From a phage: DNA of 64,000 nucleotides. The notes under the pieces are model-generated. The model worked only from the letters and a program-made list of their open reading frames with translations. It made no database searches and was not told the DNA's origin. The translations under genes and the position numbers were made by a program. Positions within the stretch are counted from its first letter, which is position 1. The number at the start of each line of letters is the position of its first letter. The DNA is taken from assembly GCA_025611195.1 (NCBI GenBank), contig GCA_025611195.1_4718.2, one strand, 5' to 3'. Positions 1 through 64,000 of this stretch are shown one piece after another.

Positions 1-699
1 AAAGAACAAGATGCCGATTTCCAGCAGTACCCCGTTCTTTTCCAGACTGAGATTCTCCACATCCAGGCAAAACGCAGGTTTCTCTACCGCTGAAAAATCA
101 AAATATTCTTCGAGGCGCGGCGTTGGTTCGGCGGCGAAAAACGTCTCATGAATGAACTGGGCGAATGTCTTATTCTCTGCTACTAAGTCAATACCCAATT
201 TACTTAGCAGAGGTATAATTGCACGGTCGTTGTACTCCATTACCACCAACTCTTGGCTTTTGATAGAACGACCAATTGAGTAAAAAAGATGAACGATATC
301 TAACGGTTTGTACGGAGCCTCAAAAGTTGTTCCCTGGAACGACTCAGCCAGCGCCTTATGCGTTTCTTCACGATGATTCATCAGTTGGAAAATAGCACAG
401 CGCAGATAATGCCGTAATGTTATCTCGTGAAGGTGTGATGTATCTTCCTGAAATAACGTCATGAAACCGTGATATGTATAATACTCGCCTCTTTGAATTT
501 CTTCGAGGAGTTCTTTGTCCCCATTTATTTCCTCTGGTGTTATCGGTTCGATTTGATCATGGATAATATTGAGCAGGTCACTGCCGTGTACCTTAAACAG
601 TTTTTCAACGCTAAAATCGGGTAATGTCGCAATTGCTGCGTACATTAATGTTTCTGCGGGATTAAGTTCTTTATTGTCAATTGTGATGGTTAAAGCCAT
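1..699 (-). CDS. hypothetical protein, 3' end truncated at window edge
   Basis: Minus-strand frame open from ATG at 699 to position 1 (hand translation, no stops); GAGGTA RBS-like motif upstream; not in ORF track because no stop in window. Confidence 0.55.
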   Translation of the reverse strand, partial: MALTITIDNKELNPAETLMYAAIATLPDFSVEKLFKVHGSDLLNIIHDQIEPITPEEINGDKELLEEIQRGEYYTYHGFMTLFQEDTSHLHEITLRHYLRCAIFQLMNHREETHKALAESFQGTTFEAPYKPLDIVHLFYSIGRSIKSQELVVMEYNDRAIIPLLSKLGIDLVAENKTFAQFIHETFFAAEPTPRLEEYFDFSAVEKPAFCLDVENLSLEKNGVLLEIGILFF

Positions 700-724
700 T
701 TTATTATACCTCATCGAAATCAAA

Positions 725-1066
725 TTAGTTAAATTCAGGTTTATCAGCAGCCAGACCAAGTCCAGCCAGTATTACGTAATCATACCAAGCTTTTACTTTT
801 GCTTTCGCTTCATCTAAACTATCTGCGTTGATGTGCGGAAACTCATCGTTGACTGGGAAAGGTAAATCGCAGTCGTAGCTTGTATAGTCTTTCCAACCTT
901 TCCATTCGATAGTTAGAGAACCAAAAACGGTCTCAGCAACAACGTGGTTATAGCGACATTCTTCACATGGCGTACGCTCTTCCGACCAAACAAGCTCGTG
1001 CTGTGCTAAAAGTTGTTGTACGACCGATAATGGTTGCTCTTCATTAAGTTCGATACTGTCTATCAC
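725..1066 (-). CDS. hypothetical protein (113 aa)
   Basis: ORF track; 4-nt overlap with upstream gene, operon packing. Confidence 0.6.
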   Translation of the reverse strand: MIDSIELNEEQPLSVVQQLLAQHELVWSEERTPCEECRYNHVVAETVFGSLTIEWKGWKDYTSYDCDLPFPVNDEFPHINADSLDEAKAKVKAWYDYVILAGLGLAADKPEFN

Positions 1067-1659
1067 TGTATACCCTCCTTTTCCTTATCGTAATTACTAC
1101 ACATATTGACAAACGCAGTATTATCAGACAGCATGCTAACCATCTGACGGATTGCGTCCAACGGTTCAAGTTTAGGATTGATTGATTCACCGGTCAACGC
1201 GCTTATTGCTCGTGTGATCTCAGCCAAATCAACGTTCGGGTCTTTATCATCAATGATGAGCAGACTCTTCGCCGGTTTCTGACGACGTTTGATGATTAAC
1301 AAATACGTGACAAGGTTCTCACGCCAAGCGTCAGAATCCAGATTGCGTATCAGGGTTAACGCACGACGTTCTTCCGCCCATGATGGTTTCTCACGGATAA
1401 CGGGCATGTAAGATAATTGCTCAGCAAGCCCTTTCAAACTGACACGGTTGGTGCCACCAGGATGCTCACTAATCCGCAACATCTCGGTTAACAGACGGAC
1501 ATATGCGGTTGTTGTAGAAACACCCCGCAGCGGCAGGAACAAATTATGTCCCGGAACCCCATCATGACTCAGCGGTGCGATATACGCCATGAATTGACGG
1601 ATATCGTCATCGGTCTGTTCTCCAGCAACGAACTTAAACGCTTCACGTAGAACGCTCAC
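1063..1659 (-). CDS. hypothetical protein (198 aa)
   Basis: ORF track; overlapping start/stop with neighbours. Confidence 0.6.
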   Translation of the reverse strand: MSVLREAFKFVAGEQTDDDIRQFMAYIAPLSHDGVPGHNLFLPLRGVSTTTAYVRLLTEMLRISEHPGGTNRVSLKGLAEQLSYMPVIREKPSWAEERRALTLIRNLDSDAWRENLVTYLLIIKRRQKPAKSLLIIDDKDPNVDLAEITRAISALTGESINPKLEPLDAIRQMVSMLSDNTAFVNMCSNYDKEKEGIQ

Positions 1660-1945
1660 TACGAAGTCTCCTTAATGTTTCTTTTATATGCAATCTCTTC
1701 GGCAAGTACAGACGTTTGTACAGATCAACTAACAGATAACGCATAACGGAAGCAACCACCAGGTATTCGCCTTCAGCTTCCGAATAGCGTATCATGTTAA
1801 TCGGGTAATTCAAATAAGAATAAGAAAAGAGATCATCATTGGTGAGGCGATGATCTTCAAGATACTGACGAAACAATTCTGCTAAGGCATCGTACTCCAT
1901 TCCGTAGTAACACAACGATACCTGTCTTACCGACAGTCGTTTCAT
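1643..1945 (-). CDS. hypothetical protein (100 aa)
   Basis: ORF track; operon packing. Confidence 0.5.
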   Translation of the reverse strand: MKRLSVRQVSLCYYGMEYDALAELFRQYLEDHRLTNDDLFSYSYLNYPINMIRYSEAEGEYLVVASVMRYLLVDLYKRLYLPKRLHIKETLRRLRSERST

Positions 1946-2784
1946 GCTGAGTTACCTTTTAGTTTTCCGCGTATCATGTCAACAACGCGTGAGGGATCAG
2001 AAATAACATTAGCGATAAGATGATCGATAGGTAGGTCGAGAACGATTTTCTTCAGCTGGAAAGTCGTATCTTTACGACGCACGCCGTAGAACACACCATC
2101 TTTAAACACAACCTCGTACGAAATTGGTAGCTGACTGATAATCGTGTTAGCGTAATCACCCAACCACATCGACCCCGCCATCAAATGCGCACAAACCGCA
2201 TGACTAATACGCACATCTTTGTTCTTCTGGCTAACGTCTTTGATTTTCGACATGGTGACCAGAAGTTCACCGATCTTACTGAGCATATCGTCGTATACCC
2301 CAAAGAACTTAATCAGTTGTCGGGCACCTAACGATATATATGTTTCTCGCGGTAAGACACAACACACCTGCGGTAACGTCCCAACCCCATAGACACAACT
2401 GTGGGGTGACAATGGGAGCAAATCAGCAACCGCGTTCTTGATGTTGTTATACTCAACGATATCGTTGAACGGCGAAAGCCCTTTCGTAATCGGTTTATCA
2501 ATCGCCACATCAAACTCCGCGAACGTCCATGCTGCTTTACGGGGTTCCCCTTTCTTGTACGGTGGGGCCAGTATCGCAACAACACGAAGTCGATACTCAT
2601 GTGTATCGCGTAGCTTAAGTTGGATACCATCATCATCGCCTTCACGCACAAGTGAGTAGCGGCTCGCGCAACCATCACAGACCACCGTTGGTTCGTGTTG
2701 ACCGTATGCTGCAAGCATCGGTTTACTAAGATCTTTATCACAGTGTTTACAATGATGATCCTGTTCCTGATAACTGATTTTCAC
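1942..2784 (-). CDS. hypothetical protein with N-terminal Cys cluster (CxxC..CxxC)
   Basis: 280-aa ORF; N-terminal HHCKHCDK..VCDGC zinc-ribbon-like motif. Confidence 0.6.
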   Translation of the reverse strand: MKISYQEQDHHCKHCDKDLSKPMLAAYGQHEPTVVCDGCASRYSLVREGDDDGIQLKLRDTHEYRLRVVAILAPPYKKGEPRKAAWTFAEFDVAIDKPITKGLSPFNDIVEYNNIKNAVADLLPLSPHSCVYGVGTLPQVCCVLPRETYISLGARQLIKFFGVYDDMLSKIGELLVTMSKIKDVSQKNKDVRISHAVCAHLMAGSMWLGDYANTIISQLPISYEVVFKDGVFYGVRRKDTTFQLKKIVLDLPIDHLIANVISDPSRVVDMIRGKLKGNSA

Positions 2785-2799
2785 ATCAGGGCTCCTTTG

Positions 2800-3756
2800 T
2801 TAATGTAATACGCGATCTACTGGAATTGTCGACGCGTTGCTGGCGGACAGATTCGTTGCTTTACGATCAGGACTGAATCGACGAGCGTTCTCTTCATGGT
2901 AGTTAACCGGGTTATCCTGTTTCAGCAATTCTATTGCTTCATCAAACGCTAATTCCCTATAACCCTTTGGATATAGGAACAGGGGTTCGTCAATATCCAA
3001 CCCTTTAACAAACTCATGCGACAACCAAACGCTACCATCAGCACTGTAAAGAACAGGCTCAACATCATAATCCAAAACGTATTGATACCAGTAATTAAAC
3101 AGTTGGGCGATCCATCGATTACGTAATAAATAATCGATTACAACCGCACTACGCACGCTATGGCACCAGCCGATCTTACCGTCAACTCTCTGCAACAACG
3201 TACCGTCATTTGCTTGGTGGATGACAGCATTAAATAACCAGGCAAGATCGGTTGCGAAAAGTGCCGCTTCTTGAATATCGCTAATGTAGCGCACAGGTAT
3301 CGTCAGATGAGTGCGGTAATGCGCCATCGCTTCTTCGTAGTTGTCTCCTTCGATACAGAGAATACCATTTGACGACAGATGCCCCTGATTCAATGACTGA
3401 CTGATATAAAGATCAGCGATCGCGTTAATATGTTCGACGGTACCCAAGGTTAATTCAGACATAAAACGATCAACGTCAACGGACATCGATGTACCGGAAA
3501 TGAACGGATTGGCTGGGCGAGCCGTATTAGAGAAAATAATCGACCAGATCGCTTCGTGTTTTTCATCCGATGGGACAAACGAAATATGGCGTTCTGCACT
3601 ATTAGCATCAACAGATACTTCTACTGTTTTCAAGCAGCTAGTACAAACATAACACGTGTTCGGCAACGGCATATCCGAAAACATATCGTAACGAATTGTC
3701 GCAATTGAAATATCATGTCCGCAGTGAGGGCATGTGGTATCAATAAGTGTTCTCAT
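2800..3756 (-). CDS. hypothetical zinc-ribbon protein (318 aa)
   Basis: N-terminal CPHCGH and internal CYVCTSC cysteine pairs. Confidence 0.6.
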   Translation of the reverse strand: MRTLIDTTCPHCGHDISIATIRYDMFSDMPLPNTCYVCTSCLKTVEVSVDANSAERHISFVPSDEKHEAIWSIIFSNTARPANPFISGTSMSVDVDRFMSELTLGTVEHINAIADLYISQSLNQGHLSSNGILCIEGDNYEEAMAHYRTHLTIPVRYISDIQEAALFATDLAWLFNAVIHQANDGTLLQRVDGKIGWCHSVRSAVVIDYLLRNRWIAQLFNYWYQYVLDYDVEPVLYSADGSVWLSHEFVKGLDIDEPLFLYPKGYRELAFDEAIELLKQDNPVNYHEENARRFSPDRKATNLSASNASTIPVDRVLH

Positions 3757-3986
3757 TGTTGAATTCCTTTTGATAAGAATAACTGTATATCGGTAAACTG
3801 TTCTTTAGGAACATCGTCGGCAGCCGTTAGAACCTCAGGACCGTGTTCGTTGAGGTAAGCTTCTCGTTGAAGATGATAAAGTCGATTGGCTTCTTGGAAC
3901 TCAGTGTCCGTCATGTAAACCAACTTAAACTTCGAACGTTTATTCGGATTATATCTCTTATTACGTTTCTTTGGTTTCTTCGCCAT
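3753..3986 (-). CDS. small basic protein (78 aa), possible nucleic-acid binding
   Basis: Track ORF starts at a GTG; internal ATG at 3986 has a GAGG RBS; Lys/Arg-rich N-terminus MAKKPKKRNKRYNPNKRSK. Confidence 0.5.
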   Translation of the reverse strand: MAKKPKKRNKRYNPNKRSKFKLVYMTDTEFQEANRLYHLQREAYLNEHGPEVLTAADDVPKEQFTDIQLFLSKGIQQ

Positions 3987-4033
3987 AATAGCCTCGTGAA
4001 GGTGGATGGTACACCCATCCACCTTCCTCCATG

Positions 4034-4555
4034 TTAAAGTGCGTTCATTTCTTCAGGTGTGCGTACAGTGCGCGTGTTGGGATCGACCATTGCTGGTACG
4101 CCCGCAGGACATTTACGGACATCAATCCGCATCTCAGGCTCGATCGGACGAACGCGATACGTTTTACCGTCGTCGGTTAACACCGAAATGGTCAACGCTT
4201 GGTTCAATTCATTAACGAAGTTCACCAAACGCTGCTGCCCGCCTGCCGACCAGAAGTTGAGATCGGTTTCTCCGCTGAAATAACTGATTCCTTCGGCGGT
4301 CCCAATCGTGATTTTAACGATGCCCGGATAGTCACGAAGAAGGGGTGCCTGATAACCTTCATCTTCCGTATCCAATTTTACCCACGCGCCTCCCGTAGAC
4401 AAGCAGTTAACTTCCAAGGCGGTTGGCGCACTGACTTCTGCCGATGACCAGGTATACATCGTGCCTAGTTTAGCGTGTCCGGTTTCCAGCTCGCTGTAAT
4501 CCCAAGCGTGTGCTGATGCCGTAATAAAGAGGGCTGCAAGAAACAACTTTTTCAT
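4034..4555 (-). CDS. secreted/periplasmic protein with signal peptide
   Basis: N-terminus MKKLFLAALFITASAHA resembles a Sec signal peptide with AxA cleavage site. Confidence 0.55.
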   Translation of the reverse strand: MKKLFLAALFITASAHAWDYSELETGHAKLGTMYTWSSAEVSAPTALEVNCLSTGGAWVKLDTEDEGYQAPLLRDYPGIVKITIGTAEGISYFSGETDLNFWSAGGQQRLVNFVNELNQALTISVLTDDGKTYRVRPIEPEMRIDVRKCPAGVPAMVDPNTRTVRTPEEMNAL

Positions 4556-4610
4556 TCTTTTCGATTCCTATTAAAAGTGACCGATTTCTGTGGTCAGGAT
4601 TGCTAATACA

Positions 4611-5072
4611 TTAAATCTGGTTTTGTTTCCGTATTGCACGGTTACGTTTACGTTCTTGGTCTTTGACAGTACCAAGAAACTTCCTTAATTCTGACGGTTC
4701 GAGCGTACCCTCACGTACCACGCCGTTTTGTTCGATATGGTACGACCAATAACCAACTTCAGCTGTTAAAGATAACGTTGTTGGTTGCGCATCAGGCAAC
4801 GATCGGGGTGAGAAAATAAAGAGTAATTCAAAAGGCGTTTCTCGGCTGATGGTGGGACGGATACTAACGTCAAGCCCCTCCCATCGCTGCGGCTTAAATA
4901 TTCCTCCGGCGGCGACGATTGTCTCCGAGCGTTGGTCTACAAGCTCAGCTAATTCACGATCGTCATTGAAATAAATATCGTGAAGGATATCTGTGTCGAT
5001 AAAAAACCCGCGCTCCAAATCGTGACGAACAATTGAATTCTTCATTCTAACGCCTTTGTTGTTTGTTTTCAT
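4611..5072 (-). CDS. hypothetical protein (153 aa; start may be 5045)
   Basis: ORF track; alternative ATG at 5045 has better RBS spacing. Confidence 0.5.
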   Translation of the reverse strand: MKTNNKGVRMKNSIVRHDLERGFFIDTDILHDIYFNDDRELAELVDQRSETIVAAGGIFKPQRWEGLDVSIRPTISRETPFELLFIFSPRSLPDAQPTTLSLTAEVGYWSYHIEQNGVVREGTLEPSELRKFLGTVKDQERKRNRAIRKQNQI

Positions 5073-5119
5073 GTCCTATACGAACACGAAAAACCGTTAA
5101 TTTTTACCTTGATTGCGTG

Positions 5120-5395
5120 TTAAAATTCCACACCGCGACCGGTCATCGACGAAGGAACCGTGCGATAATAGAAGTAGATGTAATGGTCACGATGGCTAAA
5201 ATAGTTTTTGCAAGCATAGAACTCTCCAGATCCAATGAATGATTTAATACGTGTAACTTGAGGGTGTCGTTCGATTAGCGCTCGTAGGACGATTTCCATT
5301 TGGTGTGCGCTCAAGCCTGGTCGAGCTGCGACATGATAATGAAGCTCCTTAAGAAATCGTTTCCAGGGTTCGGGTTGTGTCGACGATCGAGACAT
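5120..5395 (-). CDS. hypothetical protein (91 aa)
   Basis: ATG at 5395 preceded by GGAG RBS; track start 5407 lies upstream. Confidence 0.45.
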   Translation of the reverse strand: MSRSSTQPEPWKRFLKELHYHVAARPGLSAHQMEIVLRALIERHPQVTRIKSFIGSGEFYACKNYFSHRDHYIYFYYRTVPSSMTGRGVEF

Positions 5396-5433
5396 CGTTA
5401 TCTCCATAGCAGGTACCGGTAACGCGGCATAAA

Positions 5434-5451
5434 CCCTCCCCGAAGGGAGGG
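5434..5451 (-). terminator. GC-rich stem-loop CCCTCCC-CGAA-GGGAGGG
   Basis: Perfect 7-bp inverted repeat between two minus-strand genes; no clear U-tract. Confidence 0.4.
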
Positions 5452-5461
5452 CGGTTAATGA

Positions 5462-6019
5462 TTACTCCATCCATACTTCTTCGTCGTAATGATTTTCTAT
5501 CGCATTACGCCAAAAACGTACGGTGTCCAAACTAATCGGTGCGTAAAAATGTTGGTCAACGCCTACATTAAGTCCGTTGGCCTTCGCTAACATACAGCGA
5601 TGAATATGCCCGAATAGATTGAAGTAGCCCGGGTTTCTTTCGCTGGGTTTATGGCATAGCCAGTAGGATTCGTCATTGCTAATCGGCAATACCAACGGAT
5701 GTTCATAAACAGCAGCAAACCCCATACCGAGCAGTTTATCACGCCACGCGTCGAAGCTTAATCCTGTCGCTTTGTATGCGTCTTCGTCCCAATTCCCCAT
5801 TACCAATTGAACCTGGATATCAGAACGAATGGCTTCCACGAACTCGAACTTACCCCAATCACCTAAATGCCACAACACACTGTTCTTTGGAAGATTGTTG
5901 ATGGCTTTCAGCATATGTTGGTTCATATCGGCGACGCTTGCGAACGGACGGCGTGAATACGTCCATGTACGCTCGCTATCGAAATGGGTATCCGATGTAA
6001 AGAAGATGGGTGGGGTCAT
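5462..6019 (-). CDS. calcineurin-like metallophosphoesterase
   Basis: Motifs FTSDTHFD, LGDWG, GNWDED, GHIHR match the D-x-H / GD / GN(H)D / GHxH metallophosphatase pattern. Confidence 0.6.
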   Translation of the reverse strand: MTPPIFFTSDTHFDSERTWTYSRRPFASVADMNQHMLKAINNLPKNSVLWHLGDWGKFEFVEAIRSDIQVQLVMGNWDEDAYKATGLSFDAWRDKLLGMGFAAVYEHPLVLPISNDESYWLCHKPSERNPGYFNLFGHIHRCMLAKANGLNVGVDQHFYAPISLDTVRFWRNAIENHYDEEVWME

Positions 6020-6498
6020 TGATCTAATTGCTCCAGAAATGCGCGACCCGATTTACTTGCTTTTAAATGCTGTTCTGCGGAAGTAAGCAGAAGATCGGTT
6101 GGTGTGAATGCAGCGCTACCTTTCCACGCCGTTTTCAGTTTACCCTTTTCGATACTGAACTGAATCAGTTGTTGGGTACCGAAGTTAAGCGTGTTCGTCG
6201 CGGCGCTAAATACACCACCCATCATGCTGTAACCAAAGACTTTCACATTTTCCGTGTAGAAGTCATTGTCGATCAATTTGTTCTGGAGCTCGAGTTGATC
6301 GGACGGCAGCAATCCCCCATCAAAGACACTTAAAATACCAGCCAGGCGATACATACTCACCTTCCCTGCAACGCCCACCACGTAATTGCCATACACGGTT
6401 TCTTCCAGTTTAGCAACAACGGTGCGATCGTCGGAGGTTTTCATCGAAACCTCAATACCATCACCAACTTCTGTCAACGTTAAATCAACGATACTCAT
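6016..6498 (-). CDS. hypothetical protein (160 aa)
   Basis: ORF track; 4-nt overlap with upstream gene. Confidence 0.55.
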   Translation of the reverse strand: MSIVDLTLTEVGDGIEVSMKTSDDRTVVAKLEETVYGNYVVGVAGKVSMYRLAGILSVFDGGLLPSDQLELQNKLIDNDFYTENVKVFGYSMMGGVFSAATNTLNFGTQQLIQFSIEKGKLKTAWKGSAAFTPTDLLLTSAEQHLKASKSGRAFLEQLDQ

Positions 6499-6520
6499 TC
6501 ATCATTCTCCGCTTTCATGT

Positions 6521-7207
6521 TTAACACATGATTTCACCATGTTTCTTTTCAACATACGTATAAACATCATCCAAATAAGCAATGAGTTTATCCCGATTTG
6601 CACAAAGCGATTTAATCACCGCAATCTCTTTCATATAAAGCTGCTGACCTAACGCCGGATAAGTAATCCAAGCATAGCCGTCAGGCGCAAATTTAGAAAT
6701 AAGATAATCGGCGGTTTCCTGTAGTGCGAACTCTTTACTCATCTGACCGTAACGATGTTCGATTGCACGGATACCAAAACGTTCGCTATCCAGACGACCC
6801 ATATCCGCCAAACGAAGCACCTGAGAAGCAACCGAGCTACGTGGACCGGAGTATGAGGCGCGGTGTTCAGCAATAAGTACACGTATCTCCTCGATGTCTT
6901 CTGGTGTGAAAATATGTTGCTCGTTACGAAGCAGGATAACCGATGCACGAATACCTCCGATAAGGTGGTGGTACGTTCTGTTTTCGTGGCATGCAATATC
7001 ATGCATAAAAGCGGCAGTTAATAGACGACGACGTTCCGTGGGTCTGATGATGCCAACCACATCGGCAAGTTCATTTGCCAATTCGACAACAGCAAGCACG
7101 TGTTCTTCTTGATGAGCAAGATCATTTTTACGAATATTATCAATTACTTCAGTGCGTGTTTCCTGAGATAAGAAATTTAGACAATCCAACGAATATAAAG
7201 ATTTCAT
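6521..7207 (-). CDS. HD-domain phosphohydrolase candidate
   Basis: AAFMHDIACHE contains an H..HD signature; first gene after promoter motif at 7261-7280. Confidence 0.45.
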   Translation of the reverse strand: MKSLYSLDCLNFLSQETRTEVIDNIRKNDLAHQEEHVLAVVELANELADVVGIIRPTERRRLLTAAFMHDIACHENRTYHHLIGGIRASVILLRNEQHIFTPEDIEEIRVLIAEHRASYSGPRSSVASQVLRLADMGRLDSERFGIRAIEHRYGQMSKEFALQETADYLISKFAPDGYAWITYPALGQQLYMKEIAVIKSLCANRDKLIAYLDDVYTYVEKKHGEIMC

Positions 7208-7260
7208 CGCACGTACCTCTTTGAATCGGTAGATAGATTAATAGATATTGATTACTCACG

Positions 7261-7280
7261 TAAGTAATATAGCCGTGAAA
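7261..7280 (-). promoter_or_regulatory. promoter-like motif, minus-strand TTTCACGGCTATATTACTTA
   Basis: 20-mer identical to 30572-30591; TATATTAC core 57 nt upstream of the HD-domain operon start; hairpin immediately downstream. Confidence 0.5.
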
Positions 7281-7360
7281 GGATTTGTGTTGGTCCGTTT
7301 CGATGCCCATCGTATTTTATGGATTGTCGAATGACGTCATTTTTAAGGGACATCCCCGAC

Positions 7361-7389
7361 CTCCTCCCCACACCTTTCCTGGGGAGGAG
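7361..7389 (+). terminator. stem-loop CTCCTCCCCA/TGGGGAGGAG followed by TTTTAT
   Basis: 10-bp inverted repeat with plus-strand U-rich tail in the helicase leader. Confidence 0.4.
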
Positions 7390-7423
7390 TTTTATCATAC
7401 TTTCTATTAATTCGAGCGCGATT

Positions 7424-9505
7424 ATGTTGGATAGAATCAATCGTTTAATGAACCGAATGACGGTTAAAAATCAGAGTAACAATACCGTGCATATCGGGGG
7501 TATCGATGCGTGGCGTCTTTCAGATGACATTCAGCGTATATGGGGTACCTCCCGATTTATGAAACACATGTTTCGTAATTTCTCTTCTAGTGGACTCAGT
7601 CTCCACAACTTTTACCTTCCCGATTTCGTTTATATTCTCGAAACGATCATCGAAGCAAAGAATACCCGTAGTAACAAACGCATGCTGAAACACCTTATCG
7701 AGATACTACTGCAGGAAACATGGTTGCAAAATACCACCATCGAGCAGCCTGCAATCCTCGATAAAGCACGCATGAACAAAATGCTAACGCTCTCTTTGTT
7801 CGATTATCAAGATGAGTTCATCGACATCTATAACCGTAATGTACCTAAGTATCGACTGAAAGGATACGTGTGTGCGATGGGTGCTGGTGCTGGTAAAACG
7901 ATCACAGCATTGGCATTAAGCGCCGCAATGAACGTCGATGTATTTGTGGTCTGCTGCCCTAAGAACACCATGCGTTCAGCATGGCAATCCGATGTAAACA
8001 AAGCCATCGTTGATCCTGCAACAGAAACCGCGTTCTGGTCGGATACAATGCCACCATCACAGCTGCAGAAAAGCGATAAATACTATTTTTTACATTACGA
8101 ATCGATGGGCTTATTAAACGATGTGATGATCAAGCATAAACGCACAGCGAAGCGCGTTCTTATTGTTGTTGACGAAAGCCATAACTTCAACGACAAGAAC
8201 AGCCAACGTTCCCAGCGACTGGTTGATCTTGTACAGACAATGCGTCAAACCATGAATGCGGATGTGCACGTCTTGTTTATGTCGGGTACGCCTGTTAAAC
8301 AGATGGGTTCTGAGATGATCCCATGTTTAGGTTGTATCGATCCGATGTTCCAAGGACAGGTGGTCGATAGCTTCAAAGCAATTTACGGTTTAACCAGCAG
8401 CCGTGCTAACGATATCCTCAGACATCGTCTTGGGTTCATGATGCATGTCGTACCTAAAGAGGCTTACCGTAAAACCCGTCCGGAAGTTCAGGACGTTTAC
8501 GTGAAGCTCCCTAACGGTAGCGATTATACCATCTCGAGCATTCGTGACGACATGGCGATATTTGTACGCGATCGGGCGAAGTATTACAAGGATAACTGGG
8601 GACATTACCGAAAGATTTTTGATGATGCCTTGGACTACTATCGTAAGACTATTCGTACCGACGGAGAACGTAAAGAGCTATCTCGATACGAATCGATTGT
8701 TGCGCGTTTCCAGAAAGGTTACGATCCCGTCAGAGACAAAGAAGATGCGATGTTCTGCAACGCGTTTGAAAAACGTTCCATCATGCCAGTTCTTCCTTCT
8801 GATTTAAGGGTTGCTTTCAAAGACGCCAAGAGCGTCATCAAGTACGTTGGGTTGAAAATTCAGGGTGAAGCGTTGGCGCGTGTTCTGGGCGCAGCGCGCA
8901 TTCGGTGTCATGTCGACATGGTGGAATACATCGACTTCGAAGAGTACATCAATAACGCCGAAGCCAAAGTGTTGATCTTCACATCGTACGTTCAGGTGGT
9001 TGAACGCGTCGATAACATGCTTCGTGATGCGGGCTTCTTACCGGAACCCATTTACGGGAAGACCAACAAAAACATCAACCAAATACTTGCCCGTCTACGC
9101 GACGATCCTGACAGCGGTCCCGCTATCGCAACATTTGATAGCTTAGCTGAAGGGGTTCCGATGCTGATGTGTAATGTGGGTCTTTTCCTGAACAACCCGT
9201 GGCGCTCATCCGATGAAATCCAAGCCATCAGCCGTCTCGATCGTGTAGGGCAAACGCAACCTGTTCGGATTTATCGTTTCATGTTAGATACAGGAAGCGA
9301 AGGTAACGTTTCTACACGTAGCCACGAAATCATGGAGTTAAGTCGGCAGCTTGTTGAAGAAATCACGGGCGTCAAATACGTGGTGAACAAGCAAGATGAT
9401 GTTAACTTGCAGGAAACGTTAGCGATGGAAGGATACGATCAATACGTTACCGTAAACACCTCGGAATACGATATTAAACCACGACCTGCGTTCTTGGAAT
9501 GGTAA
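7424..9505 (+). CDS. SF2 helicase (Snf2/DExH-like)
   Basis: Walker A GAGAGKT, DExH box VVDESHN, motif III SGTP, motif VI QAISRLDRVGQ; ATG at 7424 lies downstream of hairpin 7361-7389 (track start 7319 would include the hairpin). Confidence 0.7.
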   Translation: MLDRINRLMNRMTVKNQSNNTVHIGGIDAWRLSDDIQRIWGTSRFMKHMFRNFSSSGLSLHNFYLPDFVYILETIIEAKNTRSNKRMLKHLIEILLQETWLQNTTIEQPAILDKARMNKMLTLSLFDYQDEFIDIYNRNVPKYRLKGYVCAMGAGAGKTITALALSAAMNVDVFVVCCPKNTMRSAWQSDVNKAIVDPATETAFWSDTMPPSQLQKSDKYYFLHYESMGLLNDVMIKHKRTAKRVLIVVDESHNFNDKNSQRSQRLVDLVQTMRQTMNADVHVLFMSGTPVKQMGSEMIPCLGCIDPMFQGQVVDSFKAIYGLTSSRANDILRHRLGFMMHVVPKEAYRKTRPEVQDVYVKLPNGSDYTISSIRDDMAIFVRDRAKYYKDNWGHYRKIFDDALDYYRKTIRTDGERKELSRYESIVARFQKGYDPVRDKEDAMFCNAFEKRSIMPVLPSDLRVAFKDAKSVIKYVGLKIQGEALARVLGAARIRCHVDMVEYIDFEEYINNAEAKVLIFTSYVQVVERVDNMLRDAGFLPEPIYGKTNKNINQILARLRDDPDSGPAIATFDSLAEGVPMLMCNVGLFLNNPWRSSDEIQAISRLDRVGQTQPVRIYRFMLDTGSEGNVSTRSHEIMELSRQLVEEITGVKYVVNKQDDVNLQETLAMEGYDQYVTVNTSEYDIKPRPAFLEW

Positions 9506-9511
9506 TTAAGA

Positions 9512-9538
9512 AGCTCTGCCTGATGTCAGGCAGAGCTT
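9512..9538 (+). terminator. intrinsic terminator after helicase gene
   Basis: AGCTCTGCC-TGATGTC-AGGCAGAGCT followed by TTTAT. Confidence 0.55.
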
Positions 9539-9604
9539 TATGCTGCGTTCGCTGCAAAATCGTATGACGTATATGCGTTGTACTTATTAAATAGGACTGA
9601 ATAC

Positions 9605-11056
9605 ATGAAACTCAAACAAAGCTGGAAAGACGAACTTCTTGCGTTAGTAAATAGCAAAAACAGTTTACAGCTGACATTAGACGACGTAAAATTTGAACTA
9701 ACTGAACCGGTAAGCGAAGTGCCCGGAACGGTTACTGTCACGATCAAACCGAACGATGATAGCCGTTACTTTAACGAGCAGTCTCTGACCTACGTTCGTC
9801 GAGACATCGCTAAAAACTTCACCGGGATCCCGTTACGGGTTATCGTTAAAAATGATACCGCCGTAAAGGATATCATCAACACGATCGCTGAACGTTACGG
9901 ATTGGTATTTGACACAACCGTCGACTTCCTCGAATCCGAGCTGAATAAACAAATTACGTTCGCAGACACCGGTATTAAAGACATCACGGTTCCGGTTGCA
10001 AACACGTCTTATGTTTGGGCTGGTAATCTTCAGTTCAACATTGCTAACGATACGTTAAGCTTGATTACGATCATCAAGAAAACCGATCTTACGAATCTGG
10101 TTTATCTGGATGGTGTTGAAGCTGATACAACGGGATCGTTACTATTAGCAACGACCTCGGTTATCGACGAAAACGGAAATACCGAAACAACTGAAGGTGT
10201 CCTTGACGCCGCGCACTTCCAGAATGTCCTGAACGTCATGGTTCGTTATGGTGATATTACCAACGAACAAATGCAACAAGCAATGCAGACAATTAACCAA
10301 AGCGAAGACGTTCGTAGAGTAGAGGTGAGATCATACGGTGACGCCGAATTACTGGTAACCACCAAGAAAGATTGGGCTATCGGTAGCCTTAAGGGTGCTA
10401 TGGCTGTTGGACGCGCTTCACCTAAACCGATCCAATACGTTCTTAAAACAAAAGGCGGCAGCATTATATTATCATTAAATGGTTGGACAAATGTTTCCAT
10501 CGATTGGGGTGATGGGAATAAGACGACGGAGGACTCAGTCGATAATGAATATCGGCACAATTATACGGACACTACAGAACGTACGATCGTCGCTACGGGT
10601 ACCCCTACCAACGTTGAAGATACAGAGGTACAGCAAAGCTTCACCGGTGGTAACATTACAGAAATCGTTGACTGGAACAACGGATTACCTAAGGCCCCAT
10701 CATTACTTGCGGCGAACAGTTTAACTAAGGTTCCTAATTATATCCCGGCATACTGGACATCGTTAGAAGGTATGTTTACGAGATGTAGCGTTATTAACGA
10801 CGTGAACATCACCAAATGGAACACCCGCAACATTACTTCAATGAAGGACCTCTTCTACGGTTGCGCTGCGTTCAACCAACCGATCGGTTCGTGGGATGTT
10901 TCGTCTGTTAAGAATATCGACAATATGTTGTCTGGATGCTTCGCGTTCAATCAGGATCTGAGTGGTTGGACATTCCCGGCAGGCACTTCACACATTAACT
11001 ACGACGCCATGACCGCCGTGTGGAGTACTGAACACAAACCACACTTCACCGAGTAA
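9605..11056 (+). CDS. protein with C-terminal DUF285/BspA-like repeats
   Basis: Track start is TTG at 9578; ATG at 9605 has AGGA RBS; C-terminus carries repeated FxxCxxFNQ(P/D)(I/L)xxW units. Confidence 0.55.
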   Translation: MKLKQSWKDELLALVNSKNSLQLTLDDVKFELTEPVSEVPGTVTVTIKPNDDSRYFNEQSLTYVRRDIAKNFTGIPLRVIVKNDTAVKDIINTIAERYGLVFDTTVDFLESELNKQITFADTGIKDITVPVANTSYVWAGNLQFNIANDTLSLITIIKKTDLTNLVYLDGVEADTTGSLLLATTSVIDENGNTETTEGVLDAAHFQNVLNVMVRYGDITNEQMQQAMQTINQSEDVRRVEVRSYGDAELLVTTKKDWAIGSLKGAMAVGRASPKPIQYVLKTKGGSIILSLNGWTNVSIDWGDGNKTTEDSVDNEYRHNYTDTTERTIVATGTPTNVEDTEVQQSFTGGNITEIVDWNNGLPKAPSLLAANSLTKVPNYIPAYWTSLEGMFTRCSVINDVNITKWNTRNITSMKDLFYGCAAFNQPIGSWDVSSVKNIDNMLSGCFAFNQDLSGWTFPAGTSHINYDAMTAVWSTEHKPHFTE

Positions 11057-11073
11057 AAAAAATAGTTAGCATA

Positions 11074-11106
11074 TCTTCCTCCCTACCCATAACGGGCGGG
11101 GAGGAA
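11074..11106. terminator. stem-loop between convergent genes (CTTCCTCCC/GGGAGGAAG)
   Basis: 9-bp inverted repeat between the ends of 9605-11056 (+) and 11125-11463 (-). Confidence 0.5.
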
Positions 11107-11124
11107 GGTTTATGTGGCTATGAC

Positions 11125-11463
11125 TTAGAACCAGAGTTCTTTCATGAGGTAGGCTTCCATATCGTAGATAAGCCACTCGTCAGGAATTTCTAAAGGATCG
11201 TCTTCGGTTAAGGTCAGCATGTGCAGGGCGAACGCACGCTTAATATCGTTCAGCAGTTTCTCGTCGTCGTAACCTTCAGGTAACTTACGGTCTACCAGTT
11301 GGGTTTGTTTATAGACAGCACAGAACGCTTCTGGGCTGTGTTTGTCCATCGGAAATTGTTCAGCAGCCTGAACCATCGTCAACGTCCAGCTTACAACATT
11401 GTAGCGCTCACCGTTAATTTCACTGAACTGATCATCGATTAAACAGATTTGTTGTACGTTCAT
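11125..11463 (-). CDS. hypothetical protein (112 aa)
   Basis: ORF track; 4-nt overlap with upstream gene. Confidence 0.55.
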   Translation of the reverse strand: MNVQQICLIDDQFSEINGERYNVVSWTLTMVQAAEQFPMDKHSPEAFCAVYKQTQLVDRKLPEGYDDEKLLNDIKRAFALHMLTLTEDDPLEIPDEWLIYDMEAYLMKELWF

Positions 11464-12353
11464 TCATTTTCTCCATTCTTATCTTGGTCGCAATCACACT
11501 CTTCGACGTCTTTCTTACTTAAACGCAAGACACCAAGTGCGGCATGCTTGAGTTCTTGCAACGCGCTTTTCAGCTGACCTTCTTCATCGAAATCAAAATA
11601 CTTCTCGTTGTAGCTTAATGCTGGAATCATATTTACGAGAGGCTCGATGGCAGGCATCAACATTTCAATAACAACCTTAGGATCAACAAAGCGTTCAAAC
11701 CCTTCAGGAAGTTTGCTCGCCACAACCTTATCGTTCTTGATGAAGAATTTGTTCTTGAATAAATCGTCAAGAATAGCGTTCTCTTCATCCGTACGTTTTG
11801 CGTGAGGACGATCGATCATCTGCACAAACACATCACTCAACGCTTCAGGCAGGGTCGGATTTTCACGAAGAGAAGTTCCAGCCGGAATTTCAATATCGAT
11901 CTTTGCCCACTCAACAACCTGGTGATCTCGTGTGTAGATAACATCGACTTCCCACGCCAGGCCGTCCGGACTTTCCACAGTGTAACGTGTTTTCGCTTGA
12001 CCTTCCGGAGCCATACGCTCAATGGCATCAAACATCTCGACTGGGATTTCGACTTCGCTTTCCGTTGCATCGCCTGGACCACGATACACCTTCGTGGTCA
12101 TGATGTATTTCGGTTCTTCGTTATCGATCTGTATCGCACGTGCGCGTACCTGACCTTTCACACCACCAACGGCCGTGTTATCAAACAACCATTGATGTTG
12201 CACCATATGTTCGATTTTTGATGCGACTTGACGAAGACGTTCAACACCGTCCTCAGCCAGTTTACCAAAGAAGACCAGCTCACGTTCCTGCTGTGTCTCA
12301 CCACTTAACATCATTAAATTGGCGATTTGTTTCACGCCTCTTACTTTTGACAT
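11460..12353 (-). CDS. hypothetical protein (297 aa)
   Basis: ORF track. Confidence 0.6.
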   Translation of the reverse strand: MSKVRGVKQIANLMMLSGETQQERELVFFGKLAEDGVERLRQVASKIEHMVQHQWLFDNTAVGGVKGQVRARAIQIDNEEPKYIMTTKVYRGPGDATESEVEIPVEMFDAIERMAPEGQAKTRYTVESPDGLAWEVDVIYTRDHQVVEWAKIDIEIPAGTSLRENPTLPEALSDVFVQMIDRPHAKRTDEENAILDDLFKNKFFIKNDKVVASKLPEGFERFVDPKVVIEMLMPAIEPLVNMIPALSYNEKYFDFDEEGQLKSALQELKHAALGVLRLSKKDVEECDCDQDKNGENE

Positions 12354-12368
12354 ACATGCTCCGGTTAT

Positions 12369-12390
12369 AAGGGCCTGCTTCGAGGCCCTT
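12369..12390. terminator. stem-loop AAGGGCCT/AGGCCCTT with plus-strand TTTTTT tail
   Basis: 8-bp inverted repeat between two minus-strand genes; U-tract on plus strand only. Confidence 0.4.
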
Positions 12391-12422
12391 CATTGATTTT
12401 TTGATTCCACCAAACGCTATCG

Positions 12423-13997
12423 TTACAATTCAAAATCTTCATCGATAACGCGCTGGGTAAGCACTTTGTCGCTGAAGAACTCCACCTTGCGCTGATGGTA
12501 TTTACGATGCGCTTCGATAGAAGTACATACCAGATACCAGAAGGTTGGCGTCATTCCTTCAAACTTCCCTTTCAGCTGACGCAGTCGCCCCAACACCTGA
12601 ATGTTACCGGTTCGTGACCCCATCGCTAACGTCATGAACGCCATCACCAAGTCAGGAAGGTCGATACCCGTACCTGCCGATTTCACCGTCGTAACGCTAA
12701 TATCGTTATCCAACAAGACCATGAAATCTTCTTCAGCCGTATAAGGACCGATCTCTAACTCAGGAATACGTTCACTAAGGTAATGCGACAACGACTTACA
12801 CATATCGACGGTTGCACAATACACCAGCATCTTCATACCTTCCTGATACTGGTTCATGAAACCTTTGATGATAACCGTATAGATGAAGTTAAAATACGCG
12901 AGTTTGAGTTGCTTGTTCTTCATGATAGACTGTTCGAATATCGTGTGAGAATAAGAACCCCCAAACCCTTTATATCTGACTTTATCTGTACTGCGTAGTC
13001 GATACGTCACGGCATTTACCGCAATGTATTTCTTGTATTCGCCTTTCGCATAACGGGCTTCTTTCGGATACATCAAATACAACATCCGCTCGATGAACGG
13101 ATCATCGGACACCGCCGTTGCTGACAGATAGATGATTTCCGGAATACTAGCGTAACACTTGACCTTAAACAAGAAATGCAATGCTTCATGGCACTCGTCA
13201 TGAATCAGAAGGCCTATGCCGGTCTTTTCCCAAAACTCAGCGGGATGGAAGGCATATGGCGCAACGCAGTTATTCTTCTCGTAGTCCGCAATATAACGTT
13301 GGAACATGTTCAAGGAGAACAATGCGATTTTGAAGTCGAGTTCGCCTTGTTCAACCAAGGTTTGAAACTCCAACATACTGTAACGAGGAATGTCAGGATG
13401 CGGTGGATCCTCCTTAGCGTTCCCGCGTATCTCGATAACATCCCCTGGTTCCATCCCGAAGAAGTTCAGTAGTGAGCTTCGCCAACCTGGCATGTATCTC
13501 GGCGACAGAATGATACCCGTCCGCACACCGCGTCGGAAGGTAATCTCCTGCGACATGGCCGTTTTTCCCGACCCCGTTTGAGCGGTGTTTAGGCTCATTC
13601 TGAAGGGGGTATCCTTACCCCCGTCCATGTACTCCAACCATTCTTGCTGATCTTCACGCCATGGGAACTTCCATTTCTTTACGAACTCCACTTCTTTACC
13701 TGGTGCCGGATCGTGGTAAACGATTTCCAACCACTCTTTTCGTATCCCTCGGGAAAAGATAAAATCCAAAAACGATTTCAACTGTTCGCGGAGTAAGTAT
13801 ACCTCACTATAATCGCTTCTTGCCGCGGCATACGTGTTTATGGTATCGGTAACCATTCTCCGTGTACGAGGGTCGCGCCGTTTCCTCAGATGCAAACAAC
13901 GGTCTCGAAGGTAATGGCCGATAAGATGGGCAAATCGAAGTCCGTATCCGCTCAGCCTCATGCCGTGCGAGAAGACATCGATACGAGCTAACTTCAT
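12423..13997 (-). CDS. SF2 DEAH-box helicase
   Basis: Walker A AQTGSGKT, DEAH-like box LIHDECHE, motif V TVKSAGTGIDLP, motif VI QVLGRLRQ. Confidence 0.65.
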   Translation of the reverse strand: MKLARIDVFSHGMRLSGYGLRFAHLIGHYLRDRCLHLRKRRDPRTRRMVTDTINTYAAARSDYSEVYLLREQLKSFLDFIFSRGIRKEWLEIVYHDPAPGKEVEFVKKWKFPWREDQQEWLEYMDGGKDTPFRMSLNTAQTGSGKTAMSQEITFRRGVRTGIILSPRYMPGWRSSLLNFFGMEPGDVIEIRGNAKEDPPHPDIPRYSMLEFQTLVEQGELDFKIALFSLNMFQRYIADYEKNNCVAPYAFHPAEFWEKTGIGLLIHDECHEALHFLFKVKCYASIPEIIYLSATAVSDDPFIERMLYLMYPKEARYAKGEYKKYIAVNAVTYRLRSTDKVRYKGFGGSYSHTIFEQSIMKNKQLKLAYFNFIYTVIIKGFMNQYQEGMKMLVYCATVDMCKSLSHYLSERIPELEIGPYTAEEDFMVLLDNDISVTTVKSAGTGIDLPDLVMAFMTLAMGSRTGNIQVLGRLRQLKGKFEGMTPTFWYLVCTSIEAHRKYHQRKVEFFSDKVLTQRVIDEDFEL

Positions 13998-16000
13998 AAC
14001 GTGAATACATCCTCCGGTTTAGGTTCTTTGCGCGGTAAAAGCATGTAGTCGATCGGATGATCCGGCTTCATGGTTGGGATATAACTGTTCGGGTTTTGGA
14101 ACGCATCCAGTTGCTCTTGGTGAGCGAACTTCATACTCAAGGAGCGCATGTTCATGTTCTTCTTGAAGGTGCTGAAGTATCGTGTTGTTCCCTGTTTCGG
14201 CATGCGATAATCTTTCGTGTGTGGCGAACGAATCATGCTGGCGTAGAGAATAACATCGAGATGCGAAAGGTTCATTCGCAGACGCTGTGCGCACAAGCGA
14301 TGCCAATAGTACAGCACGTTTGCAACTTCTTCCGGTGTTGCTTCGTCTTCCGAGAGGAACCCGGCACTGAAAGAACCTTTCCCGAATTTGAACTCACGTT
14401 CGATTTCTTTTGCGTATTCCATCATGTTTTTGTGGATTAACGGCATCTGGAATAACGTACGTGAATTGTCCCAATGTTTCAAGTCGAAAATCACAATCCC
14501 GTCAGACGTCACTTCCCAGCTATGGCGTTTAAGATAACGGATAAACGCTTTACTCGGTACAACAGGACGTCCGCAGAAATCGAAATTGACTTTGAGCTTA
14601 CGATAGCTTTCATCTTTCCTGTCGTAAATCTCCATATCGCAAAGCGTCATGTTAAACAGACGCTGTGGTATCAGCGAACTGATTTCTTCCGCTTCGGCTA
14701 CATCGTACAACATGTTCGCAAGACCTAACTTCATCTTAATCAGCACGTGTTTACCTTTCAGCTCACGTGCGAGTTTGATGTCGTTCATGTTCTGGCTGTA
14801 ACGAAGGATATGTTGATATTCCGGTGGGATTGGTGCTGTAGAGACCGTTGACGAACCGTCGTGGTGTTTGGTAGAAAGAATGTTCTGCGTTACCTGTTGC
14901 GAGCAGGTACGCGCTGCGCCATCGCCGACATTATCGGTTAATGCGAAGTTATGACTTAATTCACCATAACACGTTGTGCATACCCCAGCAGGATCGGGAT
15001 GATGACAATAGTTAACGGAGCGCATACGCACTGTGGTGCCGATCAATTCTTTCATATGTGGTTGTATCGCTACCAACGAACCGTCATCACGAATAATGAA
15101 TCGGCCGTGGAAGCCACGCAGGTCGGTCTCATCACGGATTGGCATCGGGATGGTCTCTCTACTACCACAATCACCAGGATGTAGTCGTTGCACAACCGCT
15201 GTCGCTATCTGAAGTTCACGACCGAAATATTCAGACTTTTTAATCTGCTCTTTGTTGAACAGCAACGATTTCGCCGCAGAACGACTTTCTTTCAAGCTGT
15301 CGGGAAGAGAGATCAAACCTGACGCGTACGACCGCATTACTGGATCACGGAATATCTCGGAGTTAATATCGGTCAAGAATCCACGCATCCCAATACACTG
15401 CAGCACCTGCCCAATCGAAACGTGTTCGGTTCTTACCGCACGTGCAATAGGGTTTGCATGTAATGTTTTATCGGTGCTCAGTACCTTTGTCAGTTTCTTG
15501 TATGCGCTTTCGATACCTTCGCGGGTGGGTTCCGCTTCAGCGATGATTTTCTTAACTTCGGGGTGTACGGTAATCTGATAAAAATCATCCGCACAAATAG
15601 TTGTTACGTATTCCTCCAACGCATACGTAAAGAAGTTATACACGTTGTTAAACATATCGAACAGTGCTTTCCAGAGAACCTCACGATTCTCTTGTGGGTA
15701 AGCATACATGCATTGACGATACGCTGCGCTTTGCAACGCTACCGATGAACCCGCTGTAAACTTACGTTTATCAACCAGGTTCTCTTTTGTCAATGGTGTC
15801 TCAGGATACATGCGATGTACAGACCAGTGCATGTAACTAAAGAAAATGCGTCGCGCACGTAATTCATGAACGCCATCGTCCATCTCGATATATACACGGT
15901 CATTAGGCTGTGCCCACTCGAATACCTCATCAACCGGCCAGTGCATAAGCTCGCGTGCCCTCACACGACGTTTCGTGGTGGTCGTCTGTGTTGTAGTCAT
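13994..16000 (-). CDS. multisubunit RNA polymerase beta-prime, C-terminal subunit
   Basis: RSVNYCHHPDPAGVCTTCYGELS..AARTCSQQVTQNILSTKHH aligns by eye to E. coli beta-prime VRSVVTCDTDFGVCAHCYG..AAQSIGEPGTQLTMRTFH. Confidence 0.55.
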   Translation of the reverse strand: MTTTQTTTTKRRVRARELMHWPVDEVFEWAQPNDRVYIEMDDGVHELRARRIFFSYMHWSVHRMYPETPLTKENLVDKRKFTAGSSVALQSAAYRQCMYAYPQENREVLWKALFDMFNNVYNFFTYALEEYVTTICADDFYQITVHPEVKKIIAEAEPTREGIESAYKKLTKVLSTDKTLHANPIARAVRTEHVSIGQVLQCIGMRGFLTDINSEIFRDPVMRSYASGLISLPDSLKESRSAAKSLLFNKEQIKKSEYFGRELQIATAVVQRLHPGDCGSRETIPMPIRDETDLRGFHGRFIIRDDGSLVAIQPHMKELIGTTVRMRSVNYCHHPDPAGVCTTCYGELSHNFALTDNVGDGAARTCSQQVTQNILSTKHHDGSSTVSTAPIPPEYQHILRYSQNMNDIKLARELKGKHVLIKMKLGLANMLYDVAEAEEISSLIPQRLFNMTLCDMEIYDRKDESYRKLKVNFDFCGRPVVPSKAFIRYLKRHSWEVTSDGIVIFDLKHWDNSRTLFQMPLIHKNMMEYAKEIEREFKFGKGSFSAGFLSEDEATPEEVANVLYYWHRLCAQRLRMNLSHLDVILYASMIRSPHTKDYRMPKQGTTRYFSTFKKNMNMRSLSMKFAHQEQLDAFQNPNSYIPTMKPDHPIDYMLLPRKEPKPEDVFTL

Positions 16001-16145
16001 TATTGCTTTCCGATTTAAATGGTTTTATCATACGGTTTACCAAATCCGTTGGACTTTACTATCGTTGTGATAGCATCGGGAATCCCTTCCCTTAGGTTAT
16101 GTAGGTGTTAATATATCTCCACTGCTGTCGTAAAGGTCAGCAGCA

Positions 16146-16631
16146 TTATCCAGCTTCCTGTTGTATAGCGTATGGATCCATAGCGTCTGACATATTCGCA
16201 AAAACGGTGAGAATAAACCCCTTTATCTGTCTCACCTCGGTTACACGAAGCCCTTTATCATTACGGTATACGTTTTCTTCACCAACCAACTTCGGCCTGA
16301 TAGCATAAACCCCATCAACAAACGGGAATGTCGGATACGGATAAATACCGATACGAATGATGTTTGGATGATCGCCTAGAAGGTCACGCCCAAATGTATC
16401 TACTCTACCGTAAACCGTTCCATCCACACCCTCCACTTCAATGAGATCATTTCGAATATCCTGAAATAGCTGCTCTAATGTGTCGGCGGGGTACGTATAT
16501 GCGACACCTAACGCTGGGTCCTCAATGGTTTTGACACTGAATCCGTTAAGCCAAACAATCTGTTCATCCGCCCATGTTTCTTCATATACCGTTAATCCAT
16601 CGCCGTATATGTTGGCGCGTGCTATCTCCAT
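16146..16631 (-). CDS. hypothetical protein (161 aa)
   Basis: ORF track. Confidence 0.55.
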   Translation of the reverse strand: MEIARANIYGDGLTVYEETWADEQIVWLNGFSVKTIEDPALGVAYTYPADTLEQLFQDIRNDLIEVEGVDGTVYGRVDTFGRDLLGDHPNIIRIGIYPYPTFPFVDGVYAIRPKLVGEENVYRNDKGLRVTEVRQIKGFILTVFANMSDAMDPYAIQQEAG

Positions 16632-16744
16632 AATCTCATTTCCTCTTATACGTTCGGATAGATGACATGTTGGATATACGTTGCCTTTGCATATATTGCT
16701 TTATTTCCGTCAGAAATAACGGAAAATAAAAACAACGACATAGT

Positions 16745-16775
16745 TCCCTCCCACCTCCACATGGGAGAGGGAGGG
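16745..16775 (-). terminator. GC-rich stem-loop (CCCTCCC/GGGAGGG)
   Basis: Inverted repeat in the 16632-16788 intergenic region. Confidence 0.4.
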
Positions 16776-16788
16776 CTATTCGTGTTTA

Positions 16789-17154
16789 TTACTCTATGCT
16801 GTCTTCTTCAACACAATCCTCTTCGGAACCGTCGAACGTTTTCTGCACCGCAGTGGTATCCCAGTTGGCAGCGTAATCAGCCATCGCTTCGCGCAACGCT
16901 TCTTCACCAGCATCGCCAGCCAGATCAAGCACAACCAAACCTTGCGCGACGTTTTGAGCGACAGTATCAATAACGGTTGCATCTTCTTCAAAACTACGTA
17001 CCGGTTCAATGGTGCCTACATCAACAGCATAGTTCGTGGTCGCTGTAAGCACGGCGACTTGTAGTGCATCGCTATTATCATCATCATGCAGTGCTGCTTC
17101 AATACCGATTGGACGGGCCAGTTCTTGCAGTGTTAATTTGCGAATTAAGTTCAT
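16789..17154 (-). CDS. small acidic protein, paralog family member 1
   Basis: LTLQELAR and VVLDLAGD motifs shared with the two adjacent small genes. Confidence 0.55.
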   Translation of the reverse strand: MNLIRKLTLQELARPIGIEAALHDDDNSDALQVAVLTATTNYAVDVGTIEPVRSFEEDATVIDTVAQNVAQGLVVLDLAGDAGEEALREAMADYAANWDTTAVQKTFDGSEEDCVEEDSIE

Positions 17155-17177
17155 TATGTTTTTTCCTCAGGTGAATG

Positions 17178-17528
17178 TTAGCAATCGTTTAAAACTTTTT
17201 CGATACGATGGTTGACGAGTTCATTGAACGACTCTTCAACTTGTTCGATAATTTCATCAACGTCGATATCTAATTGTTGGGGTTGGATAACATGCTCTTT
17301 CATGGTTTCTAACCAGTATTCGGCTTTAACCATAACGTTAGCTACTTGTTCGACCTGGCTGCGTATGTCGACGATCTGGCAGTCAGGATTTTTAATATCG
17401 ATGATGTGTCCGTGCTGATTGATAAAGCCTAGTTTATTCGACGCCTTTACCGCATCGCGGGCAAGTTCTTGCAAGATTAAATTATTTACGTAGTTCACTG
17501 CTACGGAACGATTTTCTTTATCACTCAT
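17178..17528 (-). CDS. small acidic protein, paralog family member 2
   Basis: ATG at 17528 with GAGGA RBS; the longer track ORF would read through hairpin 17607-17635; LILQELAR motif. Confidence 0.5.
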   Translation of the reverse strand: MSDKENRSVAVNYVNNLILQELARDAVKASNKLGFINQHGHIIDIKNPDCQIVDIRSQVEQVANVMVKAEYWLETMKEHVIQPQQLDIDVDEIIEQVEESFNELVNHRIEKVLNDC

Positions 17529-17606
17529 ACCAGGGATCCTCTTTAAGTCTTCACATTCTAGTGTTAAGCAGTTAAAATAAACCGTCCCTTTAATCAGCAT
17601 AAACAT

Positions 17607-17635
17607 CCTCCTCCTACCATGCGGGCAGGAGGAGG
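17607..17635 (-). terminator. stem-loop CCTCCTCCT/AGGAGGAGG
   Basis: 9-bp inverted repeat after the stop of 17647-18060. Confidence 0.45.
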
Positions 17636-17646
17636 CGTAATATGCA

Positions 17647-18060
17647 TCAGAAAGGTGTGCGATTCTTATATTCGAATAATGTCTGAAGGACACATCGTGT
17701 TAACGAGTTTTGTAATTCGATACGTCCTTGTTCTCCGAACAGATCCAACACCATCATCCCTTTTGCTGTTTTCTCTGCCACTTCTTCACAAATCTGTAAA
17801 TTGTACATGTCGTCATTGCCGAGTTCCTTTCGACCGATCGAACTGACACGCATCAACTCACCTTTACTATCGCGAACATCGGAGAATGCATCATAGACCG
17901 CATCGATGTTCGCAGAACGCGTCAAACCCTCCGCTTCGCGCCACTCTCGATATGTACCATCAAGCGTTTGTTCCTCGCCCGAGGTTGTTGATTCGCTGTT
18001 GGTGGTTGGGCGAATTAAATGGGGTGTTATCATCGCGATCACGCTGTCGTAATGGTCCAT
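17647..18060 (-). CDS. small acidic protein, paralog family member 3
   Basis: MMVLDLFGEQG and NLQICEEVAEK motifs resemble the neighbours. Confidence 0.5.
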   Translation of the reverse strand: MDHYDSVIAMITPHLIRPTTNSESTTSGEEQTLDGTYREWREAEGLTRSANIDAVYDAFSDVRDSKGELMRVSSIGRKELGNDDMYNLQICEEVAEKTAKGMMVLDLFGEQGRIELQNSLTRCVLQTLFEYKNRTPF

Positions 18061-18071
18061 CGTTTACCTCG

Positions 18072-20240
18072 TTAGCTTTCGCAGTCATCTGCGTCGATGA
18101 TTTGTCCGCCAGCAACGTTCAGTTGATGATACAGAATCCTCAACGCACGGTTGCCACCAATGGGATACTTCTCGAAGTTGGTCGCAATAGGAATCGCTGA
18201 CGGCTTATCGGTCGCATAGATGCTTTCAGTGATGCTATCCACCTGTTTTGGATTGTTCGCATAGTCCATAAAGACGCTCGCAAACCATCCGCCAGCGAAG
18301 GCGGTAACTTCGCGATGTTCAGATTCGCCACAGTAACGAGTCGGTTGCTCTTTACCGGGAGAACTGTATTTATCGCTATTACTGAGTTTCGACGGTAATC
18401 CATGCGCTTGCAATTTAGGGATACCCACAGCCGACCAATCGTTCGCCGTCTTCTCCAACATCATGATGTACGTGTCACCGATCGCAATATCGTTCTTGGT
18501 TGTCCGCCACTGTCCAGAACGCCCGCGGTACCGTACAGGACCTTTCTTCAACGGGAACTCACGAATCAGATTCTCCATACGTTCTGAACCTGCTGCGATA
18601 CTGTCCGTCGGGATATAAACTTCCGTACCGTGGCGCTGTACGTACCGTAAATGATCCCATTTATCCTCATTCGTGATACAGTATTTTTCAACAACCTGTT
18701 CCACGAACTCAGGACTGACGATATAGTAATAGCGCATCAGTGTGTTCCAGGCGGTCTCCAGATCGCCTGCATCCATCACTGGTTTCAGTTCACGCATGAT
18801 CTGATCACCAACGCCGTTGATGTATGGCGCATTAACACGACTTAAACTCATCCTTTTAATTACCGTGCTATCGTCAAACATAAAGTCCGCAACGTTACCC
18901 CATTGGTCAACCGGCATTTCATCGTCTTCCATGATGTCGGTTACGACGAATTTATCGCCTGCCATACCGGTGAATTTAAACCCGATGCCTGGAACAACGT
19001 CATACGTGTATGTGATGGTCACACGCCAATCATCAAGATTCTCTTTACGGTAATCGCGGGTCGGTAACACATGGCGTAGCTGTCCGTTAGGATTGCGGAT
19101 ATCAATACCGTGTTCAGCGTCAGCCAGGTTCAACCACCACATCACCGTTTGATGATGACGTATCGGCGTACCAACGCGTTCACGTTCGTACTTACGAACA
19201 GCATCCTGAATTCGGGTGTAAAGCAAACCGATTGCGTTCTCGTATTTCAGGAATTGACGATACGGAGGACGCATCTTCTCTTCCATCATAATCGCGCGCT
19301 CGCGGGCTTGACGTCCAGAACGACGATGTCGATCGCTGACAACATCGATATCCGTTACACGCGCATTCGGTTCAGCGTAAGTGAGATCATCGTAAACATA
19401 ATCCACACGCTGAAGATTACACGTCATCATGTCAACAACGCTGAGGATAGGATCTATTTCGCGTGTTGCTGCAAGTAACCCATCCTTACGAATACGCTCA
19501 CCGTTCTCGGGTATCGCTTGATATACCTCATCATCGCCGTAGAGATTAATTGGATATCGTGATTTACCTGATGTGATCGTTCGCTTCTCAATGCCGGTAC
19601 TGGTGAAATGCTTCAATACACCACGACGGGCAACGCCACCATCTTCAATACACTGGTAGAAGCTACCGAAACACACCTTGCAATCGCGACCGTAACCCCA
19701 CTCACGTGTTTCTTGATTGATCGCTGGGCTTTCCATCAAACGAGAATATCGCGGTACGATCTGGCCTCGACGAAGGGAATGGAACAAGTTGGTTGGTCGA
19801 AAACGGAAACCGTACTGCTGATGCATGATGTGATGCTCAGGCACTTCAAGCAAGCGTAGCTCGTGACGGTTACCATCCTCTTGGTTTTCGTACAGCACGT
19901 AATGCATCGTGTTTGTTTTGATGCTGTTTGCTGTATGTCCTGGTTGAAACCGTGGAATGATATCTATGATGCGAGATTCAACTGGAAACTCTACTGACCA
20001 AGTGTTCTGTCCGTACTGGTATTCAATCCCCGTCGTTAGTCGGGACGGCTTCGCATCTTTGATAACCAACGCTTGGCTAAGATGTCCACCAAACATCGCA
20101 GCGCGCTGTGCTGAGTTATAATGCAATAGCCCGTTAAGTCCAGTCCCTACGCCAGTATACTCCTGTTTAATGGGAATGATTTTACCTTCAGCGATTGCCT
20201 GCTTCACAGATTCATAAAGAGGTTTTTCTTTATAATGCAT
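18072..20240 (-). CDS. multisubunit RNA polymerase beta, C-terminal portion
   Basis: TGMAGDKF..EMPVDQWGNVADFMFDD..IKRMSLSRV resembles beta GRHGNKGV..DMPYDENGTPVDIVLNP..PSRMNIGQ; YIMMLEK resembles YMYMLKL; ATG at 20240 has AGGAAG RBS. Confidence 0.6.
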   Translation of the reverse strand: MHYKEKPLYESVKQAIAEGKIIPIKQEYTGVGTGLNGLLHYNSAQRAAMFGGHLSQALVIKDAKPSRLTTGIEYQYGQNTWSVEFPVESRIIDIIPRFQPGHTANSIKTNTMHYVLYENQEDGNRHELRLLEVPEHHIMHQQYGFRFRPTNLFHSLRRGQIVPRYSRLMESPAINQETREWGYGRDCKVCFGSFYQCIEDGGVARRGVLKHFTSTGIEKRTITSGKSRYPINLYGDDEVYQAIPENGERIRKDGLLAATREIDPILSVVDMMTCNLQRVDYVYDDLTYAEPNARVTDIDVVSDRHRRSGRQARERAIMMEEKMRPPYRQFLKYENAIGLLYTRIQDAVRKYERERVGTPIRHHQTVMWWLNLADAEHGIDIRNPNGQLRHVLPTRDYRKENLDDWRVTITYTYDVVPGIGFKFTGMAGDKFVVTDIMEDDEMPVDQWGNVADFMFDDSTVIKRMSLSRVNAPYINGVGDQIMRELKPVMDAGDLETAWNTLMRYYYIVSPEFVEQVVEKYCITNEDKWDHLRYVQRHGTEVYIPTDSIAAGSERMENLIREFPLKKGPVRYRGRSGQWRTTKNDIAIGDTYIMMLEKTANDWSAVGIPKLQAHGLPSKLSNSDKYSSPGKEQPTRYCGESEHREVTAFAGGWFASVFMDYANNPKQVDSITESIYATDKPSAIPIATNFEKYPIGGNRALRILYHQLNVAGGQIIDADDCES

Positions 20241-20271
20241 AGGACTTCCTATTATCGAATTGAGGTACGTC

Positions 20272-20625
20272 ATGTCTAACACGCCCCTGAACGACTTTCT
20301 TAAGACAAACCCCGATGACCTCATCCACGATCTTGATTTCAGGAACGTTGTTGAGATGCATCTGGAATATTTCAAAAATGCCGGACTGGTCTCTACGATA
20401 GACATACCACCCGAACGCGCCTACGAATTCGATGGTAACTTTTATGGATTGTGTCGTGTTCTGCTCGGCGAGGGCAGTGAATCAATGCACTGGATCACCA
20501 TGAGACTCAATGGTTATCGCGACCCTACGGAATACACGGCCGATGTTCTAACCATGAAGATTGTCGATACAAGCGCAATCAACACATTAAAACAGCAGTA
20601 CCGCACAATCCACTACAGCGCTTAA
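20272..20625 (+). CDS. hypothetical protein (117 aa)
   Basis: Track start is TTG at 20260; ATG at 20272 has GAGGTA RBS; diverges head-to-head from the beta gene. Confidence 0.5.
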   Translation: MSNTPLNDFLKTNPDDLIHDLDFRNVVEMHLEYFKNAGLVSTIDIPPERAYEFDGNFYGLCRVLLGEGSESMHWITMRLNGYRDPTEYTADVLTMKIVDTSAINTLKQQYRTIHYSA

Positions 20626-20630
20626 GATAA

Positions 20631-20659
20631 CCCTCCCACAGCGTAAAGCGTAGGGAGGG
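20631..20659. terminator. stem-loop between convergent genes (CCCTCCC/GGGAGGG)
   Basis: Between the ends of 20272-20625 (+) and 20691-21971 (-). Confidence 0.5.
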
Positions 20660-20690
20660 CATTTATGCCGTCGTTCGTTGGCTTAGCACA

Positions 20691-21971
20691 TCAGAAACGA
20701 TTTACAGTACGTCCTGTCCACGCACTCAGGATGTTGTTACGTTCCATCTCAGCCCGACGACGTAAACCGTTTGGCGACTGCGGTGCTGGCGGCATCCCCC
20801 ACCCAGCAGGCTGCATACCCATACCAGGCCAAGCGGTATTATTGAACATCGTGCCGTTACGTTCCGCGACACGATTCATCAACGCATCAAACGTGCTATT
20901 ACCTGCCGGTTGGTTACCACCACTTTCCCACTGATTAGGTTGAACAGGTGCGGTTTTACCTAACAGGTTATCAATCACGTTACTTGTTGCAGCAGGACGC
21001 GGTTGCATACCTTCATGTGCAGCTGCTGATGGATTTGGCTTAACCGTCGGCTGCGGACGACTGTTCAGCGTTACACCCATGTTGTATTTCGCTGGTGGAA
21101 TCTGACCACGATGTTGGGTAATCGGCTCAAAATCCTCGACCCAGGTAACATCGCAATAACCGTTCTCTTTACCGTCGTACTTATCACCAAACAGTTTGAT
21201 GAGATTGTTCAGCGGTTCCATCAGCTTCGCGAAGCTGTGGATAAGACAATCGAAATAGGGAGCATGAGGATCGCTTGACCCAGCATTATACGTTTCACTT
21301 ACTTCACCGGAGTGAGGGATAACGTACTCAACCAGGTTTCTCAGCATGTTAAGATCTTTCTTGGAAATCTCAACACCACACCAGTACGTTTTCTTATCTT
21401 TCGTGCTGATGTGTTCCTCTTCCATGAACGGGAAAGTAACTACCGCAACACGGGTCATCTTCTTACCCATGTAGGTTGCGCCGGTACGACGAAGATAAAT
21501 TTTAGACAGCGTATACGGTGTGTCGCGTTTCAACCAAACGGTAACCAGTTTGCCCAGGGTCGTTAATGTTTTATCGCTGGCGTCCGCAAGGATGTTGAAG
21601 AACTCTTTTTGCTTCGGTCCGAAACGTTTTGCTTCTTTAGGGTTGATTGCGGTTTCAACCATCCAAATCAGCATAGAACACAGCGTGGCGTTAAAACGAA
21701 CAACCATCGCGCGACGCAGGAACTGAAGTACTTCCGATTCGCCGTTCATCACGTCTTCACTTAACGGATGGAACAACACGCGTTCAGCTAACTGGTTTCC
21801 GGTACGAACTTCGGGAACCGGCATCAGCAACGGCATGCTTTCCACGGTAGCGGCAACTGCAACAACTTTACCATCCCCATCCGTAAAACGATATTCTAAT
21901 TCGTGGGCATCATTCTCAAAATAGTTAACGCTTTGCAGCGCTTTGCGATAAGCTTCAATAAGCTTCGACAT
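20691..21971 (-). CDS. hypothetical protein with G/P/Q/N-rich C-terminal tail (426 aa)
   Basis: ORF track; low-complexity C-terminus. Confidence 0.6.
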   Translation of the reverse strand: MSKLIEAYRKALQSVNYFENDAHELEYRFTDGDGKVVAVAATVESMPLLMPVPEVRTGNQLAERVLFHPLSEDVMNGESEVLQFLRRAMVVRFNATLCSMLIWMVETAINPKEAKRFGPKQKEFFNILADASDKTLTTLGKLVTVWLKRDTPYTLSKIYLRRTGATYMGKKMTRVAVVTFPFMEEEHISTKDKKTYWCGVEISKKDLNMLRNLVEYVIPHSGEVSETYNAGSSDPHAPYFDCLIHSFAKLMEPLNNLIKLFGDKYDGKENGYCDVTWVEDFEPITQHRGQIPPAKYNMGVTLNSRPQPTVKPNPSAAAHEGMQPRPAATSNVIDNLLGKTAPVQPNQWESGGNQPAGNSTFDALMNRVAERNGTMFNNTAWPGMGMQPAGWGMPPAPQSPNGLRRRAEMERNNILSAWTGRTVNRF

Positions 21972-21999
21972 ATTACGTTTCCTTTTCTTTTACGTCAAC

Positions 22000-22020
22000 G
22001 GTCCCCCACAACAGGGGACC
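22000..22020 (-). terminator. stem-loop GGTCCCC/GGGGACC
   Basis: 7-bp inverted repeat between two minus-strand genes. Confidence 0.4.
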
Positions 22021-22026
22021 TATGGA

Positions 22027-23613
22027 TTAGAAGTTGCCTTTGGTAGTTACCGCATCCACCAGGTTAAACAAATCAACACTCAGCTTGTAAACCTCCTGCT
22101 GGCTACGGTTGAGCAGTGGGCTGTACGCGGACGGGTTGATGTTCGGCATGGTGTACGGAATCGGTGAAGAGCCGTCAACGCTGATCTTGAACTGGCTGTC
22201 CAGGAACAGGTTGATTGCGCCACTCACCATAACCGCGTTCGGGTTGTTACCCAACATGGAGGGCAGGATATTGGTAATCATGTCAGAGCGCATCTGTTCA
22301 GCAGCGCGGTTACAATCATACCCTTTAATGAACGGTACAGCGTCAGTAACCGCAACCGCCCATTGCCCAGGCATGATACCTAGTTCTGGATGGCCGTGGT
22401 TATCAGCAATGAAACGGAACGATTCCAACATGCGATACGTCATCGCAGCAGGCATCATCGCAGCAAGCGACGAACAGTACAATGTTGGGTAATCGATAAC
22501 GTCCCAGCTCTGGCTATCGGTCGGCATCCAGCCAAACTCAGTGGTTGCTGATGTACCGCGACGAGCTTCCACATACGGGAATAACGTTAATACGTCACGG
22601 ATATGTTCGCCGAACATCCGTTTCATGTCTACCCAACTCATGCTACCGCTGAAGGCGAATCCCTCATCACGCATGATCGCACCGAATACCGGATGTGCAA
22701 CCAACGGTTCTTCACGAACAGCTTGAGCTGCTTCTACGTAAATATCCTCATTCTCTGCGCTACCTGGATGAGACCCGCTTTCGTACGTCTGACGAATAGC
22801 CCCGACGTTATCGAAGGCTTTTCTTAGATAGATGGTTGGGATGTTCGTATCAGCACTCGCTGGTTTGATTTTCTCCGTTGCGAAACACATTGCTGCTTCC
22901 ACACCACGAAAAACCGGTTCCGGTTGCGATTGATAGGAAGAGCGATGGACCACATCAGCGTAGGCTGGATCGAACTGCTGCATCACGTTCTGCATGGCTG
23001 GGTCCATGAACTGGTTATCAAAACCACCATTGCCTACCCAACGTGCTGTCGACGCATAAGTCAGCGTATCCTGAACACGAGTACTGAACTGAACATCACG
23101 ATTAACAGGGTCGTATGCGCCAGTCAAAAGGTTCGTTGCGTCCATCGGGGTCGCGCGAACGATTTGCTTACCGAACATATCCGTTGTGGTTGTTTCGGTT
23201 ACCTGGATTACATTCGTGAAGAAGAACACCAGTTCGTTCGGTAGATCGATAGAACGCGTTGTAAACGCATCGAGGCTTACCGAATGGTCGGTGTATCCAG
23301 AAATGTAATGGACGCGCTTGGTTCCTGGTGCAAGGGCCAAGGATTCTTCCACAGCCATCATGAAATGGAAACGACGTGTGCCCCAACCATTCGCAATCTC
23401 CGAAACCCCCTCAGGTTCTGCAGACTGCTGTAACAAACCGGTTGCAAGCTTATTGATTGCTGATGGGGTTGTTGCCGTACCGAACTTCGTCGTGTTAATA
23501 AAGTCTTCGATGCTACGCATGCTATCTGCATGGAATCGTAGTGGACGACGTTGTACGTTGTTGTACGGTGCGGTTTCAACCATCAGTATTTCACGAACAT
23601 TCATCGGGATCAT
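22027..23613 (-). CDS. hypothetical protein (528 aa)
   Basis: Long ORF, 2-nt gap to upstream gene. Confidence 0.6.
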   Translation of the reverse strand: MIPMNVREILMVETAPYNNVQRRPLRFHADSMRSIEDFINTTKFGTATTPSAINKLATGLLQQSAEPEGVSEIANGWGTRRFHFMMAVEESLALAPGTKRVHYISGYTDHSVSLDAFTTRSIDLPNELVFFFTNVIQVTETTTTDMFGKQIVRATPMDATNLLTGAYDPVNRDVQFSTRVQDTLTYASTARWVGNGGFDNQFMDPAMQNVMQQFDPAYADVVHRSSYQSQPEPVFRGVEAAMCFATEKIKPASADTNIPTIYLRKAFDNVGAIRQTYESGSHPGSAENEDIYVEAAQAVREEPLVAHPVFGAIMRDEGFAFSGSMSWVDMKRMFGEHIRDVLTLFPYVEARRGTSATTEFGWMPTDSQSWDVIDYPTLYCSSLAAMMPAAMTYRMLESFRFIADNHGHPELGIMPGQWAVAVTDAVPFIKGYDCNRAAEQMRSDMITNILPSMLGNNPNAVMVSGAINLFLDSQFKISVDGSSPIPYTMPNINPSAYSPLLNRSQQEVYKLSVDLFNLVDAVTTKGNF

Positions 23614-23614
23614 T

Positions 23615-25201
23615 TTATTTTTTTCCTCTTAAATTTACTACATGTTCATTTAATCGAACAACTAATTGCACAAGCTGCTGACGGATATCTGCTGGACAAA
23701 GCATCAATCCTTTACGATCAGCTGGGACTTTCTCAAGGATTTCCGGACCTGCTGCGGAAACATCCCAATCCCATTCACAAAACGCATCAGCCACCATGTT
23801 AATACCGACAACCGGTAAAGTTGTACGTTCATCTTCATACATGGCATGCGGATACAATTTATTGACGGTAATGACCTCCTGTGGTTTTAACTGATGGATA
23901 ATCTGGTAAACGTCGTCGCGTTTAACCTGGATACCTACGGTCAGCGCAGCCAGTTGAGGAAAACCCCAATGGTCTAATAAACACGCTGCGATCGCTAACG
24001 CTTTTGCCTGATGTACGGCTTCAATCGGTGATAGACTTCTCGCTGGAAGATGGCTATCAAGCAACCATTGTGCCAATGCTCGGCATCCACGGTTGATTGG
24101 TTTTAACTCAACGCTGTCATCATGTTTAGCGTAGGTGTATCCGTCGTAACGTTTTGCGATACGCGCATACATGTCTTCAACTTTACCGTAAGGTGCCGTT
24201 TCATCGATGTCGTGCAGCACCCGTTCCATCTGGGTAAGATACGCGATGTCGAGAATGAGTACGCGCGGTGAACGTTTATCTTTCACCATCAACGCATCGA
24301 TCACGCCTTGGCTATCTTCGTCTTGCGCGTTCCCTCGCGGGGTTTTCTCGCGAATCGGTCCGCTGAAACGTCGTTCCGTACAAAGGTTATTCACATAGCT
24401 AAAGATCAACGTTACCAGGTGCGTACAACTTACCAACACCCCATCTTTAACGACAGGCTGTACGGCTTGGTCCAAATCGCGTACTGCGAGACGGCGAACG
24501 ATGGCTTGTGAACGCAACCAACCGGGTACTTTCTCCGTCGACATGTAATCCACTGTCATCGACAGCGTGATCTTTTTATCACCTGTCTGCGCACGGATAT
24601 AATCTTCCAGTCGGTCGTAAGCAGCGATATCATGAATGCGTGTTTTATACATTAACGACATAGCTACTTCTTCTTTACGTACCGTCCCGTACGTTTTCCC
24701 TGCGTCAATCAGAAACTCCGCCCAAATCGGCACCATCAGACGGACGTAGATCGCTAACGCCGTTAACTCAACGTAATCATTTCGTAAATAGGTTTTCTCG
24801 GGTATATCATCCTCACCTAATGTTGTTTTCATGTCCGGCGGTAATTTTACCCAACCTGGGGTATTACACAACGCCAGAATCTCTTCATACACAACCGGTT
24901 TGTAAATTTCACCAACAGCGCGGCTCAACTCCTCCATTTGTTGTTGTGGAGCAATGTAGTTATCCATCGCTTCACGTGCTTTAACGAACCCTTCGAAGAT
25001 GTCGTCGATTCGACGTGGGTTCTTTTGTTCTATCCAGGCGAGATACTTGTTAATCTCCCGCATCTGATTGCTAGCCATATCCCCATCAATCTTGATGTAA
25101 CCCTGGCCTGAAAATTCCACGGTACGTCCGTCACGATGTTTGATGAGATAGTGATCCAGCTTTTCTTTGCCTTGCGTCGTAATGACGGGCACTATGTGCA
25201 T
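23615..25201 (-). CDS. hypothetical protein (528 aa)
   Basis: Long ORF preceded by promoter-like motif at 25294-25313. Confidence 0.6.
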   Translation of the reverse strand: MHIVPVITTQGKEKLDHYLIKHRDGRTVEFSGQGYIKIDGDMASNQMREINKYLAWIEQKNPRRIDDIFEGFVKAREAMDNYIAPQQQMEELSRAVGEIYKPVVYEEILALCNTPGWVKLPPDMKTTLGEDDIPEKTYLRNDYVELTALAIYVRLMVPIWAEFLIDAGKTYGTVRKEEVAMSLMYKTRIHDIAAYDRLEDYIRAQTGDKKITLSMTVDYMSTEKVPGWLRSQAIVRRLAVRDLDQAVQPVVKDGVLVSCTHLVTLIFSYVNNLCTERRFSGPIREKTPRGNAQDEDSQGVIDALMVKDKRSPRVLILDIAYLTQMERVLHDIDETAPYGKVEDMYARIAKRYDGYTYAKHDDSVELKPINRGCRALAQWLLDSHLPARSLSPIEAVHQAKALAIAACLLDHWGFPQLAALTVGIQVKRDDVYQIIHQLKPQEVITVNKLYPHAMYEDERTTLPVVGINMVADAFCEWDWDVSAAGPEILEKVPADRKGLMLCPADIRQQLVQLVVRLNEHVVNLRGKK

Positions 25202-25293
25202 AACAACCTCTTTTCGCGGTTCCCTGTTAAAACGTCTTCGGCGACGTCTACCACAAAGGTAACATTTATGTCGCCTCTATGACTTTGTTCATA

Positions 25294-25313
25294 GAGGTAA
25301 TATAAGCGTGAAT
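25294..25313 (-). promoter_or_regulatory. promoter-like motif, minus-strand ATTCACGCTTATATTACCTC
   Basis: Same consensus; about 95 nt upstream of gene start 25201; abuts hairpin 25274-25297. Confidence 0.45.
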
Positions 25314-25443
25314 AATTTTGGATTCCGGCTGAGTTATCGCTCAGCATGCAAGGCATCCCGCCGAAGCGAGACACCTTGCACTAACGGAAGATATTCGCGT
25401 TACCTTCTGAGTCTTCGATTCAGAATGCGAAGCTGAAGCATTA

Positions 25444-26232
25444 TTAGAACGCTAAGCCATCAAAGGCTACCGACGGATCATCGTCGTCATTTGCGCTTGG
25501 TGCATCCCAACGGGTATCTGGGGCTGCTGGAGCCGAACGCGATGCGTTAGAGTTACCGTTGTACTGGCCGTTACCAGCATTACGGTTACCGCCGCCGTTA
25601 TTGTTGTTACGATTATAGCTATTATTGCCATTGCTTACGCTACGGCTTTCACCATCGAAATTGGTCGCGAGGATGCTTGGCAACACCGCACGATGAATAC
25701 GTACGAATTCCAGCGCGCAAAGCGGTGAAACAACCCCGATCTGTAAAGGTTGTCCAGACTCATCAACCAAAGAGTGGAAACGTGGCGGCTTGAATACGAA
25801 CTGGATGTTCGGTTTTTGGTACGCAGTTACGGCGATATATACCGAACCATCATCATTCTTACCAACCCATGTTGTACTTTCGGTAATCTGTTTCTTCTTA
25901 CCTGGGTTATTGCGATCATCAATAACCTTTTCGTTCTTCATCGCAAAGCGTTGACCTGGTTTACCCTTAGCAACCTGCTCGAGGATCGCAAGCAGGTTAT
26001 AGAACGCATATGAACTCATGCGTGCCCAAATGCTTTCAGCGCGACCCTGCTGGTCCTTACGACCTGTATAAACCGTGATACGCGGTTGATTCTTAGCAAC
26101 GCTAATTTTCAATGAGGGGACTGAATTGCCGCCCTCAACTTTTTCGTCCGCCCACAGTTTCCAGTTGTTGTCGTCGTAAGCCGTAGGAATAATGTTTCCT
26201 TGTGGTTTACTGCCCGAATTCCAATTGCTCAT
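25444..26232 (-). CDS. SSB-like protein candidate
   Basis: C-terminal N/G-rich low-complexity linker followed by acidic tip DDDDPSVAFDGLAF, the architecture of SSB tails. Confidence 0.3.
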   Translation of the reverse strand: MSNWNSGSKPQGNIIPTAYDDNNWKLWADEKVEGGNSVPSLKISVAKNQPRITVYTGRKDQQGRAESIWARMSSYAFYNLLAILEQVAKGKPGQRFAMKNEKVIDDRNNPGKKKQITESTTWVGKNDDGSVYIAVTAYQKPNIQFVFKPPRFHSLVDESGQPLQIGVVSPLCALEFVRIHRAVLPSILATNFDGESRSVSNGNNSYNRNNNNGGGNRNAGNGQYNGNSNASRSAPAAPDTRWDAPSANDDDDPSVAFDGLAF

Positions 26233-26305
26233 TTTCAGCCTCGTTACGTAGTGTGAATCAATTTCTGGTTCAGATGATAGTTAATATTAGTTAAAAATTA
26301 CAGCC

Positions 26306-27103
26306 TCAGCGGAACATGTCCAACAGAAAACGTTTTGCGAAGGGGTCGCGTAACTGGTTGACGCCAAAGCGTGTACGGTCTTCCGTTGTTAACGGATTCC
26401 ACTGACTCTGTTTCGCAAGATCTAACAGCATCCTTTTTATTTTCACCGGCCCGCTGTTAAACTGTACGGCTTGGTCGCCGAACGTTCCCAATGTCATCTT
26501 TGTAAATGGGAGGTTCGCAACCTCTGGACGATCTCCACCAGTAAGTTTGGTCGACCACTGATGTTTTCGTTTCAAAGTTCCGGTATGACTCTCTACCAAA
26601 ATAAGTTCACCAAAACCGGTTCTTGCCAACAAGTCAGAAACATAGTGCGTAGTGATATACGACGTTTTGGTTATCGTGGGTAATTTACAATCCATCGATT
26701 CGATATTGGGGAGTCGATCTACAGACGCCATCAACCCACGATAAAGTGTGGCGAGTCCTTTTTGTTTTTCGGTGTGTGGCTCCTTGTGTATAGCGTGCGG
26801 ATAAACACGCTTTATTGACGCATAGGTTGGCGCATATATCCGCAAACGAATATGGGGAACGAGTTCATTCACCAACTGCCTTAGCTGCAGCAACTCGTTT
26901 TGAAAATCCCCCGTTATCATCGATAATGGTAATTTATGCTGTTCGACGTCTTCAAAGCTTTCAACAAAATTGCGCGCTAAAGTACGCAGGTTGAACAACC
27001 AATCCATCGGCGTTTCTGGCTGTTGCTGCACGGCTGATAATGTTGCTGACGTCCCCACCGATAAAGGATAATCACCTAACGTGCGGGCGTACATATCGCT
27101 CAT
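26306..27103 (-). CDS. hypothetical protein (265 aa)
   Basis: ATG at 27103 with AAGGAG RBS; track start 27139 would overlap the upstream gene. Confidence 0.55.
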   Translation of the reverse strand: MSDMYARTLGDYPLSVGTSATLSAVQQQPETPMDWLFNLRTLARNFVESFEDVEQHKLPLSMITGDFQNELLQLRQLVNELVPHIRLRIYAPTYASIKRVYPHAIHKEPHTEKQKGLATLYRGLMASVDRLPNIESMDCKLPTITKTSYITTHYVSDLLARTGFGELILVESHTGTLKRKHQWSTKLTGGDRPEVANLPFTKMTLGTFGDQAVQFNSGPVKIKRMLLDLAKQSQWNPLTTEDRTRFGVNQLRDPFAKRFLLDMFR

Positions 27104-27122
27104 ACCCCACAACTCCTTCTTA

Positions 27123-28265
27123 TCATGGCAACGTATCAAGCCAAGCAGAAACCTTTAAGGCATCAACGTTCGGGTATTTATTACGGATGCGTTCGACCAG
27201 CAAACGCTTAACGTTGTCCTTTGTCAAGTCCCCGCCTTTCTCGATAACGTTATTGACAAAACTGTTCTTTAATAACGACTGGTTGTTCTTGGCGTCCGTT
27301 TTAATTGTCCAGATAAAACCTGGATACAAAGAAGGGATAGAACGAAACGTTTTCGCTGCGTCGTCTTCCTTATCACAACGTATTCGGATGTGATCGCCCT
27401 TCTTCAATGAAGCCAATTCCCGTTCCAATACACGAATGATTTCATCTCCAACAAGACCGTGCAGTTTTATCGTCTTGTAGACATCTGCTTTCTTGTTCTC
27501 AACAAATTCCCATTGGTCGTTAAACGATTCTGTTAACGTATAACGGAGGTACCCCTTTGGACCTTCTTCGCCATGCGACAAGCGACCGAACGAACCGCCA
27601 ACCATGATACGTCCTTTCTGGGATTGTAAGTGGATATGCCCACTCACGACCCACCCTTGGGTCTTCTCTACCATTGCGTTATACGCATCGCTGCTATGAA
27701 CACATGTCGCTTTTAACGCTTCTGGTGGAAGCTGATATTCAAACGCGCCGTGCATCAGAATGAAGTCCGGCGATCCCTTCTCATCAATAAGTCGGTTCAC
27801 AGCCGACAACGTCACATCCGGATCGTGGCTGTAGTTATCTGGAAGATAGAGCACTTTTAAACCAAAGTCTTCATCAACCATGCAGAGATCATCGTAATAA
27901 CGAACTTTCGCTCCTATCTCCATGACCTCGTTCTGTTCAACGAACCACTGGCTTTGCTTCTGGTCATGTAAATTGGTACCTTCAAGAAAGATCAACGTAA
28001 TATCGTGTTTTCTCGCATACCGTAACAACCAGGTACCCCAGGCACGAACAGCAACCACGTCACTCGTTACAAATGTCGTAATACGATCGAAGACATCACC
28101 ACTGAATGTAATCACGTCAAGCAGCGCAGGATCTTCTTTTGTGATATAATAACGTAGCTGGCTAATCAGATTCACTGTCGGTGTTTGACGATGGATAAAG
28201 TGAATATCCGACAAGTTGATTCCTCGTAATACCCCAGGCGTTTTATTTCGACTGAAGTCTCGCAT
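27123..28265 (-). CDS. Mre11/SbcD-like nuclease (calcineurin-like phosphoesterase)
   Basis: Ordered motifs NLSDIHF, SGDVFD, EGTNLHD, MHGAFE, SGHIH match metallophosphoesterase motifs I-V. Confidence 0.55.
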   Translation of the reverse strand: MRDFSRNKTPGVLRGINLSDIHFIHRQTPTVNLISQLRYYITKEDPALLDVITFSGDVFDRITTFVTSDVVAVRAWGTWLLRYARKHDITLIFLEGTNLHDQKQSQWFVEQNEVMEIGAKVRYYDDLCMVDEDFGLKVLYLPDNYSHDPDVTLSAVNRLIDEKGSPDFILMHGAFEYQLPPEALKATCVHSSDAYNAMVEKTQGWVVSGHIHLQSQKGRIMVGGSFGRLSHGEEGPKGYLRYTLTESFNDQWEFVENKKADVYKTIKLHGLVGDEIIRVLERELASLKKGDHIRIRCDKEDDAAKTFRSIPSLYPGFIWTIKTDAKNNQSLLKNSFVNNVIEKGGDLTKDNVKRLLVERIRNKYPNVDALKVSAWLDTLP

Positions 28266-29047
28266 CAGAATTCCTCTAAGTTACTGCTGCTAATAGCCCC
28301 CGTCGTAGACGACACGTTTTTACTGCTCGCCGACGCTGTTGTTGAAGAAGTTCTGGCTAGATTCAATCCGTTTAATAACCCACGCTCTTTTACCGTACGA
28401 CGCGAACCATCACGAACGTCGTAAAGGGGTACGTTATAATGGTCAAAAATCCGAAGCCATTGCACGTAATCAGCAACAACATGGTCTTTGCTTTCATTCG
28501 GAGCAAAGCGATCAAGCTGATGGTCAACGTAAGCTTTAGCGCTTTCAGGATTGAAGTTATACTGTCGACGTGCTTTATCCACCATCGCGAGGAAACACGT
28601 GTTGGGGTCACGATTGATGTATGAACGCGTCCGGATAAAGATAGCCGGTACCGTAAACAGAACCTTGTTGTTATTCCCGTCAGTGACAATATTAACGGCA
28701 CGATGTGGTTGACCTGCTATCTTACACCAATCGTGAACAATGGTACTGTTACTCAGCATCTCCGCGTATTCAGGATCCTGAGAAAACATACCCGCGAACG
28801 GATACAAGAAATGTTTAACAAACAGCGATTCGGGCAGGATGTTGGGACGCGTCATCTCCTGTAAACCTTTTCGTAGAAGCTCGCTGTTGTCTACCAGCTC
28901 CTGCCACATGTCCGGTCGTGTTTTCGGGATGGACGGATCCTGAGCGCGACGAATGCGTTCTTCCTCATTTACAACCACTACCCCAGCCGGATACCCCAAT
29001 AAATCCGTTCCTTCGCTAACGTTGCTGTTAGTTTGGCGCGCCTTCAT
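28265..29047 (-). CDS. hypothetical protein with Ser/Thr-rich C-terminus (260 aa)
   Basis: ORF track. Confidence 0.55.
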   Translation of the reverse strand: MKARQTNSNVSEGTDLLGYPAGVVVVNEEERIRRAQDPSIPKTRPDMWQELVDNSELLRKGLQEMTRPNILPESLFVKHFLYPFAGMFSQDPEYAEMLSNSTIVHDWCKIAGQPHRAVNIVTDGNNNKVLFTVPAIFIRTRSYINRDPNTCFLAMVDKARRQYNFNPESAKAYVDHQLDRFAPNESKDHVVADYVQWLRIFDHYNVPLYDVRDGSRRTVKERGLLNGLNLARTSSTTASASSKNVSSTTGAISSSNLEEF

Positions 29048-29435
29048 TTACTTCCTCCTGCCACTTGACAAAATTACCACGCTCGGATCGCAGAACACCA
29101 CCCAGATCGTACGATATACCTTTCTCTGTGACAATCCCACCAATCTGGAGATCGACACGTTCCGTCGTCGGATCGATATACTTGACACGGACTTTCAATT
29201 CCACACGATCGTAATAACGCATTAAATAATCATACAACATCCGGTATGTCGCATCTTCCAATTTGGGTGCGCTATACTGCGATGTTGCAATGAGGTACGG
29301 TAGTGAAACGATGGAACCTTGATAGCAATACGACTGGGAATAATTCGATATTGCGAAATTGGTCATTAACCCATCCAGCTTTTTTCCCGACGCGGTTAAA
29401 AAGCTCGACAGCCCAGGTAACGGATTCGATGCCAT
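29028..29435 (-). CDS. hypothetical protein (135 aa)
   Basis: ORF track. Confidence 0.55.
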   Translation of the reverse strand: MASNPLPGLSSFLTASGKKLDGLMTNFAISNYSQSYCYQGSIVSLPYLIATSQYSAPKLEDATYRMLYDYLMRYYDRVELKVRVKYIDPTTERVDLQIGGIVTEKGISYDLGGVLRSERGNFVKWQEEVNEGAPN

Positions 29436-29448
29436 GAGGAACTCCTCT

Positions 29449-29898
29449 TTAAGCGTAATTCATTCCAACCAATCTATCGTAGTTAGGCATATGCCCTAAC
29501 TTCAGTTCGACAGGCACGGATACATTGGTACGCGGTGCGTAAAATGTTCGCGTATGCATATCGATATACCCACAGTCCAAATAAACAATATCAGACAACT
29601 CTGCCGGATGTTTAGGTGTGGGAATCTTTAGTCGATTATAACACTCAAGCTGCCACCAGGCATGAAAAAAGTTATTGTAGGCGTACGATTTACTGTTGGC
29701 AACTTTAAGTCCGTAGACAACCCATAACGTCGCCATGAAGTTGGTTGCGTTAATTCGCATCGGTTGTTCATTATTGAGCATGTGCGTGTAGGTAAACAGC
29801 GGTGTGTTACCATCGCCGAAACGTCCGACCAGGGTATTGTTCGTACGTTCGACCTCAAAGGAAAAATGCTGGCTGCTATTGCCATCAAAATGGATCAT
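29449..29898 (-). CDS. hypothetical protein (149 aa)
   Basis: ORF track. Confidence 0.55.
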   Translation of the reverse strand: MIHFDGNSSQHFSFEVERTNNTLVGRFGDGNTPLFTYTHMLNNEQPMRINATNFMATLWVVYGLKVANSKSYAYNNFFHAWWQLECYNRLKIPTPKHPAELSDIVYLDCGYIDMHTRTFYAPRTNVSVPVELKLGHMPNYDRLVGMNYA

Positions 29899-29973
29899 TC
29901 TGTTCTCCTCAAGCTTTTCATTTCATAGAGTGGTGGAAATTCGTAGAAAGTTACAAAAATAAAAAGAATGGGT

Positions 29974-30004
29974 AGTCCCTCCCCACCCGAAGGTAGGGAG
30001 GGAC
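29974..30004 (-). terminator. stem-loop GTCCCTCCC/GGGAGGGAC
   Basis: 9-bp inverted repeat after the stop of 30016-30480. Confidence 0.45.
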
Positions 30005-30015
30005 CACAGATGTAT

Positions 30016-30480
30016 TTAAACCAATGCCGCGATAACGTCGTTAACATTACGACCGCGCAACTCTGCCGCCAAACGAATAACTTCATCCAGGGAACGGTTT
30101 GTACGAATCTTAGCTACTTTCCAATTTTCAGGATACTGTTCGAAGTTAAGTAACCAAGTCATTACCTTTGCTTGTTCCACACCGTTGAGTTTGATTGTCG
30201 TGCGCGGATTGGCTTTGAACCACTTCTTGCTCAGCTGTGCCATACGGCGAACAGGGTAAGCGTAAGCGCGAGTCCAATCTTTGGACAGATTGTCGAGTAA
30301 CTCACGGTAGCTGCTATCGTAGTCTTTGTTGATACGACGTAATAACCAGTTGGCGGTCATCTGATAGAGTTTATCATCTTCACGTAACCGCATCCCTGCT
30401 ACTGCTAAATAAACGATAAGACCTGCACCCATGATGAGAGACAGGATAAACAGAACTTGGGTTTCTTGTGCTAAAGTCAT
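30016..30480 (-). CDS. membrane protein with one N-terminal transmembrane helix
   Basis: Hydrophobic stretch VLFILSLIMGAGLIVYLAVAG; first gene after promoter motif 30572-30591. Confidence 0.55.
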   Translation of the reverse strand: MTLAQETQVLFILSLIMGAGLIVYLAVAGMRLREDDKLYQMTANWLLRRINKDYDSSYRELLDNLSKDWTRAYAYPVRRMAQLSKKWFKANPRTTIKLNGVEQAKVMTWLLNFEQYPENWKVAKIRTNRSLDEVIRLAAELRGRNVNDVIAALV

Positions 30481-30571
30481 TTTTACTATCCTCGGATTTC
30501 GTTAGGATTTGATTTCCAATATAAGGACAATGTGATATGCCTTATACAGTCGATTGATGTTGTACATCACT

Positions 30572-30591
30572 TAAGTAATATAGCCGTGAAA
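30572..30591 (-). promoter_or_regulatory. promoter-like motif, minus-strand TTTCACGGCTATATTACTTA
   Basis: Identical 20-mer; 92 nt upstream of membrane-protein gene start 30480. Confidence 0.5.
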
Positions 30592-30600
30592 AATGTTGGA

Positions 30601-31416
30601 TTAACGTGTTCTCCTATCACGATGCGTATACGACTGAAGACCGATGTCCATATGCGGTAACGTCAGCGTCTGCCAGATCTGTCGTGCGTAGCGATCGAGT
30701 GTATGGTCGTCAGTAACACAATCGACTGGTTCGATGAGGTGAGTCGTATACTGGCTTTTCTCGGAGAAAGGTTCGATGTTAGCGGTGTCCCCTAATCCGC
30801 TTTTCACCGTGAAGACGAGACGGGTAATTATCATCGCCTTATGCTGCTGTTCATTATAGCGAAGGCTACGATATACAGCATAGCTCCCCCCTTTTAGGCT
30901 TCGGGTATAACGAAGGTCGGAGGTCGTCTCGGAAATCTGATACAACATCCAATCCAACGTATCACGCCAGTACGCATCATCCACATCAGGAACCGTGATG
31001 CCATAACGCGTAGGCAGCAGTTCTAAAAGCAGTTTATAAAGTCCACGACGCAGACCATGCTCTTCTGTTTCAGACAAACCGTTTCCAACGTAACGTGAGA
31101 TACGCGTACGTAAATACGTACGGATGAACATATTTGTCATCAGTGATTTCGCGCTACTACTGTTATCCTCAAAGCGATCAACACTGAAACTCGTTTCAAT
31201 CAGCTGCCCATTAAAGTACAATGCGGCAACATACATCGCATTACTGCTATCTCGTTCAATGTTTAAACGCCCGCAGATATTGGCTGCGTCGTTCATGGTA
31301 AATTCTAACTTATCGTGTTCGATACGGTAAATAATATCCTCTTGGGTTGCTAAGCTCGCAATGCGACGATAACCCGGAGAAGTGCGTTTTACACCCATGA
31401 TTGTCCTCGTTTTCAA
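30601..31416 (-). CDS. hypothetical protein (271 aa)
   Basis: ORF track. Confidence 0.55.
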   Translation of the reverse strand: MKTRTIMGVKRTSPGYRRIASLATQEDIIYRIEHDKLEFTMNDAANICGRLNIERDSSNAMYVAALYFNGQLIETSFSVDRFEDNSSSAKSLMTNMFIRTYLRTRISRYVGNGLSETEEHGLRRGLYKLLLELLPTRYGITVPDVDDAYWRDTLDWMLYQISETTSDLRYTRSLKGGSYAVYRSLRYNEQQHKAMIITRLVFTVKSGLGDTANIEPFSEKSQYTTHLIEPVDCVTDDHTLDRYARQIWQTLTLPHMDIGLQSYTHRDRRTR

Positions 31417-31438
31417 TTTAAGATTGCGTGCGGCATAG

Positions 31439-31465
31439 ACCCTCCCCGCCTTATGCAGGGAGGGT
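31439..31465 (-). terminator. stem-loop ACCCTCCCC/GGGAGGGT
   Basis: Inverted repeat between 31480-32118 and 30601-31416. Confidence 0.4.
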
Positions 31466-31479
31466 AGCCATTAAATGGA

Positions 31480-32118
31480 TTAACCTAATTTACCACCGGC
31501 GATATTGGTGAAATCTTCGCCATCAGGAACTTGCAGTAGAATACGTGCCATGTCCCAGTTGGTTAATGTGATTGCTTTATCATCGATACTCAGTTCTGGT
31601 AGGTCGAGTTCATGATCATCAAACTCGTAGGAAATACTCCACGTTTCATCTGTTTTAGGATCTGTCATCAATACACCGTCTGTCACACGCATGTAGTCCG
31701 GATGCAGTTCATTACTGAACGTACTGAACGGATCGGTGTAACATTCAGCATACCCTTCGATCTGCTGACGCTGTGCCTTCGTACGTAATTCAGGGCATGC
31801 CATAATCAGTTGTCGAGATATGCCGTTTGCAGCACGGAAGTCTTCCACGGTGTTACATGGCATAACCACATCGTCATGGAAGATGTTCTCCGATTGTCTC
31901 AACAGCGTCTTACGGAGTTCAGCATAGTTTATCTGATTGAACGCATCGAACGTTGCTAACGATTCAGCGTAAAAATGCTTTACGTGTTCGCTTGCGCCGC
32001 CGAGGCTATTCATCAACTTGTGACCATACTCCATGAAGCTTTTATCGAGACCGGAGGACATTTCTCCGAACCTCAGTGCACGATAACTGTCTCGTCCACC
32101 TGTAAATATTTGCGCCAT
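31480..32118 (-). CDS. hypothetical protein (212 aa)
   Basis: ATG preceded by AAAGGAGGA RBS. Confidence 0.6.
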   Translation of the reverse strand: MAQIFTGGRDSYRALRFGEMSSGLDKSFMEYGHKLMNSLGGASEHVKHFYAESLATFDAFNQINYAELRKTLLRQSENIFHDDVVMPCNTVEDFRAANGISRQLIMACPELRTKAQRQQIEGYAECYTDPFSTFSNELHPDYMRVTDGVLMTDPKTDETWSISYEFDDHELDLPELSIDDKAITLTNWDMARILLQVPDGEDFTNIAGGKLG

Positions 32119-32133
32119 TACAGGCGTCCTCCT

Positions 32134-34723
32134 TTAGCAATGGTTGTTAGTTGCTTCTATTTCATCAAGATACGGTTCTACGTCATCGCCCTCCACGAAT
32201 TCGTTGAACCAACAGTCAATGGTAGAAATAACCGGTGACTGGTGTTCACATTTCTTAGATACCTTAAAAGGTACGTTATTATCCATCATACCGAGTTCGG
32301 GTCGAAAACGCCCGAAATGTTTCGCAGTCCAAATGTCTGGGACGATATGGTTGTTCATCGTGGTGTTCAGCATGAGTCGCTACCTCATACCCGCAGCTTT
32401 ACCTGCAGCTTCCGGTGTTACCGGAATGTCCAGAATACATCTTATCCATATTCCAAATGGAACGTAGGACTTCCGCGCTGGATCTCGCTTGAGACCACGT
32501 ATTCGTTGAACGTTCTCCTGAACGGAGCTTCGCTGCTGATCGAACATTGTCGTGTACGGTAGGCATCCCCGAAGGGATTGTCATTGAAGCCGCGTACATC
32601 CGCTACCTTGTTTCTACCTTATCGGTTCCTCTTACGAGGCGTAGCGGCCTTAGCCCTTCCCAGCAATTCACGGAATCCAAGCTCTTCCTTTCGGAAGGCA
32701 GGGCCTATGATTAAGCATCCCCGTCGCTGTTATCGACTATATCTTCATCCTCGTTGCGAGGAGTCTCCCGTTTGGGTCTGTGTTTAACAGAGCCTACTCT
32801 ACTCAACATCGCGTCTTTCGATAGTCTGTGAGCACACATCTTAACGAACATTCGTGGATTCCTAAACAGGTGAACGTTCTTGTTGAGATGCTTCGCTGCG
32901 GATTATTCCCGTCCTACCTCTTTTACCGTACCCAGTTCATTACGCTGGCCCTCATCTATGTCACCATGATGAGTTGGTGTGTAGTCCGATTACAGAAACT
33001 TCCCGTCAATTAGAGAGTTTTAACTACGTTCCTGTTACCAGAAACCAGATCCCGACGGTATCAATAAATCAACGTAAGTTATTGATTTAATTGAAAAACT
33101 GAAATCTGCATTATCTAAATCTTCAGTATGGTTCGCTACTCCATACCCGTACCTCATGTACTGCTTACGTCTTTCACGTAAGGATAGACTATATCTTTCA
33201 CCCTCAGCATTATCTGGTCGGGGCTCCCATTTCGGCGGTCAGATGACCGGTGGTTTCCCACGCCGCTTGGCCCTAACGCCCGTAAGCGATAGTCGTTGAG
33301 CACATCTCCGTTCTGGAGACTTCGCTGCGGATTCCCCAATCCTTGCCGCTTTTACCGTACCTGAATGATTAGTTCAGCCCCACGCTCTGTTCCCAGGCAT
33401 GGTTGGTGGACGAGGCTCTAAGTAGGTTCCCGCATTAGAGAGTTCCTCGTAACAACATTTCTGCGTTACTGGGCCTAACGACCCTTTCAAGATCATCACG
33501 CTTAACCCGATGGTGTTATCCTGCGGATCGCGTTTAACCTTGGTGATTTCAAGACATTGGTTACTGCTTCGGTCAAGTGATGGGTTTCGAACAAAGCCGC
33601 ACACAATCCCATCGAACGGTGTATCAGCAATAAGCTCATCATGCAGCTCGCTCATCATCGGATGATAATTACGGACATGTTCCGCAACGAACGCACGTGC
33701 TGCTCTCGGTGAATAACCGCGATGGAATAACTTGGATTGGATATGTTCTTTATTGGTTAAAGTAAATGGTGCGTATGGGAAATGCAGATGATAATAACGA
33801 TGGTTCGCTGTTATCGAACTGATTACGGTACGCGTGGTGAATGGATGTAATGTACCTAATATGTTTTTACGCGTGATACCTTTCTTCTTACCGATGAACT
33901 CATCGAAAATCGCCGCGTGGTATTGCAGCAGCTTCAATTGCACTTTCGCCATCCAGTTTTCTTTCTTTCTGGCGCTCAAAGGTGTTGTTGGATGATAGAT
34001 ACTATTCAGTGTACCAATAGCATCGATCGCACCTTCCATTTTGCTATCTGCATAACGGCCGGTCGGTGTATTTTCGATAACGAACATCATGGCCGCAGGA
34101 AAGCTGATATACTGACTGAAGAACTTATCACGATGGATACGGATGAATTCTCGTAGCGTGTCAACTTTCTCTGTGTTCTTCGGTCCACGTAATGTGGGTC
34201 CTTTATACAAGATCTCCATGATGCGATCGAAGTTCTGTATAAAGCTATTTACACCACGCCGTATCCCGAATACATCAAATTGCTGCTCCAGATAGTTCTT
34301 GAGTTCAATGGGTCGTTTTACATTTGGACGGTAACTGGCATCAATGAGCCACGTCATCGTTTCGAAGCTTTTGATATTCAACTCGCTTGCCAGCACGAGA
34401 TGGACCAACGGGTTAATGAACGCATCGATTCCTTCAGGGACACGCGCCCAGACCGTCGAACGAATCTCCTGTTCTGCTGGGTAGGTTACAACCGTTTTAC
34501 AGTTTGGACACACCGTGCCGAGCAACTCACCGCGATTGTAGAAACCACAACCACATTGTGGCGTGATATCCAACGTATCGCTGGAGTAAACACGGGTGAT
34601 AAAACTGTTTAATTTCTTCTTCTCTTCGACGACTTTTGTATCGTAATCGTTCAACAAAATCGGCGTAAAGGGAAGTTCTGCGAGCTGTCTATCGAAACTC
34701 ACGATATCGAGCATGATGGCCAT
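32134..34723 (-). CDS. multisubunit RNA polymerase beta-prime, N-terminal subunit; proposed 4 exons (34723-33490, 33120-33102, 32726-32714, 32367-32134) split by three group I introns
   Basis: Exon 1 has the Zn-finger (CGCG..CPNC) and RNPSLDRSSNQCLEI (cf NRAPTLHRLGIQAFEP); micro-exons encode LDNADF and DGDA; last exon NTTMNNHIVP (cf QMAVHVP); exon lengths 1234+19+13+234 = 1500 nt keep frame; unspliced ORF ends in intron read-through. Confidence 0.5.
32368..32713 (-). other. group I intron C (ORF-less, about 346 nt)
   Basis: P AATTGCTGGGAAGGG with Q ATCAGCAGCGAAG (compensatory GCTG/CAGC), R CAACGAATACG with S AAGATGTATTC (compensatory P7 change); 3' tail homologous to intron A. Confidence 0.45.
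32727..33101 (-). other. group I intron B (ORF-less, about 375 nt; 3' domain unusually short)
   Basis: P AATTGACGGGAAG, Q AATCCGCAGCGAAG, R GTGCTCACAGACTATCG, S GAAGATATAGTCGATAAC; only about 8 nt between S and the proposed 3' splice G. Confidence 0.4.
33121..33489 (-). other. group I intron A (ORF-less, about 369 nt)
   Basis: Minus-strand elements P AATGCGGGAACC, Q GAATCCGCAGCGAAGTC, R GTGCTCAACGACTATCGC, S AAAGATATAGTCTATCC in correct order; possible P1 pairing exon GAUCU with GGGUC; boundaries approximate. Confidence 0.5.
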
Positions 34724-34765
34724 GGGACATCTCCTACAAATGAAAAAGAACGTTAGGACGTATAA

Positions 34766-34789
34766 GGGAGGGAGGTTGCCCTCCCTCCC
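34766..34789 (-). terminator. stem-loop GGGAGGGAGG/CCTCCCTCCC between chimallin candidate and beta-prime N gene
   Basis: 10-bp perfect inverted repeat; may set expression ratio between the two genes. Confidence 0.45.
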
Positions 34790-34815
34790 GTCAGATTACA
34801 TCGAACGTTCTTCCA

Positions 34816-36711
34816 TTAGAACAGGTTGAATGCTCCACCCATGTTGTTACCACCAACATTCGGACGATCGCTACGTGCATAGATGTTGCCGGAGATGTTA
34901 CCCAGACCACGAGCACGTGCTGCTGTGTTACCACGAACGGCGGTACCTGCCAGATGCTGGATGTTCTCAGGACGGATGGTGAAGCCAGCTTCGGCAGCCG
35001 CTTCAATCAATGCCGCAAGCGCATTCGGTTCGAAATCGTAACGCATTGCCCAACCGGTTTGTTCCCAGCTACCAGACAGAACGCGATCGATGATTTCGTG
35101 ACGAGCAACAACACGCTGAGACATCGACATATCGGTACGGTCGAAGCTGTCTTCCCAAGCTTCTACGGTATCCGGGTTAGTGATGTTCATCATGTACAGA
35201 TCGTCCATATCACGAATATCGTGACGGTTACCGTCCTGGTGGTTGTAGTGACCCAGCGGGATACGGTTACCAGTAGCGTAGACTAACGGTTGGCCGTATT
35301 GATATTTCTTGCTGAAGCAACCCAGGGTGGTATCATCGAATGCACGATAGAGTGCTTTATAGCCTTCGGAGATTTCTTGAACTTTACCGTCAACGTTGCC
35401 CGTAAAGATCTTCTCAGCTGCAGGGATCATACGCAGCAACCAGCTATATTCGCCTTCTTCCGGTACGTCGATAGAAATCAGCAGAGACGGATACAGTACC
35501 TGTTGCAGGAACTTGTAAATCTGCTCGTTGGTTTGAGTAGACAGATCCAGCGGTGCAGTAACTTCCGGATCCAGTACCATCGCCAGAGCACCCGGGTTAT
35601 GCGGACCAATACCACGAGCAGCGTTGCTGATTAAAGACTGCGCCCACGCCATACCGCTGTTCAGCGTAGCGATGGTACCAATCAGACCCAGCACAAACGT
35701 GTTCGGAGTGAACGCATCCAGCTCCAGCGGGTAGGCGCTGGTCATCACGTAACGCGGTTGGTACTGTACAGTCGGCGGTACCGGATAACCGTTAACCAGA
35801 ACAGGACCTTGGTTGAAGGTCGGGTTCTGCGGGCTGTAGGTCAGGTCAATGTAACCAGTGGTTGCGACCAGGCGCTGTTGACTATCGTAATCGCTCATCG
35901 CTTGACGGATACGGTTAGAGATAGTTACAGTGATGTCAGAACGCACTGGGTTACCGACGATATCGCTGTCCTGCATACCGCTGGTGTTGTACTGAACGCT
36001 GCTGATCGGCTGATCGCTTGCCATCATGCCCAGGTTGAACTGCGGCAGACCCAGTTTATCGCCGAGACGGATTTCGATCGCGGTTTGGATTGCGTTATCT
36101 GCAGCAGACAGCAGGGTGGTTGCCAGATGCGCAGATTCAGCAGTGATTTCATTGGTCACCACAGCCAGACCGGCGATACGAACAGTACCGTTAGCCTTAC
36201 CGCCAATAGCCGCATACATTGCCGCCATGACTTCGTTGATGAACGTGCCGTTCAGGTTATCAACCCAGGTACGCGGTACCAGAATGTTACCATGCGGACC
36301 TTGTTCTTCACGACGCGGCAGCGGAGCCAAACCGGCAACCAGCGGAAGCACATAACCGAAGAAGTGGTTATGGTCACCAACTTTTGCACCGCTCATAACA
36401 ACCAGGGTCGGATACGGTACACTGTACTGGTTAGGATCGACGGTCACCATGATGAAGTCGTCTTTGAACCCTTTATCTTCCAGTTCTTTCTCCATCAGAC
36501 GACGGAGATTCAGTACCTGCTCGGAGCCAGTATTACGGCTAATACGACGGCTCAGTGTACGGTTGATCGTACGCATCGTATGAGTTACTTTAGGCTGGCC
36601 AGCAAAATCTGCAGCGGTTTCCAGCGCCTCATCAGCACGTTGTGCGGTGCGGGTTTCAGCTGCACGAATTTCTACATTATCGTTACCGTTATTACGTACG
36701 TCTAAGCCCAT
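34816..36711 (-). CDS. chimallin (phage nucleus shell protein) candidate
   Basis: 631 aa, the size recalled for known chimallins; directly upstream of the beta-prime N gene as recalled for phiKZ gp54-gp55; strong preferred-codon bias; first gene after promoter motif 36781-36800; no sequence comparison possible. Confidence 0.4.
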   Translation of the reverse strand: MGLDVRNNGNDNVEIRAAETRTAQRADEALETAADFAGQPKVTHTMRTINRTLSRRISRNTGSEQVLNLRRLMEKELEDKGFKDDFIMVTVDPNQYSVPYPTLVVMSGAKVGDHNHFFGYVLPLVAGLAPLPRREEQGPHGNILVPRTWVDNLNGTFINEVMAAMYAAIGGKANGTVRIAGLAVVTNEITAESAHLATTLLSAADNAIQTAIEIRLGDKLGLPQFNLGMMASDQPISSVQYNTSGMQDSDIVGNPVRSDITVTISNRIRQAMSDYDSQQRLVATTGYIDLTYSPQNPTFNQGPVLVNGYPVPPTVQYQPRYVMTSAYPLELDAFTPNTFVLGLIGTIATLNSGMAWAQSLISNAARGIGPHNPGALAMVLDPEVTAPLDLSTQTNEQIYKFLQQVLYPSLLISIDVPEEGEYSWLLRMIPAAEKIFTGNVDGKVQEISEGYKALYRAFDDTTLGCFSKKYQYGQPLVYATGNRIPLGHYNHQDGNRHDIRDMDDLYMMNITNPDTVEAWEDSFDRTDMSMSQRVVARHEIIDRVLSGSWEQTGWAMRYDFEPNALAALIEAAAEAGFTIRPENIQHLAGTAVRGNTAARARGLGNISGNIYARSDRPNVGGNNMGGAFNLF

Positions 36712-36780
36712 TTGGGATTCCTCTTTTCTTAAACTTTATTAAATGACGTCATTGAATCAGCTTCTACTCGCTCATTCACC

Positions 36781-36800
36781 TAGGTAATATAACCCTGAAA
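36781..36800 (-). promoter_or_regulatory. promoter-like motif, minus-strand TTTCAGGGTTATATTACCTA
   Basis: Same consensus; 70 nt upstream of the chimallin candidate start. Confidence 0.5.
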
Positions 36801-36965
36801 TTTTTTTCAATATTGGTGTAACCACATTGAACGATATAAACCCCTAGGCGAACGCTGCCGAGAAGCAACATTCTTTCTACATATAATCAGGATATGTCTG
36901 TAAACTTTTACTTCTCTTATTGAGAGTAATGTCATATCCGTTTACCATCTTCTTACGGAGTTCGT

Positions 36966-38060
36966 ATGTTTCGTGTTTTAAATAACCTCCCGCGAACATC
37001 ATCGGGTGTGCAACCCGTCCCTCAGAAAGACTATCTAATACGCGAAGTTCAAAGAAACCTACAGACAATCCAGAACCACTATCAGGGTTTTACCTTCGCG
37101 GTTCAGAGCGATCACATCCTTGCGTTGCTGCTCGCACAGCTCCCTATGAGATACGACATCTCAGTACAAACTTACTACGACATGATTCTCGATCTCACTC
37201 CAGAATTGGGTAATCGTGTTAAGTTGACAACATCAAGATACGCGGGTAAGTTATTCGACGGTGCTTTCTATCCAGGATTGCATGAAGCTATTATCGCAAC
37301 CGGTGAAAGTCGTCTTATTTCACGTGACGTTCTTGACAACTGGCGTAATTGGTCACCAGTTAGAATCGTGACGCACCCATACGCAAATCTTCGTTACATT
37401 CCTCTTCACCAAAAGCAGGTTGAGGAAGGACGAGGTTTTGCGGTCATTATGGTTGATGTACCATTATTAGCACTACAGTATCGAATGTGGTCTTTGGTCA
37501 TGGGTCATAACGTCGACGGTAAATGGGTGGTTAAAGAGCCGGTTACAAGCTTCCTTGCGAGTTTTCCGTTGGTTAACGCATTATACTCACACAACGATAT
37601 TGTTATACGTAACCGTTGTTTGTGGGTGTCTCCGGCTAAGAATCCACTCAAATCACCAATTTACGTTAACGACCTTGATAACGTATTCGACCAAGTCGTT
37701 CTGTCCGTACAGCATCATTTATTACGAAGAAGACGAAGCTACACCGACATGCTTAAACAGATACCGAGTTTATACGGAGATCAGTACCAAGCGACCCGAA
37801 TGGGCTACACTGTCGATCTTCGACAAACGCGATGGGCAAGAGATCTGGGTTGTCTGTCATTATGGCAACAACTCGTCACATTGCAAAACGTATCCGAAAG
37901 CGTCGGGTTCAGCAGCCAAATCGATAACGACCTGTACCGTGCTGCCGACCGGAGTCTAAAAGAAGGTAACTGGGAATCTTCTCCGTTACCTGGCGATTTA
38001 AGACGTGAAGTTATTGCACAGGTTGCCGACCTCTTAAAAATTCTTCCTGCTGGTGCATAA
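36966..38060 (+). CDS. hypothetical protein (364 aa)
   Basis: ORF track, ATG start; convergent hairpin 38080-38111 downstream. Confidence 0.6.
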   Translation: MFRVLNNLPRTSSGVQPVPQKDYLIREVQRNLQTIQNHYQGFTFAVQSDHILALLLAQLPMRYDISVQTYYDMILDLTPELGNRVKLTTSRYAGKLFDGAFYPGLHEAIIATGESRLISRDVLDNWRNWSPVRIVTHPYANLRYIPLHQKQVEEGRGFAVIMVDVPLLALQYRMWSLVMGHNVDGKWVVKEPVTSFLASFPLVNALYSHNDIVIRNRCLWVSPAKNPLKSPIYVNDLDNVFDQVVLSVQHHLLRRRRSYTDMLKQIPSLYGDQYQATRMGYTVDLRQTRWARDLGCLSLWQQLVTLQNVSESVGFSSQIDNDLYRAADRSLKEGNWESSPLPGDLRREVIAQVADLLKILPAGA

Positions 38061-38079
38061 CCACCTCCTTCTTTCCACG

Positions 38080-38111
38080 CATCCTCCCAACCCGTAAGGG
38101 AAGGGAGGATG
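38080..38111. terminator. stem-loop between convergent genes (CATCCTCCC/GGGAGGATG)
   Basis: 9-bp inverted repeat between 36966-38060 (+) and 38127-40280 (-). Confidence 0.5.
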
Positions 38112-38126
38112 GGGTGGTGGGTTATG

Positions 38127-40280
38127 TTATTCTGCAGTTTCTTGCTTCGGTAAATAACTTGCTGCGATGTCTTGGGCCAACAATGTATTGTTTTTATTCG
38201 AGATGAAAATACCGTAACTTTCCATTAACGCATAATACGAACGAACGAGCGTAGAGATCAGTCGACGAATATCCATACCTTGAATAAAGATATCAGGAAG
38301 CCCGGAGGCTTCGATCACTGGTAATGGTATCGTTAAGTTGCTTATCGTTTTCTTATCGTTACGTACAATCCAATCACGGAAACGTTGTTGTAACCCTTTA
38401 TCCTCCCAGGAATCAATCCAATCATTAAGAAGCGTTTTGTTCTTCGTCGCCAACGGTACACGAACCCCAACATAAGGTGGTTCGGGGCAATGGCCGTACG
38501 ATTGAGCAAACACTTCTTCCCACATATCGTAAGACTGTTTCGTTACCGCAACATGTGGTTTCACTTTAACACGTGTTAAGAAATCCGGATCGCCACGTTT
38601 CATTGATTCAACGATTTCGTTCTCTAGTGAGATAATATCGTCAAGAACCAATCGAATGCTGATCTTCTCATTACGTAACAGCTTATCCATTATACCACAC
38701 ATCATGCGTTCAACACGTTGGACGATTATTTTTGGTGCTGACGCATCACGCATAACAGGACCTTTCAACTCCAGCTTCGGTGGGTTGATGGGAACCCCTT
38801 CACGCATGGTCATGTATCCGTAATAGTTTTTACCCATCGAGGTTAACGACAGAATTAAGAACATATATTCGTTCTTCATTTCCATTACGTACATATGCTC
38901 TTTCGCTACACCGATATTACCAGAACACATCGCCATCAGATGAACCGTAATCTGCGTAACCAGATAGATAAGCGTGTTTGCTAAGCGCGTCGAAATCGGA
39001 TTGATCTCCATATTTCCAAATCGCCACTGAACCCACTCCTGGCAGGTAAACACCGTCGAGTCGGTATCAGACAACACACCCACTTCACGGATTGCTGACG
39101 GAAAAGCATAAACACCAGCCGGTTGGTTCTCGGTACGCCAGAACGCCTTAATTAAATCAGCGTAGCTTTGGATGCGTTGCAACATTAATTTTGTCGTTGC
39201 TGCAGTAAGACGATAACCAAGTTCATTTCCTTTTTCTAGCGCTACGTAAATCGCTTCCCCGTTCAAGAACTCCGTGCATTGTGCTGTAATCCAAGCGACC
39301 GTGTTGTTATCCATGGAAGCAATAATGGCTTTAGCCTCTTCCATCGTTTCAACAGGCTCGGATGCCAGTTCACATAACGAGTCAAGAAAATCTCGAACAA
39401 ATTCAGGATTAAGCTCACGTAACGAGTACAGGTTATTGCTGTACATGTAGCAGGCGCGTTCCAACGGCGTTAAACCGGTAATTAGCTCCCGGATGGTCAG
39501 TTCTTTCTCTGGGTCGAAAATATATCGATGCAAGCATTTCGATACGTTAGCCCAAACCTCTTCCGGTGTAGGGTAATGCAGTTTGTATTTTACCATTACC
39601 TGCTCAATGGCTTTACGATCGCTGTTACGGACAATGCTCACAATGTTTTCAATTGCGATATCGCAATCGTAATAATGGAAATTACCCGCAAGGAAGCGTT
39701 CGTTGTTCGCATTGGCTGAACCTGAAGCACAGCGACATGTTGTCGTTAAACTTGGATGCGCGATCGGATTATAAAAAGGGTTAAACTTGGATGCCTGTGT
39801 TCCTGATAAACTGTTGTTGTCTAACTTGGTGTTGGTTTGTCGTTTATCGTGTAACTCAGCTTCGTCTTTACGTCCATGGGCTTGCGCTATCGACATTTGT
39901 TTCTTTTGTTTCTTACGCAACTTACCGTTTTCAACCGCAAAGTCGCTTAGCACACTGGAACGTGTTTCACGCGGATAACAGTTAGCCCATACCGGCGTGA
40001 TAATTAAATTATTTTCTTTAATATCATTGAAGTATTGGCTGAACTTGATGACTTCTTTTTCTCGGTTTCCTTCAGTACGCTGTGTTAGTACAAGGCAGTC
40101 GGGATCAACCATCCCGTATTTTCCACCAGGACTAACCGTATCAAGAACAAACTGCAACGCTTCCCGCTGAGAAATCCCACGCATGCGCATTAAGAACAGG
40201 GTATAATCCTGTACCGCTTCTTTGGTCATATCCAACGTACGACCATATCCGTTTTCATCGTAAAAGAACGGATTTTCCAT
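38127..40280 (-). CDS. large hypothetical protein (717 aa); weak candidate RNAP beta N-terminal portion
   Basis: YGHCPEPPYVG loosely resembles beta YGRVCPIETPEGPNIG; also contains SDTDS; assignment speculative. Confidence 0.6.
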   Translation of the reverse strand: MENPFFYDENGYGRTLDMTKEAVQDYTLFLMRMRGISQREALQFVLDTVSPGGKYGMVDPDCLVLTQRTEGNREKEVIKFSQYFNDIKENNLIITPVWANCYPRETRSSVLSDFAVENGKLRKKQKKQMSIAQAHGRKDEAELHDKRQTNTKLDNNSLSGTQASKFNPFYNPIAHPSLTTTCRCASGSANANNERFLAGNFHYYDCDIAIENIVSIVRNSDRKAIEQVMVKYKLHYPTPEEVWANVSKCLHRYIFDPEKELTIRELITGLTPLERACYMYSNNLYSLRELNPEFVRDFLDSLCELASEPVETMEEAKAIIASMDNNTVAWITAQCTEFLNGEAIYVALEKGNELGYRLTAATTKLMLQRIQSYADLIKAFWRTENQPAGVYAFPSAIREVGVLSDTDSTVFTCQEWVQWRFGNMEINPISTRLANTLIYLVTQITVHLMAMCSGNIGVAKEHMYVMEMKNEYMFLILSLTSMGKNYYGYMTMREGVPINPPKLELKGPVMRDASAPKIIVQRVERMMCGIMDKLLRNEKISIRLVLDDIISLENEIVESMKRGDPDFLTRVKVKPHVAVTKQSYDMWEEVFAQSYGHCPEPPYVGVRVPLATKNKTLLNDWIDSWEDKGLQQRFRDWIVRNDKKTISNLTIPLPVIEASGLPDIFIQGMDIRRLISTLVRSYYALMESYGIFISNKNNTLLAQDIAASYLPKQETAE

Positions 40281-40347
40281 AAATCCTCCAAAAGTTATTT
40301 AGTCTGTCTACATCATCTCGTATATCTGTTAAAAAAGAAGGACGGCA

Positions 40348-40371
40348 TAAAAAGAACCGATCCAGCCGAAG
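40348..40371 (-). terminator. intrinsic terminator-like hairpin with minus-strand U-tract
   Basis: Minus strand CCGATCTGGCTTCGGCTGGATCGG followed by TTCTTTTTAT, downstream of 40577-40990. Confidence 0.5.
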
Positions 40372-40576
40372 CCAGATCGGTTTAAAGGATAATAACTGAC
40401 AGAAAGATATCGATGATGTTCGTGAAACAAGATCTTCTCTCGTGTACAATGATGCCAGATCAGAGGGAGGTTGTAACACGAGAGGTGGTTCGCCAAAGAA
40501 GGAATAAAAACACGAACCTATCTTATTTCACTGATGGCACTAACCACTCAAAATATATAGTACTGTATGTAAAAGT

Positions 40577-40990
40577 TTACTGATTAATCAAGTCGTTAGC
40601 AACAATCTTGGTGTAACCTGCCTGATTAAGAATTTGATTAATTTTTGTCATGTCGGTTGCATCCTCGATAACGATGCTGGGTTTATAGATCAGCGTCTTG
40701 GTAACAACGATTGTACTCTCCTTAATCCAAGGAATCCCTAAAATTACATACTCGCCATCAGCTGTGATGACCTCGACGTAATTGTACTTCGTCGGATCGT
40801 TCGGTACACTCGACGGGAGCCGGGAATAAATCTGTTGGTGAATGGCGTCCACATCACGGCCGTTACGTACAGCGGTACGATAATTGTACACCGCGCTAAT
40901 TTCTACTCCGTTGAAGTTAACCCCAAGTTCTGGGGCGTACACATCAAAACTCACAACAGAGCCAATCTTTTCTAAATCAGAAGCTGGCAT
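40577..40990 (-). CDS. hypothetical protein (137 aa)
   Basis: ORF track; followed by terminator hairpin 40348-40371. Confidence 0.55.
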   Translation of the reverse strand: MPASDLEKIGSVVSFDVYAPELGVNFNGVEISAVYNYRTAVRNGRDVDAIHQQIYSRLPSSVPNDPTKYNYVEVITADGEYVILGIPWIKESTIVVTKTLIYKPSIVIEDATDMTKINQILNQAGYTKIVANDLINQ

Positions 40991-41001
40991 AATAGCATCC
41001 T

Positions 41002-41523
41002 TTATTTAAAAATGTATTCATACCCGAAAGTCGTCGCCGACCAGACCCGGATAGATGATAGTGTTCCACCACGATAAAACGTTTTTGTGAACTCCATATC
41101 CTGGACAACACGATAATAAACACGTCCGATAATACGCACGATAAGATATCGTGATAACGATCTCTCCTCGCAGTACTCATCGATAAAGTCATCGTCGATA
41201 TCTGATAAGACAACGTCTGCGATTTCTTGCAGTAGATTCCTCATCAGCATCTGCCTTCCTTCGGTACCCCACCCAGACAAACAGTAGTCGTCTTCTGCTT
41301 GACTATAGATGTCGTTAACCGCCTGTTCGAGCAGTTGCTCAAGATAGTAGTCATCGCGCTTTATAACGTGGCGACGGCGCTCAGAGGCGTATTTTTCCAT
41401 CCTGTGTTTCTCTTGTTCGGCGTATGTATTAACGACGCCACAGTCTTTTCTGGATCGTCCCACAATGCGCGACGAAAACTGGATACTACCATAACGGTAG
41501 GATAGATTTGTACGACCTCCCAC
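41002..41523 (-). CDS. hypothetical protein (start uncertain, possibly 41400)
   Basis: ORF track; overlaps upstream ORF by about 160 nt unless an internal start is used. Confidence 0.4.
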   Translation of the reverse strand: MGGRTNLSYRYGSIQFSSRIVGRSRKDCGVVNTYAEQEKHRMEKYASERRRHVIKRDDYYLEQLLEQAVNDIYSQAEDDYCLSGWGTEGRQMLMRNLLQEIADVVLSDIDDDFIDEYCEERSLSRYLIVRIIGRVYYRVVQDMEFTKTFYRGGTLSSIRVWSATTFGYEYIFK

Positions 41524-41849
41524 CCGTAACGATGTGTGTTAGTCGTACGTCCGACATTGAACAGACATAACTGATTTAAGAAACAGAGCTGTATCTTTGT
41601 AAACAACACTGTGTCTTCACGTTTAACGTATCCGAGGATATAGGCATTCTCGAACGCCTCGCGTGACAAGACGGGGCGATTAAGGTACCGCAACGCTAAT
41701 ACCAGCAACGTTGTTATACGCAACGGATCTTCTGGGTCATTCATGGTGCTCAGCTCTGCTTGTAACCAGTCGGGGATAGTAACCGTCAGACGATAGGTAT
41801 CTGTTCCACGATCAACCACATTCAACGTTGAAAAAGGCAACATATCCAT
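41361..41849 (-). CDS. hypothetical protein (162 aa)
   Basis: ORF track; part of a chain of overlapping minus-strand ORFs. Confidence 0.45.
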   Translation of the reverse strand: MDMLPFSTLNVVDRGTDTYRLTVTIPDWLQAELSTMNDPEDPLRITTLLVLALRYLNRPVLSREAFENAYILGYVKREDTVLFTKIQLCFLNQLCLFNVGRTTNTHRYGWEVVQIYPTVMVVSSFRRALWDDPEKTVASLIHTPNKRNTGWKNTPLSAVATL

Positions 41850-42387
41850 GAATTCCTTCTATCTCGAGGTTGTTCTCGCAGGTCTTGGGTAATAACCCAC
41901 TGGCCGTTAACATCTGTGTCATCGAGTAATCAAAGCACGGAAATATAAGGTTAACGGTTTCCTGGATCGCGTCAACATAACTATAAATGGCTTCATAATA
42001 CTCACCATCATGATCTACGCTAACCAGTTCCTGACACAGTTCTTCGCTTATCATTTCATATACCGGCGGATACCACGATTGAAATGGTCGCTGCATACGT
42101 AACGACCAGTACTCGTACGTCGTATACTGAAGCACGTCATAAGCCGATACGTTAATGCGGTCGAAGAAAGCATACTTGTCCATATGCTGATACAACATCG
42201 CCAGTACGGTTTCCAAGCACACCGATATCCGCACGCCACCATCTTTCCCGTTAAGAAAATTAGGTTTCTGCCGATAACGCACAAATGCCGACGGCTTTGA
42301 TTGTATTATTCCACCACCAACCATAACGTCATACTCGTATCTAACGTAAAATTGAAATGCCACCAATCTTCTACACGTGGGATCCAC
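41812..42387 (-). CDS. hypothetical protein (start possibly 42324)
   Basis: ORF track; part of overlapping chain. Confidence 0.45.
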   Translation of the reverse strand: MDPTCRRLVAFQFYVRYEYDVMVGGGIIQSKPSAFVRYRQKPNFLNGKDGGVRISVCLETVLAMLYQHMDKYAFFDRINVSAYDVLQYTTYEYWSLRMQRPFQSWYPPVYEMISEELCQELVSVDHDGEYYEAIYSYVDAIQETVNLIFPCFDYSMTQMLTASGLLPKTCENNLEIEGIHGYVAFFNVECG

Positions 42388-42791
42388 GTACGAAGAATCT
42401 GGTTAACTTCGCTTCGCATCACCGATAAACGACAACGAAAGTCGAACTTCTCATCATGACCGTAGTCTTCATGCATGAAAACTTCGTCCAAAACGAACTC
42501 AAGTTGCGTGTCTACATCACGACCGGAGATATTTCGTTTGTACAGATACAGTTCAATCGTGTCATAAAGCAACGTATGAATATCATAATTTCCGTTCGGC
42601 GAGAAATAAGGTAATCGCTCATCGAACATCGAAAACAGATATTCACTGTAGTTTAATAACGGGATGATGTACCGACGTCCGGTCTGTGGTGTGCGAATAT
42701 GTATCGAAACCTGACTTGGACGCGGAATAGCCGACGGCTTAGAATCGTCTCTCTGAAATTGCTCTAAAGATCGCAACAAAGGTGGCCGCAT
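42306..42791 (-). CDS. hypothetical protein (161 aa)
   Basis: ATG start confirmed at 42791; overlaps upstream ORF by 53 nt. Confidence 0.45.
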   Translation of the reverse strand: MRPPLLRSLEQFQRDDSKPSAIPRPSQVSIHIRTPQTGRRYIIPLLNYSEYLFSMFDERLPYFSPNGNYDIHTLLYDTIELYLYKRNISGRDVDTQLEFVLDEVFMHEDYGHDEKFDFRCRLSVMRSEVNQILRTWIPRVEDWWHFNFTLDTSMTLWLVVE

Positions 42792-43368
42792 TGTAACTCT
42801 CCAACGCCCAATTGTAAGGCCCTTCTAACATGTGTTCCCATACGTGAATAAACTCACTACCGAAGACAGGCTCCAGCGCCATGGTGAGATTCGTAAGTTC
42901 TGACGCGGCCGCATGGTAAGCATCAACGTGTCTTTCCATTGACGGATCGTCTTCATTGAAAATACGTTCTGTGTCGCCAGCCCGTTCAATAAGTTCGGTA
43001 ATGAGATCTGTCCATGTTTCGTGGCACGTCATCATTTCCTGTTCTCGACTTAGTATTCCGATGTCTGCGTGTACGCTGGACTCGAACCGGTCGAAAAGGA
43101 CCCGAAGAACATGCACCTTGTCGATGTATCTCACCGTTATCCAAGAAAGCGGTTGCCATCGACTCAGCGTCCATCCGGTACTCGGGAACCCCAAACTCAT
43201 ATAGTACGGGTTGCACGGGACCGAAGACGGAGCGACGCTGTTTAAATCGTTCCTTAATGGCAATGCCCTGTTTAATGTAAATGGGTTCATTGGCGAGTCG
43301 TTTCGCTTTTTGTTTTGCGTGAGCCAATCGAAGTTCTTCCAATTGCCCAAGCCATTCAAATTGTTCAT
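42739..43368 (-). CDS. hypothetical protein (start uncertain)
   Basis: ORF track; N-terminal 126 codons overlap the preceding ORF in another frame. Confidence 0.4.
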   Translation of the reverse strand: MNNLNGLGNWKNFDWLTQNKKRNDSPMNPFTLNRALPLRNDLNSVAPSSVPCNPYYMSLGFPSTGWTLSRWQPLSWITVRYIDKVHVLRVLFDRFESSVHADIGILSREQEMMTCHETWTDLITELIERAGDTERIFNEDDPSMERHVDAYHAAASELTNLTMALEPVFGSEFIHVWEHMLEGPYNWALESYNAATFVAIFRAISERRF

Positions 43369-43963
43369 CTGTTAGCTCCTGGGGACGTTCAACAATCGCG
43401 CCAGACGGGCAGACATTGATCGTGATGTTAATTGATGGCATCGCCATCACTTGAGGGTTGCTATTACGTACGCGGACAACATGTTCGGTTGCTGATTTAC
43501 GATCAACGCAATACTCTGTTTCTTGGAACTCAAATGCTTTTAACGGCGTTGGTTTTGTTTGACGTTTCTTAACACGACCAAGATCAACAATATAGGCATA
43601 ATCACAAACACGTTCTATTCCGTAAATACGGTTATCCGACCAGTTCTTACCAAACAGCTTGTTGTGATGATAAGACAAATATTCGGTTACCATACCCTGA
43701 ACAACATCGAAGTCTTCTCGAAAATCAGGTTGATACCAAATCGGACCGAGAATATCTGCGAACGATTCATGACGATATCGAGGATCATGTCGAGTCCAGG
43801 GCATTCTCTGATTAAGATCGAAATCCACCAACAATTCCGTTAATTGCAGTTTTTCCTTCGGAGAAAGCTGGCGTTGATGATGCAAACTCAAGCAATCGAT
43901 AAGTGGTAATGAAACCCACGATGCTAATGTGTACAAATCGATCCTGGCTAGTCTCTTGGTCAT
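42986..43963 (-). CDS. hypothetical protein (325 aa)
   Basis: ORF track; Arg-rich C-terminal 40 aa looks atypical, possible frameshift into next ORF. Confidence 0.45.
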   Translation of the reverse strand: MTKRLARIDLYTLASWVSLPLIDCLSLHHQRQLSPKEKLQLTELLVDFDLNQRMPWTRHDPRYRHESFADILGPIWYQPDFREDFDVVQGMVTEYLSYHHNKLFGKNWSDNRIYGIERVCDYAYIVDLGRVKKRQTKPTPLKAFEFQETEYCVDRKSATEHVVRVRNSNPQVMAMPSINITINVCPSGAIVERPQELTDEQFEWLGQLEELRLAHAKQKAKRLANEPIYIKQGIAIKERFKQRRSVFGPVQPVLYEFGVPEYRMDAESMATAFLDNGEIHRQGACSSGPFRPVRVQRTRRHRNTKSRTGNDDVPRNMDRSHYRTY

Positions 43964-44054
43964 ACTCTTTTCCTAAGTCCCCATTGTTTATACACACGAT
44001 ATCTGGGAATAGTTAAAATATACGGCGTAAAACGAAATAGGAGAGTTTCTGGCA

Positions 44055-44375
44055 TCATTTTCTCCCTCTTCGAATACCACCGATACCTCTTCGATCCAAG
44101 ACGTCCCAAGCACGCTTTATTTCCTCCTCCGTCGCTCTGGTATCTGGAGGAACAACCATAACACAATCGTGCAACGGCCAATGCGCGGGTCTGGGGTCAG
44201 CGAACAGATTATCCCATTCAAGCGTCCATTCTTTCTTTGAACGATTATAGTAGAGCGTAAGATACGTGTTGGTATATGCTGGGTAACCACGCATAACTTC
44301 AATATTCTTACGATCCTGGCGTTCCTGATTCCAGTCGTTAAATCGTTTTCTTATTTTATCCCACCACTCTCCCAT
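44055..44375 (-). CDS. hypothetical protein (106 aa)
   Basis: ATG at 44375 with AGGAGAAA RBS; the longer track ORF would read across hairpin 44398-44419. Confidence 0.5.
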   Translation of the reverse strand: MGEWWDKIRKRFNDWNQERQDRKNIEVMRGYPAYTNTYLTLYYNRSKKEWTLEWDNLFADPRPAHWPLHDCVMVVPPDTRATEEEIKRAWDVLDRRGIGGIRRGRK

Positions 44376-44397
44376 GCTTTCTCCTACGCGGCATAAA

Positions 44398-44419
44398 AGC
44401 CTGCCCCGAAGGACAGGCT
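44398..44419 (-). terminator. stem-loop AGCCTG/CAGGCT
   Basis: Inverted repeat between the zinc-ribbon gene and 44055-44375. Confidence 0.4.
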
Positions 44420-44428
44420 CGATAGAAC

Positions 44429-44629
44429 TTAATAACCATCCAATTTCAATGAAGGATGGTTGACGATATGTGCGTGTTTTGCTGGGTCGTATGGCTGATA
44501 TGGAAAATAGCCATGCCACTGACGACCTTGGCATTTCGTACACAAGAACCGACCATCGCCACGCTGATTCTCGTAAGCGAGTTCAGTACTATCAACATGA
44601 CCGCAACGTTCGCAGATAAACAGCGACAT
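44429..44629 (-). CDS. small zinc-ribbon protein (66 aa)
   Basis: CERCGH..CTKCQG two CxxC pairs. Confidence 0.5.
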   Translation of the reverse strand: MSLFICERCGHVDSTELAYENQRGDGRFLCTKCQGRQWHGYFPYQPYDPAKHAHIVNHPSLKLDGY

Positions 44630-44666
44630 AGCGCATCTCCATTCACTTGAACTTTTTGGTTCGGTG

Positions 44667-45647
44667 TTAGAAAAGCAAGAAACCGCTGTTCTTCGCTTCC
44701 GCTACAGTTTCGTCACCAACTTTCGGTGCCTGTTGACGCGCGTTACGATGTTCGATGTAACGTTTCGCTTCGTCAGCGATTTGTTTGATAATACCCCCTA
44801 AACGATCGGTACTTAAAACAAACGACGTCGCTTCACGAATCGGGCTGCTTTCAGGCACAAAACCATCACAGCTGTAAATAGCGTTAACACCCATGACTTT
44901 AGTCGCGTCTTTCGGATAAAGCGTACAGAAAGCAATAGGACTATCGTTCTCTTTCGTCCAATCGTATCCCATGAACGTATTCAGTTCGGTGATCGTTGGT
45001 TCCAAACCGGTAACACGCGGATGGTTTAAGAAGTTTTCCAGGTCGGCGCTGTCAAGACGACGGTTCTCGCCAGAAAACAGAACACAAAGCTGGCTAATAA
45101 CAACCTGCACGTCCAGGTTGACATCCTGCTCCGATTTCCCATTTTCGCCATTCATGTGATAGCTAACAATCACCGGACGTTTCAATCCTTCTGCAGCTGC
45201 CATCAGTCCTTTAAAGGTACGATCGGCGTTGATCGTTTGACGCTCATCATCGAACGAGGCAACGATGCAACACACCACACGTTCACCGCGTTCCAGCAGG
45301 TTAGCAACCAGCGCAGGACCTGCAACAGAACCTGAACCACCGCTCAGACTAAAGACCACGATATTAAATTTACCTGGTGTATGCTTATTCAGAATACCTG
45401 GGATTTGTGAACAGATCAGTTCAGCGTTCTCATCACGCTTCTTACCAGAACCGTCTAACTCACGACCCGCCGCATCTTTAAAGATGTAGATATGATCGTC
45501 GTCCAGTGCGCTATCGCGTAGGTTAGCCCGGCTGGTATCAACATACGTCATGCTGTGTAATCCTTTCGCGACTTCGCCTTCAAACGCTGAGCCGATTTCG
45601 CCACCACAACCACCAACAGCCCAAATATGTACTTGGTTCTCTTGCAT
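44667..45647 (-). CDS. phuZ: tubulin/FtsZ-like GTPase (PhuZ-like)
   Basis: N-terminal IWAVGGCGGEIG glycine loop and SLSGGSGSVAGP (cf tubulin/FtsZ GGGTGSG signature); AGGAG RBS. Confidence 0.55.
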   Translation of the reverse strand: MQENQVHIWAVGGCGGEIGSAFEGEVAKGLHSMTYVDTSRANLRDSALDDDHIYIFKDAAGRELDGSGKKRDENAELICSQIPGILNKHTPGKFNIVVFSLSGGSGSVAGPALVANLLERGERVVCCIVASFDDERQTINADRTFKGLMAAAEGLKRPVIVSYHMNGENGKSEQDVNLDVQVVISQLCVLFSGENRRLDSADLENFLNHPRVTGLEPTITELNTFMGYDWTKENDSPIAFCTLYPKDATKVMGVNAIYSCDGFVPESSPIREATSFVLSTDRLGGIIKQIADEAKRYIEHRNARQQAPKVGDETVAEAKNSGFLLF

Positions 45648-45711
45648 GTGAACTCCTAATTTAATATGTATTTAACGTACAATGAATCTTTCTTTGCTAA
45701 AGGGGTGACCC

Positions 45712-46554
45712 ATGGGTGCTATTGACCACAGTGTAGATCGTATCTGTCGTACAATACCGGCAGATATCCTACAGTATTGCTATATCGATCGTTACGACTG
45801 GCGTAATCGCTATCCTCGTTCCGTAGAAGACATCATTACCGATTGGGTAATCCGTAAACGGGTTATCGGCGACATCGATATCTACGGGGGACTACAAACC
45901 GTTATTCCCCTTGATGATGCAGGTGTCACTATCGAAGAAGTCACCATTAACTGTTATGTTTTCCACATTCCGTTGGAAGCCACGCAGGGGCGTTATATCA
46001 CGTCCGCATTATCCATTATTTCAGGGAGCGTGAACAACTACGGAATAAACTATAACGGGCAATGGGGTGCTTTCAACCAAACCCAGTTTCAACGTCAGCT
46101 TTGTGGATGGAACCCCGCAAGCAACGCGTTACAGCAAGGGATGAACGCTTTCGGTCCTATGAACGTTCTTAGTACAGCTAACGTTGATATCATCGCCCCT
46201 AACACCATCATGGTGAACAACGTCACGCCTGTACAATTTCCCCTGAGTCTACGTTGTTTCCTTGCCCACGATCCGGAACTTACTAACCTCAGCATGGAGG
46301 TTTGGAACGACTTCTACAAACTCTGTTTATATGCCACGCAAAGTGACATCTACAACAGAACCGTTATCCGTCTCGATAGAGGTGTTACAGCACAAGGACA
46401 AGAAGTCGGTGCATTCAAGGAATACATCGATCGCTTTGCTGATGCTGAAAACACATATCAGGAATTCCTGAACGAAACGTGGGCAGGCGTTGCTGCGTGG
46501 AACGATCCGCAAACTAAACGTCGCGCCATTCGACTACAAACCGGCTACTTCTGA
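45712..46554 (+). CDS. hypothetical protein (280 aa)
   Basis: ATG with AAAGGGG RBS; hairpin 46566-46592 downstream. Confidence 0.6.
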   Translation: MGAIDHSVDRICRTIPADILQYCYIDRYDWRNRYPRSVEDIITDWVIRKRVIGDIDIYGGLQTVIPLDDAGVTIEEVTINCYVFHIPLEATQGRYITSALSIISGSVNNYGINYNGQWGAFNQTQFQRQLCGWNPASNALQQGMNAFGPMNVLSTANVDIIAPNTIMVNNVTPVQFPLSLRCFLAHDPELTNLSMEVWNDFYKLCLYATQSDIYNRTVIRLDRGVTAQGQEVGAFKEYIDRFADAENTYQEFLNETWAGVAAWNDPQTKRRAIRLQTGYF

Positions 46555-47081
46555 TTAACGACAGCTTCCTCCCTCGGTGTTTTCGAGGGAGGTATTTGCC
46601 GTTTGAACACTTTCAACACGTTCGCAAAATCAGCGGCAATAATACAGGCCGAGGTTGATAGCTTATTGCTGAAAATGAGATCGTCCGGTAAACAATCGAA
46701 CTGAATACCATATTGCGTCTTTGTCTCATCAACGATCAGTGACGGTGTCGATCCTGTCTTCGCAATATCGGTGATGTACAAACGTAAAAATAATTCACCA
46801 TCTTCGCTATCGATAAAACGATAAGCGTTACCGGAAAACGCAGCATACGGCGTAACGATAAATTGAACACGATCGTCGGTCGGGTGGATTTGTAACCAAC
46901 GTGCGATATCACCGTTACTCACATTTTGCATACGTAACACCGTGAATGCGAACAGTGTATCGTGATGCTTGGAATAATGCAGCACATACGCCGCATCTTT
47001 CTTTCTGTGAATCCCTTCAATGTATTCTATTGTCGTGTAGCCTGATTTATATAGCTTTACTTGCGGTTTATCACTCATCAT
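46545..47081 (-). CDS. hypothetical protein (178 aa)
   Basis: ATGATGA start/stop overlap with upstream gene at 47078-47081. Confidence 0.5.
   Translation of the reverse strand: MMSDKPQVKLYKSGYTTIEYIEGIHRKKDAAYVLHYSKHHDTLFAFTVLRMQNVSNGDIARWLQIHPTDDRVQFIVTPYAAFSGNAYRFIDSEDGELFLRLYITDIAKTGSTPSLIVDETKTQYGIQFDCLPDDLIFSNKLSTSACIIAADFANVLKVFKRQIPPSKTPREEAVVNQK
46566..46592. terminator. stem-loop CCTCCCTCG/CGAGGGAGG
   Basis: 9-bp inverted repeat at the convergent junction of 45712-46554 (+) and 46545-47081 (-). Confidence 0.45.
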
Positions 47082-47377
47082 AACAACCCTTCCCGTTTCA
47101 TCGCGGCACGCATGCTTGCGTAAAGCGCATTCTTCATTGCCCCTGGACGCAACGGATAACAAATCTCATACCGACGTCCTTGTTTTACAGCAATTTTCCT
47201 TCCGTTCAAAAACAGTGTACCATTATCCAGCAGCAACTCACCTTGTAGTACCATGAGTCCTGCTTTAACATGACATCCTTCTTCTTTAGTTAAGACCTTA
47301 TAGCCGTGTTTATCCAATAACCACAATTCGTAGATACCATGCGCAGCCTTCGGCATTACTTTCTTCTTCGTCGTCAT
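47078..47377 (-). CDS. hypothetical protein (99 aa)
   Basis: ORF track. Confidence 0.5.
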   Translation of the reverse strand: MTTKKKVMPKAAHGIYELWLLDKHGYKVLTKEEGCHVKAGLMVLQGELLLDNGTLFLNGRKIAVKQGRRYEICYPLRPGAMKNALYASMRAAMKREGLL

Positions 47378-47389
47378 GGAAGATCCTCC

Positions 47390-47764
47390 TTAAACTCCTT
47401 GTCGGATCATCACCAACCGGAGCATGTTGTATTCCAATGTAGCGCTTTCTAATTCGAATTCATATCGATACCAGAAATTCGGCTCTAATTGACCTACAAC
47501 ACATTTACGAACGTCTGTCTGCACCTTCCTCGACAATCCCTGTAATAGTTGCGTTATCTCCGGCTTGAAGTAATACGCCAAACCTAACTGGTCAGAGTAA
47601 AACAGGCCACAATCAAAGATGGCCTGTAAAATAACATATTCAACCATCAGGTGACGCGCATCAGGTTCAGGGAATGGCGAACGTAACGCGAGGTCTAACA
47701 CATCGACGATTGGGCCGACATAAATGGCGGCACGGTACTCACGAATAACGCTGATGTTATCCAT
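47390..47764 (-). CDS. hypothetical protein (124 aa)
   Basis: ORF track. Confidence 0.55.
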   Translation of the reverse strand: MDNISVIREYRAAIYVGPIVDVLDLALRSPFPEPDARHLMVEYVILQAIFDCGLFYSDQLGLAYYFKPEITQLLQGLSRKVQTDVRKCVVGQLEPNFWYRYEFELESATLEYNMLRLVMIRQGV

Positions 47765-47777
47765 GATAACCTATTCG

Positions 47778-48602
47778 TTAACTATCGCTTTCTGATGTAT
47801 CAACGTAGTTGAAAATACGATCCCGTAAACACTCGTAACGAGGCAATGCGCTAAGAATGATCATCTTCAGCTGCATCGCGATCGATACACGTTCTTCATC
47901 CGACGCGTCGTCTCCCCATTTACCTGGCTTAACCTGAATAGGTTCATGCGGATCCTGCGGAAATATGAAACTTAACAGCAGATAATCCGTACGGAACTCC
48001 CACACTTCTCGACCGTCGTTATCGGTTTCTTTACGCAGCGTGAAGAGTTGACGTTCGGTGGTTGGATCCAACATCAGCGGTCGACCACGAACAATCTCCA
48101 GTTTACGTGGGCTGACGAACGTCGTACGTTCAGGAAGGTATTTTTCAACATCATCTGTATCCAACAAGAACAAAATGATATCGTCGAAATACTTCGGTGC
48201 GTACGTGTGTATCGGTTCGCCATCGCTATACGAAGAGATCTCTTGGAGTATTGGCGTCTTAGACGAAAAGTTCTGGCATGAACCACGGGTGATCGGTAAT
48301 GTGTCCCACTGATGTTCTGTAGACAATTCGACAGGCACCAACGGATAATCATCGATGAAAACCACGCACGTTGTGTTGACGGGTATTCTTCCGTCATTGC
48401 CGGGTTCAAAAACCAAACGTATTTTACCGGTAATCAGCGCCATCTCATCCGGCATTAAATGGCCTGCTGACCGAGCGAGTCTGAAACCGCTCGCCTGTTT
48501 ATAAGGTTCGGGTTTATAGCCACGGACAATAAGAGAGATATCCGCAAGTTCAACGCTCACGAATGCATCTTTGGTGTCTTCATTGTTCGTCGTTAACGTC
48601 AT
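47778..48602 (-). CDS. hypothetical protein (274 aa)
   Basis: ORF track. Confidence 0.55.
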   Translation of the reverse strand: MTLTTNNEDTKDAFVSVELADISLIVRGYKPEPYKQASGFRLARSAGHLMPDEMALITGKIRLVFEPGNDGRIPVNTTCVVFIDDYPLVPVELSTEHQWDTLPITRGSCQNFSSKTPILQEISSYSDGEPIHTYAPKYFDDIILFLLDTDDVEKYLPERTTFVSPRKLEIVRGRPLMLDPTTERQLFTLRKETDNDGREVWEFRTDYLLLSFIFPQDPHEPIQVKPGKWGDDASDEERVSIAMQLKMIILSALPRYECLRDRIFNYVDTSESDS

Positions 48603-49617
48603 TGTTCATTTTCTCCGTTACAACAAATCGTTCAAGTTCACGTAATAAACGCTCTTTTAAAGCAGGATCAACTTCCGGAGCATGTTTATCGCGATACCAT
48701 TCTGTCCCGTTGTATTGCAGGCTAACATGCCATGTTCCTAACGGGCTTTCCTCCGCAGCGGCGATGAAATTCTTAACGCCGGTTTTGGTAGGATACTCCA
48801 TGATAGGAACAGCCTGCTTCGGATCCATTACGGTAAGATCCTGGAAGTTATAGTCCAGGAGCGTTAACGCGCGTTTGTCGCGTAGCAGTAATCCGCAATC
48901 CAAGATAGTGAAATCGATACCCCAAAATTGTAGCTTACCGCCTGTACTGATAGGAATATGACCACGATAAACCGCGAGATAGATCTCCCCCTTATCGGTT
49001 TCTTTATTGTACCCGGCAATGAATGCTGCGGTAATTAACGGCTGATCGCCTTTCGCAAAGAAAACAGGATGTGTACGATAAAGCCAATCATTACGGATTA
49101 AATCCGATACCTGGCCTAAACGTGCCGTGGGCACCATTGTCGATCCTAAGTCACTATTACTAACTTCGAATTGGTAATATTCAAACAGAACACCGTCGAC
49201 TTCTTCTTTAGCGTATGGCTCACGAGCCGGATTAGCGAGTAAGTAACGTAACTTGCTATCGATTTCGGCTACGCGTTCCTCATGGGTATCCATACGACTA
49301 GCGACGACGAAAGCAGCCAGATTACGTACGCTAAGGAACACGTCGTCTTTCTCTTGGTCACTTAGTCCTTCTTCATCCGCTAACGTTGTCCAATGCAGTG
49401 GTCCCTCCACCATCTTTAACCATTTGTCTTCACGCTCTGGGTAAACAAAGGGCTTGTGTACAGGAACGCTGGTATGCTGTACACGCAATAGTAACGAACA
49501 AGGGGATTGCGTTATCAACTCCCGCGGTACTATACCACTCGTGACAGCGATGACGTGACGATTAAGAACAAGAGAAGCTGAATAAGTGATATTATCTAAT
49601 CCTGGTAATTGATCCAT
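48580..49617 (-). CDS. hypothetical protein (345 aa)
   Basis: ORF track; AAGGA RBS; 300-bp AT-rich leader upstream. Confidence 0.6.
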   Translation of the reverse strand: MDQLPGLDNITYSASLVLNRHVIAVTSGIVPRELITQSPCSLLLRVQHTSVPVHKPFVYPEREDKWLKMVEGPLHWTTLADEEGLSDQEKDDVFLSVRNLAAFVVASRMDTHEERVAEIDSKLRYLLANPAREPYAKEEVDGVLFEYYQFEVSNSDLGSTMVPTARLGQVSDLIRNDWLYRTHPVFFAKGDQPLITAAFIAGYNKETDKGEIYLAVYRGHIPISTGGKLQFWGIDFTILDCGLLLRDKRALTLLDYNFQDLTVMDPKQAVPIMEYPTKTGVKNFIAAAEESPLGTWHVSLQYNGTEWYRDKHAPEVDPALKERLLRELERFVVTEKMNNDVNDEQ

Positions 49618-49872
49618 GATAGAAATCCTTAGTATGTTTGATATGTTGTTTAATTGACATATTAAGTTTAAAAGAGGTTATGTTTTACGTATTGTTAATA
49701 ACGTATTCTTATCTCTATTAAGCTATGTTCTATCTAAAGATAGTAAACAGATATAATGCTCCCCACCTCCCCATTCTCCCAAGTAATACTGGCCTACCGG
49801 CCCTCTCCTTTTTAAGGGAGAGAGTAAGCATTCAGTATTGCTCAAATGAATAAGCAAAACAGTATAAACTTA

Positions 49873-49896
49873 CCGTCTCGAGACAACTCGAGACGG
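49873..49896 (-). terminator. intrinsic terminator-like hairpin CCGTCTCGAG/CTCGAGACGG
   Basis: 10-bp perfect inverted repeat; minus strand followed by TAAGTTTATACTGTTTTG. Confidence 0.5.
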
Positions 49897-49922
49897 CGTA
49901 GTGTCTGTTTATCTCTTTTATG

Positions 49923-50276
49923 CTAACAACCTATTTCTGCATAAACCTTTAACGATTCGAATACATCTCCCTTCTTTATCATCGTCTTGTACAAACGTGA
50001 TTGAGCAATGATCTTTATCCATTGTTGCGGATCGTGTAAATTCACATTTTCAAAACGGGGTGGGGTATTATCTCCGTCGAGTCGGATATACCCTAAGAGC
50101 AATCCTTCATGGTGTCCTCGACGGATTTCGATATGTGGTTTGAGGGAGGTATGATTGTCTGGTGGATACCAGCTTACGGTGTAATAATGGTTTCCTGAAA
50201 CAACGATTTCGTGAACGGTTTTTGTTTCATCGTCAATGATCGCGTTTACGCTGGGGATCATTAATTTTTGAAGCAT
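49923..50276 (-). CDS. hypothetical protein (117 aa)
   Basis: ATG at 50276 with GGAGGT RBS; track start 50360 would overlap upstream gene by 100 nt. Confidence 0.5.
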   Translation of the reverse strand: MLQKLMIPSVNAIIDDETKTVHEIVVSGNHYYTVSWYPPDNHTSLKPHIEIRRGHHEGLLLGYIRLDGDNTPPRFENVNLHDPQQWIKIIAQSRLYKTMIKKGDVFESLKVYAEIGC

Positions 50277-50860
50277 GGGACATAAACCTCCATCAACATC
50301 GCATAAAGCGCACCAAGCCCATGCAGGACTCGGTCGGGTGCAAAGGTTGGTGTGTAACATACTTGTTCGGTTGGTGCTTGTTGACGTAAGTCTAACGGAT
50401 CTCCGTTGATAAGCATCTGCAGGAGATCAACATCATCTTGCAATGTATCCTCATCGATGTATGCATCAACAAAAAGCAATCGGTGTAACTGTTCCGGTTT
50501 AATCGAAATACCTACAACCATGCAGTTGTTGTAGGTGGCGTTGTCCAGAAAGAAGTGAATGACGCCCGCTTGTGGATCGCCGTTGTAATGCAGCCATCGC
50601 GTAAAGCCAGCCGACATCATCCACAGTGGATTGTGTTGTAGCGCACTGACGACACGGGTCTCGAATTCCAAACCAAACTTCTGGAAGATTGCGCCCATCT
50701 GGAAACGATCTTCATCGAGACGGTAACGGAATATACAAGCATCCGATCCCGTTGAGTTGTCGTACACCGAAAGATACCCGCGATGGATTTCCACGGTAAC
50801 ATTGTTGTCGTCAAGCGTGGCGCTCGCAACGCCGTTAGAAAAGGTTGGAACAAAGCTCAT
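50261..50860 (-). CDS. hypothetical protein (199 aa)
   Basis: ORF track. Confidence 0.55.
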   Translation of the reverse strand: MSFVPTFSNGVASATLDDNNVTVEIHRGYLSVYDNSTGSDACIFRYRLDEDRFQMGAIFQKFGLEFETRVVSALQHNPLWMMSAGFTRWLHYNGDPQAGVIHFFLDNATYNNCMVVGISIKPEQLHRLLFVDAYIDEDTLQDDVDLLQMLINGDPLDLRQQAPTEQVCYTPTFAPDRVLHGLGALYAMLMEVYVPCFKN

Positions 50861-51381
50861 CTTGTAATCCTTAATTTACCTGAATGAATTATCGTTGATG
50901 GGTCCACGACGCGACCGTATTTCGCATTACGTAGTACACGATGCCCAAAGAAGTCAGCGGTTTCCAAAACAACTGTATAACAACCAAGCTGATGTTGGTG
51001 TCCCCAAAACCGTTCAATGGGAATCCAGCATGGCGTCATGCCTTTGTGTCGCCAATCCGTAACACAGCCGAATTCAGCAAACTGTTCAGTAAACCACTCA
51101 TCAATGTCGGTATCCGTAAAGAGAAACACGTGGTTTTTAACCAGATAAGCGAACCCTGGATAAAAAAGCTGAGGGTCATCTGGGTCACGTAGATAAACAC
51201 GAAGTTTGTCTAGTGTGCCCTCGATAACGATTGTATCGGGTAATCCTGGTGGTGTGAACCGAAGTTGGAAGTTATCCTCGTTTGCCGAGGCGTTAACCAA
51301 ATACCCCAATTGAAGGGGTCGATGCAATTCGAAAAGGTTGAACGTTAATGCATATTCGATATACTCTAATCCTATATTCAT
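50857..51381 (-). CDS. hypothetical protein (174 aa)
   Basis: Track start is TTG at 51408; ATG at 51381 chosen. Confidence 0.5.
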   Translation of the reverse strand: MNIGLEYIEYALTFNLFELHRPLQLGYLVNASANEDNFQLRFTPPGLPDTIVIEGTLDKLRVYLRDPDDPQLFYPGFAYLVKNHVFLFTDTDIDEWFTEQFAEFGCVTDWRHKGMTPCWIPIERFWGHQHQLGCYTVVLETADFFGHRVLRNAKYGRVVDPSTIIHSGKLRITR

Positions 51382-51513
51382 GTCTGACCTATGTGGTATG
51401 GATGACAACGCTTTGCCTTCCGCGAGTGTAATCAGGAAGGTAATGTAGGTTTATTTTAATCTCCATTTCGCGATGATATGACAGTCTTTATTACGTTTAC
51501 CATCTGAGGGAGC

Positions 51514-52758
51514 ATGCTCATGTCTTCTATTTTACAGGTGTTTAATGCGCATGCGGAAGGCATTGACATCGACGAGTATTTTGTTAATCAGGTTATCCGT
51601 TACGCGACACGCTTCCGCACGCAAGACCAAGAACACATGCGTTTTTTCGGTGGGGTTCTGTTAGGCGTGCAGAAAATCCGATTCACAACAAGACATAACG
51701 ATATGTGGTTTTCCGACGTCTTGATGATGGATGAAGAAAGCTTACGACGCGATTTGAGTAAACTGCCCTTTTACAATACGCAGACCAACCGTGTTGCCTC
51801 AAACGCATTTAACCTAAGTTGCTGCTGGTTGCTTTATGCGATTTTCCATAGCAAACAAATCAAAAAAGAAAAGGTTCGTGAGGCCGGGATGCTTGCTGCA
51901 ATGCAAGTCCTTCATTATAAATTCATTTGCGGTCTGGTAGCGCGGCGTTATCCTTATAACGCCGATCCGGCTATCGCCATTAAGGCGTACGATGAGTTAA
52001 CGCTCAAATCAGGTATCAAACGCATGAATAGCTGGAATGAGTACATTGACGAACGCTGTAATGCCATCATTGCGCGTAATAGTACACATTTCAGTCGTTG
52101 GTCAACCCTGGAACCAGATAGTGTCGCCGAACGTTTTGTACGTGATGTGAATACCGGAATTCGTAAAGTTATCAACCGTATCACCGATACGTACTACGCG
52201 ATGTACGAAGAAGGTAAGAAGATCGGCACGTCCTCTCAAACTGTAGAATTAGACGACGGCCTCGCTGTCCGCGATATTAAACGCAACGAAACCACGTATC
52301 GTCAATATCTGTTCGAAATCGCTTATGACCGAACAAGTTTCGTTAAACGTGAACTCATGGTCGTCATCCTCGACGTGCATCATACTACCAATCTCCTATC
52401 CCTTGAGCGAGCGTTAAGTTATATCAGCGCTAACGTAGAGCGGCCAACAAAAGACGGAAAGCAGGTCTCTCAGATGTTGCGGCTTGTAATGGAACATGCT
52501 ATCGAGTATATCATCTTGAATAAGGTCGATATGCGCGATCTTACGTTCTTATTCTACATGCGTAACGTGTATACGTCTAACCGTACCAGCAACCCGAAAC
52601 TGTTAGAACTGCGTAAACTTGGCTCTGAAGTCATTAAGAAAGCAACCAACGCGAGAAACGACGCTGAAGCTGCAGCGACACGCACAGGTGTCTTTCTGTA
52701 TATCCTGCTTCGGGTGTTTAGTCGCAACTATTACGTTCGTCGCGCGATGTCTCGCTAA
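51514..52758 (+). CDS. hypothetical protein (414 aa)
   Basis: ATG with GAGGGAG RBS. Confidence 0.6.
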   Translation: MLMSSILQVFNAHAEGIDIDEYFVNQVIRYATRFRTQDQEHMRFFGGVLLGVQKIRFTTRHNDMWFSDVLMMDEESLRRDLSKLPFYNTQTNRVASNAFNLSCCWLLYAIFHSKQIKKEKVREAGMLAAMQVLHYKFICGLVARRYPYNADPAIAIKAYDELTLKSGIKRMNSWNEYIDERCNAIIARNSTHFSRWSTLEPDSVAERFVRDVNTGIRKVINRITDTYYAMYEEGKKIGTSSQTVELDDGLAVRDIKRNETTYRQYLFEIAYDRTSFVKRELMVVILDVHHTTNLLSLERALSYISANVERPTKDGKQVSQMLRLVMEHAIEYIILNKVDMRDLTFLFYMRNVYTSNRTSNPKLLELRKLGSEVIKKATNARNDAEAAATRTGVFLYILLRVFSRNYYVRRAMSR

Positions 52759-52910
52759 CAATGTAACAGTAAAACTTTACTGATGTTGGTTATTATTTGA
52801 AGCATAGGGCTTCACCCAGGAGTACCATCCCTGTAAGTCGTTTGTCCTCTCCTGGTTAACTGTCGTTCTCTCACAGTGCTCGACAGACCAAAAATGCTCA
52901 AGCCTCATAG

Positions 52911-52939
52911 CCTCCTCTGGGAATGGAACCCAGAGGAGG
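52911..52939. terminator. stem-loop CCTCCTCTGGG/CCCAGAGGAGG
   Basis: 11-bp perfect inverted repeat between 51514-52758 (+) and 52952-53260 (-); plus strand followed by a T-rich run. Confidence 0.5.
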
Positions 52940-52951
52940 ACTATGTTTGCT

Positions 52952-53260
52952 TTAAAATTCAATGCGACCCTTAGTTGTAAACAATACACCTCTTTGCCAA
53001 CAGAAAAGATCCTCCGATTGAGCGCAAACACGAATACCCGCATCGAATAGATGTTTTGTTCTGGCGCTTAAACAATCTGGATCTTCTACATACAACAGAA
53101 GACGTTGGCATTTATTTTGAATGCGCTCGACAAGGATGTTCTTATCGCTTAAAATAAAATGCGCGTTATCTGTTAAGTTATCGTCGGTTTCCAGCTGCCC
53201 GACAAGTTTGATTAAAATACGTAATTGCTCAAGTGTGTCATGATCAAATGAATCGCCCAT
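52952..53260 (-). CDS. hypothetical protein (102 aa)
   Basis: ATG at 53260 with GAGGTA RBS. Confidence 0.45.
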   Translation of the reverse strand: MGDSFDHDTLEQLRILIKLVGQLETDDNLTDNAHFILSDKNILVERIQNKCQRLLLYVEDPDCLSARTKHLFDAGIRVCAQSEDLFCWQRGVLFTTKGRIEF

Positions 53261-53304
53261 GGCGTACCTCAACGTTATACGTCGTTAGTATTATAATACG
53301 TTAT

Positions 53305-53334
53305 AGTCTCCCCGCCGGTATTAACGGGGAGTCT
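53305..53334 (-). terminator. stem-loop after terminase gene (CTCCCCG/CGGGGAG)
   Basis: Inverted repeat just after the terminase stop at 53346. Confidence 0.45.
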
Positions 53335-53345
53335 GCGGACTACTC

Positions 53346-55577
53346 TTAGAAAAAACCCCCTGGTCTGTATTGGCCCATCGTCATCCACGCGTTACGAGAA
53401 ATATTCCGTTCGTTCGAAGAGCGACTTATTTGACGATACGTATTCGCTCGTTCCTCCCTTGCTTTCGTAATCATTGCGTCGATAGAGACAGACGCTGAAT
53501 CCTCCCCACGTATTTTTCCTTTATAGGTAAGAAGCTCCGCCTCCAACCGATCCAAGATAAGGCCATTGGTTTCGGTCTTAAGCAGCTCATAGATTTCAGC
53601 AACGCGTTGACGTAGCTTCGCCTGCTGTTGGTTAAGATAAGCTTCATACGGATCTATTTCACCCGTCACAGATGCCGGTAAACGACTCATGACTTTAAGC
53701 GGATCGATACCGTAATGAATCTGTTTCTTAGCGCGCTTGATAAACCACATCGCTAACATCCATGCGAACGTCATGTCATCGTGCATTCCATCCTGGTGGT
53801 CGACACGCCCATCTTTGATAACCAACCCAAGAATCTCGGAACACAGCATCTTATCGCGTAACTGCCCGCGGGTTTCTACGATACCTTCCATCAAGATGTC
53901 GGAATACAACTCCATGCGTTTGCGTGCATCCGTCGTGAAGCCCAAATGCCGTTTACGCTGAGCGTACCAACTTTCATCACGCATGCTCAACGGCAGTTTC
54001 AGGTCTTCGAACATTGCTGGATTATCGGCATGTCTGTCCACAATCGTGTTGTATACACGTTTGAATACGTCGATGCCTGCTTGCCGCAAGAACTCTTCAA
54101 TTGCGTCTAACAACATGATCGCACTGCTCTTACGTTCGGGAATCAACGTAACGTTCTTATAACGCATCATGAAGTTGGCCATCCAACGAGCAAAAGAAAG
54201 CAGACTCAGTTTATTAAAACGTCCTGTCGCAACAACTTCTGCTGTTTCCACATCCACCATCACCAAACCGATCGCGTCACGACCAATCGCGTCACTGGTA
54301 TCTAAACCAGCAACCACCTTATTGTTCTGCATGTATGTCTCGATTTGACCTCGAGGTATATACCAGTTAATGCAGTAGCCTTCAGGTGAGATCTCGATAT
54401 GGTCGATTTCACGTTGTCCTGCCATGATCATCTCAACCATCTCAGCGGTTAACGGGCTTTCTGCTGAACCGTTGGTCCAAATGTTCATGTAGTCACGGTC
54501 TTTCTGAAGTTTATCACCTTCCGTTTCGTTCATGGTTTTTGCTAACCATTCGTCACTGAATCCCAATTGAGCATGGTTCCATTGTGCCCCGATCCTGACG
54601 GTCGCTTTGCTGAGCTCGCATGGTACGTTGTTCAATACCGTCTGATGCAGATGCTTTTCGTTACGGCAGTCAAAGAAACTTTCAGAAAACGGCGCGGAAC
54701 GCATGAAAACTTCATAAGCCCATTTACCCTCGCGTTTATCCAATTCACCTGCTGTTGTCGTATAGATGATACTTGTCAGGTCGCCGTTGCTTAATGCTTC
54801 ATCGCGTGCTGCACCCATCGCACCGATACCAGCAGGGACAATGATTTCGATGTATTTCGTAAACGCGGTTTCGTCGCTATGGAATATCGGGGTTGTTAGA
54901 CCACGACCGATGTTTGTTGCTTGTTTCTTATCCGAACGTGGAATCTTTACCGATAACTTGTTCTTGAAACGCGTGTAGGTTACGTTCTCTTTGTTCGATG
55001 AATCACGGCTATCCAGCGTCCAGAGATACGCAGGCAGTAGATCGCGTATACTACGCACATCTTCTACTGTTTTCGTACGGGCGTCACCGTCTTTTGTTAA
55101 CTGAATAACCTCGGTGTTTCGACTACGAACATAGGTTAGATAGCAGAACAATCCTAACATGGTCATGGATTTACCCGTCTGACGTATCTGTATCTGATAC
55201 CAGTTCGTTCGGGTAAATATTCCCCAGAGCATCGGAATGTTACCGCGGTTAGCACGGAACGAGATCTTGTTATCACCCGCTTTAGCCGGAACACGCATCA
55301 CTTCACGGAAGAAGTACCACGGATTAAGATAGCATTCCGCACTGATCATCTGAATCTGTTCTGACGTCAAATTCGGTGCGTGGGGGTCAACACCGATTAA
55401 TCTTGGGTTTAATAACGCCATGAAAAACGCAGAGTTTCGGACACCGAATTCACGACGATACAAGATCGCTAAATCACGCCAACTTGTGTTTGTTGTTTCC
55501 CAGTGTGGAACAGCTTGAGGAAAATAATCCCAATCTTCCTCAAACAAGATGATTTTCTTCGGATCGACAATCGACAT
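53346..55577 (-). CDS. terL: terminase large subunit
   Basis: Walker A-like QIRQTGKSMTM; nuclease-domain motifs VVAGLDTSDAIGRDAIGLVMVDVE and DGMHDDMTFAWMLAMW. Confidence 0.65.
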   Translation of the reverse strand: MSIVDPKKIILFEEDWDYFPQAVPHWETTNTSWRDLAILYRREFGVRNSAFFMALLNPRLIGVDPHAPNLTSEQIQMISAECYLNPWYFFREVMRVPAKAGDNKISFRANRGNIPMLWGIFTRTNWYQIQIRQTGKSMTMLGLFCYLTYVRSRNTEVIQLTKDGDARTKTVEDVRSIRDLLPAYLWTLDSRDSSNKENVTYTRFKNKLSVKIPRSDKKQATNIGRGLTTPIFHSDETAFTKYIEIIVPAGIGAMGAARDEALSNGDLTSIIYTTTAGELDKREGKWAYEVFMRSAPFSESFFDCRNEKHLHQTVLNNVPCELSKATVRIGAQWNHAQLGFSDEWLAKTMNETEGDKLQKDRDYMNIWTNGSAESPLTAEMVEMIMAGQREIDHIEISPEGYCINWYIPRGQIETYMQNNKVVAGLDTSDAIGRDAIGLVMVDVETAEVVATGRFNKLSLLSFARWMANFMMRYKNVTLIPERKSSAIMLLDAIEEFLRQAGIDVFKRVYNTIVDRHADNPAMFEDLKLPLSMRDESWYAQRKRHLGFTTDARKRMELYSDILMEGIVETRGQLRDKMLCSEILGLVIKDGRVDHQDGMHDDMTFAWMLAMWFIKRAKKQIHYGIDPLKVMSRLPASVTGEIDPYEAYLNQQQAKLRQRVAEIYELLKTETNGLILDRLEAELLTYKGKIRGEDSASVSIDAMITKAREERANTYRQISRSSNERNISRNAWMTMGQYRPGGFF

Positions 55578-55589
55578 ATAAACTCCTCC

Positions 55590-55616
55590 GATGGAGGGTG
55601 CCGAGCACCCTCCATC
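55590..55616 (-). terminator. stem-loop GATGGAGGGTG/CCCTCCATC
   Basis: Inverted repeat between 55628-57367 and the terminase start. Confidence 0.4.
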
Positions 55617-55627
55617 GTTGTATTACC

Positions 55628-57367
55628 TTATGCGACTTTACTAATAACGACTGCGGTGATACCAAGATGTAGGTCAACGCCATTCTGTACTTTAATCCAG
55701 CGGATATACAGGTTAGCGTTATCCTGTCCCGTACCACCTGGGACGTTATTGTTCTTATTCCATTGTGAGATTTCGAAACGTTTCTGCACGTTAGGACCAA
55801 CCATGATTTCAAAATGGGTCGGTTCTGGCGCTTTCGATTCCGTCTTCTCAAGATAGAGTGGATGCGTCGCGTAGTAAAGCTGGTTCAACCATTCACCCAG
55901 ATCTGAGTGTTTGTTCGTCAAGTCAACATACGCGTTACCAGCAACATCATAAGTAAACAACGCTTTCGTGTTACGGCCATACACGTCCGTTGTCGTCGGC
56001 GTTGTTTGCGAGCTGAACGTTACTGTCCAGTAATCACCGGATGTTGCCGAACCTGCTTGCAGCAACGTCATTCGAATAGTCTGCGTATGACGTACGCGCT
56101 TGTAAACGGTAGGATCGACTTCATCTAACCAGATGTTGTACGCAAATTCCTGAGGTTGTCCGTATTTCTTCGGATTAAACTCGGGACTGTTCAGTGCCAA
56201 TTGTACTTTATCGGTTACGTTGTAGTATCGCTCACGGTCAACGTTGTACAACCAGAATACCAGCTCATACCCCACCGCATCAGATACCCATTGCGGATAG
56301 CAGAACAGTTTAACACTGTATGCCCCTTTCGCTTCTTTAGAAACAACGGTATAAGGGACACTAATATGTTTCACTGCACCAGGTAACGCGTAGGATGTGT
56401 CCTCATCGTCGTCCAGGTAGTAGTGTAACGCCAGCGGATGTTTGCTGTTGATGACCTGGGACGTGAAGACGTTAAGACCATCCAATACAACCTTGTTACC
56501 AGTAACCGGCCAGTGTTTAATGGAGCCGTCACTGTAGGTGACTTCAGCCTGAAGGTCAACGGAGTCCAGGTTGACGTTGATCGGCAACTCAAGCAGTTTG
56601 GTATCGCTGCTGCTCAGCCACGTTGACTTCAGTCGTACCCCGTCTTCCAGAATATATTTAATACCCTGGTCTGGAGTGCGTACGTAGTCAGTGATACGAA
56701 CGATCATGCGCTTCATGGATAGCGGCTGCGGACCGTCACCATAACCTACTACCATCACCTGCTCAAAATCTTCGACGGGCTTAATGCAGTAACCTTCGCG
56801 GGGTGCCCAGATGGCTTTGTTCGTTCCGTCTTTGTAAGCGATAAGCTGACACGGAATGAAGTCACTGATCTTATTTCCGCTGTTGTCATACATCGCACTG
56901 ATGATTTCGCCTTTGGCGCTAATATCAGAACCACGGAACACCGCGATACGTCGAATATCCGAACCATGTAGATGGAAACGACGATCGATATTCATCGTAG
57001 CTGGGATCGTGTTCGTATTAATCAATACACGCCACGTGTCGTACGACCACGTCGGATCGATACCTTCAAAGGTTGTCGTCCCATCGCCCTGACCGTCGAA
57101 CGGAGCAGATAATTGACCAATGAGTTTAAGGGTACTTAGTTTAGTGCGATCATCTACAGCGATAACACGGTATACCGCATTCGTATCCCAGTCTTCAACC
57201 TTATCATCCACGTTGGGAACATAAAGTTTCCAGTCTTCTTCAACGCCATTATAGATCTCTTTATACGCATAGGTGGTATAGCGTCTGTCGAGATCCTGAA
57301 TAGCGAGTTTATCCGGATGCTGTTGTGCGTAAAGCACCGGATTGGTAATTTCTCTTCCCATTATCAC
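55628..57367 (-). CDS. hypothetical protein, possible virion/morphogenesis protein (579 aa)
   Basis: Large ORF in the same operon as the terminase. Confidence 0.55.
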   Translation of the reverse strand: MIMGREITNPVLYAQQHPDKLAIQDLDRRYTTYAYKEIYNGVEEDWKLYVPNVDDKVEDWDTNAVYRVIAVDDRTKLSTLKLIGQLSAPFDGQGDGTTTFEGIDPTWSYDTWRVLINTNTIPATMNIDRRFHLHGSDIRRIAVFRGSDISAKGEIISAMYDNSGNKISDFIPCQLIAYKDGTNKAIWAPREGYCIKPVEDFEQVMVVGYGDGPQPLSMKRMIVRITDYVRTPDQGIKYILEDGVRLKSTWLSSSDTKLLELPINVNLDSVDLQAEVTYSDGSIKHWPVTGNKVVLDGLNVFTSQVINSKHPLALHYYLDDDEDTSYALPGAVKHISVPYTVVSKEAKGAYSVKLFCYPQWVSDAVGYELVFWLYNVDRERYYNVTDKVQLALNSPEFNPKKYGQPQEFAYNIWLDEVDPTVYKRVRHTQTIRMTLLQAGSATSGDYWTVTFSSQTTPTTTDVYGRNTKALFTYDVAGNAYVDLTNKHSDLGEWLNQLYYATHPLYLEKTESKAPEPTHFEIMVGPNVQKRFEISQWNKNNNVPGGTGQDNANLYIRWIKVQNGVDLHLGITAVVISKVA

Positions 57368-59958
57368 TCACCTTTGATTGTGTAAAACTTCGTGAAGTCC
57401 ACGCGATCTTTCAAGAACTCACGACTGACACGTTCTAAGAACCGCAGTTGTTTAACCGTAACTTCGAGCGGCGTCCAACTGTCGTGTGGATGAATAGAAA
57501 CCATCCGCCAATCGTATTTACGTAACGCAGGATCATAGTCATAGAACCATTTATACGGCTCCATGAAATCCATCAGTTTAACGTCCTGCATATCAGGATC
57601 GGGATCGATAACACCGTTGATGAGATCGTACGTTACAGCCATCAGCGTTGGACTGATAAGCTGGTATTTGTTCTCAATCGTTACCGGCGTATCATACTTC
57701 ACACGAGGGAAATACAAGGACATATAGTCTTCAACGCGCTTATCGGTTTCAAGACTTTTGTCGCGTAGATAATACGTGTCTGTGTTCACGAGACCACGGA
57801 TAGGGGCAATAACACGGTAAATCGCGTAAGGCACCCCGTCGTTGACTTTGATGTCGGTCGGGTATTGCGTGTCCTCTGCGGTAACCACTTCACTACGATC
57901 GTAAATACGTCCACCAACCACAACACGAACAACATGGTCATCACGAACATTGAACACGTCGTCGTAAGAAAGCTGTCCATGCATCGTCCAACCAGTATCG
58001 TAAACAGCTTCACCGGTTAAGTCCGCGCGCGGAAAACCGGTGCATCTCACGGTAACCGTGTGTGTGTTCCCTTCACTGAAATAACGTTTCGCGTTGATCA
58101 CGATCGTTGGCCATTTTACGATATAATCGATATCACGCACCAAGCTGTAGCTTTTGGTTGCTCGCTCGTCACCTAACCACACTTCGATTTGACCAGGTTC
58201 GAAAGGCAGCGGGTATTCAACATCGATACCTGTGGTAACATCCAACCATACGGTGTGGTTACGATGTTGTATTGTGGTCTTATACGCTAAGAAGTAGGTG
58301 TCGAACAACACTAAACCGGTTTGCTTTCTTCCATCCAACGACCATTTTATTACCCCGTTCTCTTCCGTTACCACAGAAGCATCGTCGGTAACATCCTTCC
58401 ATGTGTTCGCAACAGGTTGTCCGTTACGAAGGTTTACGCTATAGCAACGGTAACTCGCCCATTCGCGGATTGGGACGTCGGCAACACCCATCACGTAATC
58501 GAGCGTTCTTCCACCAACACCCGATCGACCCTCAACATAGGACGTGGTTTCATATTGCGGATAAAAAAGTCGACCAGCGGGATGTTGCGTGATACCCAAT
58601 AACAGGCCGTTACTGTCGTACTCGAAGAACGTCGCGTTTGCACGCAATCCCCATGGTACTTCAGCCGCAGGTGTGCCCATTTTGTCAGTAACGCGTTGGG
58701 GGCTGTCTGCAACCAGTTTCGCCATCGCGTTATACCCGTAAGCAGAGGTCACCATGTCGATCGTGATATTGCTTTCCTTATTACGCATGATACGCGTATA
58801 GTCACTGGCTTCAAGCGTACGTGCAAAGAACTCAGGTATATTGGCGTTCTGTTCCAACATCGCACCGACGATAACGTCGTCTGGAAGTTTATACAATTCG
58901 TGGATGCGGTTATGTTCAAAGGTTAAACACGTTTTCAAACCGCTATCACGGACAACCACTTCCAGGGTTAAATCACGAAGCGAATCCGCACCATCAATTC
59001 GTTCAACGAAGTAGCTGACATAATCGACAGGAATCCCATAATCACGATGTGTGAGCATGCGGATACTGTTTTCCTGGTTGGTGTGGTAATAACGTCCTTT
59101 TCCGTTAGGGCCTTTCACGTAGATATCAACGTCATCGCGATATTGGATTTTAGTATCCACTTCATCTTTCGGTGGATGAATAAGATACTTCACTTTTTTA
59201 TCCAGATCGCTGTTGTACGTTTTAAGATCTTCTACACGGAAGCTATATCGATGTACAACCGTACCGTCATAGACGACTTGAATGCTATCACCGATCTTAA
59301 AACTTGACGGTGGGATGTCATCAACCGCTTCACCATTGATGCTGCAATGCGTCCAACCGATTCCGGTTTCCTGGATCTTTTTACGCCATGCGTATAGCTG
59401 ACGTTGCCACTGCAGAACCTGTGTTGAGCTGGTTACAATCCCCCCAAGGACATGCACTTCGCGTCCCGTCGGTTTCGTGTATGATGGATAACCTTCCGCG
59501 AAGTCAGCATTGAGATAGGTGCGCCAGTAATAATCACCAACGCCAAGGTCAGCGATATTCGGTTGGTCGAGCACACAGACCAGCATCGTTTCGTTTTCCA
59601 GATTACCCGTCCACGTTAATGTCAACGGGAATTCTTTACCGTCCTCGGTATAGATATTGTAATACGATCCCTTCACTTCGCAGAACTTGCTGAGTTCTCG
59701 CCACCACAACCGCCCAGCCCCGACATTAAAATCCTCGCCCATATGTCGTCCGATAACAAACACATGGAACGTATTCGTGTCGTCAGGAAGATTGAATGTA
59801 CGATGCCAAGCTGTAAAGTTTTTTACGGCACCGGTCTTTCCGGTAATACGACGCATCTTGATACGATGCTGGTTGTCCATTAATGGACGACAGTTCACAT
59901 TCAGCGCAGCATGATTTATCAAGTATTGCGCTGTAGGATTAGAAGCGTTCAACACCAC
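57364..59958 (-). CDS. hypothetical large protein, possible virion structural protein (864 aa)
   Basis: Large ORF upstream of the terminase in the same operon. Confidence 0.55.
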   Translation of the reverse strand: MVLNASNPTAQYLINHAALNVNCRPLMDNQHRIKMRRITGKTGAVKNFTAWHRTFNLPDDTNTFHVFVIGRHMGEDFNVGAGRLWWRELSKFCEVKGSYYNIYTEDGKEFPLTLTWTGNLENETMLVCVLDQPNIADLGVGDYYWRTYLNADFAEGYPSYTKPTGREVHVLGGIVTSSTQVLQWQRQLYAWRKKIQETGIGWTHCSINGEAVDDIPPSSFKIGDSIQVVYDGTVVHRYSFRVEDLKTYNSDLDKKVKYLIHPPKDEVDTKIQYRDDVDIYVKGPNGKGRYYHTNQENSIRMLTHRDYGIPVDYVSYFVERIDGADSLRDLTLEVVVRDSGLKTCLTFEHNRIHELYKLPDDVIVGAMLEQNANIPEFFARTLEASDYTRIMRNKESNITIDMVTSAYGYNAMAKLVADSPQRVTDKMGTPAAEVPWGLRANATFFEYDSNGLLLGITQHPAGRLFYPQYETTSYVEGRSGVGGRTLDYVMGVADVPIREWASYRCYSVNLRNGQPVANTWKDVTDDASVVTEENGVIKWSLDGRKQTGLVLFDTYFLAYKTTIQHRNHTVWLDVTTGIDVEYPLPFEPGQIEVWLGDERATKSYSLVRDIDYIVKWPTIVINAKRYFSEGNTHTVTVRCTGFPRADLTGEAVYDTGWTMHGQLSYDDVFNVRDDHVVRVVVGGRIYDRSEVVTAEDTQYPTDIKVNDGVPYAIYRVIAPIRGLVNTDTYYLRDKSLETDKRVEDYMSLYFPRVKYDTPVTIENKYQLISPTLMAVTYDLINGVIDPDPDMQDVKLMDFMEPYKWFYDYDPALRKYDWRMVSIHPHDSWTPLEVTVKQLRFLERVSREFLKDRVDFTKFYTIKGE

Positions 59959-60886
59959 GGCATGCCTCCAGGAGGTATTTCATGTTGGCTTGGAAATCAT
60001 TGACGTCACGCGCCATACGACGCTGATCCGCCATGAGACGAGCCAACACGGTATCACGGTAACCACGGTCGTGGTCGGCAGCGGAGCATAAAAGAATAAA
60101 TGTTGGCGGATGCTCTAAAGCAATCCCAGCAACTTCTTTACTATAACCCCCAACCCAGCTGTAAGCGGTGATTTCAAATAACAACGCTTGGGTTAACGTG
60201 TTCAAACGGGGACTAATATTACTTTCTTTTAATGCTGTTACGAAAGCTGCCATGTTAGGGATATAACCCAGGTTTTCGGTTGCGATACCGATGCTCGCAA
60301 AATCGTAACGAAGCGTTGTCTGGATGGTGCGCACCATAGTTAGTCTTTCATTATTTGTAAGGCTATCTTTAAACAAGCAAAGATAATACCATGCGGTTAT
60401 GATGGCAACATCGCGACGTTGTTGAAGATCCAGCCCTAAACGTTGTGTGATTTGTCCGCTAATCCAATCACAAAAGACACGCATCGGGATAGGGCCAAGA
60501 CGTTCAAAAGGACGTGTGCCCAAGGATTCCCATCCTACCTGAAGATACGCACGTGATTGAAGAAAGTTATATTCACGTTCGTTAACAACGGTAGTACGCG
60601 ATCCTGGGCGTGAGGTGTCTGTTGGGGTGCGTGCGTAAGCGCGCTGGTCGACAACAACGCGTCGTCCATCCATCACCGTTTTAATGACCAACGGATGACC
60701 GAAAGAAGGGATATCGTCCAACGTATTTTTGTTGCCGATGACTTCGAGAACGGGAGTGTTTACACCACTTTCTTCACCGGGTGCACTTAACAATCCGCCG
60801 ACGTAAGCAACTTCGATAGCGGTTCGGATACGGTCAATGCCTTTCAGTTTTGTTCCAACGGTTGTGTCGTAAGGAGAGATGAACAT
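59939..60886 (-). CDS. hypothetical protein (315 aa)
   Basis: ORF track; first gene of the terminase-containing operon. Confidence 0.55.
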   Translation of the reverse strand: MFISPYDTTVGTKLKGIDRIRTAIEVAYVGGLLSAPGEESGVNTPVLEVIGNKNTLDDIPSFGHPLVIKTVMDGRRVVVDQRAYARTPTDTSRPGSRTTVVNEREYNFLQSRAYLQVGWESLGTRPFERLGPIPMRVFCDWISGQITQRLGLDLQQRRDVAIITAWYYLCLFKDSLTNNERLTMVRTIQTTLRYDFASIGIATENLGYIPNMAAFVTALKESNISPRLNTLTQALLFEITAYSWVGGYSKEVAGIALEHPPTFILLCSAADHDRGYRDTVLARLMADQRRMARDVNDFQANMKYLLEACRGVERF

Positions 60887-61029
60887 ATGTAATTCCTTTA
60901 TTACGGCATATAAGAAAACGGGTTAAGCACACAGATTTACGCATAATTGTAATATTTTACGTTATGCCTATGACATTGTGTCACGTGTGCAATTATGTCA
61001 TACAATTTCCTTAAATTAAGGAGAGTTCC

Positions 61030-63102
61030 ATGAGGCTTAAGAATAGCACGCCTCGCGCGATTTTTACGGGCTTTAAAGAGGGTCTTACCACGGATCCGGT
61101 TACAGCCCCAGAGATCACGCCCATTCACCTCCCGTATGTATTCATTCAGGGTGGTCGTGGTAAAGAGGACACCTTGCTGTTAACAGGGGACGCCCTGTCT
61201 ACAGTTTACGGTGAAGATATGCTGAACTACCGCAGTAAGTACGCTTCTCCAGCAACATTGATTGCTCGTCAAGCTGCTTCTACGGGTAGCGCAATCTTCA
61301 CAAAACGTTTGGTTGCGCCGGATGCAACGGCAGCACGCCTCCGTATCGGTGTTGAAGTGGTCGCCGATAAACTGGTCGTTTACCAGCGTAATGCTGACGG
61401 GTCTTTCAAAAAGGACACTGACGGCAACAGAATCCCTGACGGCGATAAAACCGTTGATGGGTTGAAAATGCGTTGGGTTGTTAACCACGACAAAGATGCC
61501 GAAACGCCTAACGCTTTCGGTAAAGATGAAGTGGTTATCGGACAACTGACCGCAGCAGATGGTACCCAGAGCAACTACTATCCTGTTCTGGATGGATTGG
61601 TGAGCTGGCGTGGTGCTGACGGGGACAACATCGGCGTACGTCTGGAAGCACCGACCGCGCTGAGCAGCAACCCTACCCGTACCGATATCATCGAACGTAT
61701 CGGTGCTTTCCTGTACCGCATTCAGTTCGTGGAACGTAAGTCTTCACGTACTGCGCCGACGGTCATTCGTACGATCAGCGGTATGGAACAAGAAACCTTC
61801 GCGTTGCAGGAAGGTGTTATCCAGCCTGATGACGAAACCGATCTGTCCTTCGGTAAAGTAGTCGTTGATGCCTACGAGTATAATGAAACGGGCAACACCC
61901 CGATCTTTGCTCCGATGGATCAGATGCATCTTTATCAGAAGAACATCGACGAAATCGTCAAGAAGCTGTACGAATCTGAAAGCAAAGTTAACAACGATCT
62001 GTTAACCGACGTTGAATTCGTCGAAGGTCAGATGAACATCTTCACCGGTGTTGATTACAACGGTATTCCGTATCAAACCATCGAAGTTCTCGATGCAGAT
62101 CAGGGCGGCGCTATCTTCGACGGTACCAGCACCTTCTACGCGATTGAAGGTAGCGACGGCGACGTCAGCTGGGATACCTTCGATGCGTTAGCGAAGCAGC
62201 AGTTCGAATCGTTCGGCAACATGGGCGAAGATCTGGAAGACATGGCTTTCTATCCGTTCTCTATTGTGTATGACATTGGTTACAAAGTCGACACGAAGAA
62301 AGCGATGGCAAACGTCTTGTCTCTGCGTCCGGATGTCATGATCATTGCGTCAACCCATACCTGGAAGGGTGTGGAACTGAATGTCGATGAAGAAAGCTCC
62401 ATGGGCGCGATGCTGCGTAACTACTACCGCCTGCATCCAGAAAGCGTGCTTTACAATACCCCGGCCTGCCGTGCTGCGGTGTTCATGCAATACGGTGAAA
62501 GCATCGAAGCACCAAGCCTGGGTAAAGTTCCGTTGACGCTGGAAGTTGCTAATAAACTCGCAACTTACATGGGCGCTTCGGATGGTGTTATCCGTGGTAC
62601 CCGCATCGATAACAACCCTGGTAACGTTGTCACAACGATGCGTAAAATCAACAAGACGTATCGTAACGCAACGGTCCGCGATCGTGATTGGGAAAACGGC
62701 TTGAACTATGTTCAGACCTACAACCGTAATTCCAACTTCTTCCCGGCTTGGGGCACGATCTACAATAACGACCGTTCGGTATGGCGTTCGTTGATCAACG
62801 TGATCATCGGCTGCGATCTGACCCGTGTGTGCTATCGTCTCTGGGCAGAAACCACCGGTACTACAGGAATGGATGAAGCGCTGTTCCTGAAGCTGATGGG
62901 TGAACGCTTCCTGGAATACACCACGGGTCGTTACAACGATCACGTGACTGTTAAAGGACGTTTCTACCTGGATAAAGAAGACGGTTACAACGGCTTCAGC
63001 TATCACGGCGATATCAGCTTGATCGGCGATCCAGGTATGACCGTGGGTACGTTTACCATCACCGGGCTGCGTCGTAACACCGAAGCAGCAGAAGCGGCGT
63101 AA
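61030..63102 (+). CDS. candidate tail sheath protein (690 aa)
   Basis: Strong AAGGAGAG RBS; heavily biased preferred codons; size close to the 695 aa recalled for phiKZ sheath; abundant-protein gene directly downstream; no motif-level confirmation. Confidence 0.35.
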   Translation: MRLKNSTPRAIFTGFKEGLTTDPVTAPEITPIHLPYVFIQGGRGKEDTLLLTGDALSTVYGEDMLNYRSKYASPATLIARQAASTGSAIFTKRLVAPDATAARLRIGVEVVADKLVVYQRNADGSFKKDTDGNRIPDGDKTVDGLKMRWVVNHDKDAETPNAFGKDEVVIGQLTAADGTQSNYYPVLDGLVSWRGADGDNIGVRLEAPTALSSNPTRTDIIERIGAFLYRIQFVERKSSRTAPTVIRTISGMEQETFALQEGVIQPDDETDLSFGKVVVDAYEYNETGNTPIFAPMDQMHLYQKNIDEIVKKLYESESKVNNDLLTDVEFVEGQMNIFTGVDYNGIPYQTIEVLDADQGGAIFDGTSTFYAIEGSDGDVSWDTFDALAKQQFESFGNMGEDLEDMAFYPFSIVYDIGYKVDTKKAMANVLSLRPDVMIIASTHTWKGVELNVDEESSMGAMLRNYYRLHPESVLYNTPACRAAVFMQYGESIEAPSLGKVPLTLEVANKLATYMGASDGVIRGTRIDNNPGNVVTTMRKINKTYRNATVRDRDWENGLNYVQTYNRNSNFFPAWGTIYNNDRSVWRSLINVIIGCDLTRVCYRLWAETTGTTGMDEALFLKLMGERFLEYTTGRYNDHVTVKGRFYLDKEDGYNGFSYHGDISLIGDPGMTVGTFTITGLRRNTEAAEAA

Positions 63103-63117
63103 TGAGAGGAGTCCATA

Positions 63118-64000
63118 ATGCGTCCTGATAATACCCTACTCGGTGAACAGGGTGTTGGTGCTCTTAGCAACGCGGCTATGGTCGATATTCGTGCGGGTGC
63201 CCAAAACGGGTACATCAGCAATATCGGTACGTACGTTGCTAACGCCAACTACATTCCGAACCAAATGTTCTGTCTCCTGCTGGAGGCACCACGTGGTTTC
63301 AACTATCTACCTAACCCGGATGTACAGATTGGTTATCTGAAGGCGTTGGTAGAAGAGGTTGCGCATTCGATTACCGGTCTGCAACGTGGATTGGAAGTTG
63401 AATTCGTTAGCGTCCCGGTTTCTGGTTCCGGTGAAATCCAGGAAGAAGTCTCTGACGTTAAACGTCCTCGCTCTAACCCGACTTTCGGGATCTATGAGAA
63501 AGAAGGTCGTTCCGTTAGTTACTTCCTGGAACAATGGATCACGTATCTGTTGATGGATCCGGATGCCAAATATCCGATGTTGTCGTCTATCGTATCCACC
63601 GGTGGTCCAACCGACCTGCTGGCGGATTATCGTAGCGCAACAATGCTGTTCGTTGAGCCAGACCGTCAACACAAAAAAGTGGTTAACGCCTGGCTGTGCA
63701 CGAACATGATGCCTCACGGTACCGGTGACTGGACATCACGTCGTAACAAGAACGATGCGCCAAACGTGGTAGAATTGAGCATTCAGTTCACTGCGTTAAC
63801 ACAGACCAACTACGGCGTGCGTGCTTTTGCACAACGTCTGCTGGATAAGATGAACCTGCTTAAAGTGAACCCGGATTTCCGTCCGGCTTACCTGAGCGAC
63901 ATCGATCCAGCTGTGGCAGCGCAGAAGGTTGGCTACACCTTCGACTTTGATAACAGCGATACCTTTGAGGTACCGAATGCTTATCAAAACGTAACACCTC
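63118..64000 (+). CDS. abundant structural protein, 3'-truncated at window edge (possible tail tube)
   Basis: ATG at 63118 with GAGGAG RBS; open frame to window end (294 codons, hand-translated); strong codon bias. Confidence 0.45.
   Translation, partial: MRPDNTLLGEQGVGALSNAAMVDIRAGAQNGYISNIGTYVANANYIPNQMFCLLLEAPRGFNYLPNPDVQIGYLKALVEEVAHSITGLQRGLEVEFVSVPVSGSGEIQEEVSDVKRPRSNPTFGIYEKEGRSVSYFLEQWITYLLMDPDAKYPMLSSIVSTGGPTDLLADYRSATMLFVEPDRQHKKVVNAWLCTNMMPHGTGDWTSRRNKNDAPNVVELSIQFTALTQTNYGVRAFAQRLLDKMNLLKVNPDFRPAYLSDIDPAVAAQKVGYTFDFDNSDTFEVPNAYQNVTP

Follow-up and report, generated by a model that had tools for sequence, protein, structure and literature searches.

Does the open stretch at positions 44667-45647 of the 64,000-nucleotide phage DNA analysed here (the window) encode a phage tubulin, and would the filaments of such a protein centre a phage nucleus in the infected cell? 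Both were proposed from the letters of the DNA alone, the first on account of two motifs, a glycine-rich loop and a second segment, resembling the GTP-binding signatures of tubulin and FtsZ. We addressed the questions by profile, sequence and structure searches, by comparison with related phages, and by relating the results to the published cell biology of PhuZ.

Identification of the phuZ gene

The feature proved to be one real open reading frame, located on the minus strand, which the sequence-only reading had left unstated. It fills the interval exactly, from the ATG at 45647 to the stop codon, which is included, at 44667.

44667-45647, minus strand: phuZ coding sequence, 326 aa plus stop, orthologue of Goslar gp234
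45653-45657, minus strand: Shine-Dalgarno sequence AGGAG, 5 nt upstream of the phuZ ATG, read from the sequence

A search of the PHROGs profiles returned PHROG 4733, 'tubulin PhuZ', with an E-value of 2e-68, residues 1-323 of the protein being aligned with positions 1-321 of the 323 in the profile. According to a sequence search of the PDB, the nearest solved relatives were all PhuZ proteins: 9pm9 and 9pmk (E = 5e-218), titled 'PhuZ Tubulin from phage Goslar', phiKZ gp039 PhuZ (3zbp and 3zbq, 4e-29), and 201phi2-1 PhuZ (3r4v, 3rb8 and 3j5v, 8e-15). Megablast against 50,697 phage records found a single close relative, Escherichia phage vB_EcoM_Goslar, with 96.7% nucleotide identity, in which the matching gene is annotated as 'tubulin PhuZ' (gp234, YP_009820885.1); the same type of search against complete E. 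coli genomes gave no matches to phuZ. Using tblastn, homologues of the protein were found in 173 phage records, mostly those of large-genome phages annotated as tubulin or PhuZ.

The Pfam model PF00091 (Tubulin, the Tubulin/FtsZ GTPase domain) scored 30.2 bits on the window protein, just below its gathering cut-off of 33 bits, and Goslar PhuZ likewise remained under the cut-off with 29.9 bits. PF22334 (TubZ_C_2, the phage-tubulin C-terminal domain), which scores 57.6 bits on more distant PhuZ proteins, was not detected in the window protein by Pfam, and no NCBIfam model matched it. Because of these three results, PhuZ of the Goslar clade, which unlike that of phiKZ and 201phi2-1 misses the cut-offs of both Pfam models, forms a divergent branch of the PhuZ family. 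The low PF00091 score is a limit of the sensitivity of the model and is not evidence against a tubulin fold.

Genomic neighbourhood

The whole window (1-64000) is collinear with positions 135,524-200,192 of the Goslar genome at 93-96% identity. Weighted by length over the 64 kb, the identity is approximately 94.8%, near the 95% commonly taken as the species boundary. Collinearity with the Goslar annotation also placed RNA polymerase subunit genes, a DNA polymerase and the large terminase in the window, together with the gene of the nuclear shell protein, chimallin.

34816-36711, minus strand: chimallin, orthologue of Goslar gp246 and collinear with it (PHROG 4795, E = 1e-54)
45712-46554, plus strand: portal adaptor (DUF7484), orthologue of Goslar gp233 (PHROG 3179, E = 4e-62; PF24302 match)
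44429-44629, minus strand: 66-aa four-cysteine zinc-ribbon protein, orthologue of Goslar gp235, 37 nt downstream of phuZ
44397-44420, minus strand: intrinsic terminator, a hairpin followed by UUUUAU, closing the unit of phuZ and the zinc-ribbon gene

The chimallin gene, coding for the structure on which PhuZ filaments act, lies approximately 8 kb from phuZ, and its presence together with the collinearity with Goslar identifies the phage as a nucleus-forming Goslarvirus (family Chimalliviridae). Upstream of phuZ, the portal adaptor gene is transcribed divergently, with 64 nt between the two. The adaptor was considered as a PhuZ partner on account of the conserved pairing and was rejected, since in the cryoEM structure of the Goslar virion gp233 is the portal adaptor of the neck.

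Downstream, the terminator is a hairpin whose 10-bp GC-rich stem carries a UUCG loop (folding energy -18 kcal/mol, z -2.6); a simple consensus terminator scan missed it, folding recovered it, and its counterpart in the Goslar record is likewise annotated as a terminator. As judged from this arrangement, the zinc-ribbon gene is predicted to be co-transcribed with phuZ. Past the terminator, a minus-strand gene at about 44054-44374 (orthologue of Goslar gp236) carries a presence/absence polymorphism of 189 bp (63 codons, 44131-44319); the window, L003 and L005 have the segment, and it is missing from L004 and L006.

A sigma-70 scan upstream of phuZ gave hits that were not above those of shuffled sequences, and no promoter was identified. 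In the 64-nt upstream region, the 10-mer TTGTACGTTA (45673-45682) has 17 matches with at most one mismatch, compared with 6.4 ± 2.9 expected. It was, however, picked post hoc out of 55 k-mers for being the best, and at least one of its copies (38359-38368) lies inside the DNA polymerase gene; the significance is for these reasons doubtful, and we make no promoter claim for it.

Fold and relation to other tubulins

An AlphaFold2 model of the protein was obtained with a mean pLDDT of 87 and a pTM of 0.87. In a Foldseek search of the PDB, the model matched 9pm9 (TM-score 0.91), phiKZ 3zbq (0.81) and PhuZ-201 3r4v (0.79), with values of 0.77-0.81 across 3zbq, 3zbp, 3r4v and 3rb8. The PhuZ structures were followed by TubZ of phage c-st, archaeal CetZ, many FtsZ and eukaryotic tubulin, all with a probability of 1.00. 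The matches to PhuZ, TubZ, CetZ and FtsZ establish the tubulin fold, and both kinds of search on which the sequence-only reading had staked its proposal, profile and structure, yielded such matches (PHROG 4733 at 2e-68, Foldseek at probability 1.00).

The two-domain GTPase fold and the glycine-rich T1 and T4 loops are common to the window protein and to TubZ, CetZ, FtsZ and eukaryotic tubulin, but the identity to these proteins is 10-16%, the TM-scores are 0.5-0.7, and their roles are different (plasmid partition, cell shape, division and microtubules). The canonical tubulin signature GGGTG(S/T)G is replaced by SGGSGSV in the window protein.

One of these branches raises the possibility of a TubZ-type partition GTPase that would segregate the genome of a plasmid or prophage by means of a TubR adaptor and a centromere. 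The TubZ structures 4xcq and 3v3t do match the fold (E about 1e-12, TM 0.64-0.66), and the deposited structure of phiKZ PhuZ bears the name TubZ; however, the identity to the c-st TubZ structures is 12-14%, and PhuZ structures rank far higher. Moreover, the genome is that of a lytic chimallivirus, and the genes flanking phuZ encode the portal adaptor and the zinc-ribbon protein, with no TubR-like gene found among them. Contradicted by both the neighbourhood and the fold ranking, a partition role is exceedingly improbable. Membership in the PhuZ family, as opposed to another tubulin branch, is supported by the sequence comparisons, and the original call of a Tubulin/FtsZ-like PhuZ is borne out by the PHROG profile, the near-identity to a solved PhuZ, the fold of the model and the chimallin-encoding Goslarvirus genome.

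Nucleotide-binding and catalytic residues

The protein was aligned with 22 gathered homologues, from 98% down to 28% identical (23 sequences in total), and its functional segments are as follows.

45591-45617, minus strand: T1 phosphate-binding loop VGGCGGEIG, aa 11-19, at the junction of strand 1 and helix 1 of the model
45435-45452, minus strand: GSGKKR, aa 66-71, predicted T3-type gamma-phosphate loop; G66, G68 and R71 invariant in the alignment
45315-45350, minus strand: T4 tubulin-signature loop SLSGGSGSVAGP, aa 100-111, at the junction of strand 4 and helix 4 of the model
45042-45056, minus strand: LDSAD, aa 198-202, with the catalytic aspartates D199 and D202, both invariant
44670-44729, minus strand: C-terminal tail, aa 307-326, ending in DETVAEAKNSGFLLF, of lower model confidence

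Both motifs quoted in the sequence-only reading are present and, in the model, sit where GTP-binding loops are expected: VGGCGGEIG between a strand (6-11) and a helix (12-26), which is the position of the T1 loop in the superfamily, and SLSGGSGSVAGP between strand 94-100 and helix 105-119, the position of the T4 loop. In T1, conservation reaches at least 90% at G12, G13 and G15; in T4, it does so at S100, S105, G106, S107 and P111, with G103 and G104 invariant. GSGKKR would correspond to a T3-type loop by its position in the fold. The GTP-binding loops are intact (T1 GGxG, T3-type GxGxxR, T4 GGSGS), each listed glycine or arginine being invariant or at least 90% conserved in the alignment. D199 and D202, found in 23/23 sequences, correspond to D187 and D190 of PhuZ-201, as counted along the HMMER alignment to the PDB sequence. 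The complete set of invariant residues comprises D37, T38, S39, N42, G66, G68, R71, G103, G104, V108, N140, Y163, N166, D199, D202 and G262.

Beyond the globular domains, the model has a long helix (281-306), a short helix (312-321) and a low-confidence terminus, the mean pLDDT being 74 for residues 301-310, 57 for 311-320 and 45 for 321-326, with residues 322-326 below 50. G322 and the hydrophobic C-terminus (GLVL/GFLLF) are conserved in the PhuZ family. By analogy with PhuZ-201, the tail may have a role in filament contacts.

Comparison with Goslar PhuZ and selection

Goslar gp234 has the same length of 326 aa and is identical to the window protein at 322 positions (98.8%), including all motifs and the C-terminal tail; its gene also has the same neighbours, namely the portal adaptor gp233, the zinc-ribbon gp235 and the terminator. 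The four differences (window to Goslar) are A47T, D49G, D229E and N255S, and the 9pm9 chain differs from the window protein at the same four positions. These sites are also polymorphic among ten full-length Goslarvirus PhuZ proteins and occupy variable columns in the family alignment. The four natural changes may adjust the dynamics of the filaments, or the compatibility of co-assembly between co-infecting Goslarviruses, although we hold this to be a weaker idea than that of a zinc-ribbon partner discussed below.

At the nucleotide level, phuZ differs from its Goslar counterpart at 32 positions, 27 of which are third codon positions, and dN/dS is 0.038. Four other assemblies encode an identical PhuZ, with 12-28 synonymous and no non-synonymous differences in the gene. 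The low dN/dS and the lack of non-synonymous changes in the four relatives show that phuZ is under strong purifying selection.

These data bear directly on whether the gene could be a decaying or non-functional tubulin relic, as might be thought of a protein that is dispensable and often lost. According to a review, PhuZ is accessory, absent from about one third of Chimalliviridae and non-essential in other phages, and the Pfam scores reported above are sub-threshold. Such a reading is contradicted by the selection data, both the dN/dS and the purely synonymous divergence of the four relatives, and it is further opposed by the intact set of nucleotide-binding and catalytic residues, the full-length reading frame with a good ribosome-binding site, and the PhuZ peptides that have been detected in Goslar preparations; we consider the chance of a relic to be negligible. 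Since PhuZ is accessory, and non-essential in other phages, its contribution to fitness is uncertain, yet the dN/dS value shows that this accessory-classed gene is strongly maintained in the Goslar lineage.

Proposed mode of action

The account of the mechanism best backed by the evidence is the one published for Goslar. The PhuZ monomer would bind GTP via the T1 (GGCGGEIG), T3-type (GSGKKR) and T4 (SGGSGSV) loops, and the monomers would polymerise head to tail, with the D199/D202 loop of each subunit completing the GTPase site of the subunit that follows. Hydrolysis of GTP within the filament would in turn make the filaments dynamic. The filaments would then wrap the chimallin-shelled phage nucleus as a vortex, pushing on the cell membrane, and this pushing would rotate the nucleus; the rotation is believed to distribute capsid docking and DNA packaging across the nuclear surface.

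Most of these steps have counterparts in published experiments. GTP-dependent polymerisation into dynamic filaments was reported for both Goslar PhuZ and PhuZ-201, and the D190A mutation of PhuZ-201 abolished GTP hydrolysis together with filament dynamics. In Goslar-infected cells, GFP-PhuZ forms a vortex of filaments that rotates the phage nucleus. Goslar PhuZ D202A is dominant negative: it abolishes the vortex, strongly reduces the rotation of the nucleus and lowers the concentration needed for assembly. Goslar nuclei are off-centre, and D202A leaves their position unchanged. With 98.8% identity between the two proteins, we infer that the window allele would behave like Goslar PhuZ with respect to filaments, vortex and D202-dependent rotation.

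The other mode of action on record is a bipolar spindle, anchored at the cell poles, which centres the nucleus at midcell; it is established in the literature for the Pseudomonas phages phiKZ, PhiPA3 and 201phi2-1. The phages phiKZ and 201phi2-1 are, like the phage of the window, chimallin-bearing jumbo phages, and their PhuZ proteins (gp039 and gp059, respectively) belong to the same family and share with the window protein the fold (TM 0.79-0.81), the T1, T3 and T4 loops, the catalytic aspartate pair and the C-terminal tail. In addition, two long flanking filaments were seen in some Goslar-infected cells. However, the identity to Pseudomonas-phage PhuZ in structural alignments is only 23-26%, whereas Goslar, with a PhuZ 98.8% identical to that of the window and a collinear genome, makes a vortex, which rotates the nucleus without positioning it. 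The cell biology of Goslar thus contradicts a centring spindle, and we regard it as highly unlikely for the window phage. The statement in the sequence-only reading that PhuZ filaments centre the nucleus is correct for the phiKZ-like Pseudomonas phages and does not extend to the Goslar lineage, with its vortex, its rotation and a nucleus position insensitive to D202A. According to a review, the factors that choose between the spindle and the vortex organisation are unknown.

We are highly confident that the product of this gene is PhuZ, the tubulin of a nucleus-forming Goslarvirus, and that it would act by the vortex and rotation mechanism of the Goslar type.

The zinc-ribbon protein

The small protein encoded behind phuZ is conserved beyond the closest relatives. 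Eight of its residues are invariant in seven phages (C6, C9, C30, C33, W38, H39, Y47 and N57), and the gene is intact in 4/4 close relatives examined. It directly follows the PhuZ gene in the relative L007 and in Xanthomonas phage LucasX, whose PhuZ proteins are 56% and 33% identical, respectively, to that of the window. The gene also lies downstream of PhuZ in Pseudomonas phage pPa_SNUABM_DT01, at a distance of about 1.8 kb. In Xoo-sp14, the gene lies beside the adaptor gene and has no adjacent PhuZ. A 132-aa gene occupying the position of PhuZ in Xoo-sp14 was tested as a possible PhuZ remnant and is not one.

The synteny of the zinc-ribbon gene with PhuZ is suggestive of a link between the two, short of proof. 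Family annotation yielded only a weak resemblance to IS1-type zinc ribbons, and a literature search found no publication mentioning gp235. Considering the predicted co-transcription with phuZ and a synteny reaching as far as LucasX, the protein may conceivably act with PhuZ as a factor so far unrecognised, such as a nucleator, an anchor or a regulator of filament organisation, although we think this unlikely.

Occurrence in public assemblies

The exact PhuZ protein is already public under the name 'hypothetical protein', for instance as ECF3570976.1 from Salmonella Enteritidis, and also in assemblies of E. coli O157 and Shigella. We found it on 75 contigs of up to 241 kb, and carrier contigs measuring 234-241 kb were also seen in another search. 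The uninformative label is explained by the PhuZ proteins of the Goslar clade falling just under the Pfam cut-offs and having no NCBIfam model. A report of 2025 raised the number of Goslarvirus genomes from 1 to 237, and that of species from 1 to 38, with sequences residing in assemblies of bacterial isolates; the carriers of the exact PhuZ in isolate assemblies are consistent with the 'bacterial assembly-associated phage sequences' of that report. The host range of Goslarvirus includes E. coli, Salmonella and Shigella. As the identification of PhuZ is already known and there is nothing new in the gene itself, the practical value of the present result lies in the annotation of PhuZ in public assemblies, and it is of little value as a discovery.

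An apparently split RNA polymerase gene

Elsewhere in the window, three group I introns appear to interrupt a gene for an RNA polymerase beta-prime-like protein (32134-34723, minus strand), which is the orthologue of gp247 together with 'gp185' in Goslar. Group I intron-like cores came up at the Rfam E-value threshold, all on the minus strand: 32727-33093 with 46.9 bits, 33165-33501 with 29.6 bits, and a partial one at 32471-32675 with 16.7 bits. None of these scores reaches the Rfam gathering score of 50 bits, and at the gathering threshold no Rfam family matched the window. A tRNA search of the window found none. A splice model was built as follows:

34723-33481, minus strand: candidate exon 1
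33480-33115, minus strand: candidate intron 1, 366 nt
33114-33102, minus strand: candidate exon 2, a 13-nt micro-exon
33101-32727, minus strand: candidate intron 2, 375 nt
32726-32714, minus strand: candidate exon 3, a 13-nt micro-exon
32713-32380, minus strand: candidate intron 3, 334 nt
32379-32134, minus strand: candidate exon 4

In this model, each candidate intron ends in G, follows an exon whose last nucleotide is U, and lies within the codons of the catalytic NADFDGD motif. Conceptual splicing gives a protein of 504 aa in which the motif is restored across the junctions (ILKG, YNADF, DGDA, RLML, in the segment ILKGYNADFDGDARLML) and which aligns continuously with uninterrupted homologues from Klebsiella phage Eowyn (residues 6-483, E = 6e-100) and Erwinia phage Ea35-70. 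On this computational model, the three introns appear to be spliced to restore a beta-prime-like protein. A scan of a viral collection for the exon junctions found neither intron-containing nor intron-less ones. The read-through product of exon 1 is encoded by only one other public contig.

The protein encoded by exon 1 is identical to that of Goslar (407/407), whereas the introns differ. The first one (366 nt) is absent from Goslar, the window having an extra 368 bp at about 33115-33482. The second is a version, devoid of HNH, of the intron annotated in Goslar: the window does not contain the HNH endonuclease cassette gp186 of about 1,065 bp (NC_048170, 168217-169281), the corresponding junction being at about 32728. 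In Goslar, the cassette is bounded by a 13-bp inverted repeat (TACGTGCACCGAC and GTCGGTGCACGTA) near the 3' end of the middle intron. The third intron is common to both phages and is unannotated in Goslar, where 'gp185' represents the last exon. Endonucleases carried by introns in the RNA polymerase genes of chimalliviruses are already known from PhiPA3.

Follow-up and report, generated by a model that had tools for sequence, protein, structure and literature searches.

The spacer between the terminase large subunit gene (terL) and the small gene that follows it in Goslar-like jumbo phages contains a 12-bp perfect palindrome, GTATTATAATAC, which appears from its conservation to be under purifying selection where it is present and yet is dispensable. 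It is probably a minor, dispensable site of transcription control and not a chance pattern. Our tentative reading of the aligned spacers is that the palindrome may form the AT-rich core of an internal promoter of a non-early class, or a regulator site, for the small gene; the promoter identity, the position of the transcription start and the polymerase or factor that would read the site are what we infer. The window analysed here (the whole stretch of phage DNA, 64,000 nucleotides) is ~95-96% identical over the region to Escherichia phage vB_EcoM_Goslar, a nucleus-forming jumbo phage (chimallivirus), and viral, metagenome, and isolate assemblies supplied 51 Goslar-like genomes for comparison, with 22 distinct spacers between terL and the homologs of Goslar gp223, the small gene.

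The palindrome had been noted in a sequence-only reading of this DNA, and its sequence at 53288-53299 is confirmed. Its interior consists of A and T only and is bounded by G and C, and it reads TATAAT on both strands; the Goslar counterpart lies at 189480-189491 (minus strand). Along the minus strand, the terL gene and its stop codon are followed by a hairpin (53308-53331). A short variable stretch leads from there to the palindrome, and a further 27 nt with the ribosome-binding site (RBS) lead to the ATG at 53260 (Table 1); the spacer measures 85 nt. The order of hairpin, palindrome, and gene start given by the sequence-only reading is therefore right, but the hairpin, which that reading called the terminator of the terminase gene, is no classical intrinsic terminator: the intrinsic terminator scan did not call it, and the U-tract is missing directly after the stem.

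Table 1. Coordinates in the window of the palindrome, its surroundings, and the two repeated motif families with which it was compared
Feature	Position	Strand	Remarks
Palindrome GTATTATAATAC	53288-53299		invariant in 46/51 genomes; unique; not of the early class
Hairpin of the terminase transcript	53308-53331	-	fold; arms conserved
GACGTA block	53278-53283	-	invariant; part of CGACGTATAAC
AACGTTGAGGTACGC block with RBS GAGG (53267-53270)	53262-53276	-	invariant
26-nt segment, palindrome plus CGACGTATA	53276-53301	-	absent from 5/51 genomes
102-aa gene, homolog of Goslar gp223	52952-53260	-	codon-position variation, homologs
Terminase large subunit gene, Goslar gp222	53346-55577	-	PHROG terminase match
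Early promoters	7264-7271, 25297-25304, 30575-30582, 36784-36791, 51440-51447	-	weight matrix
GTAA-N4-TTAC dyads	36900-36911, 40569-40580, 52769-52780, 60949-60960		four copies

Palindromy by itself is no more than chance gives. Markov simulations predict 17.9 ± 3.9 perfect 12-bp palindromes for the window, where 22 are found, and 3.0 AT-rich ones, where 2 are found; longer perfect palindromes occur elsewhere in the window (8 of 14 bp, 3 extending to 16 bp). GTATTATAATAC is present as a single copy in the 64-kb window, even when one mismatch is allowed, and as a single copy in the 237-kb Goslar genome. Beyond the early promoters discussed below, neither the window nor Goslar contains near-exact repeats of GTATTATAATAC or of its sub-motifs, and no other sites share its core at a promoter-like distance. 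The genome-wide search that the sequence-only reading had proposed thus returned a unique site, which is half of what that reading had named as speaking against its own idea. The feature of GTATTATAATAC that does exceed chance is its conservation.

When the 20 palindrome-carrying variants are aligned, the spacer has 91 columns, of which 37 (41%) are variable, a proportion similar to that of the third codon positions of the adjacent gene (45/102), and since synonymous divergence in this gene reaches up to 0.40, the spacer evolves nearly neutrally. All 12 positions of the palindrome are invariant in 20/20 carrying variants (46/51 genomes). The spacer contains five invariant blocks, i.e., the two hairpin arms, GTATTATAATAC, GACGTA, and AACGTTGAGGTACGC, the third of which is exactly the palindrome, with substitutions and indels abutting both edges. 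The probability that a random 12-column window is invariant is ~0.001, or ~0.01-0.06 if the count is limited to placements that fall within invariant blocks of the alignment. In 45/46 carriers the palindrome and the ATG are 27 nt apart (the exception, with 28 nt, is on a 1.1-kb contig), and that from the hairpin to the palindrome varies through indels, by -7 to +4 nt in the alignment. On the minus strand, the GACGTA block begins 4 nt after the palindrome; CGACGTATAAC, which includes it, has three copies in Goslar, all of them intergenic, against an estimated chance expectation of ~0.1; it may represent a degenerate version of the early promoter's upstream half. Taken together, these features point to a cis-acting element that sets the position of something with respect to the gene: a footprint that is exact, a nearly constant distance to the ATG, a place just behind the conserved RNA hairpin that closes a late block, an AT-only interior with TATAAT, and an invariant block at the start predicted by a -10-type geometry.

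Five of the 51 genomes lack the palindrome owing to the same 26-nt deletion between ATA microhomologies. The deletion occurs on two sequence backgrounds (spacer variants v3 and v14) and in independent samples (loci L017, L021, L029, L057, and L061; OGZS01000006.1 and GCA_044979225.1 are examples of the deleted form), and the small gene is intact in 5/5, so any function of the palindrome is non-essential and the gene can evidently be expressed, or dispensed with, without it. No deeper conservation of the palindrome was found outside the Goslar group. Of the relatives outside the group, the closest has a terL with 64% identity, and its small gene starts 14 nt after terL with only an RBS between them; in another relative, it starts 5 nt after an inserted gene, without a spacer; and in Erwinia phage Ea35-70, a 71-nt spacer carries an unrelated hairpin with 11-bp arms and no palindrome. 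The hairpin-plus-palindrome spacer is restricted to Goslar-like genomes, and the gaps of 5-14 nt without a spacer in the closest outside relatives indicate that it arose within the Goslar group, as an added regulatory module and not as a remnant. Judging from this gene arrangement, the small gene was probably co-transcribed with the terminase block originally.

The pattern of substitutions in the 102-aa open reading frame, the homolog of Goslar gp223 (YP_009820896), indicates a real gene under strong purifying selection: 37 coding variants give 8 proteins, variable sites are distributed 9/3/45 over the three codon positions, and pN/pS is 0.04. The protein has no sequence matches in Pfam, PHROG, or PDB. 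Close homologs (at least 95%) are found only in Goslar-like genomes; a sensitive search yielded two distant homologs with 50% and 33% identity, and Ea35-70 encodes a weak homolog (29% identity) at the same position after terL, the family consisting of small proteins that follow terL in several chimalliviruses. The "gp223" of a core-genome paper is that of phage RAY and not of Goslar. The single-sequence AlphaFold model was unusable (pLDDT 43), and a model from a 6-sequence alignment (pLDDT 88.6) predicts three helices and a small sheet. This model has no structural match in PDB with E below 1 and resembles uncharacterised ~100-aa proteins from other jumbo phages. No helix-turn-helix or ribbon-helix-helix fold is seen in it, and nothing in the model suggests the DNA-binding protein that the gene downstream of an autoregulatory operator would encode. 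Protein clusters of gp223 further reveal Goslar-like contigs of ~235-250 kb in hundreds of isolate assemblies of E. coli, Salmonella, and Shigella. Goslar-like genomes are also present in gut metagenomes, and complete E. coli genomes and the plasmid collection contain no copy, which suggests that these phages are often carried with, or contaminate, enterobacterial isolates.

On the other side of the palindrome, the spacer is preceded by the late structural block, whose final gene is terL. In its transcript the hairpin (CTCCCCGCC/GGCGGGGAG) has a 9-bp stem, including two G.U pairs that form only in the minus-strand transcript, and a 6-nt loop. The arms GACTCCCCG and GGGAG are invariant among the spacer variants, and the stem is kept in 11 variants with one-sided changes only, e.g., G-C to G-U. 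Between the hairpin and the AU-rich palindrome lie 6-13 variable nucleotides. The fold of the spacer over the whole region is no better than that of shuffled sequences (z = -1.17), and with Rfam 15 the region 52600-53600 was negative up to E = 1, as was the entire window when judged by the gathering score.

Jumbo phages that encode RNA polymerases each have an AT-rich early motif near -10 (PMC7598289, PMC4666361, PMC8244752, PMC12809450), which in phiKZ-like phages is phage-specific, ~10 nt long, and used by the virion RNA polymerase (PMC7598289, PMC8244752). The Goslar early family that we derived from oriented upstream regions, tttCACGrC-TAyATTAC-yT...TGA, has 13 copies in Goslar (L002-L006), all on the minus strand and one of them before the nuclear-shell (chimallin) gene. 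Early sites score 31-54 with the corresponding weight matrix and the next best site 17.6. At -23.8 (rank 787 of the window), the palindrome does not belong to the early promoters, and the suggestion of the sequence-only reading that the site belongs to a non-early class holds. Like the early promoters of phiKZ-like phages and of Goslar, the palindrome is an AT-rich box that ends in TAC and lies a few tens of nucleotides upstream of a start codon on the gene strand; its 8-mer TATAATAC is one mismatch away from the Goslar core TATATTAC, and the bases that follow it (T-A/T-A-C-G) resemble those of some early sites. It differs from them in being unique and palindromic, and its single mismatch, A for T in the core TAyATTAC, affects a position that is invariant in 13/13 early promoters of Goslar and 5/5 of the window. 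Neither the upstream tttCACGrC nor the downstream yT-N3-TGA is present, and the upstream flank of the palindrome is the most variable part of the spacer.

Some variation was also observed around the early promoters themselves. A degenerate copy, TACATAAC, is located at 16103 in the window. The early promoter at 25262-25304 has a hairpin and CGACATAAATGTTAC inserted between TATATTAC and CTTTGTG (compare Goslar ~160787), and a similar insert, a hairpin with CGACGTATAACGTTAC, is found in another early promoter at Goslar 226650-226695; CGACGTATAAC, just downstream of the palindrome at 53288-53299, was noted alongside these hairpin inserts. Another perfect palindrome, AATGACGTCATT, occurs at 7330-7341 and 36742-36753 in the window and also twice in Goslar; each copy has an early promoter ~40-60 nt away, and one is within the leader of the nuclear-shell gene.

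The late promoters of phiKZ, used by the non-virion RNA polymerase, consist of TATG, whose G is +1, and of flanking determinants that are undefined (PMC4666361, PMC12809450), and strand opening has been assigned to a sigma-like subunit that acts on unknown determinants (PMC4666361, PMC12809450). The palindrome likewise follows a late-gene block, and its AT-rich stretch could help strand opening. It differs from the phiKZ late promoters in that TATG is missing between it and the start codon; within these 27 nt the motif is absent from both strands, and it is absent from the other side of the palindrome as well. In the tail-sheath spacer of Goslar, an AT-rich 12-mer (GTAA-N4-TTAC) is flanked by two diverging TTATGC motifs. 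Elsewhere, GC-rich hairpins followed directly by TTTATGC(C/T)G are found at 5425, 9537, 17595, 20662, 26933, 40343, and 44389 in the window and in many Goslar spacers, and TTTATGC is ~5-fold enriched in intergenic DNA; by analogy with phiKZ, where TATG is the late start consensus, these units may be combined terminator and late-promoter modules.

A second repeated family to which the palindrome bears a resemblance is a dyad, GTAA-N4-TTAC, often in the form tctGTAAA-NN-TTTACt, which occurs at 16 Goslar loci against 4.4 ± 2.0 expected, is specific in its spacing, and is intergenic at at least nine of the loci. Members lie 38-92 nt upstream of genes that are mainly structural, e.g., those for the major head protein, the tail sheath, and virion proteins. 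At the copy at 52769-52780, 50 genomes have invariant arms of GTAAA-NN-TTTAC and differ in the flanks and in the centre, where GT is replaced by AC. The phiKZ "middle" promoters have been described as weak motifs in which TACT comes after an A-rich run, ~22 nt before the start (PMC8244752), and this family resembles that description; GTAA-N4-TTAC is a candidate middle or late promoter element or regulator site. Family and palindrome share the format of a 12-bp GTA...TAC dyad with a mostly AT centre, intergenic and upstream of genes, including the 4-nt spacing and the GTA/TAC ends. They differ in that the arms of the palindrome are GTAT/ATAC, and in that the family is repeated with a free centre, whereas the palindrome is a singleton with a fixed centre and lies 27 nt before its start codon. 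For GTAT-N4-ATAC, the 5 loci found are no enrichment over the 4.7 expected, and 53288-53299 is the sole intergenic one. The palindrome resembles the family and is not a member of it. A wider pattern, "GTA-W6-TAC" (3 Goslar loci, all intergenic; 2 sites in the window against 0.44 expected), was rejected: it had been defined after seeing the data, AT-rich 12-mers are ~22% intergenic anyway, and it resolved into GTAA-N4-TTAC, a pattern that the palindrome does not match. Footprinting of GTAATATTTTAC in the tail-sheath spacer was likewise set aside, as this spacer is near-invariant (1/143 columns, 12 genomes) and has no resolving power.

In the reading that we tentatively favour, the palindrome would be a discrete DNA control element that arose in the Goslar group and marks a separate expression unit for the small gene. 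Its role would be that of a -10-like core in a weak internal promoter, and it might at the same time be the binding site of a symmetric factor; its reader would be one of the phage's own RNA polymerases, with a promoter class that is not early. The hairpin would end or stabilise the terminase transcript, after which transcription would restart ~5-7 nt downstream of the palindrome; if TATAAT serves as a -10-like box, the start would fall at the invariant GACGTA, with +1 at ~53283/53282 (minus strand), leaving a 5' leader of ~23 nt that contains the RBS. In favour of a promoter, the next invariant block begins at the point where a start is expected from a -10-type geometry, and the operator or promoter element that the sequence-only reading had envisaged is consistent with the strict footprint, the near-constant 27 nt to the ATG, and the position after the hairpin. 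On the other hand, the palindrome matches no repeated promoter class, a singleton would need a polymerase specificity seen nowhere else in the genome, and a perfect dyad with 12 fixed positions is more typical of a dimeric protein site. The promoter and the symmetric regulator can both hold.

A pure operator, at which a dimeric DNA-binding protein of phage or host represses or times the small gene or the read-through from terL and which is itself no promoter, seems to us somewhat unlikely. It would explain the perfect two-fold symmetry and the exact coincidence of the conservation boundaries with the dyad; a conserved 12-mer is a perfect palindrome by chance in 1 of 4096 cases, though this one was picked for being one, and the related-format GTAAA-NN-TTTAC at 52769-52780 shows the classic footprint of a dimer site, with invariant arms and variable centre and flanks. 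However, there is a single site in 237 kb, the predicted fold of the adjacent gene product leaves autoregulation unsupported, and a simple roadblock does not require a near-constant distance to the ATG. That the palindrome has no function of its own, and that its conserved look results from sampling, hitch-hiking, or a low local mutation rate, is unlikely. Such a view is compatible with the chance rate of 12-bp palindromes (22 against 17.9), with the uniqueness of GTATTATAATAC, with its deletion in ~10% of natural genomes that retain the gene, and with the close relationship of the genomes, in which variable columns represent a limited number of events, but several lineages show substitutions and indels next to the palindrome on either side, synonymous divergence in the adjacent gene extends to 0.40, and 12 invariant columns on the dyad have a P of ~0.001 (or ~0.01-0.06).

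Action at the RNA level, as an AU-rich single-stranded processing site of the RNase E type or a leader element that separates the terL and gp223 messages or sets their stability, is quite improbable: cleavage sites are degenerate and need neither 12 fixed bases nor dyad symmetry, and the fold (z = -1.17 against shuffles) and the absent Rfam match give it no help, even if the upstream hairpin looks RNA-like, with G.U pairs only in the minus-strand transcript, and the AU-rich palindrome is predicted to be mostly unpaired. It is very unlikely that the site serves as the -10 element of a host sigma-70 promoter, used when the genome is exposed to the host RNA polymerase, e.g., in an abortive or carrier state. 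The -10 hexamer TATAAT is perfect on both strands, a purine stands at the predicted +1, 7 nt downstream, and Goslar-like contigs are found in hundreds of enterobacterial isolate assemblies. Unlike a sigma-70 promoter, the site has neither a -35 element (best 1-2 of 6) nor the TG extension of an extended -10; the sigma-70 scan did not call it, and the -35 position falls in the hairpin arm and the variable spacer. Infection by related jumbo phages has moreover been reported as independent of the host RNA polymerase (PMC13282480, PMC4666361), and that polymerase as dispensable for this phage family. Avoidance of TATAAT in the genome (76 against 140) was considered as a sign of the host polymerase and rejected, as the depletion is not specific: hexamers made of A and T alone are all depleted (median ratio 0.69). 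A role in packaging, as a pac-like recognition element next to the terminase gene, would suit a site directly downstream of terL and beside the small protein that follows terL in several chimalliviruses; with the palindrome deleted in 5/51 natural genomes from independent samples and absent from relatives that keep both genes, it is extremely improbable.

A broader speculation, to which we give little credence, is that the palindrome and the GTAA-N4-TTAC dyads would be sites of one symmetric phage-encoded factor that binds or opens DNA, "TATA-box-like", and tells the non-virion RNA polymerase of nucleus-forming phages where to open it, with GTAT/ATAC as a variant half-site of different timing or strength. 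If true, the idea would fill in an upstream determinant that is missing for polymerases with TATG as their only known signal. Apart from the early motif, the promoter logic of nucleus-forming jumbo phages is poorly defined, and a base-resolved 12-bp element together with natural deletion variants offers a ready-made test of whether AT-rich dyads start or gate transcription; RNA-seq of Goslar has been published (10.1101/2023.09.20.558163). As the element is tied to one small non-essential gene, its direct importance is modest, and annotation of Goslar-like genomes will probably gain more from the early consensus and from the GTAA-N4-TTAC dyads.

Several other features of the window were recorded. 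Between gp223 and the convergent gene lies a non-coding block of ~125 nt (~52781-52905) that is near-invariant in 50 genomes and folds into a three-hairpin junction with z ~-3.8 on either strand. A T-run inside it varies between 5 and 10 nt, so the block is not coding. Along the plus strand, GTAAAACTTTAC comes before the block and a strong hairpin (52911-52939) after it, and one substitution is G.U-compatible only on this strand; the block is a candidate small RNA, by fold and conservation, with no match in Rfam. In variant u8, the loop of the bidirectional hairpin at 52911-52939 is inverted (TTCCATT to AATGGAA), and a nearby 12-mer is also found in the opposite orientation (GTAAAGTTTTAC to GTAAAACTTTAC). 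Further away, the window at 32728-33483 is without Goslar 168217-169281, which holds the HNH endonuclease open reading frame gp186 beside an annotated group I intron; a 368-nt segment not present in Goslar (33115-33482) takes the place of this region, and no Rfam intron is found in the window at the gathering score. Finally, an imperfect hairpin repeat of ~26 nt, TCCTCCAACCCGTAAGGGAAGGAGGA, is present at 38087-38104 in the window and at 11 Goslar loci; it is often followed by GGTTATG, i.e., RBS and start codon.
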